Shown: positions 1-64,000, counted from the stretch's first letter. The stretch is DNA of 64,000 bases from an uncultured Chloroflexia bacterium (GCA_963768705.1 CAVYJE010000025.1:161341-225340), one strand, 5' to 3'. The notes: a model not told the origin generated them from the sequence alone. Program-made: numbers and translations.

Positions 1-102
1 CGGCACAAAGTAAGTCCTACTTCCCCGTCGGCCGATGGGTCGTGAAGCCGGAGGGCTGGTCGGAACCGCACCTGCTGATGGTCTGCTCTCTCCAGCGCTG
101 AC

Positions 103-1947
103 CTACGTCGAGAGCGCCTGAATCTCCGTTGTCGCCGCGAGGAGCTGGTTCGCGATGTTCAGTCCGACGCTCTTGTACACGGCCACCATGAGTAGCGGGT
201 CAGACTCCGCGACGGCTTCGATGTCTGACACGGCGAGCGTGAAATACTCGACGTCCGTGTCCGCCGTGTAGTCGGCTGCCTCCGGTCGCGTGTCGATCAC
301 CGCGAGGTGGCCGAACGCCATGCCCGCCGAGTGGGTGGCGATGCGGACGTGCTCCTGGTAGGGCAAGTCGATCGTGACGCTAACCTCGCCGCGGGTGAGG
401 AAGAACAGGGTCGTCGTCAGGTCGCCGGCCTCGATTAGGATATCGCGGGCCTGGGCGTTACCGGGCTTCGCTAGGCTGATCAGCCTCTCGACAGTGGCTG
501 CGTCCAGGCTGGAGAAGAACTCGTTCTCATGCAGCGGCACCTCTTCGTCCGGTAGAGCTGCCGGGTCGACGCGCGAGATCAGGCGGTCTTCGCACCACTC
601 GATCGCCCAGTCAAGGTTCTCGGCCAGGTAAATGCTCTCGTTCTTCTTGGCTAGCGTTTCGACCCGATCGCCGAGACCCGCGATGTGTTCAGCGTCCGCG
701 ATGGCGATCTTCTTGTCATTCGCAAGCAGCGTGTCGAGGAGCTCCTCGAACAGGGCGATTCCGCCCTGGTCCATACGTAGCGCCCGCTTGAAGTCGACCG
801 CGAAGAAGTCGGCTTCCGCCGCCTGCTCCACCATGTCGCGGGAGAAGGACTCGACGGAGGCGAAGTTCAGGTGGCCCTGAAGCTCGTAGACGCGCACATG
901 GTGGCCCTCCTCTTGGAGGATCTCGGTCTCTCGCGGTGTGCGGTGGCGCTTCGAGTGCACTTCGGCGACGTTGTAGCGGGAGCGGATGGAAGCGCGCGAG
1001 ACGTTGGGCGCGTTGTGGATGTGGAGCTTGTAGATCTTCGAGAGGTCGTCGCAAACGTGGACGCCCCGGACGCTGTTGCCGCGCTCGTCCAGGCGCGGCG
1101 AATAGACACCGATGCCGAGCTGGCCCGCCAAGCAGGACAGCAGCCCGCCCGCAACGCCGCTCTTGGCGGGCATGCCGACGCGGTAGATCCACTCGCCGGC
1201 GTAGTTATACATACCGCAGGAGCCCATGATGCTCAGCACGCTATCGACGTAGTCAGCGCGAATGGCGCGCTCGCCCGTGATCGGGTTGATGCCGCGGTTC
1301 GCGAGGGTGGCGCCCATGACCGCCAGATCGCGACAGGTCACCGAGATCGAGCACTGGCGGAAGTAGCGGTCCAGGCCCTTCTCGGGGTCCTCCTTGATGA
1401 TGAGGAAGTTGCGTAGCATGTGGCTGATCGCGCGGTTGCGGTGGCCGGTGTCGCGCTCGGAGAGGTAGACGGACTCGTCGACCTCCAGCTTGCGGCCGGC
1501 GTAGCGCGAGAACATGTCCATGATCCGGTCCATGGCGGACACGTCGCCCTTGTCGGCGATCAGGGAGGTGGTCGCGATGGCGCCGGCGTTGATCATCGGG
1601 TTGGCCGGTCGCCCGGTACCGGGGTCGAGGCTGATGGCGTTGAAGGCGTCGCCGGTGGGTTCGACCCCGACGTGGTTGAGGATATGGTCGAAGCCGTGGT
1701 CCTCCAGGGCGAGGCCGTAGACGAAGGGCTTCGAGATCGACTGGATGGTGAAGGGTGTGTCGCAGTCACCCACCGTGTAGACGTGGCCGTCCAGGGTGAC
1801 GACGGCGATACCGAATTGCTCGGGATCGGCCCGGCTGAGCTCCGGGATATAAGTGGCGACAGATCCCTGCGTGAGGGGGGCGTATTGCTCGTGCAGCTGG
1901 TTCAAAAGGGTCTGCACGGGAGGGCTGATCGTCGACTCGTTCGACAT
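103..1947 (-). CDS. glsA: Glutaminase A fused to C-terminal STAS-like and cyclic-nucleotide-binding (CAP_ED-like) domains
   Basis: Intact 614-aa ORF. The N-terminal ~310 aa carry glutaminase-family segments (QSISKPFVYG, MINAGAI, PAKSGVAGG). The middle region (YELQGHLNFASVESF...KKIAIADAEH) resembles a STAS domain. The C-terminal ~120 aa (LFFLTRGEVSV...GMAFGHLAVID) resembles a cNMP-binding beta-barrel. Confidence 0.85.
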   Translation of the reverse strand: MSNESTISPPVQTLLNQLHEQYAPLTQGSVATYIPELSRADPEQFGIAVVTLDGHVYTVGDCDTPFTIQSISKPFVYGLALEDHGFDHILNHVGVEPTGDAFNAISLDPGTGRPANPMINAGAIATTSLIADKGDVSAMDRIMDMFSRYAGRKLEVDESVYLSERDTGHRNRAISHMLRNFLIIKEDPEKGLDRYFRQCSISVTCRDLAVMGATLANRGINPITGERAIRADYVDSVLSIMGSCGMYNYAGEWIYRVGMPAKSGVAGGLLSCLAGQLGIGVYSPRLDERGNSVRGVHVCDDLSKIYKLHIHNAPNVSRASIRSRYNVAEVHSKRHRTPRETEILQEEGHHVRVYELQGHLNFASVESFSRDMVEQAAEADFFAVDFKRALRMDQGGIALFEELLDTLLANDKKIAIADAEHIAGLGDRVETLAKKNESIYLAENLDWAIEWCEDRLISRVDPAALPDEEVPLHENEFFSSLDAATVERLISLAKPGNAQARDILIEAGDLTTTLFFLTRGEVSVTIDLPYQEHVRIATHSAGMAFGHLAVIDTRPEAADYTADTDVEYFTLAVSDIEAVAESDPLLMVAVYKSVGLNIANQLLAATTEIQALST

Positions 1948-2204
1948 TGGTACTCCTGTAAGACGTTAAGTGACCGGACGAGCGGGGACTGCCCCAGTGT
2001 CCAGCTTTCGCCTCTTACGGAGTCAGGCCGGGTGTTGCGATGGTGTTAACTTCGGCGGAGCTAGCCCTGTGCGCCGGGCCGGCGCGGCCAACTGTCGATT
2101 TGGACTGAGACGAGGCGATCGGCGTTGGCGTACTGGGCCAGTGCAGAAGCTCCTCTCCCGGATCGACGTGCTCCGGCAGGCCGTCCAGAAGGATCGGCGG
2201 GCCG

Positions 2205-2242
2205 CTGGTGTAGTGCCCCAGCATGCTGGGGCACTACACCAG
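2205..2242. repeat. 38-bp perfect palindrome; copy 1 of the GTAGTGCC(C/G)CAGCATGCTG(G/C)GGCACTAC family
   Basis: CTGGTGTAGTGCCCCAGCATGCTGGGGCACTACACCAG equals its own reverse complement. It lies in the divergent glsA/leuB intergenic region. Confidence 0.95.
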
Positions 2243-2367
2243 TCAAGAAGCCTCGCGCGGAGTAGGGGAGTGTGTCACGCGACTCTGGGCGTGGCTGGAG
2301 CCTCCCCGCTGCTTCCTCTATGCTGCCCCTACGATCCCGAGATTTCAGGCGAAAGGTCTTGTTGCCC

Positions 2368-3468
2368 ATGAGTATCTTCCACATCGCTGTCCTGCCCGGC
2401 GACTACATTGGCCCCGAGGTGACGGGCGAGGCGCGTCGCGTGCTCGAGGCGGCCGGCAAGCGCTTCGGGCATGAGTTCCGGTTCACGGAAGCGCTGGCGG
2501 GCGGTGCGGCGTATGACGTGTTCGGGGAGCACCTGCCGGCGGTGACGCTGCAGCTGTGCGAGGAGTCGGACGCCATCCTCAAGGGCCCGTTCGGCGGACC
2601 TCGCGACGAGATCAACCACCCGAAGTGGCAGGGCGTAGAGCAGAACGCCATCCTCCCCCTGCGAAAGCACTTCGACCTCTACCTGAACCTGCGGCCCATC
2701 GTTGTCCCGGAAGCGCTGCTGGGCCTTTCGCCGATCAAAGAGGAGTTCGTCAAGGGCACCGACATGCTGATCCTGCGGGAGCTGGCCTCCGGCATCTACT
2801 TCGGCCCCCGCGGCGAGCGCCAGATCGAGGGCCCGCACGAGCGCACGATGTGGGAGAAGTGGGACACCGAGATTTACAACGAGTACGAGATCGAGCGCAT
2901 CGCTCGTGACGCCTTCCGGCTGGCAGAGCAGCGCCGCAAGAAGGTGACGCTGATCGCCAAGTCCAACGTGATGTCGACGGGCCTGTTCTGGCGCGAGGTC
3001 GTGGCGCCGATCGCCAAGGAGCACCCGGACGTCGAGATGAACTACTTGCACGTCGATGCCGCGGCGATGGAGATGATCGTCAACCCGCGCCAGTTCGATG
3101 TCGTAGTGACCTCGAACATCTTCGGCGACATCCTGTCGGACGAGGCGGCCGGTCTGCTGCGCTCGCTGGGCATGGGGCCGTCTGCCTCCCTGAACGAGAA
3201 GGGCTTCGGCCTCTACGAGCCGATCCACGGTTCGGCGCCCGACATCCAGGGCCAGGGCAAGGCGAACCCGCTGGCGACGATCCTCAGCGCTGCGATGATG
3301 CTGCGCCTGAGCTTCGACCTGCCGGACGCGGCCGACGCCGTCGAGCGCGCGGTCGACAAGGTGCTGGCGGAGGGCGCGCGCACGGGCGACATCGCCGGCC
3401 CCGGCGAGCCCCTGGTGTCGACGCAGGAGATGGGCAGCCGCGTCGCGGAGGCCGTTGCCAGCGCGTAG
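2368..3468 (+). CDS. leuB: 3-isopropylmalate dehydrogenase
   Basis: ATG at 2368 (MSIFHIAVLPGDYIGPEV...), 366 aa. It carries the isocitrate/isopropylmalate dehydrogenase signature NIFGDILSDEAA. The track ORF starts at 2272, but the family N-terminus favours 2368. Confidence 0.9.
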   Translation: MSIFHIAVLPGDYIGPEVTGEARRVLEAAGKRFGHEFRFTEALAGGAAYDVFGEHLPAVTLQLCEESDAILKGPFGGPRDEINHPKWQGVEQNAILPLRKHFDLYLNLRPIVVPEALLGLSPIKEEFVKGTDMLILRELASGIYFGPRGERQIEGPHERTMWEKWDTEIYNEYEIERIARDAFRLAEQRRKKVTLIAKSNVMSTGLFWREVVAPIAKEHPDVEMNYLHVDAAAMEMIVNPRQFDVVVTSNIFGDILSDEAAGLLRSLGMGPSASLNEKGFGLYEPIHGSAPDIQGQGKANPLATILSAAMMLRLSFDLPDAADAVERAVDKVLAEGARTGDIAGPGEPLVSTQEMGSRVAEAVASA

Positions 3469-3503
3469 AGCTTCATCCGTTGGCCTAGACCGGCTCAAGC
3501 CAA

Positions 3504-3539
3504 CGATGTAGTGCCCCAGCATGCTGGGGCACTACATCG
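3504..3539. repeat. 36-bp perfect palindrome; copy 2 of the GTAGTGCC..GGCACTAC family
   Basis: CGATGTAGTGCCCCAGCATGCTGGGGCACTACATCG lies 36 nt after the leuB stop and 22 nt before the next start codon. Confidence 0.95.
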
Positions 3540-3560
3540 GCCGTCCGTTAGGATCCCAGC

Positions 3561-4148
3561 ATGAACCCGGAAGACTGCGTCTACTTCCAGTCGCGGGCGG
3601 CGTTTCGAGCCTGGCTCGAGGCTAACCACGACACGGCCACGTCATTGCAGCTCGGCATCTACAAGCGCGGCTCCGGGCAGGACAGCGTCATGTACGTGGA
3701 GGCGGTAGAGGAGGCACTGTGCTTCGGCTGGATCGACGGCGTGCGCCACGCGATCGATGGTCTGAGCTTCACGCAGCGGTTCACGCCTCGCCGGCCGGGG
3801 TCGAAATGGAGCGCCGTGAACATCCGGCGTGTCGAGTCGCTGATCGCGCAGGGCCTCATGCACGAGTCGGGGCTGCGCGTGTTCAACGAGCGGGACATGG
3901 CGAAAGCAGGCTACTCGCACGAAGAACGGCCTCAGGAGCTGCCGGCGCCGTATCTCGCGCGCCTGCAGGCGAATGAGACAGCGTGGCGTTTCTTCAGCGG
4001 CCAGGCGCCGTGGTACCAGCGCAACGCCTCGTTCTGGGTCATGGACGCCAGGCGGGAGGAGACGCGGGAACGCCGTCTCGAGACCCTGATCGCCGACTCG
4101 GAGGCGGGCCGGCGCATCAAGCCGCTGACACGTCCCGGCGAGCGCTGA
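3561..4148 (+). CDS. YdeI/OmpD-associated family protein
   Basis: 195-aa ORF. The segments FRAWLEANH, LGIYKRGSG, EALCFGWIDGV, FTPRRPGSKWS and NIRRVESL are typical of the YdeI family. Confidence 0.7.
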   Translation: MNPEDCVYFQSRAAFRAWLEANHDTATSLQLGIYKRGSGQDSVMYVEAVEEALCFGWIDGVRHAIDGLSFTQRFTPRRPGSKWSAVNIRRVESLIAQGLMHESGLRVFNERDMAKAGYSHEERPQELPAPYLARLQANETAWRFFSGQAPWYQRNASFWVMDARREETRERRLETLIADSEAGRRIKPLTRPGER

Positions 4149-4224
4149 AGGCCATCGAGGGAACCAAACACCATCGGGTAACGTCTTGGGCTCTGTAGGT
4201 TCGGAAACGAAACGGAGGGCACAG

Positions 4225-5263
4225 ATGGCGAACAGGAAGCTTCTACGAAACCTCGGCCTCGCGGCGGTCGCGCTGTTTGCGATTGGCGCTGTGGGCTATG
4301 CGGCGAACAACGGCGGCAGCGGCAGTGACGAGAGCGACTACCCGCTGAGCGCCGGCAGCATCGGTATCGCCGCGACGCCGGCTGGCGGCGACGGTGCTGC
4401 CTACGGCGGAGTGACGCGGGGCGTCGCCAACACGACGAAGGCGGAGAGCCCGTCCTTCGACGATGCCGGTACGCACGAAGAAGCGGCGCCGCTGGGCGAG
4501 ACCAGCGCGTCCTCGGCTGGCGCGCCGGGTGCCGGCCCGGTCTCGGAGGACGGCAACGCCCTGGCCTCGACCGTGGACCGCAAGATCGTCTCGACCGCCT
4601 CGATCGACATGCAGGTCGATGACGTGGGTGGCAGCTTCGAGGACGTGGGGCGCATCGCGACGTCCGTGGGCGGCTTCGTCGCCAGCTCCAGCTTCTCGTA
4701 CCAGGGCGAGCGCCAGCTGGCTTCCGTGACGATCACGGGTGCCTTCCGAGAGCTATCAGAGCGTGCTCGGCAGCCTGCGCAAGCTGGGCGTCAAGGTGGA
4801 CGCGGAGAGCTCCGACGCCAACGACGTGACGGAGGAGTACACGGACCTCGGCTCTCGCCTCCGCACGCTGGAGGCCACCGAGTCGCAGCTCCTGACCTTG
4901 CTCGGCAAGGCCAACACGATTTCGGACATCCTCACGGTGCAGGACCGCCTCAACTACACCCGTAGCGATATCGAGCAGGTGAAGGGACGCCAGCAGCTCC
5001 TCGACAACCTGACCTCGCTCGCCACGATCACGGTGCACCTGCAGCCCGTCGTGGACGCTGCCGCCATCGACGAGCCCGGCGACGGCGTCGACCTCGGTCA
5101 TGAGGTCTCGCAGGCGTGGGACAACAGCATCGAGTTCCTGGGCGAGGTTGCAGCCGGCGTCCTCACCGTCGTCGTGTTCGCGTGGTGGGTGCCGCTGGTG
5201 GGCCTGCCTCTGCTCGTGGGCTACAAGGCCGTCACGCGCCATCGCCCCCAGCCCGTCGACTAA
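4225..5263 (+). pseudogene. DUF4349-domain membrane protein, one apparent frameshift near 4735-4742
   Basis: ATG at 4225 follows GGAGGG. The N-terminal part with a TM anchor is in the frame of ORF 4186-4965. The remainder (RVPSESYQSVLGSLRKLG...coiled coil...C-terminal TM) is in ORF 4739-5263. Together they rebuild a typical DUF4349 layout. Confidence 0.65.
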
Positions 5264-5285
5264 CGACGCACGCGGTAAGAAACGA

Positions 5286-5313
5286 GGGCGCATCGGTGAG
5301 AGCCGGTGCGCCC
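5286..5313. terminator. Hairpin between convergent genes, followed by a T-rich tract
   Basis: GGGCGCATCGG / CCGGTGCGCCC form a 10/11-bp stem, followed by TTAGCGTTTTC. Confidence 0.5.
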
Positions 5314-5336
5314 TTAGCGTTTTCAGGGCAAAGGGC

Positions 5337-5915
5337 TTAGTTGTCGTCTTCGGTACGAGGAGCACGATCATCAGGGCTACGTCGCTCGTGGCCCACGATG
5401 CCACCCGGACCAATAGGCCGGAGATTGTCGTGGAGGCTGACTTCCAGGCCGCTTTCCGGTTGCCAAGGTGACCGCCTTTGCGCTTTCTGTATGGGTATCC
5501 GGTTGCGGAGCAGGCCGAGAACGATGATGCCGGCGGCGCAGGCAAAGATGAACAGCCCGACGGGAAGCGACCTGCCCAGGCCGAAGCGGCCCACCGTCGC
5601 CCCGGCGATCGCCAGAACCATGTAAGCCGCGACCACCAAACAGGCTCCCAGAAAGAGGGCTGTTAGCAGGGAGGGTAGGGCGTCGCGGACGTTGTCGGCG
5701 AGCCTACGACTCGAGCGGTCGATCCAGATGTGATTGCACTCCGGGCAGCGCATCTGCCAGCGACGAGTGGTGGCGTAGATGACTTCGCAACCGGGGCAGC
5801 GCACTTCCCGGGTGGCGGCCGGCTTGCCGAGGCGCTCGCGGACCGGATCGGTCTGCAGAGGGGCGCTGGATCGTCGTGCGGTGGTTTCGGGCTTGGGCAG
5901 GGACATCGTCGCCAT
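5337..5915 (-). CDS. Zinc-ribbon membrane protein, unknown function (tandem paralog 1)
   Basis: Two CxxC pairs (CPGCEV...CPECNH) are followed by two predicted TM helices and a charged tail. Start ATG is 5915, or 5906 if the mRNA is leaderless. The track start at 5942 is the TTG of a TTGACA box. Confidence 0.6.
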   Translation of the reverse strand: MATMSLPKPETTARRSSAPLQTDPVRERLGKPAATREVRCPGCEVIYATTRRWQMRCPECNHIWIDRSSRRLADNVRDALPSLLTALFLGACLVVAAYMVLAIAGATVGRFGLGRSLPVGLFIFACAAGIIVLGLLRNRIPIQKAQRRSPWQPESGLEVSLHDNLRPIGPGGIVGHERRSPDDRAPRTEDDN

Positions 5916-5942
5916 CTTGTCGCATGCGATAAGGCCTGTCAA
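5914..5942 (-). promoter_or_regulatory. Putative promoter TTGACA-N17-CAAGAT, conserved in both zinc-ribbon paralogs
   Basis: Minus-sense TTGACAGGCCTTATCGCATGCGACAAGATGG. The same arrangement recurs at 6410-6438. The -10 box is weak. The geometry would give a near-leaderless transcript starting at the second ATG. Confidence 0.4.
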
Positions 5943-5982
5943 ATGCCAAGGATGCTGAGGGCCGGGCTGCGTTCGAGGCTGG

Positions 5983-6411
5983 CTATGAGCGGCGTAGTCC
6001 GACGGCCACCAAGGCTACGAGGCAGGCGACGAAGAACGCGGCGAGGCCGTAGGTAAGGTCCCAGCCGCGCTGGCCGGCCACCTCGTTGAACAACGACGCG
6101 ACGCCCATAAGGAACCCTCCGATGACAATGACGAAGGCGCCTACAACGAGGACGGTGCCGAAGACCTGCGTGCGAGCATCGAGCAGCTTGTCGATGACCG
6201 TGCGGCTGGAGCGATCGATCCAGATGTGATTGCACTCAGGGCAGCGCATCTGCCAGCGACGGCTGGTCGTGTGTGTGACACCGCAGTTAGGGCAGCGCAC
6301 GTCTCGAGCGACGGCGGGCCGGCCCAGGCGGTCGCGGATCGGGTCGGTCTGGACGGGTGCGTCGGAGCGCCGTTCGGGTACCGAAGGCCTGCGAGAGAAC
6401 ATCTCAGCCAT
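5983..6411 (-). CDS. Zinc-ribbon membrane protein, unknown function (tandem paralog 2)
   Basis: The N-terminal ~75 aa are nearly collinear with paralog 1 (DPIRDRLGRPAVARDVRCPNCGV..RRWQMRCPECNHIWIDRSSR), followed by two TM helices. It lacks the C-terminal tail of paralog 1. Confidence 0.6.
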   Translation of the reverse strand: MAEMFSRRPSVPERRSDAPVQTDPIRDRLGRPAVARDVRCPNCGVTHTTSRRWQMRCPECNHIWIDRSSRTVIDKLLDARTQVFGTVLVVGAFVIVIGGFLMGVASLFNEVAGQRGWDLTYGLAAFFVACLVALVAVGLRRS

Positions 6412-6438
6412 CTTGTCGCTTGCGATAGGGCCTGTCAA
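6410..6438 (-). promoter_or_regulatory. Putative promoter TTGACA-N17-CAAGAT (second copy)
   Basis: Minus-sense TTGACAGGCCCTATCGCAAGCGACAAGATGG, duplicated together with the coding region. Confidence 0.4.
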
Positions 6439-6513
6439 ACGCCAGGACGTGAAAAGGCCCGTCCTTCCGGGTGGATGAAGGACGGGCCTCGAGAACGGTG
6501 GAAACGCGGTCGC

Positions 6514-7995
6514 CTATCCGGCGGCAGTCTCCTCCGGAATCGCCATCGGCGCGCCCTCGCTGTGGGTCACCTCGATGCTGCGACCCATGGCGGCGAGGGC
6601 TTTCTTGTCGTCCATGAGCAGGGCGACCAGCATGCCCGGGATGGTCAGGACCGCACCGATGATGAAGGTGTCCTGGAAGGCCGTTAGGGCTGCGTCTCGT
6701 GGTCGCTGGATCGGCGAGAAAGGCGTCGTGAGCCGCCAACCGGCTCGTGAGGATCGTGGCCAGGACGGCGATGCCGAGACTGCCCGCGACCTGCCGGCTG
6801 ACGTTGAAGATGGAGCTGGCGCGGCCGGTAGCCTCGGGGCTGATCGTGGCGAAGGACGCGGCCTGCAGCGGGATGATCATGAGGCCGAAGGAGAGGCCGC
6901 GCACGAACATGTTCGCCGCGATCCACAGGTCCGGGGTGCCGTAGTTGACCAGCGCCAGGGTGCCCGTCATGAGCAGGTTGCCCGCGAAGCCGGCGACCAT
7001 CATCCGGCGCGGCCCGATCTTCGGGTAGAGCTTCGAGGCCGGCTGGGCCATGATGGCGACGCCGAGCGCCATCGGGAAGGTCAGCAGACCAACGTCAAAG
7101 GCGCTGATGCCCTTCTGCGTCTGCAGGAAGATCGGCAGGACGAAGAACACGCCCATGATGCTCGCCGTGCCGATGAGCATGACGAAGTTCGCGGCGCCGA
7201 ACAGCTTGTCGCGCAGCAGCCGCACGTCGAGCATGGGCTGGGGCGTGCGCAGCTCCACCATCGTGAACGCCGTCAGAGCCGCGATGCCGGTGAGGCCGAA
7301 GCCGAGCACGCGCGGGCTGTCGAAGCCGTGCTGGCCGGCCTGCGCCAGGGCGTAGATCACCGAGACGATGCCGTAGCCGGAGAGCAGGAACCCGGGCAGA
7401 TCGAGTCTGCCGGGAGCTGCCTGGACCTCCTCACGCAGGTAGGCGGCAGCGCCGGCGAGGGTGAGCAGGCCGCACCGGGATGTTGAGGAAGAAGATCCAG
7501 CGCCAGTCCTGGTAGTCGACCAGGTAGCCGCCGAGGATGGGGCCGAGCGCGGGTGCGACCGTAATCGGCACCGTGAGGATGGCCGATGCGGCGGCGCGCT
7601 CGGACGGCGGGAAGGCGCGGAACAGCATGGTCATGCCGACGGGCGTGAGCATGCCGCCGCCGATGCCCTGGAACACTCGGAAGGCGATTAGCGACTCGAC
7701 GTTCCAGGCGAGGCCGCAGAGCAGCGAACCGGTGACGAAGAAAGTCAGCGCCGTCATGAAGATGCGCTTCGTACCGAACCGGTCGCCCAGCCAGCCCGAG
7801 ATCGGGATGAACAGCGCGAGGCTGAGCAGGTAGCCGGTGACGACCCATTCGATCGTCGTGGTGCTGGCAGAGAATTCGCGGGCGAGGGTCGGAATCGCCA
7901 CGTTGATCACGGTCATGTCCAGGAGGTCCATGAACAAGGCCATGATGTAGACGATGCCGACCAACCATTTGTACTCGAGCTTGAGAGGATTCACG
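6514..7995 (-). pseudogene. MFS transporter, DHA2 (EmrB/QacA-like) family, two apparent frameshifts (~7476 and ~6705)
   Basis: GTG at 7995 has GGAG 8 nt upstream. The N-terminal 6 TM segments are in ORF 7431-8036 (LGDRFGTKR, FRVFQGIGGG). The middle is in ORF 6404-7360. The C-terminus (..AFQDTFIIGAVLTIPGMLVALLMDD..EETAAG*) is in a third frame ending at 6514. An extra C in GTGCGGCC explains the first shift. Confidence 0.75.
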
Positions 7996-8093
7996 GGAAG
8001 GCTCCGTTCTAGGGACAATGCGGCTCGGCCCGTCAAGGCGACGGCTTCTACGGAACCGCGTTCTCGGTGTGTGACTAGAAGTTAACTGACAGC

Positions 8094-8115
8094 TCCTGAC
8101 ACCCGTATGTCAGGA
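8094..8115. promoter_or_regulatory. Palindromic operator candidate TCCTGACA-N6-TGTCAGGA
   Basis: Perfect 8-bp arms in the divergent MFS/MarR intergenic region. Confidence 0.55.
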
Positions 8116-8134
8116 AGTCAGAAGTAGTTGGAAG

Positions 8135-8160
8135 ACTCCTGACAGCAGTACGTCAGGAGT
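8135..8160. promoter_or_regulatory. Palindromic operator candidate ACTCCTGAC-N8-GTCAGGAGT
   Basis: Perfect 9-bp arms sharing the CCTGAC half-site with the 8094-8115 site. Confidence 0.55.
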
Positions 8161-8277
8161 GACGGCAGCCGGGGAATGCATTCATTGTGGTAACCAGTCC
8201 TGTGATAGAATTCGCTTAGAGGCTAGTTTTCTGACTTGGTCATTAACTTAGTTACTAAGATAATGAGACGATAAGAG

Positions 8278-8895
8278 GTGCCTGGAGCTGTGTCAAGCGA
8301 CTTTCTGTCAAAGTTTGATTCCAAGGACCCAATACGAGCGCTGTACCTGGCCTATCAGCCAGGCGAGGGCGCTTCGGCGTCCGGCGAGTCGGCTGAGCCG
8401 GTCGAATCGCTGGACCACGACGAGCTCGTCACGGCGCTCGATCAGGAGATGCGGGCACAGAGTGCCTGGACGTTGTTCTTCCACGCCTCCGTCGCGGAAC
8501 GCCTGAACCTCAACCCCACGGACCACAAGTGCCTCGACATGGTCTGGCGCTGCCACGAGACGACACCGGGGGAGTACATGACGCCTGGGCAGCTGGCGCG
8601 CGAGACCAAGCTGACAACCGGCGCAGTCACCGGCGTCCTCGACCGCCTGGAGCACGCGGGCTACGTCAGCCGCGAGCACGACCCGGAGGATCGCCGTCGC
8701 ATCATCGTGCGGGCGGTGCCGGAGCGCATCAAGGCGGACGTGTGGCCGCTGTTCAACTGGATCTCCGCCGAGTTCGCGAAGCTGTGCAGCGAGTACTCGG
8801 CCGAGGACCTGCGCAAGATGATCGAGTTCTCGCGCCGCTCTCAGGCGATGCTGCAGCGCGCGACTGAGCAACTGCAGGAGCTGGATCCGGACTAG
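8278..8895 (+). CDS. MarR-family transcriptional regulator
   Basis: 205-aa ORF with a GTG start after AAGAGG. The winged-HTH core reads LNLNPTDHKCLDMV...MTPGQLARETKLTTGAVTGVLDRLEHAGYVSREHDPEDRRR. It is divergent from an MFS efflux gene. Confidence 0.8.
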   Translation: MPGAVSSDFLSKFDSKDPIRALYLAYQPGEGASASGESAEPVESLDHDELVTALDQEMRAQSAWTLFFHASVAERLNLNPTDHKCLDMVWRCHETTPGEYMTPGQLARETKLTTGAVTGVLDRLEHAGYVSREHDPEDRRRIIVRAVPERIKADVWPLFNWISAEFAKLCSEYSAEDLRKMIEFSRRSQAMLQRATEQLQELDPD

Positions 8896-8904
8896 GACCT
8901 GGCG

Positions 8905-9513
8905 TCAGTCATCCAGACGGGACTGCGAGAGCCGTCGCGGCGCCATGTGCAAAGGTGCCCGCGTGGTCGCGAGGCGTCGGGCGGCCACCGGCGCGGGGCG
9001 TCCCGCGAGCAGACGATAGAAGACGCAGAACAGAATTATCACCACGGACAGGGCGTAGCTGTCGCGCACGAACGTATCGCCGGAGTCGGTGCCGTTCAGC
9101 AGCCCGTGAGCCAGGGCCAGCACGTATACGCCGAAGGTCAGGTAGTGCAGGAGCCGCCACGCCCGCTGGCCAATGAGGCCGCGTACGTAGAAGGTGGCGC
9201 TGAGAAACGCCGCGCCGTACAGGGCAATGATGCCCAGGGACATGGCCGTGTTGCGCAGGTGCGACTGGAAGGGGATCAGCAGCTCCCGCAGCGTGAAGCC
9301 GGCGTAGGGGTCCGGCAGCATGATCAGGGCGTGAAACACGATCACCAGCAGCACAAGCAACGAGAAGAAGCGGTGAAACTCGAACACCCAGCCGCGGTGC
9401 AGCCAGCCATCGAACAGGCGTGAGCTCACCGCCACACCGAGCAGCACCGAGCTCCAGAGCATCCAGTACGAGACCAGCCCCGCGGAGCGCCCGAGGTACC
9501 AGTAGGTGTGCAT
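8905..9513 (-). CDS. Ferric-reductase-like (YedZ/MsrQ-type) transmembrane domain protein
   Basis: 202 aa with about 6 TM helices and conserved His residues placed as in the family (FHRFFSLLVLLVIVFHALI, LHYLTFGVYVLALAHG). Confidence 0.6.
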   Translation of the reverse strand: MHTYWYLGRSAGLVSYWMLWSSVLLGVAVSSRLFDGWLHRGWVFEFHRFFSLLVLLVIVFHALIMLPDPYAGFTLRELLIPFQSHLRNTAMSLGIIALYGAAFLSATFYVRGLIGQRAWRLLHYLTFGVYVLALAHGLLNGTDSGDTFVRDSYALSVVIILFCVFYRLLAGRPAPVAARRLATTRAPLHMAPRRLSQSRLDD

Positions 9514-9547
9514 CTAGGCCTGCTTGCCGGTGGATGGCCCGGCTGGC

Positions 9548-10174
9548 TCATGATCCGTGTGTCCGCGTATGAGGTGTCGGCGTGGGCTGCGGCCGGGGCG
9601 TTGGTGCCGGTTGCGTGGCAGTCGGCCGTGGTGTCGGCGATGGCACCGCGGTCGGGACCTGCGTCGGCGGGATCACGGGCGTCGGGAACACGAAGGGCGT
9701 CGCCGTGGGCGCTGCCACCACCGTCGATGCTGGCGGGACAGCTGCCTGTGCGAGGGGAGTCGCGGTCGGCGCCGCCTGCACGACCGTCGGCTCGACGACA
9801 GCGTCTTGCTGCGGGGCCGGCGCCGGCACGGTGGGCGCGAGGGTGGCTTTCTCCGGCTCCGGCGGCGGTACCTCCGTGGCCGTTGGCTCGGCCGTGGGTG
9901 ATGGTGGCACCGCCGTGGCGATGACGGCGGTCCTCACCACCAGGATCGGCAGCTCCGCCGCCTGTGCGCCCGCGGTCACCTCGTCTGTGGCAGCGTACGG
10001 GATTTCATACACGCCATCGGTCAGCACGGGTTCCGTGATCGGGTCCGCGGCGACATCGGGAGAGCCTTCGGCCAGGTTCAGCCAGGCGATGAGGCCCGCA
10101 AGCATCGCTACGGCGCAGACCGTCGCCACGATGACCGAGGCCTTGGTGCGGGGATAGCGGCCAAGCATGGTCAT
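9548..10174 (-). CDS. Membrane-anchored Pro/Thr/Ala-rich protein, unknown function
   Basis: 208-aa ORF with GGAGG upstream of the ATG. It has an N-terminal TM anchor followed by a long low-complexity PT-rich tail. Confidence 0.5.
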   Translation of the reverse strand: MTMLGRYPRTKASVIVATVCAVAMLAGLIAWLNLAEGSPDVAADPITEPVLTDGVYEIPYAATDEVTAGAQAAELPILVVRTAVIATAVPPSPTAEPTATEVPPPEPEKATLAPTVPAPAPQQDAVVEPTVVQAAPTATPLAQAAVPPASTVVAAPTATPFVFPTPVIPPTQVPTAVPSPTPRPTATQPAPTPRPQPTPTPHTRTHGS

Positions 10175-10189
10175 GCCGGGACGCCTCCG

Positions 10190-10276
10190 CTAGAGCGTGG
10201 GACCAACAAAGAACAAAAGCTCGCTGACCAGGACGGTCAGGTAGAAGGCAAGGAAGAGGGCGTCCTTTCGCGGCAT
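10190..10276 (-). CDS. Putative 28-aa hydrophobic micro-protein (MPRKDALFLAFYLTVLVSELLFFVGPTL)
   Basis: Too short for the ORF track. The ATG has AAGGAG 7 nt upstream, the product is a single predicted TM helix, and it ends 15 nt before the next gene start. Confidence 0.35.
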   Translation of the reverse strand: MPRKDALFLAFYLTVLVSELLFFVGPTL

Positions 10277-10414
10277 CGGGCAACTCCTTGGCAGGCGACC
10301 GCGTCATGCGAACCTGCCTTCGACGGGACTTCGATGGCCACGTTATGGAATCAAGATTGGAAATTCGTTAGAGGAAACGCCGCAGGGTGTTAAGAGACCG
10401 TATCAACCAGACGT

Positions 10415-10455
10415 GAGAGAGGACGGGCGTTGCCTAACGCCCGTCCTCTCTTTTG
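10415..10455. terminator. 15-bp-stem hairpin downstream of the GT39 gene
   Basis: GAGAGAGGACGGGCG-TTGCCTAA-CGCCCGTCCTCTCTT followed by TTG. The T-tract is on the plus strand and an A-tract on the other side, so it may work bidirectionally. Confidence 0.5.
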
Positions 10456-10468
10456 CAGTGCGGAAGCC

Positions 10469-12680
10469 CTAGTGTCCCAGCTCGGCTCCCATCCCCGCGC
10501 AGTCATATAGCTCGCCCTGGTACTGCGAGGGCAGCGTGTTGTCCGTGACGGCGACGCAGGTGGCCTGGACGGCAGCCATGACCGCGTTCGCGCCGGCGGT
10601 GTCGCTGCTGCTCGTGGTCAGGCCGGCCGGCAGGTTACCGAGGCCGGGTATGTTCCCGAGGTTCGGTATGGTCACGCCGCGGCCGAACCCGCCGCCGAGG
10701 CCGCTGGAGACGAGAACGTACCTAATATCACCGGCGGAGACGTAGTCGCCGAACTCGGCGGCCGTGATCGTCGGGTCGGAGCCGGAGAAGCCGCCAATCG
10801 ACATGACAGAGATGTCGTACTCCGCGATCAGGGTCGAGGCGTTTTGTGCGCTGCTCACAGCCAGGTCCCATCGCGCGTCCGGGGCCGAGTTGGCCTCGAG
10901 CCAGGCTGCGAGCTGCGCCGTACCGGAGTCGAAGGCCTGCGAGCCGAAGCTGCGGCTCGCGGCACCGCCATTACGGGGTCCGGCCTGGGGCAGCGTCGTG
11001 TTCGAGGAGGCGTTGGCGGTCTCGTAGCTGGACCAGGCTGCCGGAATCAGCAGCAGGCCCGCGACTATGACGGCCACGCCCGCGATCACAGGCAGCCGTT
11101 TGTACCACGCCGCCGCGACCATGAGGACGGTGCCAGCGATGACAGCTACGACTGCAATCGGCGTCACCCACTCGAAGAAGTTGTCGATGCGGCCGGAGAG
11201 CATGAGCTGCACGTAAAGGGTCGAGGCGGCAATCGCAACGCCGGCGATGAGCCACGCCTTGTGCCGCCGGACGAGGTCGGGCAACGCCACGCAGGTCATG
11301 CCGACGACGGCGGCGATGCCGGGTGCCAGCGCAGACGTGTAGTAGCTGTGATAGATGCCCTGCGTGTAGGAGAAGACGCCGCCGAACAGCAGGGCCCAGC
11401 CCAGCCAGAGCACCACAGCGGCGCGCAGGATGTGGTCGTCGCGCCAGCGCCAGAGGCTGATGACGCCGCCGATCATGGCGAAGGGCAGGAACCAGGCGAT
11501 CTGGCCGCCGTTCGCGTCATCGAACATGCGCAACGGGTCAGGGTCGCCGGCGATGATGCCGCCGGCGCCGCGGCCGTTGTTGGCGGTCGGGGCCGTGTTG
11601 CCGCCCTGCGGGAAGCCGCCCGGGCCGCCGTTTCCGTCCTGCGGGAATCCTCTCGGCGCCACCGTTGGGGTTGTTGCGACCGCCATCGAAGGCGCCGGGC
11701 GCTGCGCCTGCACCCGGCGCCTGTTGGCGGCCGTCGAATGCTGCGCCGGCGCCGGGTGCGCCGCCACGGCCACCGCCCGCGCCGGGGCCCGTCGTGCCTT
11801 CGACGCGGCCGATGCCGTTGTAGCCGACGACGAGGTCCTGGACGGTGTTGTCTTTGCTGCCGCCGATGTAGGGCCGGTCCGAGCTGGGCCAGGCGTCGAC
11901 GACGAGGAGCCACGATGCCGAGGCGACGAGGCAGACGACGCCGAAAACGGCGAGGCGTGGGATCCACACCTGCCAGGATTTCCACCAGTCACCGCGCATG
12001 CCGACGACGAGGGCGAGGATCAACGCCGGTCCAGGGATCCAGCCCACGAGCATCTTGGTGTTGAAAGCTACGCCGATCAGCAGGCCGGCGGCCACCAGCC
12101 ACCAGAACCAGCGCTTCGAGTCCAGGGAGCGCAGGATGCAGCCGGACGCCGCGATGAGGGTGAGGAGTAGGAAGGGCTCCGGCAGGTTGAGGCGGTTCAC
12201 GGCCACCGAGATCGGGGTCAGGGCGAGCACGAGCCCCGCGATCGTTGCCGCGACGACGCCGAAGTAGCGCTTCATGATCAGCCAGAGCAGCGCGACGGCC
12301 AGGGCGCCGGCGATGGCGCTTGGCATGAGCAGCGAGAGGCTGGAGTAGCCGAAGATGCGCGCCGAGATGGCGTCGACCCAGAGGAAGACCGGAGGCTTAT
12401 CGACGGTGATGAAGCCGCCGGGGTCGAGTGCGCCGAAGAAGAAGTTGTGCCAGCTCTCGGTCATAGAGCGCGCGGCGGCGGCGTAGTACGTGTTGCCGTA
12501 ACCGGTCTTCGAGAGGCCCCAGGCGTTGATCAGCAGGGCCAGCGCGGTGACCGCAACAAGGGGGAGCCAGGCTTGCCAGCGCTGCCATAGCGCAACGAGG
12601 GACGCCGAGACAGGCCGGCTCGATTCTGCGGAGTCTCCATACGTAGGGGCGGGGATACTACTGGCCACGATGACCTCCAT
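10469..12680 (-). pseudogene. Glycosyltransferase family 39 (ArnT/PMT-like GT-C), one apparent frameshift ~11660 in a Gly-rich linker
   Basis: The N-terminal multi-TM GT-C part is in ORF 11538-12680 (NTYYAAAARSM, VDKPPVFLW). The C-terminal TM and soluble part is in ORF 10469-11992. The frames join at ..NNPNGG / APRGFPQDGNGG. Confidence 0.75.
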
Positions 12681-13473
12681 TGTCTATGTCGGCGGGCGAG
12701 ACCGCCAACTGCGGCGTTGTGAGGTCCGTCGTTGATGGGCCCCGGGGCACCCGGAGAGTCTTCTGGGCGCTCGCCCAATCGAAGCCACGCATGCGTGCGA
12801 GGCCCTTGAGGTCGCGCCAGACCGTCTTGACGACCTTGACGCGGCTGTCGGTGTCCTCGACCCAGTGCACCGGCACGAAGTCGACGTTCCAACCGCCCTT
12901 CGCGGCGAGGAGCAGGAGCTCCGTGTCCCAGAACCAGCCCGTGTCCTCCACGAGCGGCAGGAGCTTGCGGGCGCACTCACGCCGGATCGCTTTGAAGCCG
13001 CACTGAGTGTCTCGCAGGTGGGTGCCGAAAAGGCCGTTGATCAGGAACACGAAGCCGCGCGAGAGCACCTCGCGCTTTAGAGACCGCGTGGTTTCGGCGC
13101 CGTGGCCCAGCCTCGATCCCGCGACGACGTCGTTGCCGCCTTCGAGAATCGAGGCCACGAGCTTCGGGAAGTCGGCGAGATCCGTCGAGAGGTCGATGTC
13201 CATGTAGGCGAGCACGTCGGCGTCGCTGGCGAGCCAGGCCTGGGTTAGCGCCCGGCCGCGGCCGGCCTCGCTGATGTGCAGCACCGATACGTTGGGGAGG
13301 CTCTCGAGGTCGCGCGCAATGGCCAGCGTGCCGTCCGTCGAGCCGTTGTCGGCGATCGTGATGTGCCAGTCGTGCGAGATCTGGTCCTTGAGAAACGCGT
13401 GCAGCGTACGGACGCTGTCGGCGAGCACCTTCTCTTCGTTCAGGACGGGCAGTACGACTTCGATAGTGGCCAT
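12658..13473 (-). CDS. Glycosyltransferase family 2 (polyprenyl-phosphate sugar synthase-like)
   Basis: 271 aa with VVLPVLNEE, ADNGSTDGT and YMDIDLS (DxD) motifs. Confidence 0.85.
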   Translation of the reverse strand: MATIEVVLPVLNEEKVLADSVRTLHAFLKDQISHDWHITIADNGSTDGTLAIARDLESLPNVSVLHISEAGRGRALTQAWLASDADVLAYMDIDLSTDLADFPKLVASILEGGNDVVAGSRLGHGAETTRSLKREVLSRGFVFLINGLFGTHLRDTQCGFKAIRRECARKLLPLVEDTGWFWDTELLLLAAKGGWNVDFVPVHWVEDTDSRVKVVKTVWRDLKGLARMRGFDWASAQKTLRVPRGPSTTDLTTPQLAVSPADIDNGGHRGQ

Positions 13474-13485
13474 GCGAGACTCCCT

Positions 13486-14025
13486 CTAGTTGCTTTGTGA
13501 TGCTCGGCGCCAGACGACGCGGCTGCTCCAGAACCAGTTCCACGTCAGCCCAAAGGCGATGCCGATCGAGTTGGCGATGAGGTAGCTGATGCCCAGCAGC
13601 GGCGTCAGCAGGTTCACGGCCGCCAGCGAGATGCCGGGGCCGCCCAGTGAGCTCAGGTTCGATTGTGTGAGGCGGCGCCAGAACGGCTTGTCGTGGCAAT
13701 CGTGGAAGGTCCAGCGGTCGTTGAGGGCGAATCGCACGAGGATCGACACCTCAAGTGCCAGGGCAGACGCCAGCAGCAGGCCGGTATCGATGCGCCCTAG
13801 CGGTGTGCTCGCGCCGGCCATTGACTTGAAGCCGCCCTCGTACAGGCCGAAGAGCAGGACCTGGTTGACGACGTAGCTGATACCGCCGACCACGAGGAAG
13901 CGTGCCAGTGTCGAATGCAGCAGGCCGTCGAAGCGACGCGTCAGCCCTGCGCCCGCAGCGCCGATCAGGGGCTGCGGTAGCTGTTCTGCTTCCTCGATAG
14001 TGATCACAGGCTCCCGTCCTCCCAC
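13486..14025 (-). CDS. GtrA-family membrane protein
   Basis: 179 aa with RFLVVGGISYVVNQ and NDRWTFHD motifs and four TM helices. It is the first gene of the GtrA-GT2-GT39 operon. Confidence 0.75.
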   Translation of the reverse strand: MGGREPVITIEEAEQLPQPLIGAAGAGLTRRFDGLLHSTLARFLVVGGISYVVNQVLLFGLYEGGFKSMAGASTPLGRIDTGLLLASALALEVSILVRFALNDRWTFHDCHDKPFWRRLTQSNLSSLGGPGISLAAVNLLTPLLGISYLIANSIGIAFGLTWNWFWSSRVVWRRASQSN

Positions 14026-14413
14026 GTCCCTGCCTCCCGAGGTCGCTACTGGCGACCGTCTATATAGAGGCTAGGCTCATGGAGCGGTGCTGCCTTCCGC
14101 CGTCAGTCGTCACTTCCGGCTACACCAGTAGCAGTACGCCAATAGCGTGACGTACATCCCCAGTCGTAATCTCGCTGCTTTGCGCCTTAGAAGTGTGAAG
14201 CCAGGGCGAAGCGATTGTTAAGCAGTTGCTAAATCGTCTGCGAAGGCACGGTTCGCCTGTTGGAGTTAGGCAGGCCGCCCGCCGTGCTCGACCCGTCGAC
14301 CTGCAGCAGGGCTTGAGATGGCTGTGGTGGTTTCAAGGTTGATAGAGCCATTGTCATGGTCGCTCAGCCTTTTCAATCGCTCCTGTCCGTGGATGTCCTC
14401 AGGGTCCGATCAT

Positions 14414-14442
14414 TAGCACTCTCATTCAGAGAGTGCTAAAAT
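14414..14442 (+). promoter_or_regulatory. Perfect 10-bp-arm palindrome overlapping a TAAAAT -10-like box upstream of the PAC2 gene
   Basis: TAGCACTCTC-ATTCA-GAGAGTGCTA is followed directly by AAAT, giving TAAAAT at 14437-14442. TTAGCA lies 18 nt upstream. Confidence 0.4.
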
Positions 14443-14568
14443 GACACACGTAGTCCATCCTCCCACGGAGGACTTGCCCACCGTTTCTGTCGTGCCTGCA
14501 CCGGTCGTTGCGAACATTGAGTTGCAGGCAGCTTCGAGAAACGATCTAGCCGCACAGAGGTGCATCAA

Positions 14569-15474
14569 ATGACGAACGAATCAATCAACGACAACACGAA
14601 ACTGGAAGACCTCAAGGACCCGGTGCTGATCACGACGTTCAGCTCGCAGATGGTTAAGGGCGGCCAGACCGCGCCCTCTGCCCTCACCTACGCTTTGGAG
14701 CAGTGGGACGCAGAGCTCGTCGCCGAGATCGAGGCGGACGACTGCTACATCAACTCCCGCATGCGCCCGTGGGTGCGTCGCGATGGTGACCGCACCGTGC
14801 TCGATTGGCCCCAGAACGTCGTCTACCGCGTCGAAGGGGACGACCACACCTTCCTCGTGCTCGTGGGCGTGGAGCCGAGCCTGAACTGGCGCAGCTTCGT
14901 CTCGCGTATCGGCGATTTCGCGGCGATGCACGACGTCAAGCTGGCAGTGAACCTCAAGTCCGTGCCCGCGACCGTACCGCACACGCTGGAAGCGCCGGTA
15001 AAGGCGATCTACTCCGATGCCTCGATGGAGGAGGAGTACGGCGTACCGGAGATGGAGGACCAGGAAGGCCCGGCGGATATCGGCCGTGTGCTCAACCTCC
15101 ACCTGGCGTCGCAGGGCGTCCCGACCATCGACGTCTACGCGATGGAGCCGTTCTACGCGGCCGCCATCCCGGATGCGGCGGCGAGCCTTGCCCTCCTGCG
15201 CACGATGCAGAAGACCTTCGGGCTCTACGTCACCAATCTCGCGCGTCTGGAGCAGCTTGCTGGGGTGCAGCGACAGGCGATGGATGCCGCGGTTGCATCC
15301 TCGGAGCAGCTGCAGGAGACCGTCGTGGCGCTGGAGCAGCGCGCCGGTGGCAATCAGGCCCTGCTCGCCAGCCCCGAGGCGCCGGCCGTAGACCTCGACG
15401 CCTCCGAGATTCTCGACGAGGCTGAGGAGTTCCTCCGCAGCCTGCGAAGCGACGAGGACGGGGACGTCTCTTAA
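14569..15474 (+). CDS. PAC2 (proteasome assembly chaperone 2-like) family protein
   Basis: ATG at 14569 follows AGAGGTG. Segments PVLITTF, LVLVGVEPSLNW and VNLKSVPATVPHT resemble bacterial PAC2-family proteins. The C-terminal tail is acidic. Confidence 0.65.
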   Translation: MTNESINDNTKLEDLKDPVLITTFSSQMVKGGQTAPSALTYALEQWDAELVAEIEADDCYINSRMRPWVRRDGDRTVLDWPQNVVYRVEGDDHTFLVLVGVEPSLNWRSFVSRIGDFAAMHDVKLAVNLKSVPATVPHTLEAPVKAIYSDASMEEEYGVPEMEDQEGPADIGRVLNLHLASQGVPTIDVYAMEPFYAAAIPDAAASLALLRTMQKTFGLYVTNLARLEQLAGVQRQAMDAAVASSEQLQETVVALEQRAGGNQALLASPEAPAVDLDASEILDEAEEFLRSLRSDEDGDVS

Positions 15475-15482
15475 GCTTTCGG

Positions 15483-15983
15483 CTACTTCTGCTTGATGGC
15501 GTTACGCACGGTGAGGCCGTCCTTCCCACGAAGGACGGCCTCACTTTCTTCAGCCGGCTCCACGAAAACGGCGATCGACCCAAGGATCAGGCTGATCGTC
15601 AGCAGCGTCGCGGACGTTACGCACCAGATGCAGATCGCGTGCAGCACGTCGAGCTCGACGTAGGTGAGGTAACCGGCGTAACCGGCGCCAGCGAGGGCGA
15701 GGCCCCAGTACGCGATCGGCAGCCAGTCGACCTCGGCGTAGCGGATCCAGGCGATCGCCGTAAGCGCCATCGTGAGATAGAGCATGGCGCCGAGGCCCGC
15801 CACGGGCAGCCCGGCCACGGTTGCGTACTCGCTCGAGTTCACGTAACCGCAGTCGCCGACACCACCACAGGCGATCGGCTGGTTACCCCAGTGCGCGATC
15901 GCCAGGTAGCTGCCGATGGCAAAGCCCGCCAGGCCCAGTACGACGAGCAGGTACGGGATCCTGCGATGCAGTGACGCGCTCAT
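15483..15983 (-). CDS. Vitamin K epoxide reductase (VKOR) family protein
   Basis: 166 aa with 4-5 TM helices, a loop Cys pair (CGGVGDC) and a CIWC active-site motif. Its start overlaps the DsbA stop in ATGA. Confidence 0.85.
   Translation of the reverse strand: MSASLHRRIPYLLVVLGLAGFAIGSYLAIAHWGNQPIACGGVGDCGYVNSSEYATVAGLPVAGLGAMLYLTMALTAIAWIRYAEVDWLPIAYWGLALAGAGYAGYLTYVELDVLHAICIWCVTSATLLTISLILGSIAVFVEPAEESEAVLRGKDGLTVRNAIKQK
15513..15542 (+). terminator. 13-bp perfect hairpin ~40 nt after the PAC2 stop, embedded in the 3' coding end of the convergent VKOR gene
   Basis: GAGGCCGTCCTTC-CCAC-GAAGGACGGCCTC followed by ACTTTCTTC. Confidence 0.5.
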
Positions 15984-16687
15984 GAGGTCGTCGGCAGGAA
16001 GCTGTCGATCATGCTGCGGAAGGCGTCTACGTCGCGCCAGTCGTCCACCCTCTCACCGTTGACGAAGAAGGTCGGCGTACCGGTGACGCCGCGGTCTTTG
16101 CCCTCCTGCAGCTCTGCGTTCACGACGTCCTTGTACTCATTCGTGTCGAGCGCCTGCTTGAACTGCGTAAGGTCCAGACCGACGAGCTCGGCGAGCTGCG
16201 TCAGGCGGTCGTCGCTGAAGGCACCGCTGTTCTCTGAGCCCTGGTAAGTGAACAGGGCATCGTGGTACTCCCAGAACTTGCCCTGGGCCGATGCAGCCTC
16301 CGCGGCTTGAGCAGCACGCTTCGACTCATCGCCGATGAACGAGAAGTAGCGGTACTGCAGCTGTGCCTTACCGGTATCGACGTACTCCGTGATGATCTGC
16401 TGAAGCACACTGGAGTTGGCGGCCTTGCAGACCGGGCACTGGAAGTCTTCCCAGGCCGTGATCACGACCGGTGCGCTGGTCTCGCCGAGCACGCGGCCGT
16501 CGCGCTGGGCGTTGCTCGCCGTGACAACCTCGTTGTTGCCGCGCAGCAAGCCGCCGATGACGATGAGCGCCGCGACGGCAACGACGGCCGAGACGCCGGC
16601 GATCCAGAGCAGTCGCGTCTTGCGCTTCCGGGCTGCCTGACGCTGCTCGGCAGCCTCCCGATTTCTTCTGTTACGTATGTGGGACAT
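15980..16687 (-). CDS. DsbA-family thioredoxin-fold oxidoreductase, membrane-anchored
   Basis: 235 aa with an N-terminal TM anchor, a CPVC active site and a GTPTFFVNG motif. Confidence 0.85.
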   Translation of the reverse strand: MSHIRNRRNREAAEQRQAARKRKTRLLWIAGVSAVVAVAALIVIGGLLRGNNEVVTASNAQRDGRVLGETSAPVVITAWEDFQCPVCKAANSSVLQQIITEYVDTGKAQLQYRYFSFIGDESKRAAQAAEAASAQGKFWEYHDALFTYQGSENSGAFSDDRLTQLAELVGLDLTQFKQALDTNEYKDVVNAELQEGKDRGVTGTPTFFVNGERVDDWRDVDAFRSMIDSFLPTTS

Positions 16688-16766
16688 CTGTCTCCCTCCC
16701 TCGATATGGGCCGCATCAAGTGAGACGCATCGAATAGCGATGGTGGAACCGGCGGCCTCGTGACGA

Positions 16767-17114
16767 TCAGGCGTAGAGGGAGGGCATTAGGGGTGGCGGG
16801 TTGGGTACGAGTGCCGTCCACGAGTGGAGCACTCGCGTCCTGGTCAGGGCGAAGGCCATGACGACGCCGGCAAGGAAGAACACGAAGCCCATCTGCACGA
16901 CATCGAGGCCGACGTTGGAGATGCTGATCGTCTCGCAGTCGGCGAGGATCTCGCAGTGTGGGCTGCCGTCGGCCTGCGCGAACTGGACCTCGGGCGAGTT
17001 GTGGGCACCGAACGGCACGCCGAGCGCGTCGAGCGCTATCGGCCGGAACACCAAGATCACCAGCGCGAGCAGCGCCAGCGTGGTTGCCGTGCTTCGGAAC
17101 CGCCTTCTCATCAC
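16767..17114 (-). CDS. Hypothetical membrane protein
   Basis: 115-aa ORF with an N-terminal signal/TM segment, a second TM helix and two Cys residues. I recognised no family. Confidence 0.4.
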   Translation of the reverse strand: MMRRRFRSTATTLALLALVILVFRPIALDALGVPFGAHNSPEVQFAQADGSPHCEILADCETISISNVGLDVVQMGFVFFLAGVVMAFALTRTRVLHSWTALVPNPPPLMPSLYA

Positions 17115-17233
17115 CTTCTACGTTAAGGACGCCGGCGCGCCGTTTCAAGGGCCGATCGTCCTAGTGGTTCATGCGCTGCGTTGGGGCTAACCCTGATGCG
17201 CGCAACCGGCCGACCTACTATCCTGTTCAAGTC

Positions 17234-17836
17234 ATGGCGCAGAAGTCCGAAAACCGGAACGCCAACCCACTACCGCTAATCGCGATCCTCGGCGTCATCG
17301 TCGTCTTCGCCTTCCTGCTCGTGAGCCGGGGCAGTGGCAGCGAAGGCGAGCCGACGCCGCCGCTGGCCGTCGCAACGACCGCCGCGACCGCGACCACAGC
17401 GCCGCCCACGCAAACGCCAACCCCTGCACCCAATTCGACCGAGGCACCGACGGCAGGCCGCTGGATCGACGTGGACGTGACGAAGTTCGAAGTCCAGCTC
17501 ATGGAGGGCAACAAGGTCGTCCGCACCATCGGCCCCGTCGCGGTCGGCGCCGAGATCGACACGGGCAACTACGAGTCGACGCAGACGGGCCTGTTCTTTG
17601 TCAACGCCAAGACCGCCGACCTGACGTATGACCCTCCCTACGACACCTACATCAGCCACTGGGTCGGCTTCGACCCGGACAAGGACAACGGCTTCCACTC
17701 GCTCCTCAAGGACGCCAGCGGCAACGTCGTCGACGCCTCGACGGGCCGCATCAGCAACGGCTGCATCCGCAGCGCCGAGGTCGACAAGATCTTCGACTTC
17801 GCTGAGATCGGCATGCCCGTCCTAGTGCACACGTAG
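17234..17836 (+). CDS. L,D-transpeptidase (YkuD domain)
   Basis: Starts at ATG 17234 (MAQKSEN...). It has a TM anchor, a PT-rich linker and a catalytic motif HSLL...GRISNGCIR. Confidence 0.85.
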   Translation: MAQKSENRNANPLPLIAILGVIVVFAFLLVSRGSGSEGEPTPPLAVATTAATATTAPPTQTPTPAPNSTEAPTAGRWIDVDVTKFEVQLMEGNKVVRTIGPVAVGAEIDTGNYESTQTGLFFVNAKTADLTYDPPYDTYISHWVGFDPDKDNGFHSLLKDASGNVVDASTGRISNGCIRSAEVDKIFDFAEIGMPVLVHT

Positions 17837-17855
17837 GCGGCGGTAAACCGACGCT

Positions 17856-17894
17856 GAAAGATTGCTTCGTCGGCTGACGCCTCCTCGCAACGAC
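17856..17894. repeat. Partial (right-half) copy of the MITE-like GGTCATTGCGAGGAGG element
   Basis: GAAAGATTGCTTCGTCGGCTGACGCCTCCTCGCAACGAC aligns with the right halves of the elements at 53482-53589 and 55507-55615. Confidence 0.6.
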
Positions 17895-17943
17895 AATAGT
17901 GGGAATCGTTACCAGTCTGAGGAACCTTCGGTGTTTCTTTAAC

Positions 17944-18783
17944 CTACGTGGCGCGGCCGCGCATGGGCACGGGCAGACGGCGGCTGACGAGGTTATCGGC
18001 CCACTCCCGGAAACCGTCGTCCGGGTAGTCCGATGGGATCATGTAGAACGTGCCCTGCTTGATGCCGTCGAGGACGAAGTCCGCCAGCTCATCCGGTGAG
18101 GTGCCGTTCTCGAGGCGGGACCAGAGGGCGTCCCAGCCTGTCGCCTGTCCGCTCTGGCCCGGGTTGCGCAGGTCGTCCGGGCGGTGCTCCTCTGCTGCCT
18201 TGAGGTTCGTGTTCACCCAGGTGGGGCAGAGCACAGAGCAGCCGACCTTGGCGTCACGGGCCTTGAGCTGGAAGTACAGCGCCTCGCTCATGGCGACGAC
18301 CGCGTGCTTCGTGATGCTGTAGATGCTGTTCGAGGGCCCGGTGCCGGCCATCGAGGCCGTGTTGATCACCCAGCCCTCCTCGTCCTGGTCGAGGAGGATC
18401 GGCGTGAACGTGCGGATGCCGTTGATCACGCCCCAGATGTTGACGCCGAACATCCACTGCCAGTCGCGCACGGACGCCTCCCAAAGCGTCGACTGGGAGT
18501 TGAGGACGCCTGCGTTGTTACAGACGACATGCACCTTGCCGTACGCGTCCAGGGCCTTCGCGGCCAGCTCGTCGACCGCCTCAGGGCTGGCGACGTCCGT
18601 GATCACGCCGATGACGTCGTGCTCGGCGTGGCGCATCGCCTGCACGGTGGCGTCGAGCGCGGTCGGGTCGATGTCGGAGAGCACGACCTTCATGCCTTCG
18701 CGCGCGAAGCGCTCCGCCAACCCCCGGCCGATGCCGCTGGCAGCGCCTGTGACGACCGCTACCTTGCCCTCGAAGTCCTGCAT
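17944..18783 (-). CDS. SDR-family oxidoreductase
   Basis: Starts at ATG 18783 after GGAGG (MQDFEGKVAVVTGAASGIGRG). It has NNAG and the Y..xK catalytic pattern (YSITKHAV). It is a paralog of 47496-48332. Confidence 0.85.
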   Translation of the reverse strand: MQDFEGKVAVVTGAASGIGRGLAERFAREGMKVVLSDIDPTALDATVQAMRHAEHDVIGVITDVASPEAVDELAAKALDAYGKVHVVCNNAGVLNSQSTLWEASVRDWQWMFGVNIWGVINGIRTFTPILLDQDEEGWVINTASMAGTGPSNSIYSITKHAVVAMSEALYFQLKARDAKVGCSVLCPTWVNTNLKAAEEHRPDDLRNPGQSGQATGWDALWSRLENGTSPDELADFVLDGIKQGTFYMIPSDYPDDGFREWADNLVSRRLPVPMRGRAT

Positions 18784-18873
18784 GTCTGCCTCCTCGCCTT
18801 GATGCCCCGCGATGATACGACCGTTCGGCAAGAAGGAACGAGGAACTGGGAACAAGCGGGGCCTGGCTGTCCT

Positions 18874-18915
18874 GATGGTCGTAGCCTCCCAGCATGCTGG
18901 GAACCTACGACCATC
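18874..18915. repeat. 42-bp imperfect palindrome; copy 3 of the GTAG..CAGCATGCTG..CTAC family
   Basis: GATGGTCGTAGCCTCCCAGCATGCTGGGAACCTACGACCATC has a 2-nt internal mismatch (CC versus GT after reverse complement). It lies in a divergent promoter region. Confidence 0.85.
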
Positions 18916-19028
18916 GTTAACCCTTGATCCGATTCGTGGATCAGCTAGGCTGTACCGTGCACGGACTAACAACATCAGAAGCTGCGGTATTCATCTCGCA
19001 GACGTTTCGACGCAAGAAGGAGAACCCC

Positions 19029-19844
19029 ATGGCGACCCAGGTCCAGATCACAGAAAAGTACGCCGAGATGAGCCACGGCAAGACCCGCTACTTCGAGGGC
19101 GGGACGGGCTACCCGACCATCCTGATCCACGGCGCCGGCATCGAGAGCGGCGCCGATGGCTGGCTCGGCGTATTCGAGGACCTCGCCTCCCAGCTGCGCG
19201 TCCTCTCTATCGACAGCCTGAACTGGGGCCCCGGCGACGTGTTCGACCAGGAGTTCTCGTTCGCCTATCAGGTCGACCACATCCGTGAGTTCATGGACGT
19301 CCTCGGCATCGAGAAGGCGAACATCGTCGGCCACTCGATGGGGGGCTGGCTGGCGACGCTCTTTGCCTACGAGAGCCCGGAGCGCGTGAACAAGCTAGTG
19401 CTCGTGGCCGCCGGCGGTGCCGCGACTCGCCCGCTGCAGAACATGGTCGACTGGACGCCGCCCGCTGCCGAGGGCGTGCGCGAGCGCATTTCAGCGCGCG
19501 TGGCAAAGGCCGGCGTGGCGGTCAACGGCGAGGCCATCGTCGAATCGTACGTGAAGAAGGTGACGGACCCGGCGCACACCGCCGCGTTCGCCAAGGTCAT
19601 GAAGCACATGACCAACCCTATGACCCGCTCGCGCTACAACACCGTGCGCCGCCTGCCCCACATCAAGTCGCCGACCCTGATCCTCTGGGGCGACAACGAC
19701 AAGGTGAACGACGTCTCGCTCGGCCACCAAATGAACGAGGGCATCAAGGGCTCGAAGCTCGTCGTGTTCCCGGACACGGGCCACGGCGTACCGCAGGAGC
19801 GCCCGAAGGAGTTCGCGAAGGAAGTCCTGGAGTTCCTGGCGTAG
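19029..19844 (+). CDS. Alpha/beta hydrolase (meta-cleavage-product hydrolase-like)
   Basis: ATG at 19029 follows AAGGAG. It has an HGAG oxyanion region, a GHSMGG nucleophile elbow and a C-terminal GH. Confidence 0.8.
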   Translation: MATQVQITEKYAEMSHGKTRYFEGGTGYPTILIHGAGIESGADGWLGVFEDLASQLRVLSIDSLNWGPGDVFDQEFSFAYQVDHIREFMDVLGIEKANIVGHSMGGWLATLFAYESPERVNKLVLVAAGGAATRPLQNMVDWTPPAAEGVRERISARVAKAGVAVNGEAIVESYVKKVTDPAHTAAFAKVMKHMTNPMTRSRYNTVRRLPHIKSPTLILWGDNDKVNDVSLGHQMNEGIKGSKLVVFPDTGHGVPQERPKEFAKEVLEFLA

Positions 19845-19864
19845 TCGCGGACTAACGTAGAAAC

Positions 19865-19898
19865 AAGAAGGGCGGTCGAAAGACCGCCCTTCTTCGTG
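19865..19898 (+). terminator. Rho-independent terminator
   Basis: AAGAAGGGCGGTC-GAAA-GACCGCCCTTCTT followed by CGTGTGCTT, 20 nt after the stop codon. Confidence 0.7.
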
Positions 19899-19957
19899 TG
19901 CTTAGCAAAAGGGGAAGTGCGAGTCGTCGTGCCTCGCGCTCCCTGTCGCAATAGCGG

Positions 19958-20731
19958 CTATAGGGGTGATGCGACGATTGCCGGGATCGGAGTTCCGGTA
20001 TTGGACGGCCGTTCGTTCTCTAGCTCGTCATGTTGTGCATCGTGAGCGGTGACTATGGGCGAGGGCTTGAAGCCCTTCACGATGAGCCAGATGCCGAGCG
20101 ATGCCTCCCAGATAAACTCCGGGAGCGTGAGGAGGGACGCCACTCCCGAGGTCTGCCCGTAGAGACCGAAGAGCACTCCGATGGACGAGGCAAGGAGCAG
20201 AGGCCCCCCGACTAGACCGAAGAGGGCCATGGACCGTGGCACAAGGCCAGACCGGAACATCAGGTAGCCGAGCAGGAGTCCGTTGCCAAAGCCGGCACAG
20301 AAGGCGGGCCCAAGCAGGAACGTCCAGTCATGGATCGCGACGAGCGATGTACTGATAGCGACGAGCGACGCGGCTTCCTGGCCTGTCGTGCCCGCCAGGT
20401 CGCTTCGTAGCGTAATGACCGATAGCACGCTAATCACGCCGATGACGATGATTGCGCTCTCGATGATCCGGCTCGCGACATAGCCAAGGGCGATGCTTTC
20501 ACTCTGGCGCTTGAGGATGGGAAACAGGACGACAGCGGTGCCGATATTGGCAATGACGAGGATGATTTCAAAGAACGCTGCGAGGGAGATCCGTGTATCG
20601 GCACCGGCACCCAGGACGTAGTCCGGATGATCCAGGACCGGGGCGTACAGAAAGAGTGCTGGAATCGAGAAGACGAAGGTCATCACGAAGAGCACTCCAG
20701 TCACCATGGCAATGCTTCGAGTGGAATTCAT
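19958..20731 (-). CDS. DUF4386-domain membrane protein
   Basis: 257 aa, multi-TM. The segments AFFEIILVIANIGTAVVLFPILK and GYVASRIIESAII are typical of DUF4386. Confidence 0.7.
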   Translation of the reverse strand: MNSTRSIAMVTGVLFVMTFVFSIPALFLYAPVLDHPDYVLGAGADTRISLAAFFEIILVIANIGTAVVLFPILKRQSESIALGYVASRIIESAIIVIGVISVLSVITLRSDLAGTTGQEAASLVAISTSLVAIHDWTFLLGPAFCAGFGNGLLLGYLMFRSGLVPRSMALFGLVGGPLLLASSIGVLFGLYGQTSGVASLLTLPEFIWEASLGIWLIVKGFKPSPIVTAHDAQHDELENERPSNTGTPIPAIVASPL

Positions 20732-21220
20732 TTCTCATTGCTTTCTTTTAGGTTGCCCGCAGGCAAGTGGCAGACCGCTGTCTTGATTCAGAAGGTGGGG
20801 CACATGAATGTCGCGGCCCATATTCCAGGCCTCCTGCCTGGCCACGGGCGTCAGAACATCGGAACAGCGGATGAGTTCCGAAGAGGAGCTAGGCGAGCGC
20901 GGCCTAAGGAAGAGATACGAAAAATAATTAAGGAATTATAATTCGTTAATATGTAATATAGCAGGCTTCTGTCGCCAGTGCCGGATTCGCGACTGGGCAA
21001 TCCCTCGAATGAATGGGGTCAGGACGAACACTAGCCCCGTGGCGCTCGCACCCAGGCGTCAGTGGCACCAATTCGGGGCTGGGTTCACTGATTTGGCAAA
21101 GGTCTCTGCGCGGGCTACGATCGTTGCAAGCTCAAGCTGATTGCTGACGGCTGAAAGCCCGAAGCCAATCACGACTAAGTATTGACAGATGTACGTAGTT
21201 AGTACAGGCTAACTGACATC

Positions 21221-21595
21221 ATGACTACGACAACCCGATCAACGCCAAGCACTATCGAAAAGAGGTCCCGGATGTTCATTGCTATGAACCGTTTTCAGGT
21301 CAATCGAGGCAAGGAGAGCGCCTTCGAGGAGATGTGGCGCACGCGTGAGACGTACCTGGACGAGGTCCCCGGCTTCGTCTCTTTCGCGTTGCTGAAGAAC
21401 TGGATCGCCGACGACGGCACCACGGAGTACATCTCGCACTCGACGTGGCGCTCCCGTGAGGACTTCGAGAACTGGACTAACTCTGAGCACTTCACGCGCG
21501 GTCACGCCCAGGGCTCCGTCGCGGGCATCCTGGCGGGTCACCCCGTCGTTGCCCTCTACGAGACCGTCCTGGAGCAGCAGCCCGCAAAGGCGTAG
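21221..21595 (+). CDS. Antibiotic-biosynthesis-monooxygenase (ABM) domain protein
   Basis: The ABM core reads MFIAMNRFQVNRGKESAFEEMW...HSTWRSREDFENW. An alternative start at ATG 21272 follows AAGAGG and may be the real one. Confidence 0.7.
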   Translation: MTTTTRSTPSTIEKRSRMFIAMNRFQVNRGKESAFEEMWRTRETYLDEVPGFVSFALLKNWIADDGTTEYISHSTWRSREDFENWTNSEHFTRGHAQGSVAGILAGHPVVALYETVLEQQPAKA

Positions 21596-21680
21596 CGGCA
21601 AGCTAAACTAGGCCCGGCCCACTTGAGGTCGCAATGAGACTCCCCATCGCGGGAGAAGAGTTGAAGGTAAGGCCACGCCC

Positions 21681-22257
21681 ATGACCATGCTCGATGCCAT
21701 CCAGTCACGTCGCAGTCGCGGCAAGATGCGCGCCGATGCACCGCCGCGAGAGCTGATCGAGAAGGTGCTGCATGCCGCGGTGCACGCCCCCAACCACCAC
21801 GACACGCAGCCCTGGCGCTTCTTCGTCCTGGCGAACGATGCCCGCGCGCAGTTTGGCGAGTCGCTGGCGGAGGCGCTCAAGCGCCGTGTGGGCGAGATGG
21901 AGCCCTCGAAGCTGGACGGCCTGATGCTGGCCGAGCGCGCCAAGCCCATGCGCAGCCCTGTACTCATCGTCGTGGGCGTGCACTCGAACGAGCGTGACCC
22001 GATGACGCGTCGCGAGGACTTCCAGAGCGCATCGGCCGCATTGCAGAACATGCTCCTCGCAGCGGAATCGATGGGCCTCGCGGCGATCTGGCGCACGGGC
22101 GAAGGCATCCTCGACGCGGGGGTGAAGGCGCACTTCGGCCTGGAGTCCGGATGACGAAATCGCCGGCGTGCTCTACCTCGGCTACCCGGACGACACCCTC
22201 GGCCCCATGCCGACTCGCCAGCGCGAGTTCGTACCGGCCACGGAGTGGCGCAGCTAG
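21681..22257 (+). pseudogene. Nitroreductase-family protein, one apparent frameshift ~22150
   Basis: ORF 21681-22154 (RRSRGKM.., APNHHDTQPWRF, AALQNMLLAA) continues in another frame as DDEIAGVLYLGYPDD...ATEWRS* ending at 22257. Confidence 0.75.
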
Positions 22258-22901
22258 GACTCGCGGTTCTCCACCGTGGCCTGCGCCGGCAGGAGCTTCT
22301 TCGGCAGATAGACGACGCGCGTGCCGGCAAGCCAGTCGTGCGCTGTCGGCATGCGGGCGAGCACGGTGACCAGCAGCGCCGTGGCGTAGAGGAACCACAC
22401 CGTGCCGATGAGACTGCTGATGCCGCCGGAGGTCAGCGCTGTGCCGGCGAAGAAGGCGAGGATCGGCACCCAGGCCGCGAAGGATCGCTTCAATCGCGTC
22501 TTGCGCACGGCGAGCTGCTGGTTGCGGTCCACGATATCGAGGTCCAACAGGGTCTTGCCCAGGGTGCGGCGGAACAGGCTCTCGTAGATTAACGGGAACA
22601 CGAACGCCACGGTGAACACGACGATGGCCACATAGCCGCCGATCGCGGTGTCGCGACAGGAGCTCTGGAAGCCGGCGCCCGTACAGCCTTCGAAGATGTA
22701 ATAGAGAATCGCGGCGCCCCAGTAGAGAAACAGCGCGCCAAAGAACACAAGAATGAGGTCGATGCTCCGGGCGGCGAAACGCCTGCGTCTCGATGGCGCC
22801 TGGTAGCCCGAGACCTGAGGTGTCGTATCCCCCACAGAGCCTGGACTCTCCCCGGCGTCCGAGCGGATGCGGACGTATCGACGGCGTTCGCGCGATGCCA
22901 T
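22254..22901 (-). CDS. RDD-family membrane protein
   Basis: Starts at ATG 22901 (MASRERRRYV). It has the RFAARSIDLIL and GKTLLDLDIV motifs and three TM helices. Confidence 0.7.
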   Translation of the reverse strand: MASRERRRYVRIRSDAGESPGSVGDTTPQVSGYQAPSRRRRFAARSIDLILVFFGALFLYWGAAILYYIFEGCTGAGFQSSCRDTAIGGYVAIVVFTVAFVFPLIYESLFRRTLGKTLLDLDIVDRNQQLAVRKTRLKRSFAAWVPILAFFAGTALTSGGISSLIGTVWFLYATALLVTVLARMPTAHDWLAGTRVVYLPKKLLPAQATVENRES

Positions 22902-23073
22902 GACTACCCGTATATACGCGATCTGATACTCAGATGCATCCTGCGTCGCAAGATGGTTGGAATCCCAGCGTCCGACGTCAAGCGCCCACCGCGTTGTCCG
23001 CAGCCCGCCGAAGGCGACGAAAAGGCGGGGCTCGTAAGCCGAACCCCGCCACAATGCAGCTTTGCTGCGCTGG

Positions 23074-23379
23074 CTACGAGTACTTCTTACCCAGCGCCCC
23101 CAGGTCTGCCTTTGCCAGATCCTCCGGCGTCATAACAGGCTCGAAGTTAACCATGGCGTTGAACAGCAGGAAGAAAGGTTCGGCGATCATCGGCATCTGA
23201 GACGCATCCGTCATGTTGACGAACATCGTTGCGCCGCGCTTCCCCTCACGTTCCCTGAAGTAAATCGCTTCCGGCTTGATCTCAGCGAGGACCTTTTCGA
23301 CTACAGCCCCGACGCTGCCGTCCTTGACCATCTGGTTGAATGGCTCGATCGGGAAGTCAACGTCCACCATCATCCGCAT
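23074..23379 (-). CDS. Small conserved protein of unknown function (~100 aa)
   Basis: Intact 101-aa ORF (MRMMVDVDFPIEPFNQMVKDG...). It resembles a conserved small alpha/beta family found in high-GC Gram-positives. I cannot name the family with certainty. Confidence 0.5.
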   Translation of the reverse strand: MRMMVDVDFPIEPFNQMVKDGSVGAVVEKVLAEIKPEAIYFREREGKRGATMFVNMTDASQMPMIAEPFFLLFNAMVNFEPVMTPEDLAKADLGALGKKYS

Positions 23380-23643
23380 TGTTTTGCTCCTTGCTCCCGC
23401 ACCGGCTGCGCACCGGCACGGACTTGAGTCCTCGTTTCGAGGACCTCGCTTTCCCGCCCCGTCGGTTGTCCGGTGGGGCTTGAATCTACGTCCTCCGGAA
23501 CCGGTTTAATAGTCGACGCCCTCCTTAGGATCAAAGCGAGTGATGCTGGCACGGCCTTCTCCTCTGCCTGTGTCGCAGCATGTGCGTGTCAAAGCTTCTA
23601 TACTCAAACGCAATGCCGTTCGCGTTGACGGCTGGGAGGCGGC

Positions 23644-24631
<988 letters not shown>

Positions 24632-24634
24632 GGT

Positions 24635-25593
24635 TTGCCGCCTTCCCACTCTGTACTATGGATCCGTCGACATGACGACGGATACGACCAGACTGACCTC
24701 ACGACCGACCTCTCGCAGGAGGAGATGCTGGCGCGCATCCGGCGCCTGCAGATCCGCGCCCGACGCCTGGTCCGTCGGCTGTTCCTGGGCGAGTACCACA
24801 GCGTCTTCCGGGGCCGCGGCCTCGAGTTCAGCGAGGTGCGGGAGTACCAGCCCGGCGACGAGGTGCGCACCATCGACTGGAACGTCACGGCGCGCATGGG
24901 CGAGCCCTACATCAAGAAGTACGTCGAGGAGCGCGAGCTGCTGCTCTACCTGCTCGTCGACGTCAGCCCCACCTCCGGCTTCAGCTCCACCACGCTGACC
25001 AAGCGCGAGCTGGCGGCCGAACTCGCCACGCTGCTGGCCTTCGCCGCCGACGCCAACAACGACAAGACGGGGCTCATCGCCTTCACCGACCGCGTCGAGG
25101 TGTATCTGCCGCCGAAGAAGGGCCCGCAGCACATCCTGCGCATGGCGCGGGAGCTGCTCTACCTGCGCCCCGAAGGCCGCGGCACCAACATCGCGGCGGC
25201 GACCGACCTCCTCATGCGCCTGGCCAAGCGCCCGGCGGTCGCCTTCGTGATCTCCGACTTCCACGCCGGTGGCTTCGAGGGCTCGCTGCGCCTGGCGGCG
25301 CAGAAGCACGACATCACCGCCATCAGCCTCACCGACCCGCGCGAGCTGGAGCTGCCGCAGGCCGGCCTCGTGCGCCTGCGCGACCCGGAGACGGGCCGCG
25401 ACTCCTGATCGACACGGAGGACCGGCGCCAGCGGGAGCAGTACGCCGAAGAAGCCAGCGACGCCAGATCGATCGCCGCCGCCTGCTCGCCGGCCTGGGCA
25501 TCGACGAGATCGCGCTGCGCACCGACCGCTCCTACATCCAGCCGCTCATGGCCTACTTCCGCTCTCGCGCCGACCCACCGGAGGATCGCGTGA
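24635..25593 (+). pseudogene. DUF58 family protein (operon 1), about 3 apparent frameshifts
   Basis: Motifs GEYHSVFRGRGLEFSEVREYQPGDEVRTIDWNVTAR and a vWA-like core. Frame switches lie near 25405, 25462 and 25567. The probable stop is TGA 25591-25593, overlapping the next GTG. Confidence 0.75.
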
Positions 25594-26567
25594 TCCGCGC
25601 CGGCCTGCTGGCGCTCGTGGCCTTCGCGGGCTTCGTCATGACCGCTGGCAACCGCGCATGCAGAAGAGCCGGCCGTCCTCGACTTGCAAATCGAATCCGC
25701 CCAACGTCGTCACGGTGGGCGACCGCGTCAGCTACACGATCGTCATCGAGGTGGACGAGGGTACCGGTGTGGCGCTGGCCGCCGCGGGCCTGCCGCCGGA
25801 GGTCGCGCTGGTCGACCCGCCGGAGCTGAAGCGCGTCTCCCTCGGCAACGGCCGCGAGCAGGTGACGATGAGCTTCCAGCTGGCGCCGTTCGTGACGGGC
25901 GAGATCCTCATGCCGCCGTTTCCGGTGCGCTACAGCAGTCCCGAGGCACCTCCGGCGTCGTGCAGACCGCGAGCAGCGTGATCGACGTGACCAGCGTGCT
26001 ACCGGCGGCGGGCCAGGTGACGCCGCGCGACCTCAAGCCCCAGGCTGAGGTCGGCACGCCGCCGCCTACGTGGCCATTGCCCGTTCTCGGCGGACTGATC
26101 GCCGCCTTCGTGCTGCTGATCATCACGGCCCTAGTGCGCCGCCGGGTCGTGAAGTACCAGGAGGTACGGGCGCTGCGACGCGTGCCGTTAGTGACAGGTC
26201 CGGAGGACGTCGCGCGACAGGCCCTCGACCAGGCCGGCGCCGAGTTCGGCGCCGCGCACGACCTCGTCGCCTACTACACGGCGCTGGGCAACGCCGTGCG
26301 CAGCTACTTGACGGAGCGCTACGGGTTCCCCGCCTTCGCCCTGACGACGCGCGAGCTGGAGGACGAGATGCTGCGCCGCGGCATCGACCGCTGGCAGGTA
26401 CGCGTCGCCGGCGGGCTTCTGGCCCAGTGCGACGCCGTTGTCTACGCCCGCTATCGCCCCGCCGCTGAGCGCGCCGATGCCGACCTCACCGCCGCCTACG
26501 AGGTGGTGGAGATGTCGCGGCCGAAGAGCGCACGGCAGACGATCGAGAGGAGGCGCCGGTCTCATGA
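25590..26567 (+). pseudogene. BatD/DUF4381-like membrane protein (operon 1), about 4 apparent frameshifts
   Basis: A signal peptide (IRAGLLALVAFAGFVMTAG) is followed by a beta-rich ectodomain, a TM helix (LPVLGGLIAAFVLLIITALV) and a cytosolic helical part. Pieces lie in three frames. The probable stop overlaps the next ATG as ATGA at 26564-26567. Confidence 0.5.
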
Positions 26568-27500
26568 CGTTTGCGGACCCCTACCTCCTGCTTCTGCTCC
26601 TTGCGGTCCCAGTGGCGCTGCTGATCAAGGGGCGTACCGGCGAGGGCAACGGCGCCGGCGGCTTCTCCAACGTCGCGCTGCTCTCGGGGTTCCGGCCGAC
26701 GTGGCGCATGCGCTATCGCTGGCTGCCGACCTTCATTCGCGCGGGGGCGATCGCGCTGCTGATCGTGGCGCTGGCGCGGCCGCAGGTGGGCCAGGCCGAT
26801 ACCGAGCTGCCCGGGCAGGGCATCGACATCGCCCTGATCCTCGACACCTCCGGCAGCATGACGGGGCAGTCGCTGGCCTCCAGGACTCACGCCTCACCGT
26901 GGCGCAAGCGCGTGCTCATCGACTTCATCGACGGGCGGCGAGGACGACCAGCTTGGCCTCGTGATCTTCCGAGCAGGGTCGCTCGTGCTATCGCCGCTGA
27001 CCCTGGACTACGACGCCCTGACGGCGATCACGGAGGACGTCGGCGACGTCAACCTGCCGGACGGCACCGCGATCGGCGTCGGCCTAGCGACGCGCTCAAC
27101 CTGCTGCGGGAGTCGCGCGCCCGCAGCCGTGTCGCCATCCTGCTGACCGACGGCGAGAACAACGCCGGCGACATCGAGCCGCTGGCCGCGGCGCGCATCG
27201 CCGAGACGCTGGGCATTCGCGTCTACACGATCGGCGTCATCGAGCAGGGCGTCGCGCACCGTCGACGCGCAGGCACTGACCCAGATGGCCGAGCTCACCG
27301 GCGGCCGCTACTTTCCGGCCCAGAACGAGCAGGCCCTCGAAGCGATCTACGCCAGCATCGACCAGCTCGAGAAGTCGCGCATCGACCGCTCCGTGTTCGC
27401 CACGTACGACGAGTACGCCGTCTACTTCCTCGCAGGGGCGCTGGGCCTGCTGGCGTTCGAGCTGCTGCTGCGCAACACGCTCTGGAGGCAGGCGACATGA
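26564..27500 (+). pseudogene. vWA-domain protein, BatA-like (operon 1), about 5 apparent frameshifts
   Basis: It has N-terminal TM helices, a MIDAS motif DTSGSM, then ILLTDGENNAG and a C-terminal TM helix. Frame switches lie near 26865, 26905, 26940, 27085 and 27255. The stop overlaps the next ATG. Confidence 0.75.
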
Positions 27501-29338
27501 GCTTCGGCGATAGCAGTTACCTCGCGCTTGGGCTGGTCGTCCTGCTGATGGTCGCTGGCGTCGTGCGCCTGGCCACCTGGCGTCGCAACGCCCGTGAGGC
27601 CTTCGCGGGGCCTCGCTCGCGCAGCTGGCCGTCCGTGGCGTTCTGGCCGCGGTCGCTGTTCATGCTGGGCGCCGCGGCGCTCATCGTGTTCGCCGCCGCC
27701 CGGCCGCAGTGGGGCAACAACCAGTTCACGCGCGAGGTCGAGGGCATCGATATGGTGGTGGTGCTCGACATCTCCCAGAGCATGACGGCGGACGACGTCG
27801 GGCCGACGCGGATGAAGGTGGCGCAGGACAACCTCGCGACTCTGATCGAGTCGCAGCGCGGCAGCCGCTTCGGCCTCGTGTTCTTCGCCGGCAGCGCCTT
27901 CCTGCGCTCGCCCCTGACCGCCGACAGCCAGGCGATGACGCAGCTGATCCTGCGCGCCGACCGCGAGGCCGGCCTCACGCGCGTCGGCTCGGACCTCGGC
28001 GCGGCGCTGCAACAGGCCGGCGCCATCCTCGAGACCAGCGAGAACTCTGGGCGCGCCGTCGTCCTGGTCAGCGACGGCGAGGACTTCGGTGGTAGCTACG
28101 AAGCGGAGGCACAGGCGCTCGCGGACGAAGGCATCGTCGTCTATACGGCGGGCGTCGGCACGCCGGAGGGTGCGGCGCTGTTCGACGTGACGCCGAGCGG
28201 CGAACGTATGCCCAAGGTCGACGCGGGCGGTGCGCCCGTTGTATCGCGCCTCGATGAGGACAGCCTGCGCTCGATTGCCCAGATCGGCGGCGGCGAGTAC
28301 GTGCACCTCGATGGCAGCTCCACGACGGCGCTGCTGGGCATCCGCAACGACCTCGCCCGCCTCGACCAGACGCCCCTGGGCTCCGAGACGCAGGACATCC
28401 CGATCGAGCGCTTCCAGTACTTCGTCGGCGCCGCGCTTATCCTGCTGCTCCTGAGCTGGTTCACGCCGTCGCGGTTGCCGCGGCCCTCCCTGCGCTGGTT
28501 GCGGCGCAGTCGCCATCGTCCGGCGCTGGCAGTGCTGCTGGTCGCGCTGATCGTCGTGGGGTGTGGCAGCGACAGTTTGCGTGACCGCAACGAGGCGGCG
28601 AACCTGCAGTACGAGGCGGGCGACTACGCTGGTGCCCTTGTGGCGTACCAGGAGCTCATCGCCGAGCGCCCGGACGTCGACGAGTTCAGTTACAACGCCG
28701 GCAATACCCTCAACCGCCTCGGTTCCTACGATCGCGCCGTGGCGGAGACGCAGCGCGCCCTGCCGCCGCTCGACCCCGCCCTGGGCGCCGAGACCTACTA
28801 CGCGCTCGGCAACCATCTGCTGGCGCTGCAGCGACTGGAAGAGGCGTACGTGGCCTACCGCAACGCCCTCCTGCTCGACCCCAGCGACGAGGACGCGAAG
28901 TTCAACCTCGAGTATGTCTTGCTGCTGGTGCAGGAGCGTGACAACCCGCCGGAGCCGGGCGAGACGCCATCGCAAGCTGAGGGCCAGGGTGAGGGTGACG
29001 CAACCCCGTCACCGGGCGATAGCGGCCAGCCCAACACGGAAGGTACGCCGCAGCCGGGCGCCACGGGTCCGGCCGACCAGGGCGGCGAGACGGGCGAGGG
29101 CACCCCAACCCCGAATGCTGGCGACGCGACGACGCCCGATGAGGGCACGCCGGCTCCCAGCGGCACCCCTGACGAGGGCCCGAGTGCCGAAGCCCTCCAG
29201 CGCGCCCTGGCGGAGGCACTATCCGGTATCGACGACAACCTGACCTACGAGGAGGCAGTCCAGATCCTCGATCTGCTGAGGCAGCAGCAGGAGCGCCAGC
29301 TACCCGCCTCGGGCGGCTCATCAGGGCCGGACTACTAG
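27497..29338 (+). CDS. vWA-domain plus TPR protein (BatB/BatC-like fusion) with acidic Pro/Gly/Thr-rich C-terminal region
   Basis: Intact 613-aa reading frame. It has a MIDAS motif (VLDISQSM), VLVSDGEDFG, a TM helix after the vWA domain, TPR-like repeats (YEAGDYAGALVAYQE..., YYALGNHLLALQRLEEA) and then a low-complexity acidic tail. Confidence 0.8.
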   Translation: MSFGDSSYLALGLVVLLMVAGVVRLATWRRNAREAFAGPRSRSWPSVAFWPRSLFMLGAAALIVFAAARPQWGNNQFTREVEGIDMVVVLDISQSMTADDVGPTRMKVAQDNLATLIESQRGSRFGLVFFAGSAFLRSPLTADSQAMTQLILRADREAGLTRVGSDLGAALQQAGAILETSENSGRAVVLVSDGEDFGGSYEAEAQALADEGIVVYTAGVGTPEGAALFDVTPSGERMPKVDAGGAPVVSRLDEDSLRSIAQIGGGEYVHLDGSSTTALLGIRNDLARLDQTPLGSETQDIPIERFQYFVGAALILLLLSWFTPSRLPRPSLRWLRRSRHRPALAVLLVALIVVGCGSDSLRDRNEAANLQYEAGDYAGALVAYQELIAERPDVDEFSYNAGNTLNRLGSYDRAVAETQRALPPLDPALGAETYYALGNHLLALQRLEEAYVAYRNALLLDPSDEDAKFNLEYVLLLVQERDNPPEPGETPSQAEGQGEGDATPSPGDSGQPNTEGTPQPGATGPADQGGETGEGTPTPNAGDATTPDEGTPAPSGTPDEGPSAEALQRALAEALSGIDDNLTYEEAVQILDLLRQQQERQLPASGGSSGPDY

Positions 29339-29404
29339 CAATCGTCTCGAACCTGGACCAACGGCCACTCTCGACGCCCCGTTCTGACTTGCTACGATGA
29401 GTGT

Positions 29405-29803
29405 ATGAACGTTTTGCGCAAGGCCATGCCGGAGCACGTCGAAGCGCTGAGGGAGCCGCTGTTCGGCGCCTATCGCCGCGTCGTGCGCTACCAGTTCGAG
29501 CGCACCGACGAGACGGAGCAGGCGATGCGACAGGCAATTGGCGAGGTCGTGCCGTTGCTGCGGCCGTTCCGGAAGCTGCTGCCGCGACACAAGCAGAACT
29601 ATCTCCGAGCGCTCGATGAAGCAGCGCGAGACCGCGAAGTGCTGCCGGCCTCAGACCTGCTGCTGCTTTTCGATGAGACGGTGTTTCTCCTGCACATCCG
29701 CCTCAGCCCCCGCGAACGCGGTGAGGCGCCACCGCTGGAGCCGTGGGGAGAAGCCCTGCTTGCCCTCCTGGACGAACGCCGCGCCTACAACGGCGCCTTC
29801 TAA
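29405..29803 (+). CDS. Hypothetical protein
   Basis: 132-aa ORF with GC3-rich codon usage, 66 nt downstream of the BAT-like operon. I recognised no family. Confidence 0.45.
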   Translation: MNVLRKAMPEHVEALREPLFGAYRRVVRYQFERTDETEQAMRQAIGEVVPLLRPFRKLLPRHKQNYLRALDEAARDREVLPASDLLLLFDETVFLLHIRLSPRERGEAPPLEPWGEALLALLDERRAYNGAF

Positions 29804-29822
29804 TCCCACCTATACTCACTGT

Positions 29823-38990: not shown

Positions 38991-40711
38991 GTGGAAAACA
39001 CCGAGCTCTTTCGCGACATCCTCCTCGTAGCGGTGGCTGCGCTGCTCGGTGGCGCCGCGGCACAGGCGCTGCAAGCTACCGACGATCATCGGCTTCCTCG
39101 TCGCCGGAGTGGTGATCAGCCCGAACACGCCGGGTCCTGTCGGCAACCTCGAAGACATCACCCACGCCGCCGATCTGGGCGTGATCCTGCTCATGTTCGG
39201 CATCGGCATCGAGCTGTCCTTCCAGCAGCTGCTGGACTACCGGCGCCTCACGCTGCTCGGTGGCGGCGGCATGATCGTGCTGACGCTGTTGCTGGGCATG
39301 GCGTTAGGCCTCGGTCTTGGGCTCGGGAGCAAGGAAGCGCTCGTCCTCGGCTTCCTGGCCGCGAACTCCAGCACCGTGGTCGCGGTGAAGATCCTGGAGG
39401 GCCGCGGCCAGCTCAAGACCGTACCCGGCATCGCGACGATCAACATCTGCATCCTCCAGGAGATCGGCGCCGTGATCATGGTGATCACGATCCCGTCCCT
39501 GGGCGGCGAGGCCTTCGACGTGTTCGAGGTGCTGTTCGCGATCGTCAAGGGCATCGGGCTCATCGGCGTGACGTTCGTGCTGAGCACCCTCGTGCTGCCG
39601 CCGCTGTGGCGCCGCATCGCCTATGCGCGCTCGCGAGAGCTGTCGCTGCTTGCGGCGATTGTGCTCGCCGTGGGCCTGGCGGCGGGCAGCGGCCTGCTCG
39701 GGCTCTCGATTGCTTTCGGGGCGTTCCTGGCGGGCCTCGCGCTGTCCGAGAACGAGTTCGGCCACGCAACGCTGGCCGAGGTGATCCCGCTGCGAGACGT
39801 GTTCGCCTCCGTGTTCTTCCTCTCGATGGGCATGCTGATCGACCCGGCGGTGCGCGTGGGAGGAGCCCGGCATGGTCGTTGCGATCCTGGCCCTGTTCGT
39901 CGGCGGCAAGGTCGTGACGTCCGCGGTGGCCGTGCGCGACCTCCGGCCTGACGATGGCGCACGCGATCCTGACAGCGATCCTGCTGGCGCAGGTGGGCGA
40001 GTTCTCCTTCGTGATCGCGCGCGCTGGCCCTGGAGGAGGGCGTGATCGAGGACGAGCTCGGCTCGGCGTTCCTGCTCGCGGCGGGGCTCTCGATCTTCGT
40101 CAACCCGGCGCTGGTGCAGTTCGGGCCGGCGATCGTCGGTGCGGCGCAGCCGGACGCCTGGGCTGCGCGAGACGGATGGTCGAGACGGTCGAGATGCAGC
40201 AGGCGGAGGAGATCGAGCATCTCACCGTCACGTGGTGATCTGCGGCTACGGTGGCTCGGCGGGCGCGCTCGTACGCAGCCTGCACGGTCGCAACCTGCCC
40301 TTCGTCGTACTCGACAACAACCCGTTCATCCTCGAACGCGTGAAGCAGACCGAGCCGGACCTGCCGTTCATCTACGGTGACGCCACGCGGCCGGAGACGC
40401 TGGAGTTGGCTCACGTGAGTGAGGCGCGCGCCGTGGCGATCACCTTCCCGAACGCCGAAGACGCCCAGCTCATCTCCCAGAGCGCTCGCGCCGCCAACCG
40501 CCGCGTCGACATCGTGGTGCGCGGCAGCAAGGTCAGTCACACGCTCTTGCGCCGGGCGGGCGCCTCCGAGGTAGTCGATCCGGAGTTCGAGGCGAGCCTG
40601 GAGTTCGTGCGCCACGTCTTGCACCGCTTCGGCGTCGATGGCCGCGAGATCAGCGCGCATGCAGACTCGCTGGCGGGTCGAGTACTACCGCGTGGACGAG
40701 TAGCAAGTTGA
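38991..40711 (+). pseudogene. Monovalent cation:proton antiporter (CPA2/Kef-type) with C-terminal TrkA-N (RCK) domain, about 6-7 apparent frameshifts
   Basis: The TM core (PTIIGFLVAGVVISP.., LGVILLMFGIGIE.., AFLAGLALSE..) and the RCK domain (HVVICGYGGSAGALV...) are spread over three frames. Switches lie near 39070, 39852, 39940, 40028, 40150-40170 and 40232. Confidence 0.75.
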
Positions 40712-40775
40712 CTTCGGTTGCCCAAGCTGTATAAACAGATCTATATGGCGGGAAATCGATGGCAGGCGTTCTTCG

Positions 40776-41180
40776 GTGACGACATCGAGGAGACGTGGGA
40801 CTCAATACGCTCCGTACCGGGCGCCTTCGGCAACATCGTCGTCCGGTGTGATCCGGCAGGTACGGCCGATCGACGCCGTCGCGTTTGCCGTGGTGATCGT
40901 CGGACTCGTTTGGCTGGTCATCGGCCACGTCTTCCTGGGCGAGCGGCATCTAGGGCTGTACGTCATCTCCATGCTACCGTTGGTGCTCTGGCTCACGGCC
41001 GGCGCGATCGGCGGCTTCATCTTCCACGTCGGCGCCATCGGCCGCGGTTCGCTCGTGTACTGGGAGTCTTACGTGCTGATTGCGCTCTTCGCCGCTTTTG
41101 GGGTGATCAGTCTGCGACTAGCCCTCGATCCACGCGACCGCCGCGTCTATCGCTCGCCGCCAACGCCCCGCGACGCGTAA
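40776..41180 (+). CDS. Hypothetical membrane protein (start uncertain)
   Basis: ORF with 3-4 predicted TM helices. It may be joined by a frameshift (~40845) to the upstream frame starting at MAGNRWQAFFGDD. Confidence 0.35.
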   Translation: MTTSRRRGTQYAPYRAPSATSSSGVIRQVRPIDAVAFAVVIVGLVWLVIGHVFLGERHLGLYVISMLPLVLWLTAGAIGGFIFHVGAIGRGSLVYWESYVLIALFAAFGVISLRLALDPRDRRVYRSPPTPRDA

Positions 41181-41253
41181 GCCGTCCCGCGGCACCCACC
41201 TGTCCTCTCGATCAGCCGCCGAGGTCATCGGAACCCCGTAAACTGGTCCGGCT

Positions 41254-41851
41254 ATGTCCGACGAACACCCCGCCATCGGCCGCCGCATCGTGATCTGGGG
41301 CGTTACCGGCGCCGGCAAGACCACGCTCGCGCATCAGCTCGGCGAGACGCTGGGCCTGCCTGTCGTGCAGCTCGATGCCATTCGTCACCGCAACGGCTGG
41401 GACTCGACCGATTGGCCGGAGTTTCGCGCCGAGCTGACTGCAACGCTTGAGAGCGCCACCGAGGGCTGGGTCCTCGAAGGCAGCTACTCGCCGCATCATG
41501 GACGTTTATCTCTCGCGGGCCGACACGATGATCTGGCTCAACCTGCCGTGGCGAGTCTCGTTCTGGCGCCTGTTCCAGCGCACCGTGGCGCGGGCATGGG
41601 ATCAGAAGCCGCTCTACAACACCGACGGTCCCACCGAGTCGTGGCGCCTGTCGTTCTTCGACCGCCGTTCCATCCTGTGGTGGTCGATAAAGACTCATCG
41701 CCCCGTGAAGCGCAGCCGCCGTGAGCGCATCGCCGCCCTGCCGCCGCACGTGCGCGTGCACGAACTGCGCAGCGCCGGGGAGGTCGCGGCATTTCGGGCT
41801 GGGGTGGAGGCCCTTTCGAGCCAGCCTCTTGACAATCGCGCCAATACCTAG
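41254..41851 (+). pseudogene. P-loop kinase-like ATPase (adenylate-kinase/topology-modulation-protein-like), one apparent frameshift ~41488
   Basis: The P-loop is in IWGVTGAGKTTLA. The C-terminal half (IMDVYLSRADTMIWLNLPW...) is in the frame of ORF 41447-41851. Confidence 0.6.
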
Positions 41852-41861
41852 ATGATCTAGG
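41847..41861 (+). promoter_or_regulatory. Palindrome CCTAGAT-G-ATCTAGG immediately upstream of the PadR start; TTGACA at 41829-41834
   Basis: It has 7-bp perfect arms ending 1 nt before the ATG. TTGACA-N16-GATGAT-N6-ATG would give a leaderless padR transcript. Confidence 0.4.
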
Positions 41862-41862
41862 C

Positions 41863-42183
41863 ATGACAGATCTCATCGGTAACCAGTCTGATCTCTTGAT
41901 CCTCGCCGTGCTGCAGACCGGGCCGGCGCATGGCTACGCCATCATCCAGGCGATCAAGTCTCGAAGCGACGAGGCGTTTGACCTGCCTGAGGGCACGATT
42001 TACCCGGCGCTGCACCGTCTCGAGCGCGAAGGCTTTCTAGTCAGCGCCTGGTCTGTGGTCGAGGGCCGTCGCCGCCGCATCTACGACCTGAGCGCCGCCG
42101 GACGAGAGGCCCTCGTCGAGAAGCGACAGGCCTGGGCCCAGTTCACCTCCGCGATGAACTCGGTGATTGGAGCGACGACATGA
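41863..42183 (+). CDS. PadR-family transcriptional regulator
   Basis: 106 aa with the motifs LLILAVLQTGPAHGYAI and GTIYPALHRLEREGFL. Confidence 0.85.
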   Translation: MTDLIGNQSDLLILAVLQTGPAHGYAIIQAIKSRSDEAFDLPEGTIYPALHRLEREGFLVSAWSVVEGRRRRIYDLSAAGREALVEKRQAWAQFTSAMNSVIGATT

Positions 42184-42950
42184 ACCAGCGAACTTCCATC
42201 CAGCAGTACCTGGACCAGCTCGCGGATCTCTTGCTCGTGTCCCCCCGGCGGGCGCGTCGCATCCTCGCCGAGGTGGAGGACCACCTCTCGGCGGCACGCC
42301 AGGAGCTCATCGATAGCGGCATGTCGCCGGAGGAGGCAGAGGCGACGGCGCTGCGGCAGTTCGGCTCGCCTGCAGTCGTGGCGCGCGACTTCCGCCGGCA
42401 GTCGGCGCTGTCGTGGCTGTCGTTTATCGAGGCGGTTGGGACGCCGCTGATTGGCCTCGCTGCCGTCGGGCTGATTGCGATTGGACTCAGCGGCGTGCTG
42501 GCGTTCGCCATCGGGGTCATCGCCGGCAAGGACTACGTGGCAGGCGACGCGCCGGGTGTGACCTACACGGCCAGTCGCTGCGCCGAGTATCTGCAGCTCT
42601 ATCCCGGGGCGGGCGACTGCACCTCGGCGGCGTTGGCAGACCACTTCGATGAGGTGGTGGGCTTCCGGGTGGCTGCCGGTGTTCTCGGCCTCATCGGGTT
42701 GGGCGTCTACTTCGCGACGCGCCGTTTGCGCCGTCCCGTGCGCATGCCGGCGGCCTTCGCGCCGACCCTTGGCTTGGCGGCGTTTGCTCCCGTGGGCATA
42801 GGCCTAATGGGACTTGGCGTTATGCAGACCGTATCGGGCGGTGGCGGTGGAGGAGCGAATGTAGCGGCCGGTCTCGTCGCGCTGATCTTCGCCGCCGTGT
42901 TCGCGATGCGGCTGGTGCCGATGCTGATGCCGCAGGTAGCCTCAGAGTAG
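42180..42950 (+). CDS. Membrane protein with N-terminal HAAS / permease-prefix domain (PadR-associated sensor-like)
   Basis: The start overlaps the PadR stop (ATGA). The N-terminus (IQQYLDQLADLL...ILAEVEDHLSAARQELIDSGMSPEEAEATALRQFGSP) is followed by 4 TM helices. Confidence 0.65.
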   Translation: MNQRTSIQQYLDQLADLLLVSPRRARRILAEVEDHLSAARQELIDSGMSPEEAEATALRQFGSPAVVARDFRRQSALSWLSFIEAVGTPLIGLAAVGLIAIGLSGVLAFAIGVIAGKDYVAGDAPGVTYTASRCAEYLQLYPGAGDCTSAALADHFDEVVGFRVAAGVLGLIGLGVYFATRRLRRPVRMPAAFAPTLGLAAFAPVGIGLMGLGVMQTVSGGGGGGANVAAGLVALIFAAVFAMRLVPMLMPQVASE

Positions 42951-43191
42951 GGCTTTCACCTCGACGGGGAGAAAGCGTTTGGCCAAGAAACGCGGTGTGC
43001 CCTTTCCGAAGACGGAGAGGGGGCTAGGGGTGAGCTGTGCCAGCGCCTCGGAACGCAATCGAGCCCTACGCGTCCTACGACAAGCTCAGAGCAAACGGTA
43101 ATGACTGACTCGCGGCAAAGGCACCGACCAGTGGTTCGTATTCGGGCAAGTGCTTCGCAATCAGCAGCGGCAGCCCTCTGCCGTAACGCAG

Positions 43192-43467
43192 TTACCCCCC
43201 GGCGACCGCGGGCACGATCGAGACTTCGTCGCCGGCCTTGAGGGCCGAGCCGAGGCCTTCCATGAAGCGGACGTCCTCGCCGTTGATGTAGACGTTGACG
43301 AAGCGGCGCAGCTCGCCGGTCTCGTCGCAGATGCGCTCTTTGATCCCCGGAAACGAGGTCTCGAGGCCGTCAATGCAGACAGCGAGCGTGCCTTCTTCGC
43401 CAGCGACCACGTCCTGCTCGCCGGTGAGACCGCGCAGCGGCGTTGGAATACGAACCTTTACGGACAT
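43192..43467 (-). CDS. MoaD/ThiS-family sulfur-carrier protein (C-terminal Gly-Gly)
   Basis: 91 aa ending ..VSIVPAVAGG*, with a beta-grasp-like pattern (VKVRIPTPLR..., FVNVYINGEDV). Confidence 0.75.
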   Translation of the reverse strand: MSVKVRIPTPLRGLTGEQDVVAGEEGTLAVCIDGLETSFPGIKERICDETGELRRFVNVYINGEDVRFMEGLGSALKAGDEVSIVPAVAGG

Positions 43468-43484
43468 CCTTTACCCCGTCCTAC

Positions 43485-43748
43485 TTAGTGAAAACCGCCC
43501 ATGCTCCGGCGCCGGAGCTTCTGTGATGCATGCTCCACCGCCGACTCCCAGCTCCGATTGCCCTTCGCGTCGGTCATCGGCGCCGGCTCGTATCGGTCGA
43601 ACGGCGAAGCGGGGTTCTTCCGTCTTGCCCGGTCGATCGTCGCCGGGCTGATCTCGGCGTTGCGCATGCACAGCACGCCGAGGCCCATGACCAGAACCAT
43701 AAAGGCCACTGGCAGCATCATGCTAACGAACATCCAGACTAAGAACAT
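43485..43748 (-). CDS. Small membrane protein (87 aa), unknown function
   Basis: The ATG overlaps the NIL gene stop (TGATG). It has one or two TM helices (MFLVWMFVSMMLPVAFMVLVMGLGVL) and a basic tail. Confidence 0.4.
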   Translation of the reverse strand: MFLVWMFVSMMLPVAFMVLVMGLGVLCMRNAEISPATIDRARRKNPASPFDRYEPAPMTDAKGNRSWESAVEHASQKLRRRSMGGFH

Positions 43749-43999
43749 CAGCCCTCGATGATGCTGTCTTCGATCGGGTCGACGCGCACACCGCGCTCTT
43801 CGACCCACTTCAAGCCCTGCTCCAGGTCCTGCTTCTCACCGTCCAGCTCGAGCACCGCCCAGGCGATCTCCGCCGTGACGTCAGCGCGCCGGATGTTCGT
43901 CATCAGGTCGAAGCGCTTGCCGACCTCCCAGATGATCGGTTCCCGGATCTGCTCTGAAGGGAAGGTGAACTTCACTCTCGCCTTGGCCATATCGGACAC
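43748..43999 (-). CDS. NIL-domain protein
   Basis: 83 aa (KARVKFTFPSEQIREPIIWEVGKRFDLMTNIRRADV...AWAVLELDGEKQDLEQGLKWVEERGVRV). The pattern matches the NIL domain found at the C-terminus of MetN-type ATPases. Confidence 0.65.
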   Translation of the reverse strand: MSDMAKARVKFTFPSEQIREPIIWEVGKRFDLMTNIRRADVTAEIAWAVLELDGEKQDLEQGLKWVEERGVRVDPIEDSIIEG

Positions 44000-44041
44000 C
44001 CTCCTTCCTCCTTGTCTTTCTAAAGATACACGAGCGTTGGT

Positions 44042-44125
44042 TGCTCAGTAACAAGTAACAGCTAGCACGTGACAAGCACCGAGGCCGAGGCCTCTTGTGA
44101 CTGTTACTGGTTACTTTACTTGTTA
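44042..44125. repeat. Long imperfect inverted repeat with 7-nt periodicity and a central GAGGCC-GA-GGCCTC hairpin
   Basis: TGCTCAG TAACAAG TAACAG... faces CTTGTGA CTGTTAC TGGTTAC TTTACTT. It lies between the ThrC-family gene and the NIL gene. Confidence 0.65.
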
Positions 44126-44132
44126 TGCCTAC

Positions 44133-45383
44133 TCACACGGTTACGGGGCTGCGGCCTCCGTGGCGCTCCAGCAGGGCCGCCTCGAACGATTCAACCGTGG
44201 GCTTCACGTTCAAGGCTTCGGGCACGGAGTCCGCGACGGCTTCTTGCGTCTTCAGGCCGCCGCCCGTGATGCAGGCAACGATGACCTCGTCCGGGTGGAC
44301 GTGGCCGTTGGCGACGAGCTGTCGCAGGCCCGCAACGGTAACGCCGCCAGCCGTCTCGGCGAAGATGCCCTCGGTCTCGGCCAGGAGCTTGATGCCCTCG
44401 ACGACCTCGGGGTCGCTGACGGAAGCGCCGGCGCCGTTGGTGTCCTGCATGATCTTCAGCGTGTAGTAGCCGTCCGCCGGGTTGCCGATGGCCAGCGACT
44501 TCGCGATCGTGTTGGGTCGCACGGGCCTGAACGTGAGCGTGTTGTTCTTCCAGGCCGTGATGATCGGCGAGCAGCCGTCGGCCTGGCAGCCCGACATGCG
44601 CGTCTGCTTCTCCTCGATGAGGCCGAGCTGCGTCAGCTCCTTGAGGCCCTTGTAGATCTTGCCGTACAGAGAGCCCGAGGCCAGCGGCACGATGCAGTGG
44701 TCCGGCGCCCGCCAGCCAAGCTGCTCGGCGATCTCGTACGCCATGGTCTTCGAGCCTTCGGAGTAGTAGGGGCGGACGTTGATGTTGACGAAGGCCCACG
44801 GGTACTTGCCGCCGAGCTCGGAGCAGAGGCGGTTGACGTCATCGTAGGAGCCGTCGACAGCGACGAGGTTGGCGCCGTAGATCTTCGAGCCCAGGAGCTT
44901 GCCTGCTTCGAGGTCGCTGGGCACGAAGACGAAGGCCTCCATGCCTGCCTTCGCGGCGTGGGCGGAGACGGCGTTCGCCAGGTTGCCGGTGGAGGCGCAG
45001 GCGAGGGTCTTGTAGCCCAGCTCGCGCGCCTTGCTCGACGCGACGGCGACGACGCGGTCCTTGAAGCTCCACGTCGGGTTGGCGCAGTCGTTCTTGAGGT
45101 AGAGGTTCTTCAGGCCCAGGTGCTCGCCGAGGTTGGTGGCGCGCAGCAGGGGCGTGAAGCCGGCGTTGAGGTCGACGGGCTCACCTTCGACGGGCAGGAG
45201 GTCCTTGTAGCGCCAGACGGAGTAGGGACCCTGCTCGATGCTCTGGTGCGAGATGCTCTGCTTCATCGCCTCGTAGTCGTAGACGACTTCGAGGGGGCCG
45301 AAGCAGAACTCGCAGACGTGGCTGGCGGTCATGGCGTATTCGCGACCGCACTCCCGGCAACGAAGGGCTTTTGCGAAGGACAT
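44133..45383 (-). CDS. Threonine-synthase-family PLP enzyme with N-terminal zinc ribbon (ThrC or ThrC-like sulfur-incorporating enzyme)
   Basis: Intact 416-aa ORF. It has an N-terminal Cys4 motif (CRECG...CEFC), the PLP-lysine motif PTWSFKDR and a GGLKT region. AAGAGG lies upstream of the ATG. Confidence 0.85.
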   Translation of the reverse strand: MSFAKALRCRECGREYAMTASHVCEFCFGPLEVVYDYEAMKQSISHQSIEQGPYSVWRYKDLLPVEGEPVDLNAGFTPLLRATNLGEHLGLKNLYLKNDCANPTWSFKDRVVAVASSKARELGYKTLACASTGNLANAVSAHAAKAGMEAFVFVPSDLEAGKLLGSKIYGANLVAVDGSYDDVNRLCSELGGKYPWAFVNINVRPYYSEGSKTMAYEIAEQLGWRAPDHCIVPLASGSLYGKIYKGLKELTQLGLIEEKQTRMSGCQADGCSPIITAWKNNTLTFRPVRPNTIAKSLAIGNPADGYYTLKIMQDTNGAGASVSDPEVVEGIKLLAETEGIFAETAGGVTVAGLRQLVANGHVHPDEVIVACITGGGLKTQEAVADSVPEALNVKPTVESFEAALLERHGGRSPVTV

Positions 45384-45685
45384 TGGCGATACCTCTTATG
45401 GAGTAACGGCCTCCGAGGCGGAGACCTGAATGAGCGATTCGGCTATCGATGATAGTGCGAGGGAGTAGTGAAAGTCCCCGCGTCAGGCGAGACGCAGGGA
45501 CGGTCGCATCGCCATGCCGGCGCCGGGACGGGCAACGGGGCGTTTGTGGCTCACCAACACATTATGTCGGCCCATAGTAGGCGAAATCGTATCGCACCCC
45601 CCGAAGGGGGTCAACCCGAATTGTTTATGCCTCCAGCCGAATCGCAGTCGAGGCCATTGTGTGGTGCGTACGAAGGCCACGATAT

Positions 45686-45713
45686 TTGACATCTGGAACG
45701 ACCGTTCTATAAT
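45686..45713 (+). promoter_or_regulatory. Perfect consensus sigma-70-type promoter TTGACA-N16-TATAAT, 9 nt before the TcmP-like ATG
   Basis: TTGACA is at 45686-45691 and TATAAT at 45708-45713. The predicted start site lies about 2-3 nt before the ATG at 45723, so the mRNA would be effectively leaderless, and no SD sequence is present. Confidence 0.6.
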
Positions 45714-45722
45714 TCATCCACT

Positions 45723-46505
45723 ATGCCAAGGATCGTGGGCGACTGGACCCGGGACAAACTTCGAATCCTGCAGACCTATCTACCAGGATATCTTCAGGCG
45801 ACAACAGCGGCTCGCGAACGTATTTACATCGATGCCTTCGCGGGGCCAGGCACAAATCGTCTGGAGAGTTCCGGCCAAGTTATCGATGGCTCCCCGCTGA
45901 TCGCCTTGAAGGCTCGAGCGCAAAACGAGACCGAGTTTAGCCGCTACTTTTTCATTGAGCGAGATCCCCATCTAGCGGATGAGCTAAGGGCGAACATCCA
46001 GACGTACTTCCCATCGCGCCGGATAGAGGTGATTACGGGAGACGTAAATGTAGAGCTTCCTCGGGTTGTACGAGGCCTACCAAAGCAATCGCCGACGTTT
46101 GTTTTCCTGGATACGGAAGGCATTGATCCTCAGTGGAGAACAATTGTCTCAATCTCCGACTGGCGTGTTGAGTTTCTCATCAACTTTCCACTTGGGATGA
46201 GCATCAATCGGAATGCGGACAGCCGGAAGACCTTGGAGTACTTTGGAACGGACGAATGCCTTGATCTGCTCAGGCGCAGTGACTCGGGCCGTACCCGGGC
46301 CCTACTAGACCTCTATAAGAGTCGTCTCGCAGCTCTTGGCTTTCTGTATACGACCGAGAATGATCTCTTGATCAAGACCATAGCCAACGTGCGGCTGTAC
46401 TACCTTGTGTTCGTCAGCAAGGTCGAGCCGGCGCAGACCATTATGAACTGGGTTTTCAGACAGCCTGACGTGCGGGGGCAAGGGCGTCTTGATCTCCAGG
46501 GTTAG
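45723..46505 (+). CDS. TcmP-like protein (three-Cys-motif partner protein family; Rossmann methyltransferase-like)
   Basis: Intact 260-aa ORF with W-x3-K-x6-YL at the N-terminus, then IYIDAFAGPG, FIERD, VFLDTEG and a C-terminal helical part. G+C is clearly lower than the flanking sequence. Confidence 0.7.
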   Translation: MPRIVGDWTRDKLRILQTYLPGYLQATTAARERIYIDAFAGPGTNRLESSGQVIDGSPLIALKARAQNETEFSRYFFIERDPHLADELRANIQTYFPSRRIEVITGDVNVELPRVVRGLPKQSPTFVFLDTEGIDPQWRTIVSISDWRVEFLINFPLGMSINRNADSRKTLEYFGTDECLDLLRRSDSGRTRALLDLYKSRLAALGFLYTTENDLLIKTIANVRLYYLVFVSKVEPAQTIMNWVFRQPDVRGQGRLDLQG

Positions 46506-47226
46506 GCATTTCATCCCAGGTAGTCTGGTCGAGAAGACGGCCACTTTTCTTCTTGCCCAGTTTGTTGCCTGCTTCATCGTGTGTCCCCCACTGCTTGAAG
46601 AAGAACGGCACGCCAGCTCTCTTGCATTGTTCACGGACTGAGCGAACCCATTCCACACTCATAGGTCGGGCCCGGTGACCGCTCTCGCCTCCAACGATGA
46701 CCCAGTGAATGTCAGTCAAATTCAAGTCATTCAACGGCCCCAGTAGTGGTTCGCAGGACAGGAACCTAACCTGCGCGGGCACCTCGCGGAGCCAATCGAT
46801 ACGCGATGTCCAACGCTGGTTCTCGACTGATACGCCGACCCAGACGTTGGGAGGGAACGGCAACTCATCCGCCAAGCCAGCCAAGCGTTCGGGTCTCTTT
46901 GTTAGTAACTGGAAGGTGTGCCAGTCGGCAGCTTCCATCGTGGCGAATACGCCTTTGATGAATTTGTCTGGCACGTCTTTGTGGAAAAGGTCGCTCATGC
47001 TGTTGACGAAGATGAGCTTCGACTTCTTCCAGGTTAGCGGCTGTTGGAGTCGCTCATGGCGCAGGGTGAGGTCAAAGCCTCGCTCGTATGGATGATCGGG
47101 AACGCCTCTAAAACGCTCGGCGAACGTCTTCGCATAGCAGTTCGCACATCCCGGGGACACCTGGGTGCACCCGGTCACGGGGTTCCAGGTTGCTTCTGTC
47201 CACTCGATGTGACTGTTAAGGCTCAT
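46456..47226 (-). CDS. DUF5131 / phage Gp37-Gp68 family three-Cys-motif protein
   Basis: Intact 256-aa ORF opening SHIEWTEATWNPVTGCTQVSPGCANCYA (C-x5-C-x2-C), then FVNSMSDLFH, FLSCEPLLGP, VIVGGESG and FFFKQWG. It overlaps the 3' end of the TcmP-like gene by 50 bp. Confidence 0.75.
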   Translation of the reverse strand: MSLNSHIEWTEATWNPVTGCTQVSPGCANCYAKTFAERFRGVPDHPYERGFDLTLRHERLQQPLTWKKSKLIFVNSMSDLFHKDVPDKFIKGVFATMEAADWHTFQLLTKRPERLAGLADELPFPPNVWVGVSVENQRWTSRIDWLREVPAQVRFLSCEPLLGPLNDLNLTDIHWVIVGGESGHRARPMSVEWVRSVREQCKRAGVPFFFKQWGTHDEAGNKLGKKKSGRLLDQTTWDEMPNPGDQDALAPARQAV

Positions 47227-47320
47227 AGCACGCCTGTTCTATGGTGGCACAGTATGCCCACAAACGCAAAGTACGCGTGCGAGCCGCACACTGTCCAGCG
47301 GGGCGGGGAATTCCAGGTAA

Positions 47321-47352
47321 TCAAAACGCACGCCGCGAAATCGGGCGTGCGC
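47321..47352 (-). terminator. Rho-independent terminator of tRNA-Gly
   Basis: Minus-sense GCGCACGCC-CGATTTCGC-GGCGTGCG followed by TTTTGATT. Confidence 0.65.
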
Positions 47353-47367
47353 TTTAGCGTCGCGGGT

Positions 47368-47442
<75 letters not shown>

Positions 47443-47495
47443 GAACCCTCCTAGTATAGTCGCCGGTTTCCTATGCGCAAAGGCCCGAGCGAGCG

Positions 47496-48332
47496 CTATC
47501 GGCCTTCGATCGGCGGCACGCCGCGGGCGAGGATCGCTTCGCCGCGCAGGCGGGCGCGTTCGTCCCACTCCTCGTCCGTGAGCAGGTAGAACGTCCCGTC
47601 GCGGATGGCGTTCACGACCTGCTCCGCCACGCTTGCGGGCGCCGCGCCACGGGCAATGCGGTCTCTCAGGGCATTGCGGCGGGTCGCGTCGCGCTCTTGC
47701 TCCGGCGCCTCGTCTCGCAGATCGTCGGGGCGATTGCGGCCGGCGTAGAAGATCTTCGTGTCGACGATGCCGGGGCAGAGGCAGGTGATGCCGATGTTGG
47801 CGCCCTGCTGCTTGAGGTGCGTGTAAACGGTCTCGGAGTAGGCGAGGGCCGCGTGCTTCGTGACGCCGTAGATCGTATTGCCGGGCACGACCGCTGTCGC
47901 CGAGGCGGTGTTGACGATGTGCCCCTCCTCGCCGTGGGCCAGCATGCCCGGCAGGAAGGCCTCGACGCCGTGGACGATGCCCCAGAAGTTGACGCCGAAG
48001 GTCCACTGCCAGTCGCGAGGCGTCGCGTCCCAGATCGTGCCGAGGAAGCCGTCGACGCCGGCGTTGTTGCACAGCACGTGCACCTTGCCGTAGGTCTCGA
48101 TGGCCTGTCGCGCCAGCTCGGCGACCGATTCGCGACTCGAGACGTCGGTACGCACGCCCATGACGTCGTGCTCGGCCTGGCGCAGTTGCGTAACGGCCGC
48201 GTCGAGCGCCGGCGCTTCGATATCGGCGAGGACGACCTTCATGCCCGCGGCGGCGAAGCGCTCGGCGAACGCCCGGCCCATGCCGCTCGCCGCGCCGGTG
48301 ACGACGGCGACTTTGCCCTCGAAGTCCTGCAT
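47496..48332 (-). CDS. SDR-family oxidoreductase (paralog of 17944-18783)
   Basis: Starts at ATG 48332 (MQDFEGKVAVVTGAASGMGRA). It has NNAG and YGVTKHAA motifs. Confidence 0.85.
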   Translation of the reverse strand: MQDFEGKVAVVTGAASGMGRAFAERFAAAGMKVVLADIEAPALDAAVTQLRQAEHDVMGVRTDVSSRESVAELARQAIETYGKVHVLCNNAGVDGFLGTIWDATPRDWQWTFGVNFWGIVHGVEAFLPGMLAHGEEGHIVNTASATAVVPGNTIYGVTKHAALAYSETVYTHLKQQGANIGITCLCPGIVDTKIFYAGRNRPDDLRDEAPEQERDATRRNALRDRIARGAAPASVAEQVVNAIRDGTFYLLTDEEWDERARLRGEAILARGVPPIEGR

Positions 48333-48513
48333 CTCAGCGCCTCCTCTCGTGCCGCCCGAGTATAGGCCCGGAGATAACATTTCCGCTGCTTGCCATAAGG
48401 GTCTACCCCATGTTGAAATGAGCGTCCCCCGTCACCGTTTGGGTAGGTAGAAACCCTTACTGCCGCAGGATGCGGCGGCGACCGGATGGCTTCCGGTCGT
48501 GGCGGAGGCAGGG

Positions 48514-49665
48514 ATGGCCGTCTTTCCGTACGCGCGGCGGGCGCTTGCGCGACCCTCGCGACTACCGTGGCTGATCGCAGCTGCGGCCCTCATCGCAGTC
48601 ACACTGTCGATCCCGGGCTATTCCGTCCTGCATGAGACGGCGCGCAGCATCCAGTTGCCGCTGGCCGCTGAGACCAGCTCGACCGCGACTCGGGCGACGT
48701 CGTCGGTACGGACGATCGACACGAGCGGCGAGGACGTTCCCGCCAACGCCACGCTGGTCACCGCAGACCTGCAGGCGCTCTTCGACAACCTGGCGGCCTC
48801 CGATGCCTCAATGGTGGCGCAAGAAGCGGCGCTCATCGTCCTTCCTCTGAGCGAGACGGCTGACGACGCCGGCTCCGGGTATGTCTCCGAAGTCTCCAGT
48901 GCATCGACCGTCGCGGGGCAGGGCGAGAGTGTCGCTGGTCCGGTCACGCAGGCATCCACCGCCACCGACACGCCCGGCACGGCGGCGCCCGTGCCCGCTG
49001 CCCAGACCGCCGCCGAGCTGCCGCCGCCGGCTCAGCCTCTCGTCACCAGCTTCGCGAGCCCGATCCAGCGCTGGGCGGCTGCCGGCATCTACATCGAGAC
49101 CCAGGACCAGCTCCTCGATGACGCCAGCCTGGCCAATGTCGATGCTGCGCTGAGCGCGTTGCCCGCCGGCTTGCTGAGCAGCCTCGGCAACCCGGCGTTC
49201 GGTCCCATGCACATCCTGGTCAACACGGAGGGCCGAGTGCTCTCCGGCGACCAGCCCTACGGCGGTCCGGCGAACTTCTTCTCCACCAACGAGGCGACGA
49301 ACGAGCTGGTGCTCTACCCGCAGCAGTCCGTGTTCACGATCGTCCACGAGCTCGGGCACGCCTATAACCTGCGTCATGTCGGCGCCGGCAAGTACGCGAT
49401 GGTGCTGCTCGATCCGGAGATGCGCAGCTTCCTGGCGGCGACAGGCTGGACGATCAACTCCTCCGACGACGAGATCCGCGCGGCCGTCGACCACATGCAC
49501 GTGAGCTACAGCTACAGCGGCAGTTTCCACTGGCCTCGGCTCTCCAACGACGACCCGCTGGAGGACTTCGCCAACACCTTCGCGACCTACTTCCTGGACC
49601 CGCAGGCCCTGCAGCAGCAGTCGCCGGCGCGCTACGCCTGGATGGCTTCGACCTTCGGGCAGTAG
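48514..49665 (+). CDS. Membrane-anchored putative zinc metalloprotease (HExxH)
   Basis: ATG at 48514 follows GGAGG. It has an N-terminal TM anchor, a low-complexity Ala/Ser/Thr region and a C-terminal domain with TIVHELGHAYNLRH. Confidence 0.55.
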   Translation: MAVFPYARRALARPSRLPWLIAAAALIAVTLSIPGYSVLHETARSIQLPLAAETSSTATRATSSVRTIDTSGEDVPANATLVTADLQALFDNLAASDASMVAQEAALIVLPLSETADDAGSGYVSEVSSASTVAGQGESVAGPVTQASTATDTPGTAAPVPAAQTAAELPPPAQPLVTSFASPIQRWAAAGIYIETQDQLLDDASLANVDAALSALPAGLLSSLGNPAFGPMHILVNTEGRVLSGDQPYGGPANFFSTNEATNELVLYPQQSVFTIVHELGHAYNLRHVGAGKYAMVLLDPEMRSFLAATGWTINSSDDEIRAAVDHMHVSYSYSGSFHWPRLSNDDPLEDFANTFATYFLDPQALQQQSPARYAWMASTFGQ

Positions 49666-49690
49666 AGACTCGGTACCAGCGAGAAACGAA

Positions 49691-49717
49691 AGGGCCGCCC
49701 CCGATAGGGGCGGCCCT
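49691..49717. terminator. 11-bp perfect GC-rich hairpin between convergent genes
   Basis: AGGGCCGCCCC-CGATA-GGGGCGGCCCT. U-rich flanks are present on the minus sense (CTTTCGTTTCTC). Confidence 0.6.
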
Positions 49718-49725
49718 CTTACACA

Positions 49726-50060
49726 CCGGCTCGCGACGGCTCAGTTGCGCGAGTCGGTGATTGCCCCGAGCTGTATGAGCATCTCGGTCTGCTCGCGGCG
49801 TTAGCGAGAAGCGGTGCGTCCGCGGCGAGAAGCTGACTTGGCCGGAGGCGGCGCCCGCGTGCAGCCAGTCGTGGGCGTAGCGCTCGGCCGTGCGCGTCGC
49901 CCTCGCCAGCTCGTCGGGCGTCAGTGAGCCCAGGGTGGCGAGGGCCCGGTAGAAGCCCAACCTTTCGCCGACACGGACGAAGCGAGAGGCGAGCGCCGGG
50001 CGGACTCCGGTGAGCTCGCTGGTGTGGTAGTGGGTTGGCGTTCTCTGTTTCGAAAGTCAT
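49726..50060 (-). pseudogene. Remnant of a SAM-dependent methyltransferase (N-terminal winged-helix part only), frameshifted and truncated
   Basis: The VGERLGFYRALATLGSLTPDELARATRTAERYAHDWLHAGAASGQVSF pattern is typical of the N-terminal domain of a class I methyltransferase family. No catalytic domain follows before the terminator. Confidence 0.5.
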
Positions 50061-50081
50061 CGTCCGGTTCCTCTCCGGTAC

Positions 50082-50137
50082 TTAGCACGACCGGTCGTTC
50101 TTCTTGATGGGTTGAAGAATACGACCGGTCGTGCTAA
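50082..50137. promoter_or_regulatory. 56-bp inverted repeat containing two copies of the palindrome ACGACCGGTCGT; probable TetR operator
   Basis: TTAGCACGACCGGTCGT..(22 nt)..ACGACCGGTCGTGCTAA lies between the methyltransferase remnant and the TetR gene. Confidence 0.6.
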
Positions 50138-50151
50138 CTTGTCAACACGTC

Positions 50152-50790
50152 ATGGTAAGAAATTCTCCAAAACACGCATCACGGTCGGACGGCCTCCACA
50201 GCCGCGAGACGATCCTCAACGCGGCGGCCCGCCTGGCGACCATAGAAGGCCTCGAAGGCATGTCGATCGGGCGCCTGGCCGACTACATCGGCATGAGCAA
50301 GAGTGGGCTCTACGCGCACTTCGGCTCCAAGGAGGAGCTGCAGCTCGCCACCGTCGACACCGCGACGCGCATCTTCCAGCACGAGGTCATCGAGCCTACC
50401 GAGAGCATCGCCGACCCCACCGAGCGCCTCGAAGCCCTCTGCGATGCCTTCCTGGGGCACCTGGAGCGCGACGTCTTCCCGGGCGGCTGCTTCTTCATCT
50501 CCGCCGCGGCCGAGCTCGATACGCGCCCCGGACCGGTGCTCGAGCTGGTCAACGACGTGATCGACGGCTGGACCAGCATGTTCGCGGAGCTGCTTCAGCA
50601 GGCCCAGGAGCAGGGCTTCGTCACCAGGGATGAGGACACTGCTCAACTGGCCTGGGAGCTGGACTCGTTCTTGGTCATGGGCAACATGGGCTGGGTGGTC
50701 AACAAGCAGCAAACGCCCCTCGACCGCGCGCGCAAGGCCTTTCGTGCTCGCCTCGCACTCGCGCGCACCACCGCGGCGTCTAAGAAATAG
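50152..50790 (+). CDS. TetR/AcrR-family transcriptional regulator
   Basis: The HTH reads ILNAAARLATIEGLEGMSIGRLADYIGMSKSGLYAHFGSKEEL. The start could be ATG 50152 or GTG 50131. Confidence 0.85.
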   Translation: MVRNSPKHASRSDGLHSRETILNAAARLATIEGLEGMSIGRLADYIGMSKSGLYAHFGSKEELQLATVDTATRIFQHEVIEPTESIADPTERLEALCDAFLGHLERDVFPGGCFFISAAAELDTRPGPVLELVNDVIDGWTSMFAELLQQAQEQGFVTRDEDTAQLAWELDSFLVMGNMGWVVNKQQTPLDRARKAFRARLALARTTAASKK

Positions 50791-50862
50791 GTTCCGTGTG
50801 TAACGGCGTGCCGGCACTGCGGGATTCATCCCGCAGCTACCTATCGATGATCAGTCAGAATG

Positions 50863-50892
50863 AGGCACCCAGGCCGATCAGCCTGGGTGCCT
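50863..50892. terminator. 12-bp perfect hairpin between convergent genes
   Basis: AGGCACCCAGGC-CGATCA-GCCTGGGTGCCT. Confidence 0.55.
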
Positions 50893-50903
50893 TGTCATAT
50901 TCC

Positions 50904-50938
50904 CTCGTAGCTCGTAGCTCGTAGCTCGTAGCTCGCTA
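50904..50938. repeat. Tandem heptamer (CTCGTAG)x4 plus one degenerate unit, starting at the stop codon of the dehydrogenase gene
   Basis: CTCGTAGCTCGTAGCTCGTAGCTCGTAGCTCGCTA. The last unit contains the minus-strand TAG stop at 50936-50938. Confidence 0.9.
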
Positions 50939-51880
50939 GGCGCGCCAGCCGCTGGCCGGGGGCTGAGGCAGGTTGTCGGCGTCCAGCTCCAGGGTGATGC
51001 CGGTGCGGTCTTCCTGGGCGCGCACGACGGCGTCGAAGTTGAGGTCGGCCCAGCCCTGCTCCAGGACGTACTCGAACTCGCGCCCGACGACAGAGCCCAT
51101 GCCCATCTCGATGCCGACCTCGTCGGCGAGGTCGAGCGCCAGATGCGTGTCCTTCGACGACAGGGCGGCGGAGAAGAAGGCAGGCTCGAACTTGCGCTGG
51201 AAAACCGTGCGGGGGAACGTGCCGGTGATCCAGCGGTTGGCGCCGGTGCTGACGCCGATCACCTCGACCAGCGTCTTGAGGTCGACGCCGGCCTTGACGC
51301 CCAGCGTGAGCACTTCGGCGGAGATCACAGGCACGGCGATGCCGACGAGGTTGTTGCACAGCTTGACCACGTCGCCGGCGCCGATGTCGCCGCAGTGGTG
51401 GATTTTGTCCTCGCTGCCGATCGAGCTGAGGAAGGGCATCATCTTCTCGAACAGGGCCTTGTCGCCGCCCACCATGATCGAGAGCGTGCCGGCCTCTGCG
51501 CCGGTGGTGCCGCCACTGACCGGCGCGTCGAGCATGCCGATGTCCTTCTTCGCCAGCTCAGCCGCGACCTTGCGCACCATGCTCGGCGCGTTCGTCGACA
51601 AGTCGACATAAGTAGTGCCCGGCTTCATGTGCTCGATAAGGCCGCCTTCGCCCAGGGCGATGGCTTCGACCTCCTTCGGGCCGGGCAGGGAGGTGCCGAC
51701 GACTTCGGCGTTCTGGACTGCCTCGGCGATCGACTTTGCGCCCGTGATGCCGGGGATCTCCGACAACTGGGCGACGACGTCAGACCGCACGTCGTAGACG
51801 GTGACCTGGTGGCCCTTCTCGGCCAGATTGCGCGCCATGTGGTTACCCATGCGGCCAAGGCCGATGAATCCTACGTTCAT
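50936..51880 (-). CDS. NAD(P)-dependent beta-hydroxyacid dehydrogenase (3-hydroxyisobutyrate dehydrogenase family)
   Basis: 314 aa with the N-terminal motif MNVGFIGLGRMGNHMARNL and a family-typical central region (DAPVSGG). Confidence 0.85.
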   Translation of the reverse strand: MNVGFIGLGRMGNHMARNLAEKGHQVTVYDVRSDVVAQLSEIPGITGAKSIAEAVQNAEVVGTSLPGPKEVEAIALGEGGLIEHMKPGTTYVDLSTNAPSMVRKVAAELAKKDIGMLDAPVSGGTTGAEAGTLSIMVGGDKALFEKMMPFLSSIGSEDKIHHCGDIGAGDVVKLCNNLVGIAVPVISAEVLTLGVKAGVDLKTLVEVIGVSTGANRWITGTFPRTVFQRKFEPAFFSAALSSKDTHLALDLADEVGIEMGMGSVVGREFEYVLEQGWADLNFDAVVRAQEDRTGITLELDADNLPQPPASGWRA

Positions 51881-52036
51881 TGAAAATGCTCCTTGTGAAT
51901 ACAGATCGGGTGGTGAGCCCAGACTAGGGGCTGCCGAGGTAGTGTCAAGGCGGCTCGACCAAGGTGGTTCGGGGACAATCCGAGGAGTCGCCGCCGCAGG
52001 GCAGATGCACCTCGCCCGAGACCTGATAGCATGTCA

Positions 52037-52050
52037 GTTAATTAATTAAC
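52037..52050. promoter_or_regulatory. 14-bp perfect AT-rich palindrome GTTAATTAATTAAC in a divergent promoter region
   Basis: It lies 18 nt upstream of the Rieske oxygenase ATG and stands out strongly from the GC-rich background. Confidence 0.45.
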
Positions 52051-52067
52051 AGTTGCTGGAGGACACC

Positions 52068-53384
52068 ATGCTCAGCACCCAGGACAACGAGATTCTCTGC
52101 AAGGTCGGCGCCGGTACGCCCATGGGCGACCTCATGCGCCAGTACTGGATTCCGGCCCTCACCTCGGCCGAGCTGCCGACGCCCGATTGCGCCCCGATGC
52201 GCCTGCGCCTGCTGGGCGAAGACCTCATTGCCTTCCGCCTGACGTCGGGCAAAGTCGGCGTGATCCAGAACGCCTGCCCTCACCGCGGCGCCAGCATGTT
52301 CTTCGGCCGTAACGAGGAAGAGGGCCTGCGCTGCGTCTACCACGGCTGGAAGTTCGACCAGACGGGTGCCTGCGTCGACATGCCCTCCGAGCCGGCCGAG
52401 AGCAACTTCAAGACCAAGGTGCACACGAAGGCGTACCCCTGCATCGAGCGCAACGGCATGGTCTGGACTTACATGGGAGAGCGCGAGACCCTGCCGCCCC
52501 TGCCGGAGTTCGAGACCAATCTCGTCGGCGAAGGCGTAGTGCGCTACCAGCTGACGATGCGCGAGTGCAACTACATGCAGGCCGTCGAGGGCGACATCGA
52601 CACGAGCCACCTGGCGTTCCTACACCTCGGCGCCTCCAAGCCGGAGGATGTCGAGCCGGGCTCGTTCAACTACTACCTGCTCAAGGACCGCCAGCCGCGC
52701 TACGACGTGATCGAAGCGCCTTACGGCACATCCTACGGCGCCTACCGGCCGGCGGAGGAAGACACCTACTACTGGCGCGTGGCTCACTTCCTCTTCCCGT
52801 TCTACACGATGATCCCCTCAGGCAAGCTGGGCGAGCAGATCCTCGTGCGCGCCTGGGTGCCGATCGACGACGACCACACGATGTACTGGGGCATGGTCAT
52901 CAGCTTCGTCGCCGACAGCGGTGGCGCGCGTGGCGGCGCCGTACCGCGGCCGCAGGACAACGGTCTGCTGCCGAACACCTCGGACTGGCTTGGTCGCTTC
53001 CGCCTGCGCCAGAACGCAAGCAACGACTACGAGATCGACCGCGAGCGTCAGAGCAAGGGCCTGAGCTACACCGGCCTGGCGAACGTGCCCCTGGAAGACC
53101 AGGCCGTGACCGAGAGCATGGGCGCGATCTACGACCGCTCCCACGAGCACCTCGGCACCTCCGACGCGATGGTGATCCGCACGCGCCGCCGCCTGATCAA
53201 CGCCGCGAAGGCCCTGCGCAACGAAGGCACGATCCCGCCCGGCGTCGACAACCCGGAGATCTACCACATCCGCTCTGGCGGCATCATCCTGCCGCGCTCG
53301 GCAGACTGGCAGGAGGCCACGCTGCCCCTCCGTCAGCCCGACGTGGAGCCGGGCGTGAAGATCATGCAGACGAGTGCTCCGTAG
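52068..53384 (+). CDS. Rieske [2Fe-2S] aromatic-ring-hydroxylating oxygenase, alpha subunit type
   Basis: ATG at 52068 follows GGAGG. It has the Rieske motif CPHRGASM...CVYHGWKF and mononuclear-iron ligand region EGDIDTSHLAFLH. Confidence 0.85.
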   Translation: MLSTQDNEILCKVGAGTPMGDLMRQYWIPALTSAELPTPDCAPMRLRLLGEDLIAFRLTSGKVGVIQNACPHRGASMFFGRNEEEGLRCVYHGWKFDQTGACVDMPSEPAESNFKTKVHTKAYPCIERNGMVWTYMGERETLPPLPEFETNLVGEGVVRYQLTMRECNYMQAVEGDIDTSHLAFLHLGASKPEDVEPGSFNYYLLKDRQPRYDVIEAPYGTSYGAYRPAEEDTYYWRVAHFLFPFYTMIPSGKLGEQILVRAWVPIDDDHTMYWGMVISFVADSGGARGGAVPRPQDNGLLPNTSDWLGRFRLRQNASNDYEIDRERQSKGLSYTGLANVPLEDQAVTESMGAIYDRSHEHLGTSDAMVIRTRRRLINAAKALRNEGTIPPGVDNPEIYHIRSGGIILPRSADWQEATLPLRQPDVEPGVKIMQTSAP

Positions 53385-53415
53385 TCGGTAGTTAGTTCTT
53401 AGTCTTCAGTTGTCA
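53381..53415. repeat. Five phased heptamers (GTAGTCG GTAGTTA GTTCTTA GTCTTCA GTTGTCA) starting at the oxygenase stop codon
   Basis: Read directly from the sequence. It shares the k-mers AGTTCTTAGT and CAGTTGTCAGT with the dnaJ-prmA array. Confidence 0.8.
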
Positions 53416-53421
53416 GTCCCG

Positions 53422-53449
53422 GTAGTGCCGCAGCATGCTGCGGCACTAC
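53422..53449. repeat. 28-bp perfect palindrome; copy 4 of the family, with a compensatory C/G swap
   Basis: GTAGTGCCGCAGCATGCTGCGGCACTAC. Relative to copies 1 and 2, CCCCAG/CTGGGG becomes CCGCAG/CTGCGG, which preserves pairing. Confidence 0.9.
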
Positions 53450-53481
53450 TGTTTCCTGGCCAGGCGAATCATGGGCTTACT

Positions 53482-53589
53482 GGTCATTGCGAGGAGGCGA
53501 TGGCCGACGCGGCAATCTCGCATCGTGCTCGGCAGCCCGTACTCGCACGTGAAATTGCTACGTCGTCCTCGTGCCTCCTCGCCGATAGC
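53482..53589. repeat. MITE-like structured repeat (degenerate right end)
   Basis: It starts GGTCATTGCGAGGAGG and aligns along its length with 55507-55615 (..GCAATCTCGCATCGTGCTCGG..CGTGAAATTGC..GCCTCCTCGC). Confidence 0.7.
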
Positions 53590-53617
53590 ACAGGGGAGCT
53601 CGGAGGTACCTATCGAG

Positions 53618-54136
53618 TTACGTCTCAGACGGTGGCCTGAAGCCGATTCGCCGCTGCGCGCGTTCCGATGGCGCCATGAGCTGACGAATTGCCTCGAAGA
53701 CAACCTTGAACTGCTGGTCGTACCGTTGCTCCAGCTCATCGAGCCGATGAGCCAGTTCCTGGTTCGACGCCAGCATCTCCCGTAGCCGCACAAAGGCGCG
53801 CATGATTTCGATGTTGACCTGCACCGCGCGAGGGCTGCGGAGTACGCTCGATAGCATCGCAACGCCCTGCTCCGTGAAAGCGTAGGGAGGGTATCGCCGT
53901 CCACCCCAACTTGAGGTCACAATTTGTGACCTCAAGTCTTGAAACTCTTCCTTGGTGAGTTGAAACATGAAGTCTTCGGGAAACCGCACCGAGTTGCGAC
54001 GCACGGCCTGCAGTAGGACCTTCGTCTCCACGCCGTAAAGTTGGGCCAAGTCAACGTCCAGCATGACCTTCTGCTCTCGGAGCAGGAGAATCGAGCGTTC
54101 GATGCGTTCTGCTGGAACCGTCGAGTGCTCCGACAT
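53618..54136 (-). CDS. ORF6N-domain protein (KilA-N-related DNA-binding, phage/antirepressor-associated family)
   Basis: 172 aa with [50 protein letters not shown] and [31 protein letters not shown], typical of ORF6N. The C-terminus is a coiled coil. Confidence 0.75.
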
Positions 54137-54141
54137 TGCGG

Positions 54142-55360
54142 CTACGCGGTCAGGCTGAAGTTCTTCTCCGCCATCGCCAGGATGCCCTCGCTGATCGAGA
54201 GCGACGCCGTCGCGCCGGGCGACGGGGCGTTGAGCACGTGGATGGCGCCCTCGGTCTCGACGATGCGGAAGTCGTCTACCAGCTTGCCGGACTCCTCGAC
54301 GGCCTGGGCGCGCACGCCGGCGCCGCCCGCCTGCAGGTCGTCCTCCGTAATCTCGGGCACCAGTCGCTGTAGGGCCTTCGTGAACGCCTGCTTGCTGAAG
54401 CTGCGATAGACCTCGTGCAGGCCTGTCTTCCAGTACTTGCGCGCCATTGTCCAGAAGCCGTTGTAGCCCAGGGTGCCGAGCAGCTCCTGCGGCCTGAACG
54501 CGGTCTTCGTGTAGCCCTCCTGCGCCGTCGCGAGCACGGCGTTGGGGCCGGCTTCGACGCCGCCGTGAATCGTGCGCGTGAAGTGGACGCCCAGGAAGGG
54601 GAACTCCGGGTCCGGCACGGGGTAGATCAGCCCCTTCACGAGGTGATGCGACTCGGGGCGGATGAAGTAGTACTCGCCCCGGAACGGCACGATGCGCAGG
54701 CCGAGCGAGAGCCCCATCATGCGCGCCACCGCGTCGGAGTAGAGTCCGGCGCAGTTGATCAGGTACTTCGTTTGCACGTCGCCCTGCGCCGTCGCCAGGT
54801 GCATGTGGTCACCGCCGACGTGGATGCTCTCGACCTTGGCGTTAGTGAGGATTTCGCCGCCGTTCTCCCGGAAGTGGCGCGCGTAGGCCTGGGTGACCTC
54901 GGTGTAGTCGATGATGCCGGTCTTGGGCGACCAGAGCGCCTTGATGCCGGCCGAGTGCGGCTCGATCTCCAGCAGGCGGTCGCGGTCGATCATCTCGAGG
55001 CCGGGTACGCCGTTGGCGGTGCCGCGGCGGTGCAGCTCGTCGAGGCGCGGCAGCTCTTCCTCGCTGGTCGCGACGATAACCTTGCCGCAGAGGTCGTACT
55101 TGATGCCGTTGTCGTCGCAGAACGTGAGCAGCTTCTGCGACGCCGTTGACGCAGTTCTGGGCCTTGAGCGAGCCGGGCGCGTAGTAGATGCCGGAGTGGA
55201 TGACGCCGCTGTTGTGCCCCGTCTGGTGCATGGCCAGCGAGTCTTCTTTCTCGACGACGCCGACTTTGTAGCGGGGGTACTTGTTCGATATCTGCATCGC
55301 CGTAGCGATACCGACGATGCCGCCACCGATGATCGTGATGTCGTAGTTGTAGGAGGCCAT
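54142..55360 (-). pseudogene. lhgO: L-2-hydroxyglutarate oxidase (FAD-dependent), one apparent frameshift ~55145
   Basis: ATG at 55360 follows AAGGAG. It has the FAD motif [13 protein letters not shown] and [12 protein letters not shown]. The remainder is in ORF 54142-55443 ([21 protein letters not shown]). Confidence 0.8.
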
Positions 55361-55455
55361 GCGCAACTCCTTGTCATGCCTTGCAGTCGTGCCAGAGACG
55401 GGGTTGGCTGTGATTCTAAGCGACGATGGGGCAACAAGCACAACGGGCGTATCGG

Positions 55456-55483
55456 CAGTCAGCTTTCAGCCTTCAGCCATCAT
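55456..55483. repeat. Short heptamer array (..AGTCAG CTTTCAG CCTTCAG CCATCAT)
   Basis: Phased NNNTCAG units lie immediately left of the MITE-like element. Confidence 0.6.
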
Positions 55484-55506
55484 CGACTGGTCGAGTTTCA
55501 GGGCTT

Positions 55507-55615
55507 GGTCATTGCGAGGAGGACATCAGGACGACGAAGCAATCCCGCATCGTGCACGGACCGCCGTGCTCGCGCGTGAGATTCCTGCCTCCGCTATCGC
55601 CTCCTCGCAATGACC
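55507..55615. repeat. 109-bp MITE-like element with perfect 16-bp terminal inverted repeats
   Basis: GGTCATTGCGAGGAGG ... CCTCCTCGCAATGACC. The interior is itself hairpin-prone (GACGACGAAGCAATC.., CACGG-ACCG-CCGTG). Confidence 0.8.
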
Positions 55616-55750
55616 ACCTCCTTCTCAAGCTTGTTACTCGGGTATGTCGCCGAGTCGCTTAAGCCCTTACGTGACGACTGATCGCTAACGGGCGTTGTGC
55701 TAATCTCGCTCGCAGCCACACCTGTCTCGAAGTCGCGGAGGGAAGCTCGT

Positions 55751-56452
55751 ATGGCCATTCGGCCGGTATACGCCACGCCTGAGGAGGCCATCGCTGACAT
55801 CCCTGACGGCGCCGTCATCGCCATGGGCGGCTTCTCCGCCGCGTTGGGCTGCCCCGACCACCTGATCAAGGCGATGTCGGACGGCAGCACCGCGAAGGAC
55901 CTCACCTTCATCGGCAACGGCATTCCAATCGCGGCCACCGGCAATCCTGACTCCCCGTTTTTCGTCATAGACCCGTCCCGTGTGAAGAAGGTGATCTGTT
56001 CCTTCCCCGGCGGCCGAGGCCCTGCGAGCGTCTACGACGTCGCGTTTCAGAACGGCACGACCGTGCTCGAGTTGGTGCCGCAGGGCACGCTGGCGGAGCG
56101 ATTGCGGGCGGGCGGCGCCGGCATCCCTGCCTTCTACACGCCCACCGGCGTCGACACCCATACGCCCTTCGATGAGGGGAAAGAGGTGCGCGAGTTCGAT
56201 GGCCGTCGCTTCGTCCTCGAGACGGCCTTGAAGCCCGATTACGCGCTGGTGAAGGCGTTCCGGGCCGACAAGATGGGCAACCTCTTCTACCGCAACACCG
56301 CGCGCGCGTTCAATCCGCCCATGGCGATGGCCGCCCGCACGACGATCGTCGAGGTTGAGGAGCTTGTAGAGCCCGGCGAGATCGCGCCGGAGCTCATCGT
56401 CACGCCCGGCATCTACGTGCACCGTATCGTCGTCACCGGGAAGAAGCCGTAG
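55751..56452 (+). CDS. CoA-transferase subunit A (3-oxoacid CoA-transferase family I)
   Basis: Starts at ATG 55751 (MAIRPVYATPEEAIADIPDGAVIAMGGF). It has the motifs LVPQGTLAERLRAGGAGIPAFYTPTG and GNLFYRNTARAFN. Confidence 0.85.
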   Translation: MAIRPVYATPEEAIADIPDGAVIAMGGFSAALGCPDHLIKAMSDGSTAKDLTFIGNGIPIAATGNPDSPFFVIDPSRVKKVICSFPGGRGPASVYDVAFQNGTTVLELVPQGTLAERLRAGGAGIPAFYTPTGVDTHTPFDEGKEVREFDGRRFVLETALKPDYALVKAFRADKMGNLFYRNTARAFNPPMAMAARTTIVEVEELVEPGEIAPELIVTPGIYVHRIVVTGKKP

Positions 56453-56476
56453 CTTCGGGGTCAGCCCGAGGTCGAG

Positions 56477-57169
56477 ATGGAGACAACCATGACAGCCGAG
56501 AAAGAGCGCCTGCCCCGAGAGCTCATCGCCATGCGAGTGGCGGTCGAGCTACAGCCCGGCGAGTTCGTCAACCTGGGCATCGGCATTCCCAACCTGGTTG
56601 CCGACTTCACGCCGGACGAGAAGGGCATCATCTATCACGCCGAAAACGGCATCCTCGGCTTGAGCAAGTCGCAGATGGAAGGCGGCGCCGATATTCCGGA
56701 CATGCGCAACGCCGGCGGCCAGCCCGTGCACATCATCAAGGGCGGCTGGCTCATGGACTCGGCAGACTCATTCGCTATCGTGCGTGGCGGGCACCTGGAC
56801 GTCGCCGTGCTCGGCGGGCTGCAGGTGGCCGAGAACGGCGATCTCGCGAACTGGATGCGCCCGAGTCGTGCGGTGGGCGCCGTCGGTGGCGCCGCCGATA
56901 TCGCTGCTGGCGCCCGCAAGCTCTACATCGCCATGGAGCACACGACGAAGGAAGGCGAGCTCAAGGTCGTCAAGCAGTGCAGCTACCCGCTGACAGCCAG
57001 GCACTGCGTCACGAAGATCTTCACGGACGTCGCCGTGATCAGCGTGACGCCCGAGGGCCTCGTGCTGGAAGAGGTGGCGCCCGGCTGGACGGCGGAAGAA
57101 GTGCAGGCGATCACGGAGCCCAAGCTCACGATCAGCCCCAACCTGCGCGAAATCCAGCTCGCCGGCTAA
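56477..57169 (+). CDS. CoA-transferase subunit B
   Basis: It has LQPGEFVNLGIGIPNLV, the catalytic-Glu region YHAENGILG and VLGGLQVAENGDLANW. Confidence 0.85.
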   Translation: METTMTAEKERLPRELIAMRVAVELQPGEFVNLGIGIPNLVADFTPDEKGIIYHAENGILGLSKSQMEGGADIPDMRNAGGQPVHIIKGGWLMDSADSFAIVRGGHLDVAVLGGLQVAENGDLANWMRPSRAVGAVGGAADIAAGARKLYIAMEHTTKEGELKVVKQCSYPLTARHCVTKIFTDVAVISVTPEGLVLEEVAPGWTAEEVQAITEPKLTISPNLREIQLAG

Positions 57170-57370
57170 ACGCGCCCCTTCTTCCTCAGCTCCCTCGAAA
57201 CCACCGCTCTACCGACACATGAGCCACAGCCGGGCATGGTCGAGATCATCGATCGCGATGGCCCCGAAGGGGCGACCCGTTAGTGCTACGAAGTGCTCTC
57301 GATGCAGTCCAGGGCGCATCCCGACATTCCCAGCGTAGCGACTAGGTCTGTTCGATTTGGGACAGAAGAC

Positions 57371-57691
57371 ATGTCTCAAAGAAACGATCATAGGCTCCTA
57401 TCCCCGCCGGACAGGAGCCTTGTGACGCAGAACCTAGATCATTCCAAGTTACGGGCCTACGAGCGTGCCGTTGACCAGCTTCGAGGTCTGGAGCGAGACC
57501 TCCTGCGCCAATTCGCACTCACATCCGGTCCCGCCGACTGTCCTGAGCGCCCGACCATGCGCGCGCTCGCCTTCCTCGAGGGTCTGCGCTCGGAGCGGGA
57601 TACCGCTTTCGTTGAGGTAAAGCGGTTGGAAATGGAAATGTTCAATGGGCTTATGTGCCGATTGGGTCAGATGAGCGACTCCCTAAAATAG
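57371..57691 (+). CDS. Hypothetical protein (weakly supported)
   Basis: The ORF lies in a region of lower G+C. ATG 57371 is the first ATG in the frame of track ORF 57293-57691. I recognised no family and saw no clear RBS. Confidence 0.3.
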   Translation: MSQRNDHRLLSPPDRSLVTQNLDHSKLRAYERAVDQLRGLERDLLRQFALTSGPADCPERPTMRALAFLEGLRSERDTAFVEVKRLEMEMFNGLMCRLGQMSDSLK

Positions 57692-57732
57692 TACGGCTTC
57701 CACCTCGTCTTGCTTTATGGTTCCCTAGGCTC

Positions 57733-58945
57733 ATGGCTAAAGGACGACGGCGCAAACGCGGCGGCTGGATCGAGCCCGAGCGCATCCGCCTCACACTCAC
57801 CGACATGGCTTACGAAGGTCACGCCATCGGGCGGCACGACGAGGAGGTCGTGTTCGTCGAGTACGGCTTGCCGGGTGAGGACGTCGAGGTCGAGCTGTAC
57901 AAGCGCCAGGCCGACTACGCTAACGGGCGCGTCGTAGAGGTGTACGAGGCTTCGCCCGACCGCATCGAGCCGCCGTGCCCGTACTTCGGCATGTGCGGCG
58001 GCTGTCACTGGCAGCACATGACCTACGAGCGCCAGCTGGAGCTGAAGCAGCACGTGGTCAAGGAGCAGCTACGGCGCATCGGCAAGTTCGAGGTGCAGCC
58101 CGTGTTGCCGACCGTGCCTGCCGAGGACCCGTGGCATTATCGCAACCACGTGCGCCTGAGCGCCGGCCGTCACGGTGACATCGGCTTCGTGCGGCGCGGC
58201 AGCCGCCGCTTCCTGCCGATCGAGCGCTGCCTGATCGCCGCACCCGGCGATCAACGAGGTGATCGAGAAGCTGCAGGGCAAGGCGGCAGGGCTGCATCAG
58301 GTCGAGATCCGCGTCGGCACCAACACGGACGACATGATGATCGTGCAGGACATGCGCGAGCGCGAGCCCAGCATGCCGGAGCCCAAGAAGACTTACACGG
58401 ACAGCCTCCTGGGGCGAGAGTTCCGTATCTCGGGCCCGTCGTTCTTCCAGTCCAACACGCGCCAGGCGGAGCGCCTGATCGAGATCGTGCGAGAGCGCCT
58501 CGACCTGCAGGGCGACGAGCTGCTGCTGGACGCCTACGCCGGCGTCGGGACGTTCGCGGCGCTGTTCGCCCCGTACGCGCGAGAGGTCGTCGGCATCGAA
58601 GAGTCAGCCACGGCAGTCGCGGATGCGCGCGTCAACCTGGCGGACCTGCCGAACGTGCGCTACCTCGAGGGCAAGGTCGAGGACGTGCTGCCGGGCCTCG
58701 ACTTCAAGGCCGACGCCGTGATCCTCGACCCCTCGCGCGTGGGCTGCCACCCGGACGTGATCAACGCGATCCTGCGCATGGCGCCGCCGAAGCTGGTCTA
58801 CGTCTCCTGCGACCCCGCCACGCTGGCCCGCGACCTGCGCCTGCTCGCGGACGGCGGCTACGAGCTGCTGGACGTGACGCCGCTGGACATGTTCCCCCAG
58901 ACCTACCACATCGAAAGCGTCAGCAACCTCCGCCTGCGGGCTTGA
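57733..58945 (+). pseudogene. TRAM-domain 23S rRNA (uracil-5)-methyltransferase RlmD/RumA family, one apparent frameshift ~58245
   Basis: It has an N-terminal TRAM-like domain, Fe-S Cys motifs (CPYFGMCGGCHWQH ... C), then [14 protein letters not shown] and [12 protein letters not shown] in the second frame. Confidence 0.8.
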
Positions 58946-59036
58946 ACGACCTTAACGAGACGAGGCCACCGCTGGCTCATGAAGCGTATGCTGGCGCCGT
59001 CGCCCCACGGGGCCTCCGCAGTGACAGGAGGAAACG

Positions 59037-59306
59037 ATGGCAACTCTCTTCGTACGGCACACGGTCTCGGACTTCACGGCATGGAAGCAGGGCTATGACA
59101 GCCACAAGAGTGTCCGGGATGCCGGAGGCGTGACGAGCGACGGCGTCTACCAGTCTGCCGACGACCCGAACGACGTCACGGTCTACCACGAGTTCCCCAG
59201 CATCGAGGCAGCAAAGGCTTTCGCGTCCAGCGACGACCTGAAGGCCGCGATGGCCGAGCTCGGCGTCGTCGGTGCACCGCAGGTCTGGTTCACGAATCGC
59301 GTTTAG
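59037..59306 (+). CDS. Small conserved protein, unknown function (89 aa)
   Basis: GGAGG lies upstream of the ATG. The MATLFVRHTVSDFTAWKQGYD...DPNDVTVYHEFPSIEAAKAF pattern resembles small dimeric alpha/beta-barrel proteins. Confidence 0.5.
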   Translation: MATLFVRHTVSDFTAWKQGYDSHKSVRDAGGVTSDGVYQSADDPNDVTVYHEFPSIEAAKAFASSDDLKAAMAELGVVGAPQVWFTNRV

Positions 59307-59514
59307 CAACTCGTACACAGGCACACCTTCGAGAGCAGCTCCGGAACATCGGTGAGCTGCTCTTTTCTTTGCGCTGAATCTCGACCATTTGCACCGCGCG
59401 AAGGCCGCCGGCGTACCCGTGGTCGTCCGCGCTACAGGCTCGCTGGCCGTTGGCATCGTCAGGCAGTCGTGGAGCCTGCTTCCGCACAACCGCGGCCCCG
59501 ACTAGGCTTGCGAC

Positions 59515-60447
59515 ATGCTCGGCGCCGTCTTCGCGCTTCTCGCTGCCGGCGCCTTCAGCGTCAACTCCGTGTTGATCCGTCGCGGTGTCGTGCGCACGTC
59601 GCCGACACACGCCGCCTTCATCACTGTGGTCATGGGCGTGCCGATGTTCCTCATCGCAGCGCTCGTCACGGGGCAGCTGTTTCGGTTCCAGGACCTGGCG
59701 CTCTCGGGCTACGCCTATCTGGCCGTCGGCGGCGTCGTCAACTACATCATCGGGCGCCAGTTCAACTACATGGCCATCGAGGCCATCGGTGCGGCGCGAG
59801 CAGCGCCGTTTCAGTCGCTCACCCTGCCTTACAGCGTCCTGGTTGCCTATCTCTTCCTCGGCGAGAGCATCTCGATCGCGACCGGCATCGGCGTTGCCCT
59901 GATCGTCGTTGGACCCGCGATCATGGTGGAGCGCCGGATTCAGCAGCCCGTACCAGTCGCAGCTAAGCCGGGTGTGGTTGCTGGCCCTGTGTTCGTGCCT
60001 CGGCAGATGGAGGGCTACATCCTCGCAACCCTGGCCGCCGCGGCCTACGGCACCAGCCCGATCCTGTTCAGGGCGGCGCTGGAGGGGCACACGGGTCTCT
60101 CGGCCCTGTCGGGTCTCATTGCCTACAGCGCCGCATCGGCCGTTCTGGTGGCGAGCACGCTTCTGCCAGCCCGCCGTTACCTACGCCGTAGCCTTGAGCC
60201 GGGCACGTTTCGGCTGTTCTTCGGCGCCTCGTTCTCTGTGTTCGCTGCGCAGATGCTGCGATTCCTGGCGTTGTCTGTAGCGCCTGTGGCGCTCGTGACT
60301 GGGCTGGAGCGCATGAACAGCGTGTTCACGCTTGGGCTCTCGTACTACATGAACCGCGTGCTGGAGCTGATCAACACACGCGTCGTGTTGGGCGTCGCAA
60401 TCTCTGTCGCCGGGTCATTGATCCTTGTCATCGGGCAGGCCATCTAG
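59515..60447 (+). CDS. EamA/DMT-superfamily transporter
   Basis: 310 aa with 10 predicted TM helices in two EamA-like halves. Confidence 0.75.
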   Translation: MLGAVFALLAAGAFSVNSVLIRRGVVRTSPTHAAFITVVMGVPMFLIAALVTGQLFRFQDLALSGYAYLAVGGVVNYIIGRQFNYMAIEAIGAARAAPFQSLTLPYSVLVAYLFLGESISIATGIGVALIVVGPAIMVERRIQQPVPVAAKPGVVAGPVFVPRQMEGYILATLAAAAYGTSPILFRAALEGHTGLSALSGLIAYSAASAVLVASTLLPARRYLRRSLEPGTFRLFFGASFSVFAAQMLRFLALSVAPVALVTGLERMNSVFTLGLSYYMNRVLELINTRVVLGVAISVAGSLILVIGQAI

Positions 60448-60726
60448 GCCGGCACCATCGGACTCGACGCCTCGATTCGTGCACCTGGCGACCTGCTGGA
60501 TGCATTTACTGATAGAAATTTCATGTTTTTAATATAGGAATGTTGTTATTGATGAAATCGCTAGCTTGAAAAATAATAGGGGGAAGACTCCTTAATCTTG
60601 AGTATTTTCCAATGGGAAGTGAATCAAGGCTTCTCGGTACGCCTGTCCAAGTCCGTGCGGAAGGCGACAATTGCTGAAAATATCTTCAGCAAGACAGATC
60701 TCATCGCTTGCATGATTCGTATTTTG

Positions 60727-60754
60727 TGATAAATAACTATGGAATTATTTATCA
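60727..60754. promoter_or_regulatory. Perfect inverted repeat TGATAAATAA-N8-TTATTTATCA inside a ~340-bp AT-rich intergenic island
   Basis: 10-bp perfect arms, 30 nt upstream of the SBP start codon. Confidence 0.5.
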
Positions 60755-60784
60755 TCCAATGGAGGGACCCTCAGGGGTAAAGCA

Positions 60785-62719
60785 GTGCAGAAATCATACT
60801 GGTCTAAGGTTCTCAACAATCGCGTAAGCCGCCGAAGGGCGGTTGTAGGCACAGGTGCGTTTGCCAGCGCGGCGGCGTTCCTTGCCGCCTGTGGTGGCGA
60901 TGATGACGATGGCTCCACGGGCGGTACCGGTGGTTCGACAGGCGCCACGGGCTCGACCGGCGGTTCGACGGGCTCGACCGGCGCAACGGGGGGCTCAACT
61001 GGCGCTACCGGCGTGGCCGGCGACACCAGCGGTCTTCTGTCTCCGTTCCTGGACACGCTGGCCCAGGCGAAAAAGGGCGGTACCCTGATCGACTACTGCA
61101 CGTCCGAGCCCAGCCATCTGGACGCCATGCAGCCCCTGGCCTCCATGAACTTCCAGGCGCGCGGTATCTACGCCAACCTCATCACCGAGGACGCCGGCTA
61201 CCTTGGCCCGTCTGAGAGCGTGATTAACGGCGACGTCGCTTCCTCGTGGGAGTTTTCGCCGGACCACCTGACGCTGACGATGAAGCTCCGTGACGGCATC
61301 GCCTTCCACGACAAGGAGCCGGTCAACGGCCGGGCTGTCGACGTGGATGACATCCAGTTCACCTGGAACCGCTACAAGGAGCTCGGCGCCCTGCGATCGC
61401 TCGTCTCGAACGAAGTGAACCCGCAAGCACCGGTGCTCTCGCTCGAGACGCCTGATGCGACCACGATTGTCATCAAGCTCAAGGAGCCCGTGACCTACGT
61501 CCACAAATACTTCGCTTCTTACGGTAGCTTTACCGGCGGCATGGTAATCATGCCGAAGGAGGCCGAAGACACGGCGGTGCTCGATGTCCGCCAGAACGCA
61601 ATTGGCACCGGTCCCTGGATCCTGGATGAAATCCGGCCCTCCATCGGCTACACGTTCAAGCGCAACGACGCCTACTACGATGACACCGCCGTGTGGCCGG
61701 ACAAGATGGAGATGCCCATCCTGACCGAGCACGCTGCCCGTCTGTCCCAGTTCAAGGCGGGGAACGTCCACTTGCTAGACCTGCGCCAAAACGCTGAGGA
61801 CGCGATCCCGACGAAGAAGGAGCAGCCTGACGTCAACCTCTACGCGCAGGACTTTGTGCCGCGCACCGAGGTTGTGACCTTCGGCATGGAGGGCGACTCC
61901 CCGTACAAAGACGAGCGCGTCCGCCAGGCGGTCTCCATGGCTCTGGACCGCGACGCCATGATCGACGCCGCCTTCAACGTCTCGAAATTCCAGGATGAAG
62001 GTCTGCCGATTGAGGTGCGCTACAACAGCCACATCCAGGCAGAGTGGGCTCCGTCCGGCTACTGGCTGGACCCGCAGAGCAGCGCGTTCGGCGAGAACGC
62101 GAAGTACTTCACGTACAGCGTCGAAGAGGCAAAGAAGCTGCTTAGCGCGGCCGGCTTCCCGGACGGCTTCACAACGACGATGCGCTACCCGGCGACCCAG
62201 CAGTACACGTTGTCTCGCTACGGTGAGGTCTGGGCCGGCCAGCTCCAAAGCATCCTAAACGTCGAAGTCGACGCGAAGCAGGACTACACGCAGGACTACA
62301 TCCCGAACCTGCGAGACGCCGGGGGCAAGTTCGAAGGCCTTGGCATGCACTCGGTAACCGGTTCGACGGCCCAGCGCCTCGCGCCTGAGTCCGACCTGTC
62401 GGCCCAGTTCTGGCCTGAGGGCGGCGTGACGTTCCATGGCTTTGGCGACAACGCAAAGGGCGACCCAGCCTTGAGCGAGATCATCGTCAAGGCCCGCACA
62501 GAGTTCGACACCGAGAAGCAGAAGGCGTTGGTGCACGAAGCCCAGAAGTACCTGGGTGGCAAGATGTGGGCGATGAGCCAGCCCGGTGGCGCCACGGCAT
62601 TCGTCCTCGGCTGGCCGGCGGTGAGCAACCTGTTCGCCTGGTCCAACTACACGTGGGGTCCTGCCGCGAAGTGGACCTACAAGCTCTGGCTAGACCAGAC
62701 CAAGAAGCCCTTCGCGTAG
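60785..62719 (+). CDS. ABC transporter substrate-binding protein, family 5 (peptide/nickel/opine type), Tat-signal lipoprotein with Gly/Ser/Thr-rich linker
   Basis: Intact 644-aa ORF with a GTG start. It has a twin-Arg signal (SRRRAVVGTGAFASAAAFLAACGG), a (G-S/T-T-G-A/G)n linker and a family-5 SBP body. Confidence 0.85.
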   Translation: MQKSYWSKVLNNRVSRRRAVVGTGAFASAAAFLAACGGDDDDGSTGGTGGSTGATGSTGGSTGSTGATGGSTGATGVAGDTSGLLSPFLDTLAQAKKGGTLIDYCTSEPSHLDAMQPLASMNFQARGIYANLITEDAGYLGPSESVINGDVASSWEFSPDHLTLTMKLRDGIAFHDKEPVNGRAVDVDDIQFTWNRYKELGALRSLVSNEVNPQAPVLSLETPDATTIVIKLKEPVTYVHKYFASYGSFTGGMVIMPKEAEDTAVLDVRQNAIGTGPWILDEIRPSIGYTFKRNDAYYDDTAVWPDKMEMPILTEHAARLSQFKAGNVHLLDLRQNAEDAIPTKKEQPDVNLYAQDFVPRTEVVTFGMEGDSPYKDERVRQAVSMALDRDAMIDAAFNVSKFQDEGLPIEVRYNSHIQAEWAPSGYWLDPQSSAFGENAKYFTYSVEEAKKLLSAAGFPDGFTTTMRYPATQQYTLSRYGEVWAGQLQSILNVEVDAKQDYTQDYIPNLRDAGGKFEGLGMHSVTGSTAQRLAPESDLSAQFWPEGGVTFHGFGDNAKGDPALSEIIVKARTEFDTEKQKALVHEAQKYLGGKMWAMSQPGGATAFVLGWPAVSNLFAWSNYTWGPAAKWTYKLWLDQTKKPFA

Positions 62720-62744
62720 GCTGTACTCAGCCTGAGCACGCAAC

Positions 62745-62780
62745 CAAGGAAGGCGCCGGAGATCTCCGGCGCCTTCCTTG
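62745..62780 (+). terminator. 36-bp perfect palindrome hairpin after the SBP gene
   Basis: CAAGGAAGGCGCCGGAGATCTCCGGCGCCTTCCTTG, 26 nt after the stop codon. Confidence 0.65.
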
Positions 62781-62822
62781 TGCTTCGATGCGCCTCGTCG
62801 AGGCGGACGCTACGATGGGCTT

Positions 62823-63459
62823 GTGCAGGACTCACCGCGCCGGTTGATCCTCGCCTCGGCCTCGCCGAGACGCCACGAGCTTCTGAGTCATCTCGGTCTC
62901 GAGTTCGAGGTGGCCGTCTCCGGCTTCGACGAGGAGTCGCTGGACCACCAGCGCGCTGAGAATCCTGGCGAAACGCCTCGCGGCCGCCAAGGTGGCCGAG
63001 GTCGCCCTCCTGCACCCCGAGGCGGTCGTCCTCGGCGCCGACACGATCGTCGTGTACCGCGGCGAGATGCTCGGTAAGCCCGTCGACGCTGTCGATGCGC
63101 GCTCGATGCTCCAAAAGCTGCGTGGCCGGGTGCATCGCGTGATCACGGGCGTGGCGCTCGCTGCACCCGGACGTACGCGGCCTCGCACGGAGCACGTGGT
63201 GTCGCGAGTGCGCATGCGGCAGTACACAGACGCGGAGATCGACGACACCATCGTGCGGGGAGTGCCCTTCGACAAGGCCGGTGGCTACGGCATTCAGGAC
63301 CCCGTGCTGCGGCCGGTCGAGGCCTGCGAGGGCTGTTTCTGCAGCGTCATGGGCCTGCCGCTCTGGACCGCCTACACACTGCTTCGCAATGCAGGCATCG
63401 ACGCCGAGACGGGCGGGATGCCGGAGCGCTGCGCCAGCTGTCCGGCACGCCCCGGGTAG
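62823..63459 (+). pseudogene. maf: Maf-family nucleoside-triphosphate pyrophosphatase, one apparent frameshift ~62967
   Basis: GTG 62823 begins ..RRLILASASPRRHELL. After the shift it reads AKRLAAAKVAEV..VLGADTIVV..GKP and ends with GGYGIQD. Confidence 0.8.
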
Positions 63460-63460
63460 G

Positions 63461-63599
63461 ATGCTCGCGCTTCTGCAAGAAGGCCTGACTAACCGCGAGA
63501 TCGCCGAGCGCGGGCGTCTGCGCGGACGGTGCCAAGTATCACCTGGCCGAGATCTGGTACCAGGTCGTCCGTTGGAAGGCGCGTCATAGGCCTGCGTGA
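63461..63599 (+). pseudogene. LuxR-type HTH fragment (degenerate, frameshifted)
   Basis: MLALLQEGLTNREIAER.. is followed in another frame by ..KYHLAEIW. Only the C-terminal HTH of a LuxR/NarL-type regulator is present. Confidence 0.35.
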
Positions 63600-63644
63600 T
63601 TCGGTATACTCGGGTGCTAACCGGGGCATACCGGATGCAGGCTT

Positions 63645-64000
63645 ATGGATAACCTGGAGCAGCGCGTCGCCGCACTGAAGTCCCTGATCAGGACGCCGAA
63701 CGCCCAGACGCGCGACTGGCGCTTCGAGCGGGAGGTCGATGACCTCCTTGACGTCTTTTACGACGACATCGGCACGATCAAGCTGCTGCCCCTGCGCAGC
63801 CTCTTCGACCTCTTCCTGCTCAAGGTCATGTACGTGGGCCGCGACGCCCGCGACCCGGACGTGCTCGACTACCTCTCCGACATGATGAATCGCTTCTTGC
63901 TGTCTCGGGAGCTCATGCGGTTCAACGCCCGCTACGACTTCCTGTTCTCGCTGCTGGACGAGATCAAGGAGAAGTCGCGCTTCCAGAACCTGTTCGAGGC
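63645..64000 (+). CDS. Hypothetical protein, 5' partial view (runs off the window end)
   Basis: The frame is open from ATG 63645 to the window edge (118+ codons) with GC3-rich codon usage. I recognised no family. Confidence 0.55.
   Translation, partial: MDNLEQRVAALKSLIRTPNAQTRDWRFEREVDDLLDVFYDDIGTIKLLPLRSLFDLFLLKVMYVGRDARDPDVLDYLSDMMNRFLLSRELMRFNARYDFLFSLLDEIKEKSRFQNLFE

Follow-up and report, generated by a model that had tools for sequence, protein, structure and literature searches.

A probable MetM/MetO-type methionine operon in Dehalococcoidia with a free NIL protein and a candidate methionine-codon leader

Does a gene of the threonine synthase family make homocysteine instead, and what do the small genes beside it do? 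The question is raised by four genes in a window of 64,000 nucleotides, the whole stretch of DNA that was analysed, from a metagenome assembly of a member of the Dehalococcoidia (Chloroflexota; genome G000, 68.7% complete). A sequence-only reading had proposed that the enzyme is instead, or also, a thiocarboxylate-dependent (homo)cysteine synthase served by a MoaD-type sulfur carrier. We put the probability that the locus is an operon of the methionine pathway, of MetM/MetO type, at about 0.78, on the strength of gene content, gene order and phylogeny. The NIL-domain gene, the small membrane protein gene and the methionine-codon leader described below appear to be additions to the MetM/MetO route, and we found no description of them.

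The operon, its enzyme and the homocysteine route

The coordinates and orientation given by the sequence-only reading hold: four co-directional ORFs occupy the minus strand. The gene for a 416-aa PLP enzyme of the ThrC fold (44133..45383) is followed by a stand-alone NIL-domain gene (43748..43990, 80 aa from the ATG at 43990), a gene for a small single-pass membrane protein (43485..43748, 87 aa) and a gene for a 91-aa sulfur carrier (43192..43467). The close packing reported for the last three is real, as the ATG of the small ORF overlaps the NIL stop by one base (TGATG) and 17 nt separate the small ORF from the carrier gene. Between the enzyme and NIL genes lie 133 nt, or 142 nt if NIL starts at ATG 43990. 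Of 80 related loci from Dehalococcoidia/Chloroflexota, 72 keep the order enzyme-NIL-carrier; among the other eight are contigs that end prematurely. This recurrence exceeds chance, and it answers positively the earlier query whether the NIL and MoaD-type genes are co-conserved with the enzyme.

Profile searches matched the enzyme to the PALP domain (2.6e-72) and to the zinc-ribbon-like NinF family. Cys9, Cys12, Cys24 and Cys27 form the CxxC...CxxC of the N-terminal Cys4 zinc ribbon that had been described, and the PLP-lysine motif is SFKDR, with K108 as the lysine. Three ThrC-family genes are present in G000. On the thrC model the C16 copy reaches 317 bits, and its identity to Firmicute thrC genes adjoining hom and thrB is 57-59%; a canonical ThrC also occurs in 6/6 relatives examined, and ThrB is above cut-off in 7/7 genomes. 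In the tree the enzyme and 15 orthologues join a Nonomuraea gene with support of 100/99, separate from canonical ThrC, from a PRK08197-type clade and from a haloarchaeal-type clade, with CysK/CysM as a distant outgroup. The phylogeny and the search for a second thrC, both suggested as checks by the sequence-only reading, gave the same picture: the enzyme falls outside the canonical ThrC cluster and is not the sole thrC. With a separate canonical thrC and thrB encoded, gene content indicates that the 416-aa enzyme is not the threonine synthase of the cell.

The Nonomuraea homologue is 51.7% identical to the enzyme. It is preceded by a SAM riboswitch (68.7 bits) and directly followed by a 91-aa, GG-ended carrier that is 55% identical to the window's carrier across all 91 residues; there is no NIL gene there. 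This layout matches that reported for S. albulus metM: SAM riboswitch, enzyme, carrier (PMC12172450). The Nonomuraea gene serves as a proxy, on which the putative orthology to the characterised S. albulus MetM (UniProt A0A059WBP2) rests.

The carrier proved to be a beta-grasp protein of the ThiS/MoaD type, as claimed, with a ThiS family match of 1.9e-16 and the SAMP1 and moaD_arch models also above their cut-offs. Its C-terminus is AGG-stop, a free Gly-Gly. An activating enzyme and a JAMM protease, the two helpers that the earlier reading would have looked for, are both encoded. A ThiF-type E1 domain was detected in 7/7 genomes; the E1 region of G000 (C8:243.1-244.2 kb) is broken across several frames, and the E1s of the relatives are ThiS-ThiF fusions that carry no rhodanese domain. 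JAMM protease is likewise present in 7/7 genomes (Prok-JAB, 75-92 bits). Trimming by this protease is unnecessary for the carrier, because it already ends in GG. In one relative (G005), genes for E1s, CysK, CysM, an Rrf2 regulator and a JAMM protease lie directly downstream of enzyme-NIL-carrier.

Alternative routes to homocysteine were sought in seven genomes, several of them single-chromosome assemblies, in a search that covered Cys_Met_Meta_PP and MetX. The Cys_Met_Meta_PP model for MetB/Y/Z-type enzymes gave weak partial matches of at most 36 bits in all seven, and MetX at most 40 bits over ~50 residues; the metX and metY for which the sequence-only reading suggested a check are lacking from these results. 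MetE-like genes were found in 6/7 genomes, including G000, with none found in G004. Because the enzyme groups with the Nonomuraea gene and shares its layout, because ThrC is separate, and because no MetB/Y/Z or MetX was found, the enzyme and carrier most likely constitute a MetM/MetO-type homocysteine synthase using O-phosphohomoserine and a protein thiocarboxylate. The proposal of a thiocarboxylate-dependent homocysteine synthase is thereby supported by the clade, by the separate thrC and by the co-conserved NIL and MoaD genes. Of the wider claim of a (homo)cysteine synthase, the homocysteine half is favoured over the cysteine half, since the genomes encode a separate CysK/CysM and ThiS-ThiF cluster, in which CysK/CysM have carriers of their own, and SAM riboswitches precede the operons of some relatives.

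In the proposed route, homoserine kinase would supply O-phosphohomoserine. A ThiF-type E1 from elsewhere in the genome would adenylate and sulfurate the carrier, whose Gly-Gly end allows charging without prior trimming. The MetM-type PLP enzyme would then exchange the phosphate for sulfur from the C-terminal thiocarboxylate of the carrier, giving homocysteine, and a MetE-like enzyme would methylate this to methionine.

Two other roles for the enzyme compete with the MetM/MetO reading. The enzyme could be an ordinary second threonine synthase, with the NIL and MoaD genes serving, for example, molybdopterin or tRNA thiolation. It scores above the cut-offs of two NCBIfam 'threonine synthase' models (TIGR00260, 285 bits; PRK08197, 307 vs 303), so that some residual ThrC activity may persist; its best solved-structure relatives are threonine synthases, and PMC12172450 reports that a cyanobacterial homologue acts in vitro as a threonine synthase and as a deaminase. 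An isozyme is nonetheless very improbable, as every genome examined has a better-scoring canonical ThrC, the enzyme occupies a well-supported clade of its own, the carrier linkage persists in 72/80 loci, the upstream signals are SAM riboswitches and a Met-codon leader rather than threonine signals, and no other homocysteine route was found encoded. A CysO/CysM-like cysteine synthase, using O-phosphoserine or O-acetylserine with the carrier thiocarboxylate, is harder still to credit. The best cysteine-synthase model gives 40.7 bits against a cut-off of 387, the enzyme lies on the ThrC branch, dedicated CysK and CysM with their own carriers are encoded elsewhere, and the control elements answer to SAM or methionine. 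In favour of such a synthase stand the shared ThiS/MoaD type of the carrier and CysO, and a genome that does use carrier-dependent sulfur chemistry, with ThiS-ThiF fusions adjoining CysK and CysM.

The NIL protein and the small membrane protein

The NIL gene matches PF09383 at 49.1 bits (cut-off 24) on the 83-aa ORF that opens with a GTG (43748-43999). Its start is probably ATG 43990 rather than this GTG, because a length of 80 aa prevails among homologues and the ATG is closely preceded by AAGGAGG. The protein holds the sole NIL domain in each of seven genomes. The AF2 model (pLDDT 90.9) has a ferredoxin-like beta-alpha-beta-beta-alpha-beta fold, and the top 11 matches in a fold search were MetN C2/NIL domains. 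N32 and A36, invariant in 40 sequences, align with N295 and A299 of MetN, where N295 hydrogen-bonds the bound L-Met and the N295A change abolishes L-Met binding (PMC6233128). From the modelled fold and the conserved Asn, the protein is probably a methionine sensor or methionine-binding regulator. A NIL dimer would bind L-methionine as the MetN C2 domain does and would thereby restrain either the enzyme or the carrier cycle.

The C-terminal tail, ..DPVxGDIVEG, is near-invariant (at least 90% of sequences have E79 and G80) and predicted to be flexible (pLDDT ~65). The protein has no cysteine, so it would not relay sulfur itself. Another family has this NIL subtype, with its tail, fused to a GFO/IDH/MocA oxidoreductase. 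In about two thirds of the MetM-type-positive Chloroflexota sampled, NIL is absent or lies elsewhere; being missing from many MetM-type loci and from Nonomuraea, it is not a core catalytic part.

The 87-aa protein has an N-terminal hydrophobic helix, a basic stretch and a conserved C-terminal helix, ...WESxxExxxQKLRRRxMG, and it matches no family in Pfam or NCBIfam. Its ORF is single-copy in this genome. Compared with locus L006 it shows a dN/dS of 0.185; the 264 nt differ at 47 bases and contain no indel, and the flanking L006 genes have a dS of 0.3-0.46. Homologues on the same strand and at the same position occur in L006, L007 (two), L008, L010 (two), L013 and probably L011. About 60 of the 72 related loci lack the ORF, and in these the NIL and carrier genes stand a median of 62 nt apart. 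By its pattern of substitution the ORF is a true gene, found in close relatives only. The protein had been called unexplained: it is now accepted as real, and no role is assigned to it. In other relatives, the NIL-carrier junction has received unrelated insertions.

A candidate methionine-codon leader

Upstream of the enzyme gene and on the same strand lies a mini-ORF of 30 codons, MGRHNVLVSHKRPVARPGAGMAMRPSLRLA-stop (45483..45575), with a frame that is kept in relatives. A promoter-like TTGACC-17 nt-TACGAT (45586..45614), a pattern match from a consensus scan, would start the transcript a few bases ahead of the leader ATG; 9 aligned relatives retain its TTGA and TAnnAT blocks. The mini-ORF contains an invariant ATG-GCG-ATG, Met-Ala-Met (45507..45515). 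ATG-NNN-ATG is present in 78/80 loci, with both ATGs fixed and a middle codon of GCG, GCA, GCT, GTG or ACG. Frame tests found an upstream in-frame ATG with no intervening stop in 74/78 loci, against 6 and 7 of 78 for the other frames, and 9 close relatives maintain the frame although the number of codons in between runs from 11 to 51. Met accounts for 8.1% of the codons of the leader ORFs (74 loci summed) vs 1.7% in the window's enzyme, and relatives have extra Met codons beside the motif, as in MMNGMMAM and AMMAM. An SD-like 4-mer precedes only 15/74 of the nearest in-frame leader ATGs.

The leader RNA folds better than shuffles (z = -2.76). Hairpin 1 (45474..45501), with an 11-bp stem, begins 5 nt past the second Met codon and holds the leader stop codon inside its 3' half. 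A GC-rich hairpin begins 0-5 nt past the motif in 78/78 loci; it is kept despite differing in sequence, and its stems therefore covary. Hairpin 2, GGUCUCCG-CCUC-GGAGGCC (45408..45426), is terminator-like, with a weak U tract here and, in relatives such as L008, L011, L014 and L044, a GC stem with a clear U run behind it at the same position. In the minimum-energy fold, the Met-Ala-Met RNA UGGCGAUGC (45506-45514) forms a 9-bp pairing with the enzyme's initiation region. Its partner, GUAUCGCCA (45384..45392), lies after the Shine-Dalgarno sequence of the enzyme gene and before its start codon, where an 'ATCGCC' spacer is widely conserved. Over the loci the duplex of motif and initiation region has a median of -16.6 kcal/mol and beats 95% of shuffles in 46/78; the test fails in the other 32/78, partly from mis-set start coordinates. 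Blocking the motif in silico freed the initiation region and left hairpin 2 intact.

An Rfam scan of 42900-46000 gave no match even at E = 1, the SAM-I riboswitch (RF00162) included. In 4 of 11 relatives scanned (L024, L030, L038 and L059), a SAM-I riboswitch does precede the operon. We propose that the Met-Ala-Met RNA of the leader would mask the ribosome-binding region of the enzyme gene, and that when charged Met-tRNA is scarce a ribosome slowed at the Met codons would unmask the initiation region. No description of a Met-codon leader for methionine genes was found in the literature searched, which is not proof of absence.

Each of the three elements admits another account. The leader might be an RNA-only switch, an unrecognised riboswitch or closing helix in which the Met-Ala-Met frame is a by-product of the pairing sequence. 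Both pairing partners are nearly invariant, so covariation offers no proof that the leader is translated; SD-like sequences are rare ahead of the leader ATG, and four relatives have the element immediately after a SAM riboswitch, of whose expression platform it could be a part. Against this account, an open in-frame ATG is present in 74/78 loci and in 6-7 of 78 in the other frames, the frame survives insertions of 11-51 codons, Met codons pile up beside the motif, the middle codon changes synonymously while the ATGs stay fixed, and no known Rfam family is found here at E = 1. We regard the RNA-only switch as doubtful, if a serious contender. For NIL, the near-invariant flexible tail, missing from MetN C2 domains, and the position always directly between enzyme and carrier could suit an adaptor or chaperone that docks the carrier on the enzyme or E1, or a tail mimic in the carrier-tail channel. 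This is rather unlikely given that the methionine-site and dimer-strand residues of MetN (N295, A299) are invariant here, that fusion to the unrelated oxidoreductase better suits a portable regulatory module, and that a cysteine-free protein would relay no sulfur. That the 87-aa ORF is a chance open frame in the NIL-carrier spacer is improbable. It has no family match, it is missing from most related loci and its junction accepts unrelated insertions, but its dN/dS is 0.185 and it is free of indels, six further loci have same-strand ORFs at the same position with a common architecture and C-terminal motif, and the ORF starts in overlap with the NIL stop and finishes 17 nt short of the carrier gene.

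The fuller proposal built on the methionine-sensing readings, that the step from O-phosphohomoserine to homocysteine is under two undescribed methionine sensors, the leader peptide and the free NIL protein, is tentative. If true, a methionine-bound NIL dimer would, through its Gly-ended tail, gate how a ubiquitin-like sulfur carrier is used, and the 87-aa protein might anchor the machinery to the membrane in one subclade.

Comparison with known systems

The MetM/MetO route was described in 2024 (Hasebe et al., Appl Environ Microbiol 90:e01247-24; PMC11497804). S. albulus MetM/MetO, with MoeZ and Mec, is reported to convert O-phospho-L-homoserine and MetO-thiocarboxylate to homocysteine (PMC13759103, PMC12172450). 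The same papers (PMC13759103, GapMind 2026; PMC12172450) settle a point that the sequence-only reading had left undecided, which small protein MetO is: a ThiS/MoaD-type sulfur carrier and not a NIL protein. The locus here resembles that system in its ThrC-like enzyme linked to a ThiS/MoaD-type carrier, its separate canonical ThrC, the finding of no MetX or MetB/Y/Z, the encoded ThiF-type E1 and JAMM protease, and methionine-linked control (a SAM riboswitch in the actinomycete homologue and some relatives). It differs in having a NIL gene between enzyme and carrier, a small membrane-protein gene, a Met-codon leader instead of a SAM riboswitch, and a carrier that ends in Gly-Gly, so that no trimming is needed. 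Unlike S. albulus MoeZ, the relatives' E1s lack a rhodanese domain and carry an N-terminal ThiS domain.

Other thiocarboxylate routes are more distant. Cysteine synthesis by CysO-CysM-Mec-MoeZ of Mycobacterium tuberculosis depends on a protein thiocarboxylate. The CysO-CysM system is also mentioned in PMC12910592. It shares with the route proposed here a ubiquitin-like carrier thiocarboxylate feeding a fold-type II PLP enzyme and a phosphorylated hydroxy-amino acid as substrate, whereas here the enzyme belongs to the ThrC branch, homocysteine is the product expected, and a separate CysK/CysM cluster has its own carriers. In Wolinella succinogenes, HcyS-HcyD-HcyF-MetY reportedly provide the sulfur of homocysteine through a ThiS-like protein thiocarboxylate, work attributed to Krishnamoorthy and Begley in 2011. 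Sulfur for homocysteine would travel on a ThiS-like thiocarboxylate in both systems, but that one uses O-acetylhomoserine and MetY (Cys_Met_Meta_PP), and no such enzyme was found here.

The regulatory C2 (NIL) domain of MetN, a subunit of the E. coli methionine importer MetNI (PDB 3DHW, 3TUZ, 6CVL; PMC6233128), is the nearest structural counterpart of the NIL protein, with a TM of 0.83 and rmsd of 1.3 Å to 3dhw_C, and its Met-contacting Asn (N295) and interface Ala (A299) are invariant in the stand-alone form. Whereas that domain forms the tail of an ABC ATPase, NIL here stands free at 80 aa, has ~20% sequence identity to the MetN domain and carries an extra conserved, flexible C-terminal tail. 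A NIL domain also accompanies DUF39 (COG1900), which with NIL-ferredoxin is the L-aspartate semialdehyde sulfurtransferase of a homocysteine route in methanogens and Desulfovibrio (PMC13759103). Both cases place a NIL domain beside a non-canonical homocysteine synthase. The enzyme family and substrate are different, and NIL is ferredoxin-fused there and stand-alone and cysteine-free here. Small-genome members of the same class as the window's genome have NIL proteins of 140-160 aa of the DUF39-route type and no MetM-type gene.

Finally, in leader-peptide attenuators (trpL, hisL, thrL) and in ermC-type translational attenuation, a short upstream ORF controls the downstream gene. The candidate leader shares with these its end-product codons, a hairpin directly after them and an alternative pairing that would mask the initiation region. 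Here the Met codons would be both regulatory and themselves the masking sequence, and the element can stack behind a SAM riboswitch. If our reading is right, the leader applies trp- or erm-type attenuation to methionine, in some relatives with a SAM riboswitch ahead of it.

Operon layout and identity of the enzyme

Sequence and gene context support a MetM/MetO-type homocysteine synthase pair, formed by the first and last products of the operon. The four co-directional ORFs described in the sequence-only reading are present on the minus strand at 43192-45383 of the window (C25:161341-225340 of a 4.14-Mb, 68.7% complete genome whose nearest public relatives are metagenome-assembled Dehalococcoidia/Chloroflexota genomes). 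The first gene encodes a 416-aa enzyme with a PALP (PLP-dependent) domain, an N-terminal CxxC...CxxC zinc ribbon (Cys9, 12, 24 and 27) and its PLP lysine within SFKDR. It is followed by genes for a NIL-domain protein (PF09383, 49 bits), an 87-aa membrane ORF and a 91-aa carrier of the ThiS/MoaD family with a C-terminal Ala-Gly-Gly. The close packing of the last three genes was also seen, with the ATG of the membrane ORF overlapping the NIL stop codon as TGATG and 17 nt preceding the carrier gene. The NIL protein probably starts at ATG 43990 and not at GTG 43999, because its homologues are mostly 80 aa long and a strong AAGGAGG lies just 5' of the former. The 133-nt spacer between the enzyme and NIL genes contains an inverted repeat and folds no better than shuffles (z = -1.1); a terminator in this spacer was rejected, as its sole terminator-like pattern is within chance expectation.

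The order enzyme, NIL, carrier is found in 72 of 80 related loci (enzyme identity 66-93%), with a median NIL-carrier gap of 62 nt; some of the other eight lie on contigs that stop short. Thus the expectation that the NIL and MoaD-type genes would be conserved together with the enzyme in relatives held. We infer the functions discussed for this operon from sequence, gene context and the work cited.

The enzyme scores above the NCBIfam 'threonine synthase' cut-offs, and every named homologue in a protein search carries that label. Three ThrC-family genes occur in this genome. A second thrC was found on contig C16: this copy is a canonical ThrC (TIGR00260, 317 bits), 57-59% identical to Firmicute thrC genes adjoining hom and thrB. 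A canonical ThrC also accompanies the MetM-type gene in each of six relatives. The third copy (C24:62452-63612; L003:1195-2505 in our set of loci) belongs to a different zinc-ribbon subfamily (PRK08197, 609 bits). Its relatives are proteobacterial and from Chlorohelix; identity is 54-59% with genes labelled 'threonine synthase' in Azospirillum and Chlorohelix, which adjoin ABC-transporter or phosphoglycerate-dehydrogenase genes. The stretch examined showed no carrier gene beside the C24 copy.

Among named relatives, a Nonomuraea gerenzanensis gene is the nearest to the window's enzyme (51.7% identity); the matches after it reach at most 38%. The Nonomuraea gene is immediately preceded by a SAM-I riboswitch (68.7 bits) and directly followed by a 91-aa GG-ended carrier, 55% identical to the window's carrier, with no NIL gene between the two. 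Its paralogues in Nonomuraea were located by tblastn. A maximum-likelihood tree unites the window's enzyme, 15 orthologues and the Nonomuraea gene with support of 100/99, although the exact position of the latter is less certain than these values suggest because its branch is long. The MetM-type group is separate from canonical ThrC, from the PRK08197-type clade and from a haloarchaeal-type clade, with CysK and CysM as a distant outgroup. On this tree the Nonomuraea gene clearly falls outside the canonical ThrC clade, and so does the window's enzyme; the firm clustering with canonical ThrC that would have spoken against the sequence-only reading was not seen. The suggestion that the annotated threonine synthase is a carrier-dependent homocysteine synthase is therefore supported by its clade, by a separate ThrC and by its gene context.

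The sequence-only reading had left open which small protein corresponds to MetO. According to the GapMind 2026 summary of Hasebe et al. 2024 (PMC13759103 and its preprint), MetO is a sulfur-carrier protein that is charged with sulfur by MoeZ and matured by Mec, and MetM is a MetO-thiocarboxylate-dependent homocysteine synthase acting on O-phosphohomoserine. Since that summary describes MetO as a sulfur carrier, it settles the counterpart as the MoaD-type protein and not the NIL protein.

The rest of the pathway was searched for in this genome and six relatives, several of which are single-chromosome assemblies. Of the genes that had been named as bearing on the assignment, neither metX nor metY was found in the seven genomes: MetX matches did not exceed 40 bits, and there was no real Cys_Met_Meta_PP enzyme (MetB/C/Y/Z), the best match giving 36 bits and covering about 130 of 381 positions. 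A ThiF-type E1 and a JAMM protease, the activating enzyme and protease named alongside them, were both found in all seven, as was ThrB above its cut-off. MetE-like genes occur in six of the seven, including the window's genome, and none was found in G004. Matches to Meth_synt_2 (MetE C-terminal-like) number 24-25 in three genomes, 10 in G002, two each in G005 and G006 and none in G004, an expansion that suggests a methyltransferase family beyond methionine synthase.

In the relative G005 the operon is directly followed by genes for an Rrf2 regulator, CysK, two ThiS-ThiF fusion ORFs, CysM and a JAMM enzyme (L059:8019-12969). The equivalent cluster of the window's genome is on a different contig (C8:241657-245700) and is broken over several frames, by assembly error or decay. 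No rhodanese domain was found in the E1s of the relatives. In each fusion the ThiS domain has ...AIAGG at its end, and the E1 domain follows without a break; these fused carriers would need cleavage after Gly-Gly, perhaps by the neighbouring JAMM enzyme.

Several features around the operon were also recorded. Directly upstream are two divergent genes, 45723-46505 (+) and 46456-47226 (-), the latter with an N-terminal Cys-rich motif in its product; we take the pair to resemble TcmP and a DUF5131 (Gp37/Gp68) protein. A tRNA gene follows at 47371-47442 (-), the only one in the whole window. GC content falls to 0.59-0.62 across 44-48 kb, a stretch that may be a small island. Past the carrier gene, the genes at 42180-42950 and 41863-42183 (+) encode between them a 256-aa membrane protein and a small regulator that by eye is PadR-like. 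This pair also adjoins the operon in the related locus L006 (8357-9444) and is probably unrelated to it.

The NIL protein and the small membrane ORF

Each of the seven genomes contains a single NIL domain. Forty orthologues of the operon's NIL protein are 50-94% identical, share invariant R5, K7, F8, T9, F10, P18, T31, N32, R34, R35, A36, W44, W62 and D71, have a nearly invariant C-terminal tail (...DPVxGDIVEG) and all lack cysteine. When their profile was compared with solved structures, MetN C2 domains were the only matches, N32 aligning with MetN N295 and A36 with A299. In a single-chain AlphaFold model (pLDDT 90.9) the protein adopts a beta-alpha-beta-beta-alpha-beta fold and its tail is flexible; MetN C2/NIL domains account for the 11 closest PDB structures, 3dhw_C ranking first (TM 0.83, rmsd 1.3 Å). 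In MetN, bound methionine forms a hydrogen bond with N295 from the partner subunit, the dimer is bridged by pairing of the A299 strands, and N295A lowers L-Met binding to undetectable levels (PMC6233128). Because of the MetN C2 fold and the aligned N32 and A36, we favour a putative methionine-binding dimer that would act as a feedback regulator.

The NIL protein is not a core part of the homocysteine pathway. Of 301 evenly sampled Chloroflexota genomes, about 115 have the MetM-type enzyme (at least 49% identity) and 94 a NIL protein of the operon type, with the two genes adjacent in about 38-41, as read off two coordinate tables; in the remainder NIL is absent or distant from the MetM-type gene. 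A 430-aa frame around NIL in one Chloroflexota family was suspected of being a MetM-NIL fusion and proved to be a fusion with a GFO/IDH/MocA oxidoreductase (L119:1835-3106, L121:2431-3684 and L120:529-3282; Pfam-checked in L119 and L121). There NIL forms the C-terminus and keeps a ..DPVEGDVVSG tail, and the gene is distant from the MetM-type gene. Small-genome members of the same class are without the MetM type and have NIL proteins of 140-160 aa, tentatively taken to be NIL-ferredoxin partners of the DUF39 route. A tblastn search of a plasmid collection found no NIL homologue.

The 87-aa ORF has no Pfam or NCBIfam match, nor do the copies from two relatives. A chance reading frame was considered and ruled out: compared with the 93%-identical relative L006, the ORF has 47 base changes, no indels and a dN/dS of 0.185 (0.107 and 0.055 for the flanking genes), and same-strand ORFs of 70-87 aa occupy the same slot in L006, L007 (two), L008, L010 (two), L013 and probably L011. 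All of these have a hydrophobic helix with a conserved Pro near the N-terminus, then a basic stretch, and share a motif at the C-terminus. The ORF is single-copy in its genome, without paralogues there, and is missing from about 60 of 72 loci. By these measures it is a real gene limited to close relatives and a candidate membrane protein. Other, unrelated insertions at the NIL-carrier junction were seen in seven loci (L024, L071, L026, L047, L061, L062 and L067), encoding proteins of 123 aa, of 223-236 aa (likened by eye to pyridoxamine-phosphate-oxidase-like flavoproteins) or of 195-204 aa (likened by eye to REP-associated tyrosine transposases).

A putative methionine-codon leader upstream of the enzyme gene

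No Rfam family was found at E <= 1 within 42900-46000. A SAM-I riboswitch lies 5' of the operon in 4 of 11 relatives scanned, stacked there with the leader described here. An alignment of nine close relatives shows a conserved promoter-like site (45586-45614 in the window), an ATG a few bases past the predicted transcript start, an invariant ATGGCGATG, a hairpin whose stems covary and a second GC hairpin before the ribosome-binding site. The ATG opens a 30-codon leader ORF (45483-45575; MGRHNVLVSHKRPVARPGAGMAMRPSLRLA), whose frame is maintained in these relatives over 11-51 intervening codons.

ATG-NNN-ATG occurs within 260 nt 5' of the enzyme gene in 78 of 80 loci, both ATGs being fixed and the middle codon being GCG, GCA, GCT, GTG or ACG. 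An in-frame ATG precedes the motif without an intervening stop in 74 of the 78 (6 and 7 in the other two frames), exactly five codons ahead in 28 loci, and several loci have additional Met codons grouped next to it. The combined leader codons of the 74 loci are 8.1% Met, compared with 1.7% in the window's enzyme. A Shine-Dalgarno-like sequence is rare ahead of the leader ATG (15 of these 74), and the transcript from which the leader would be translated may be leaderless or nearly so.

A GC-rich hairpin of varying sequence begins 0-5 nt past the motif in all 78 loci. The motif RNA itself, UGGCGAUGC (45506-45514), is predicted to pair with GUAUCGCCA (45384-45392), which fills the gap separating the enzyme gene's start codon from its Shine-Dalgarno sequence. 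The median energy of this duplex across loci is -16.6 kcal/mol, and in 46 of 78 loci it outperforms 95% of the shuffled controls; mis-set start coordinates explain several of the failures.

Translational attenuation would be the simplest model for these features. When Met-tRNA is plentiful, the leader would be read fast and the motif would re-pair with the initiation region; when it is scarce, the ribosome would linger on the Met codons and the initiation region would stay open. A classical 2:3 antiterminator did not survive an in silico block of the Met codons, which left hairpin 2 undissolved, and unmasking of the initiation region is therefore favoured over transcription antitermination in this window. 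The second hairpin here has a poor U tract.

Comparison with known systems

To our knowledge, control by classical leader peptides has been established for Trp, His, Leu, Thr, Phe and Ile/Val and not for Met, a gap that a Met leader would therefore fill; a full-text literature search turned up no paper describing such a leader for methionine genes. If correct, a Met-codon leader in which the coding RNA doubles as the masking sequence would make a compact and readily testable regulatory design. Similarly, a free NIL protein in a sulfur-carrier pathway would, if the assignment is true, widen the role of the domain beyond transporter trans-inhibition and connect two non-canonical homocysteine routes, each with a NIL domain. 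Because annotation pipelines label the enzyme 'threonine synthase', genome-based metabolic models would count these Chloroflexota, which are widespread in soil and the subsurface, as methionine auxotrophs, probably wrongly.

The core of the system, a homocysteine synthase of the MetM/MetO type, was described in 2024. SAM riboswitch, enzyme and carrier form the layout reported for Streptomyces albulus metM-metO (PMC12172450), and the Nonomuraea locus has the same layout. The Chloroflexota operon is a variant with three additions: the NIL protein, a subclade-specific membrane protein and the Met-codon leader, which stands in place of, or in addition to, the SAM riboswitch.
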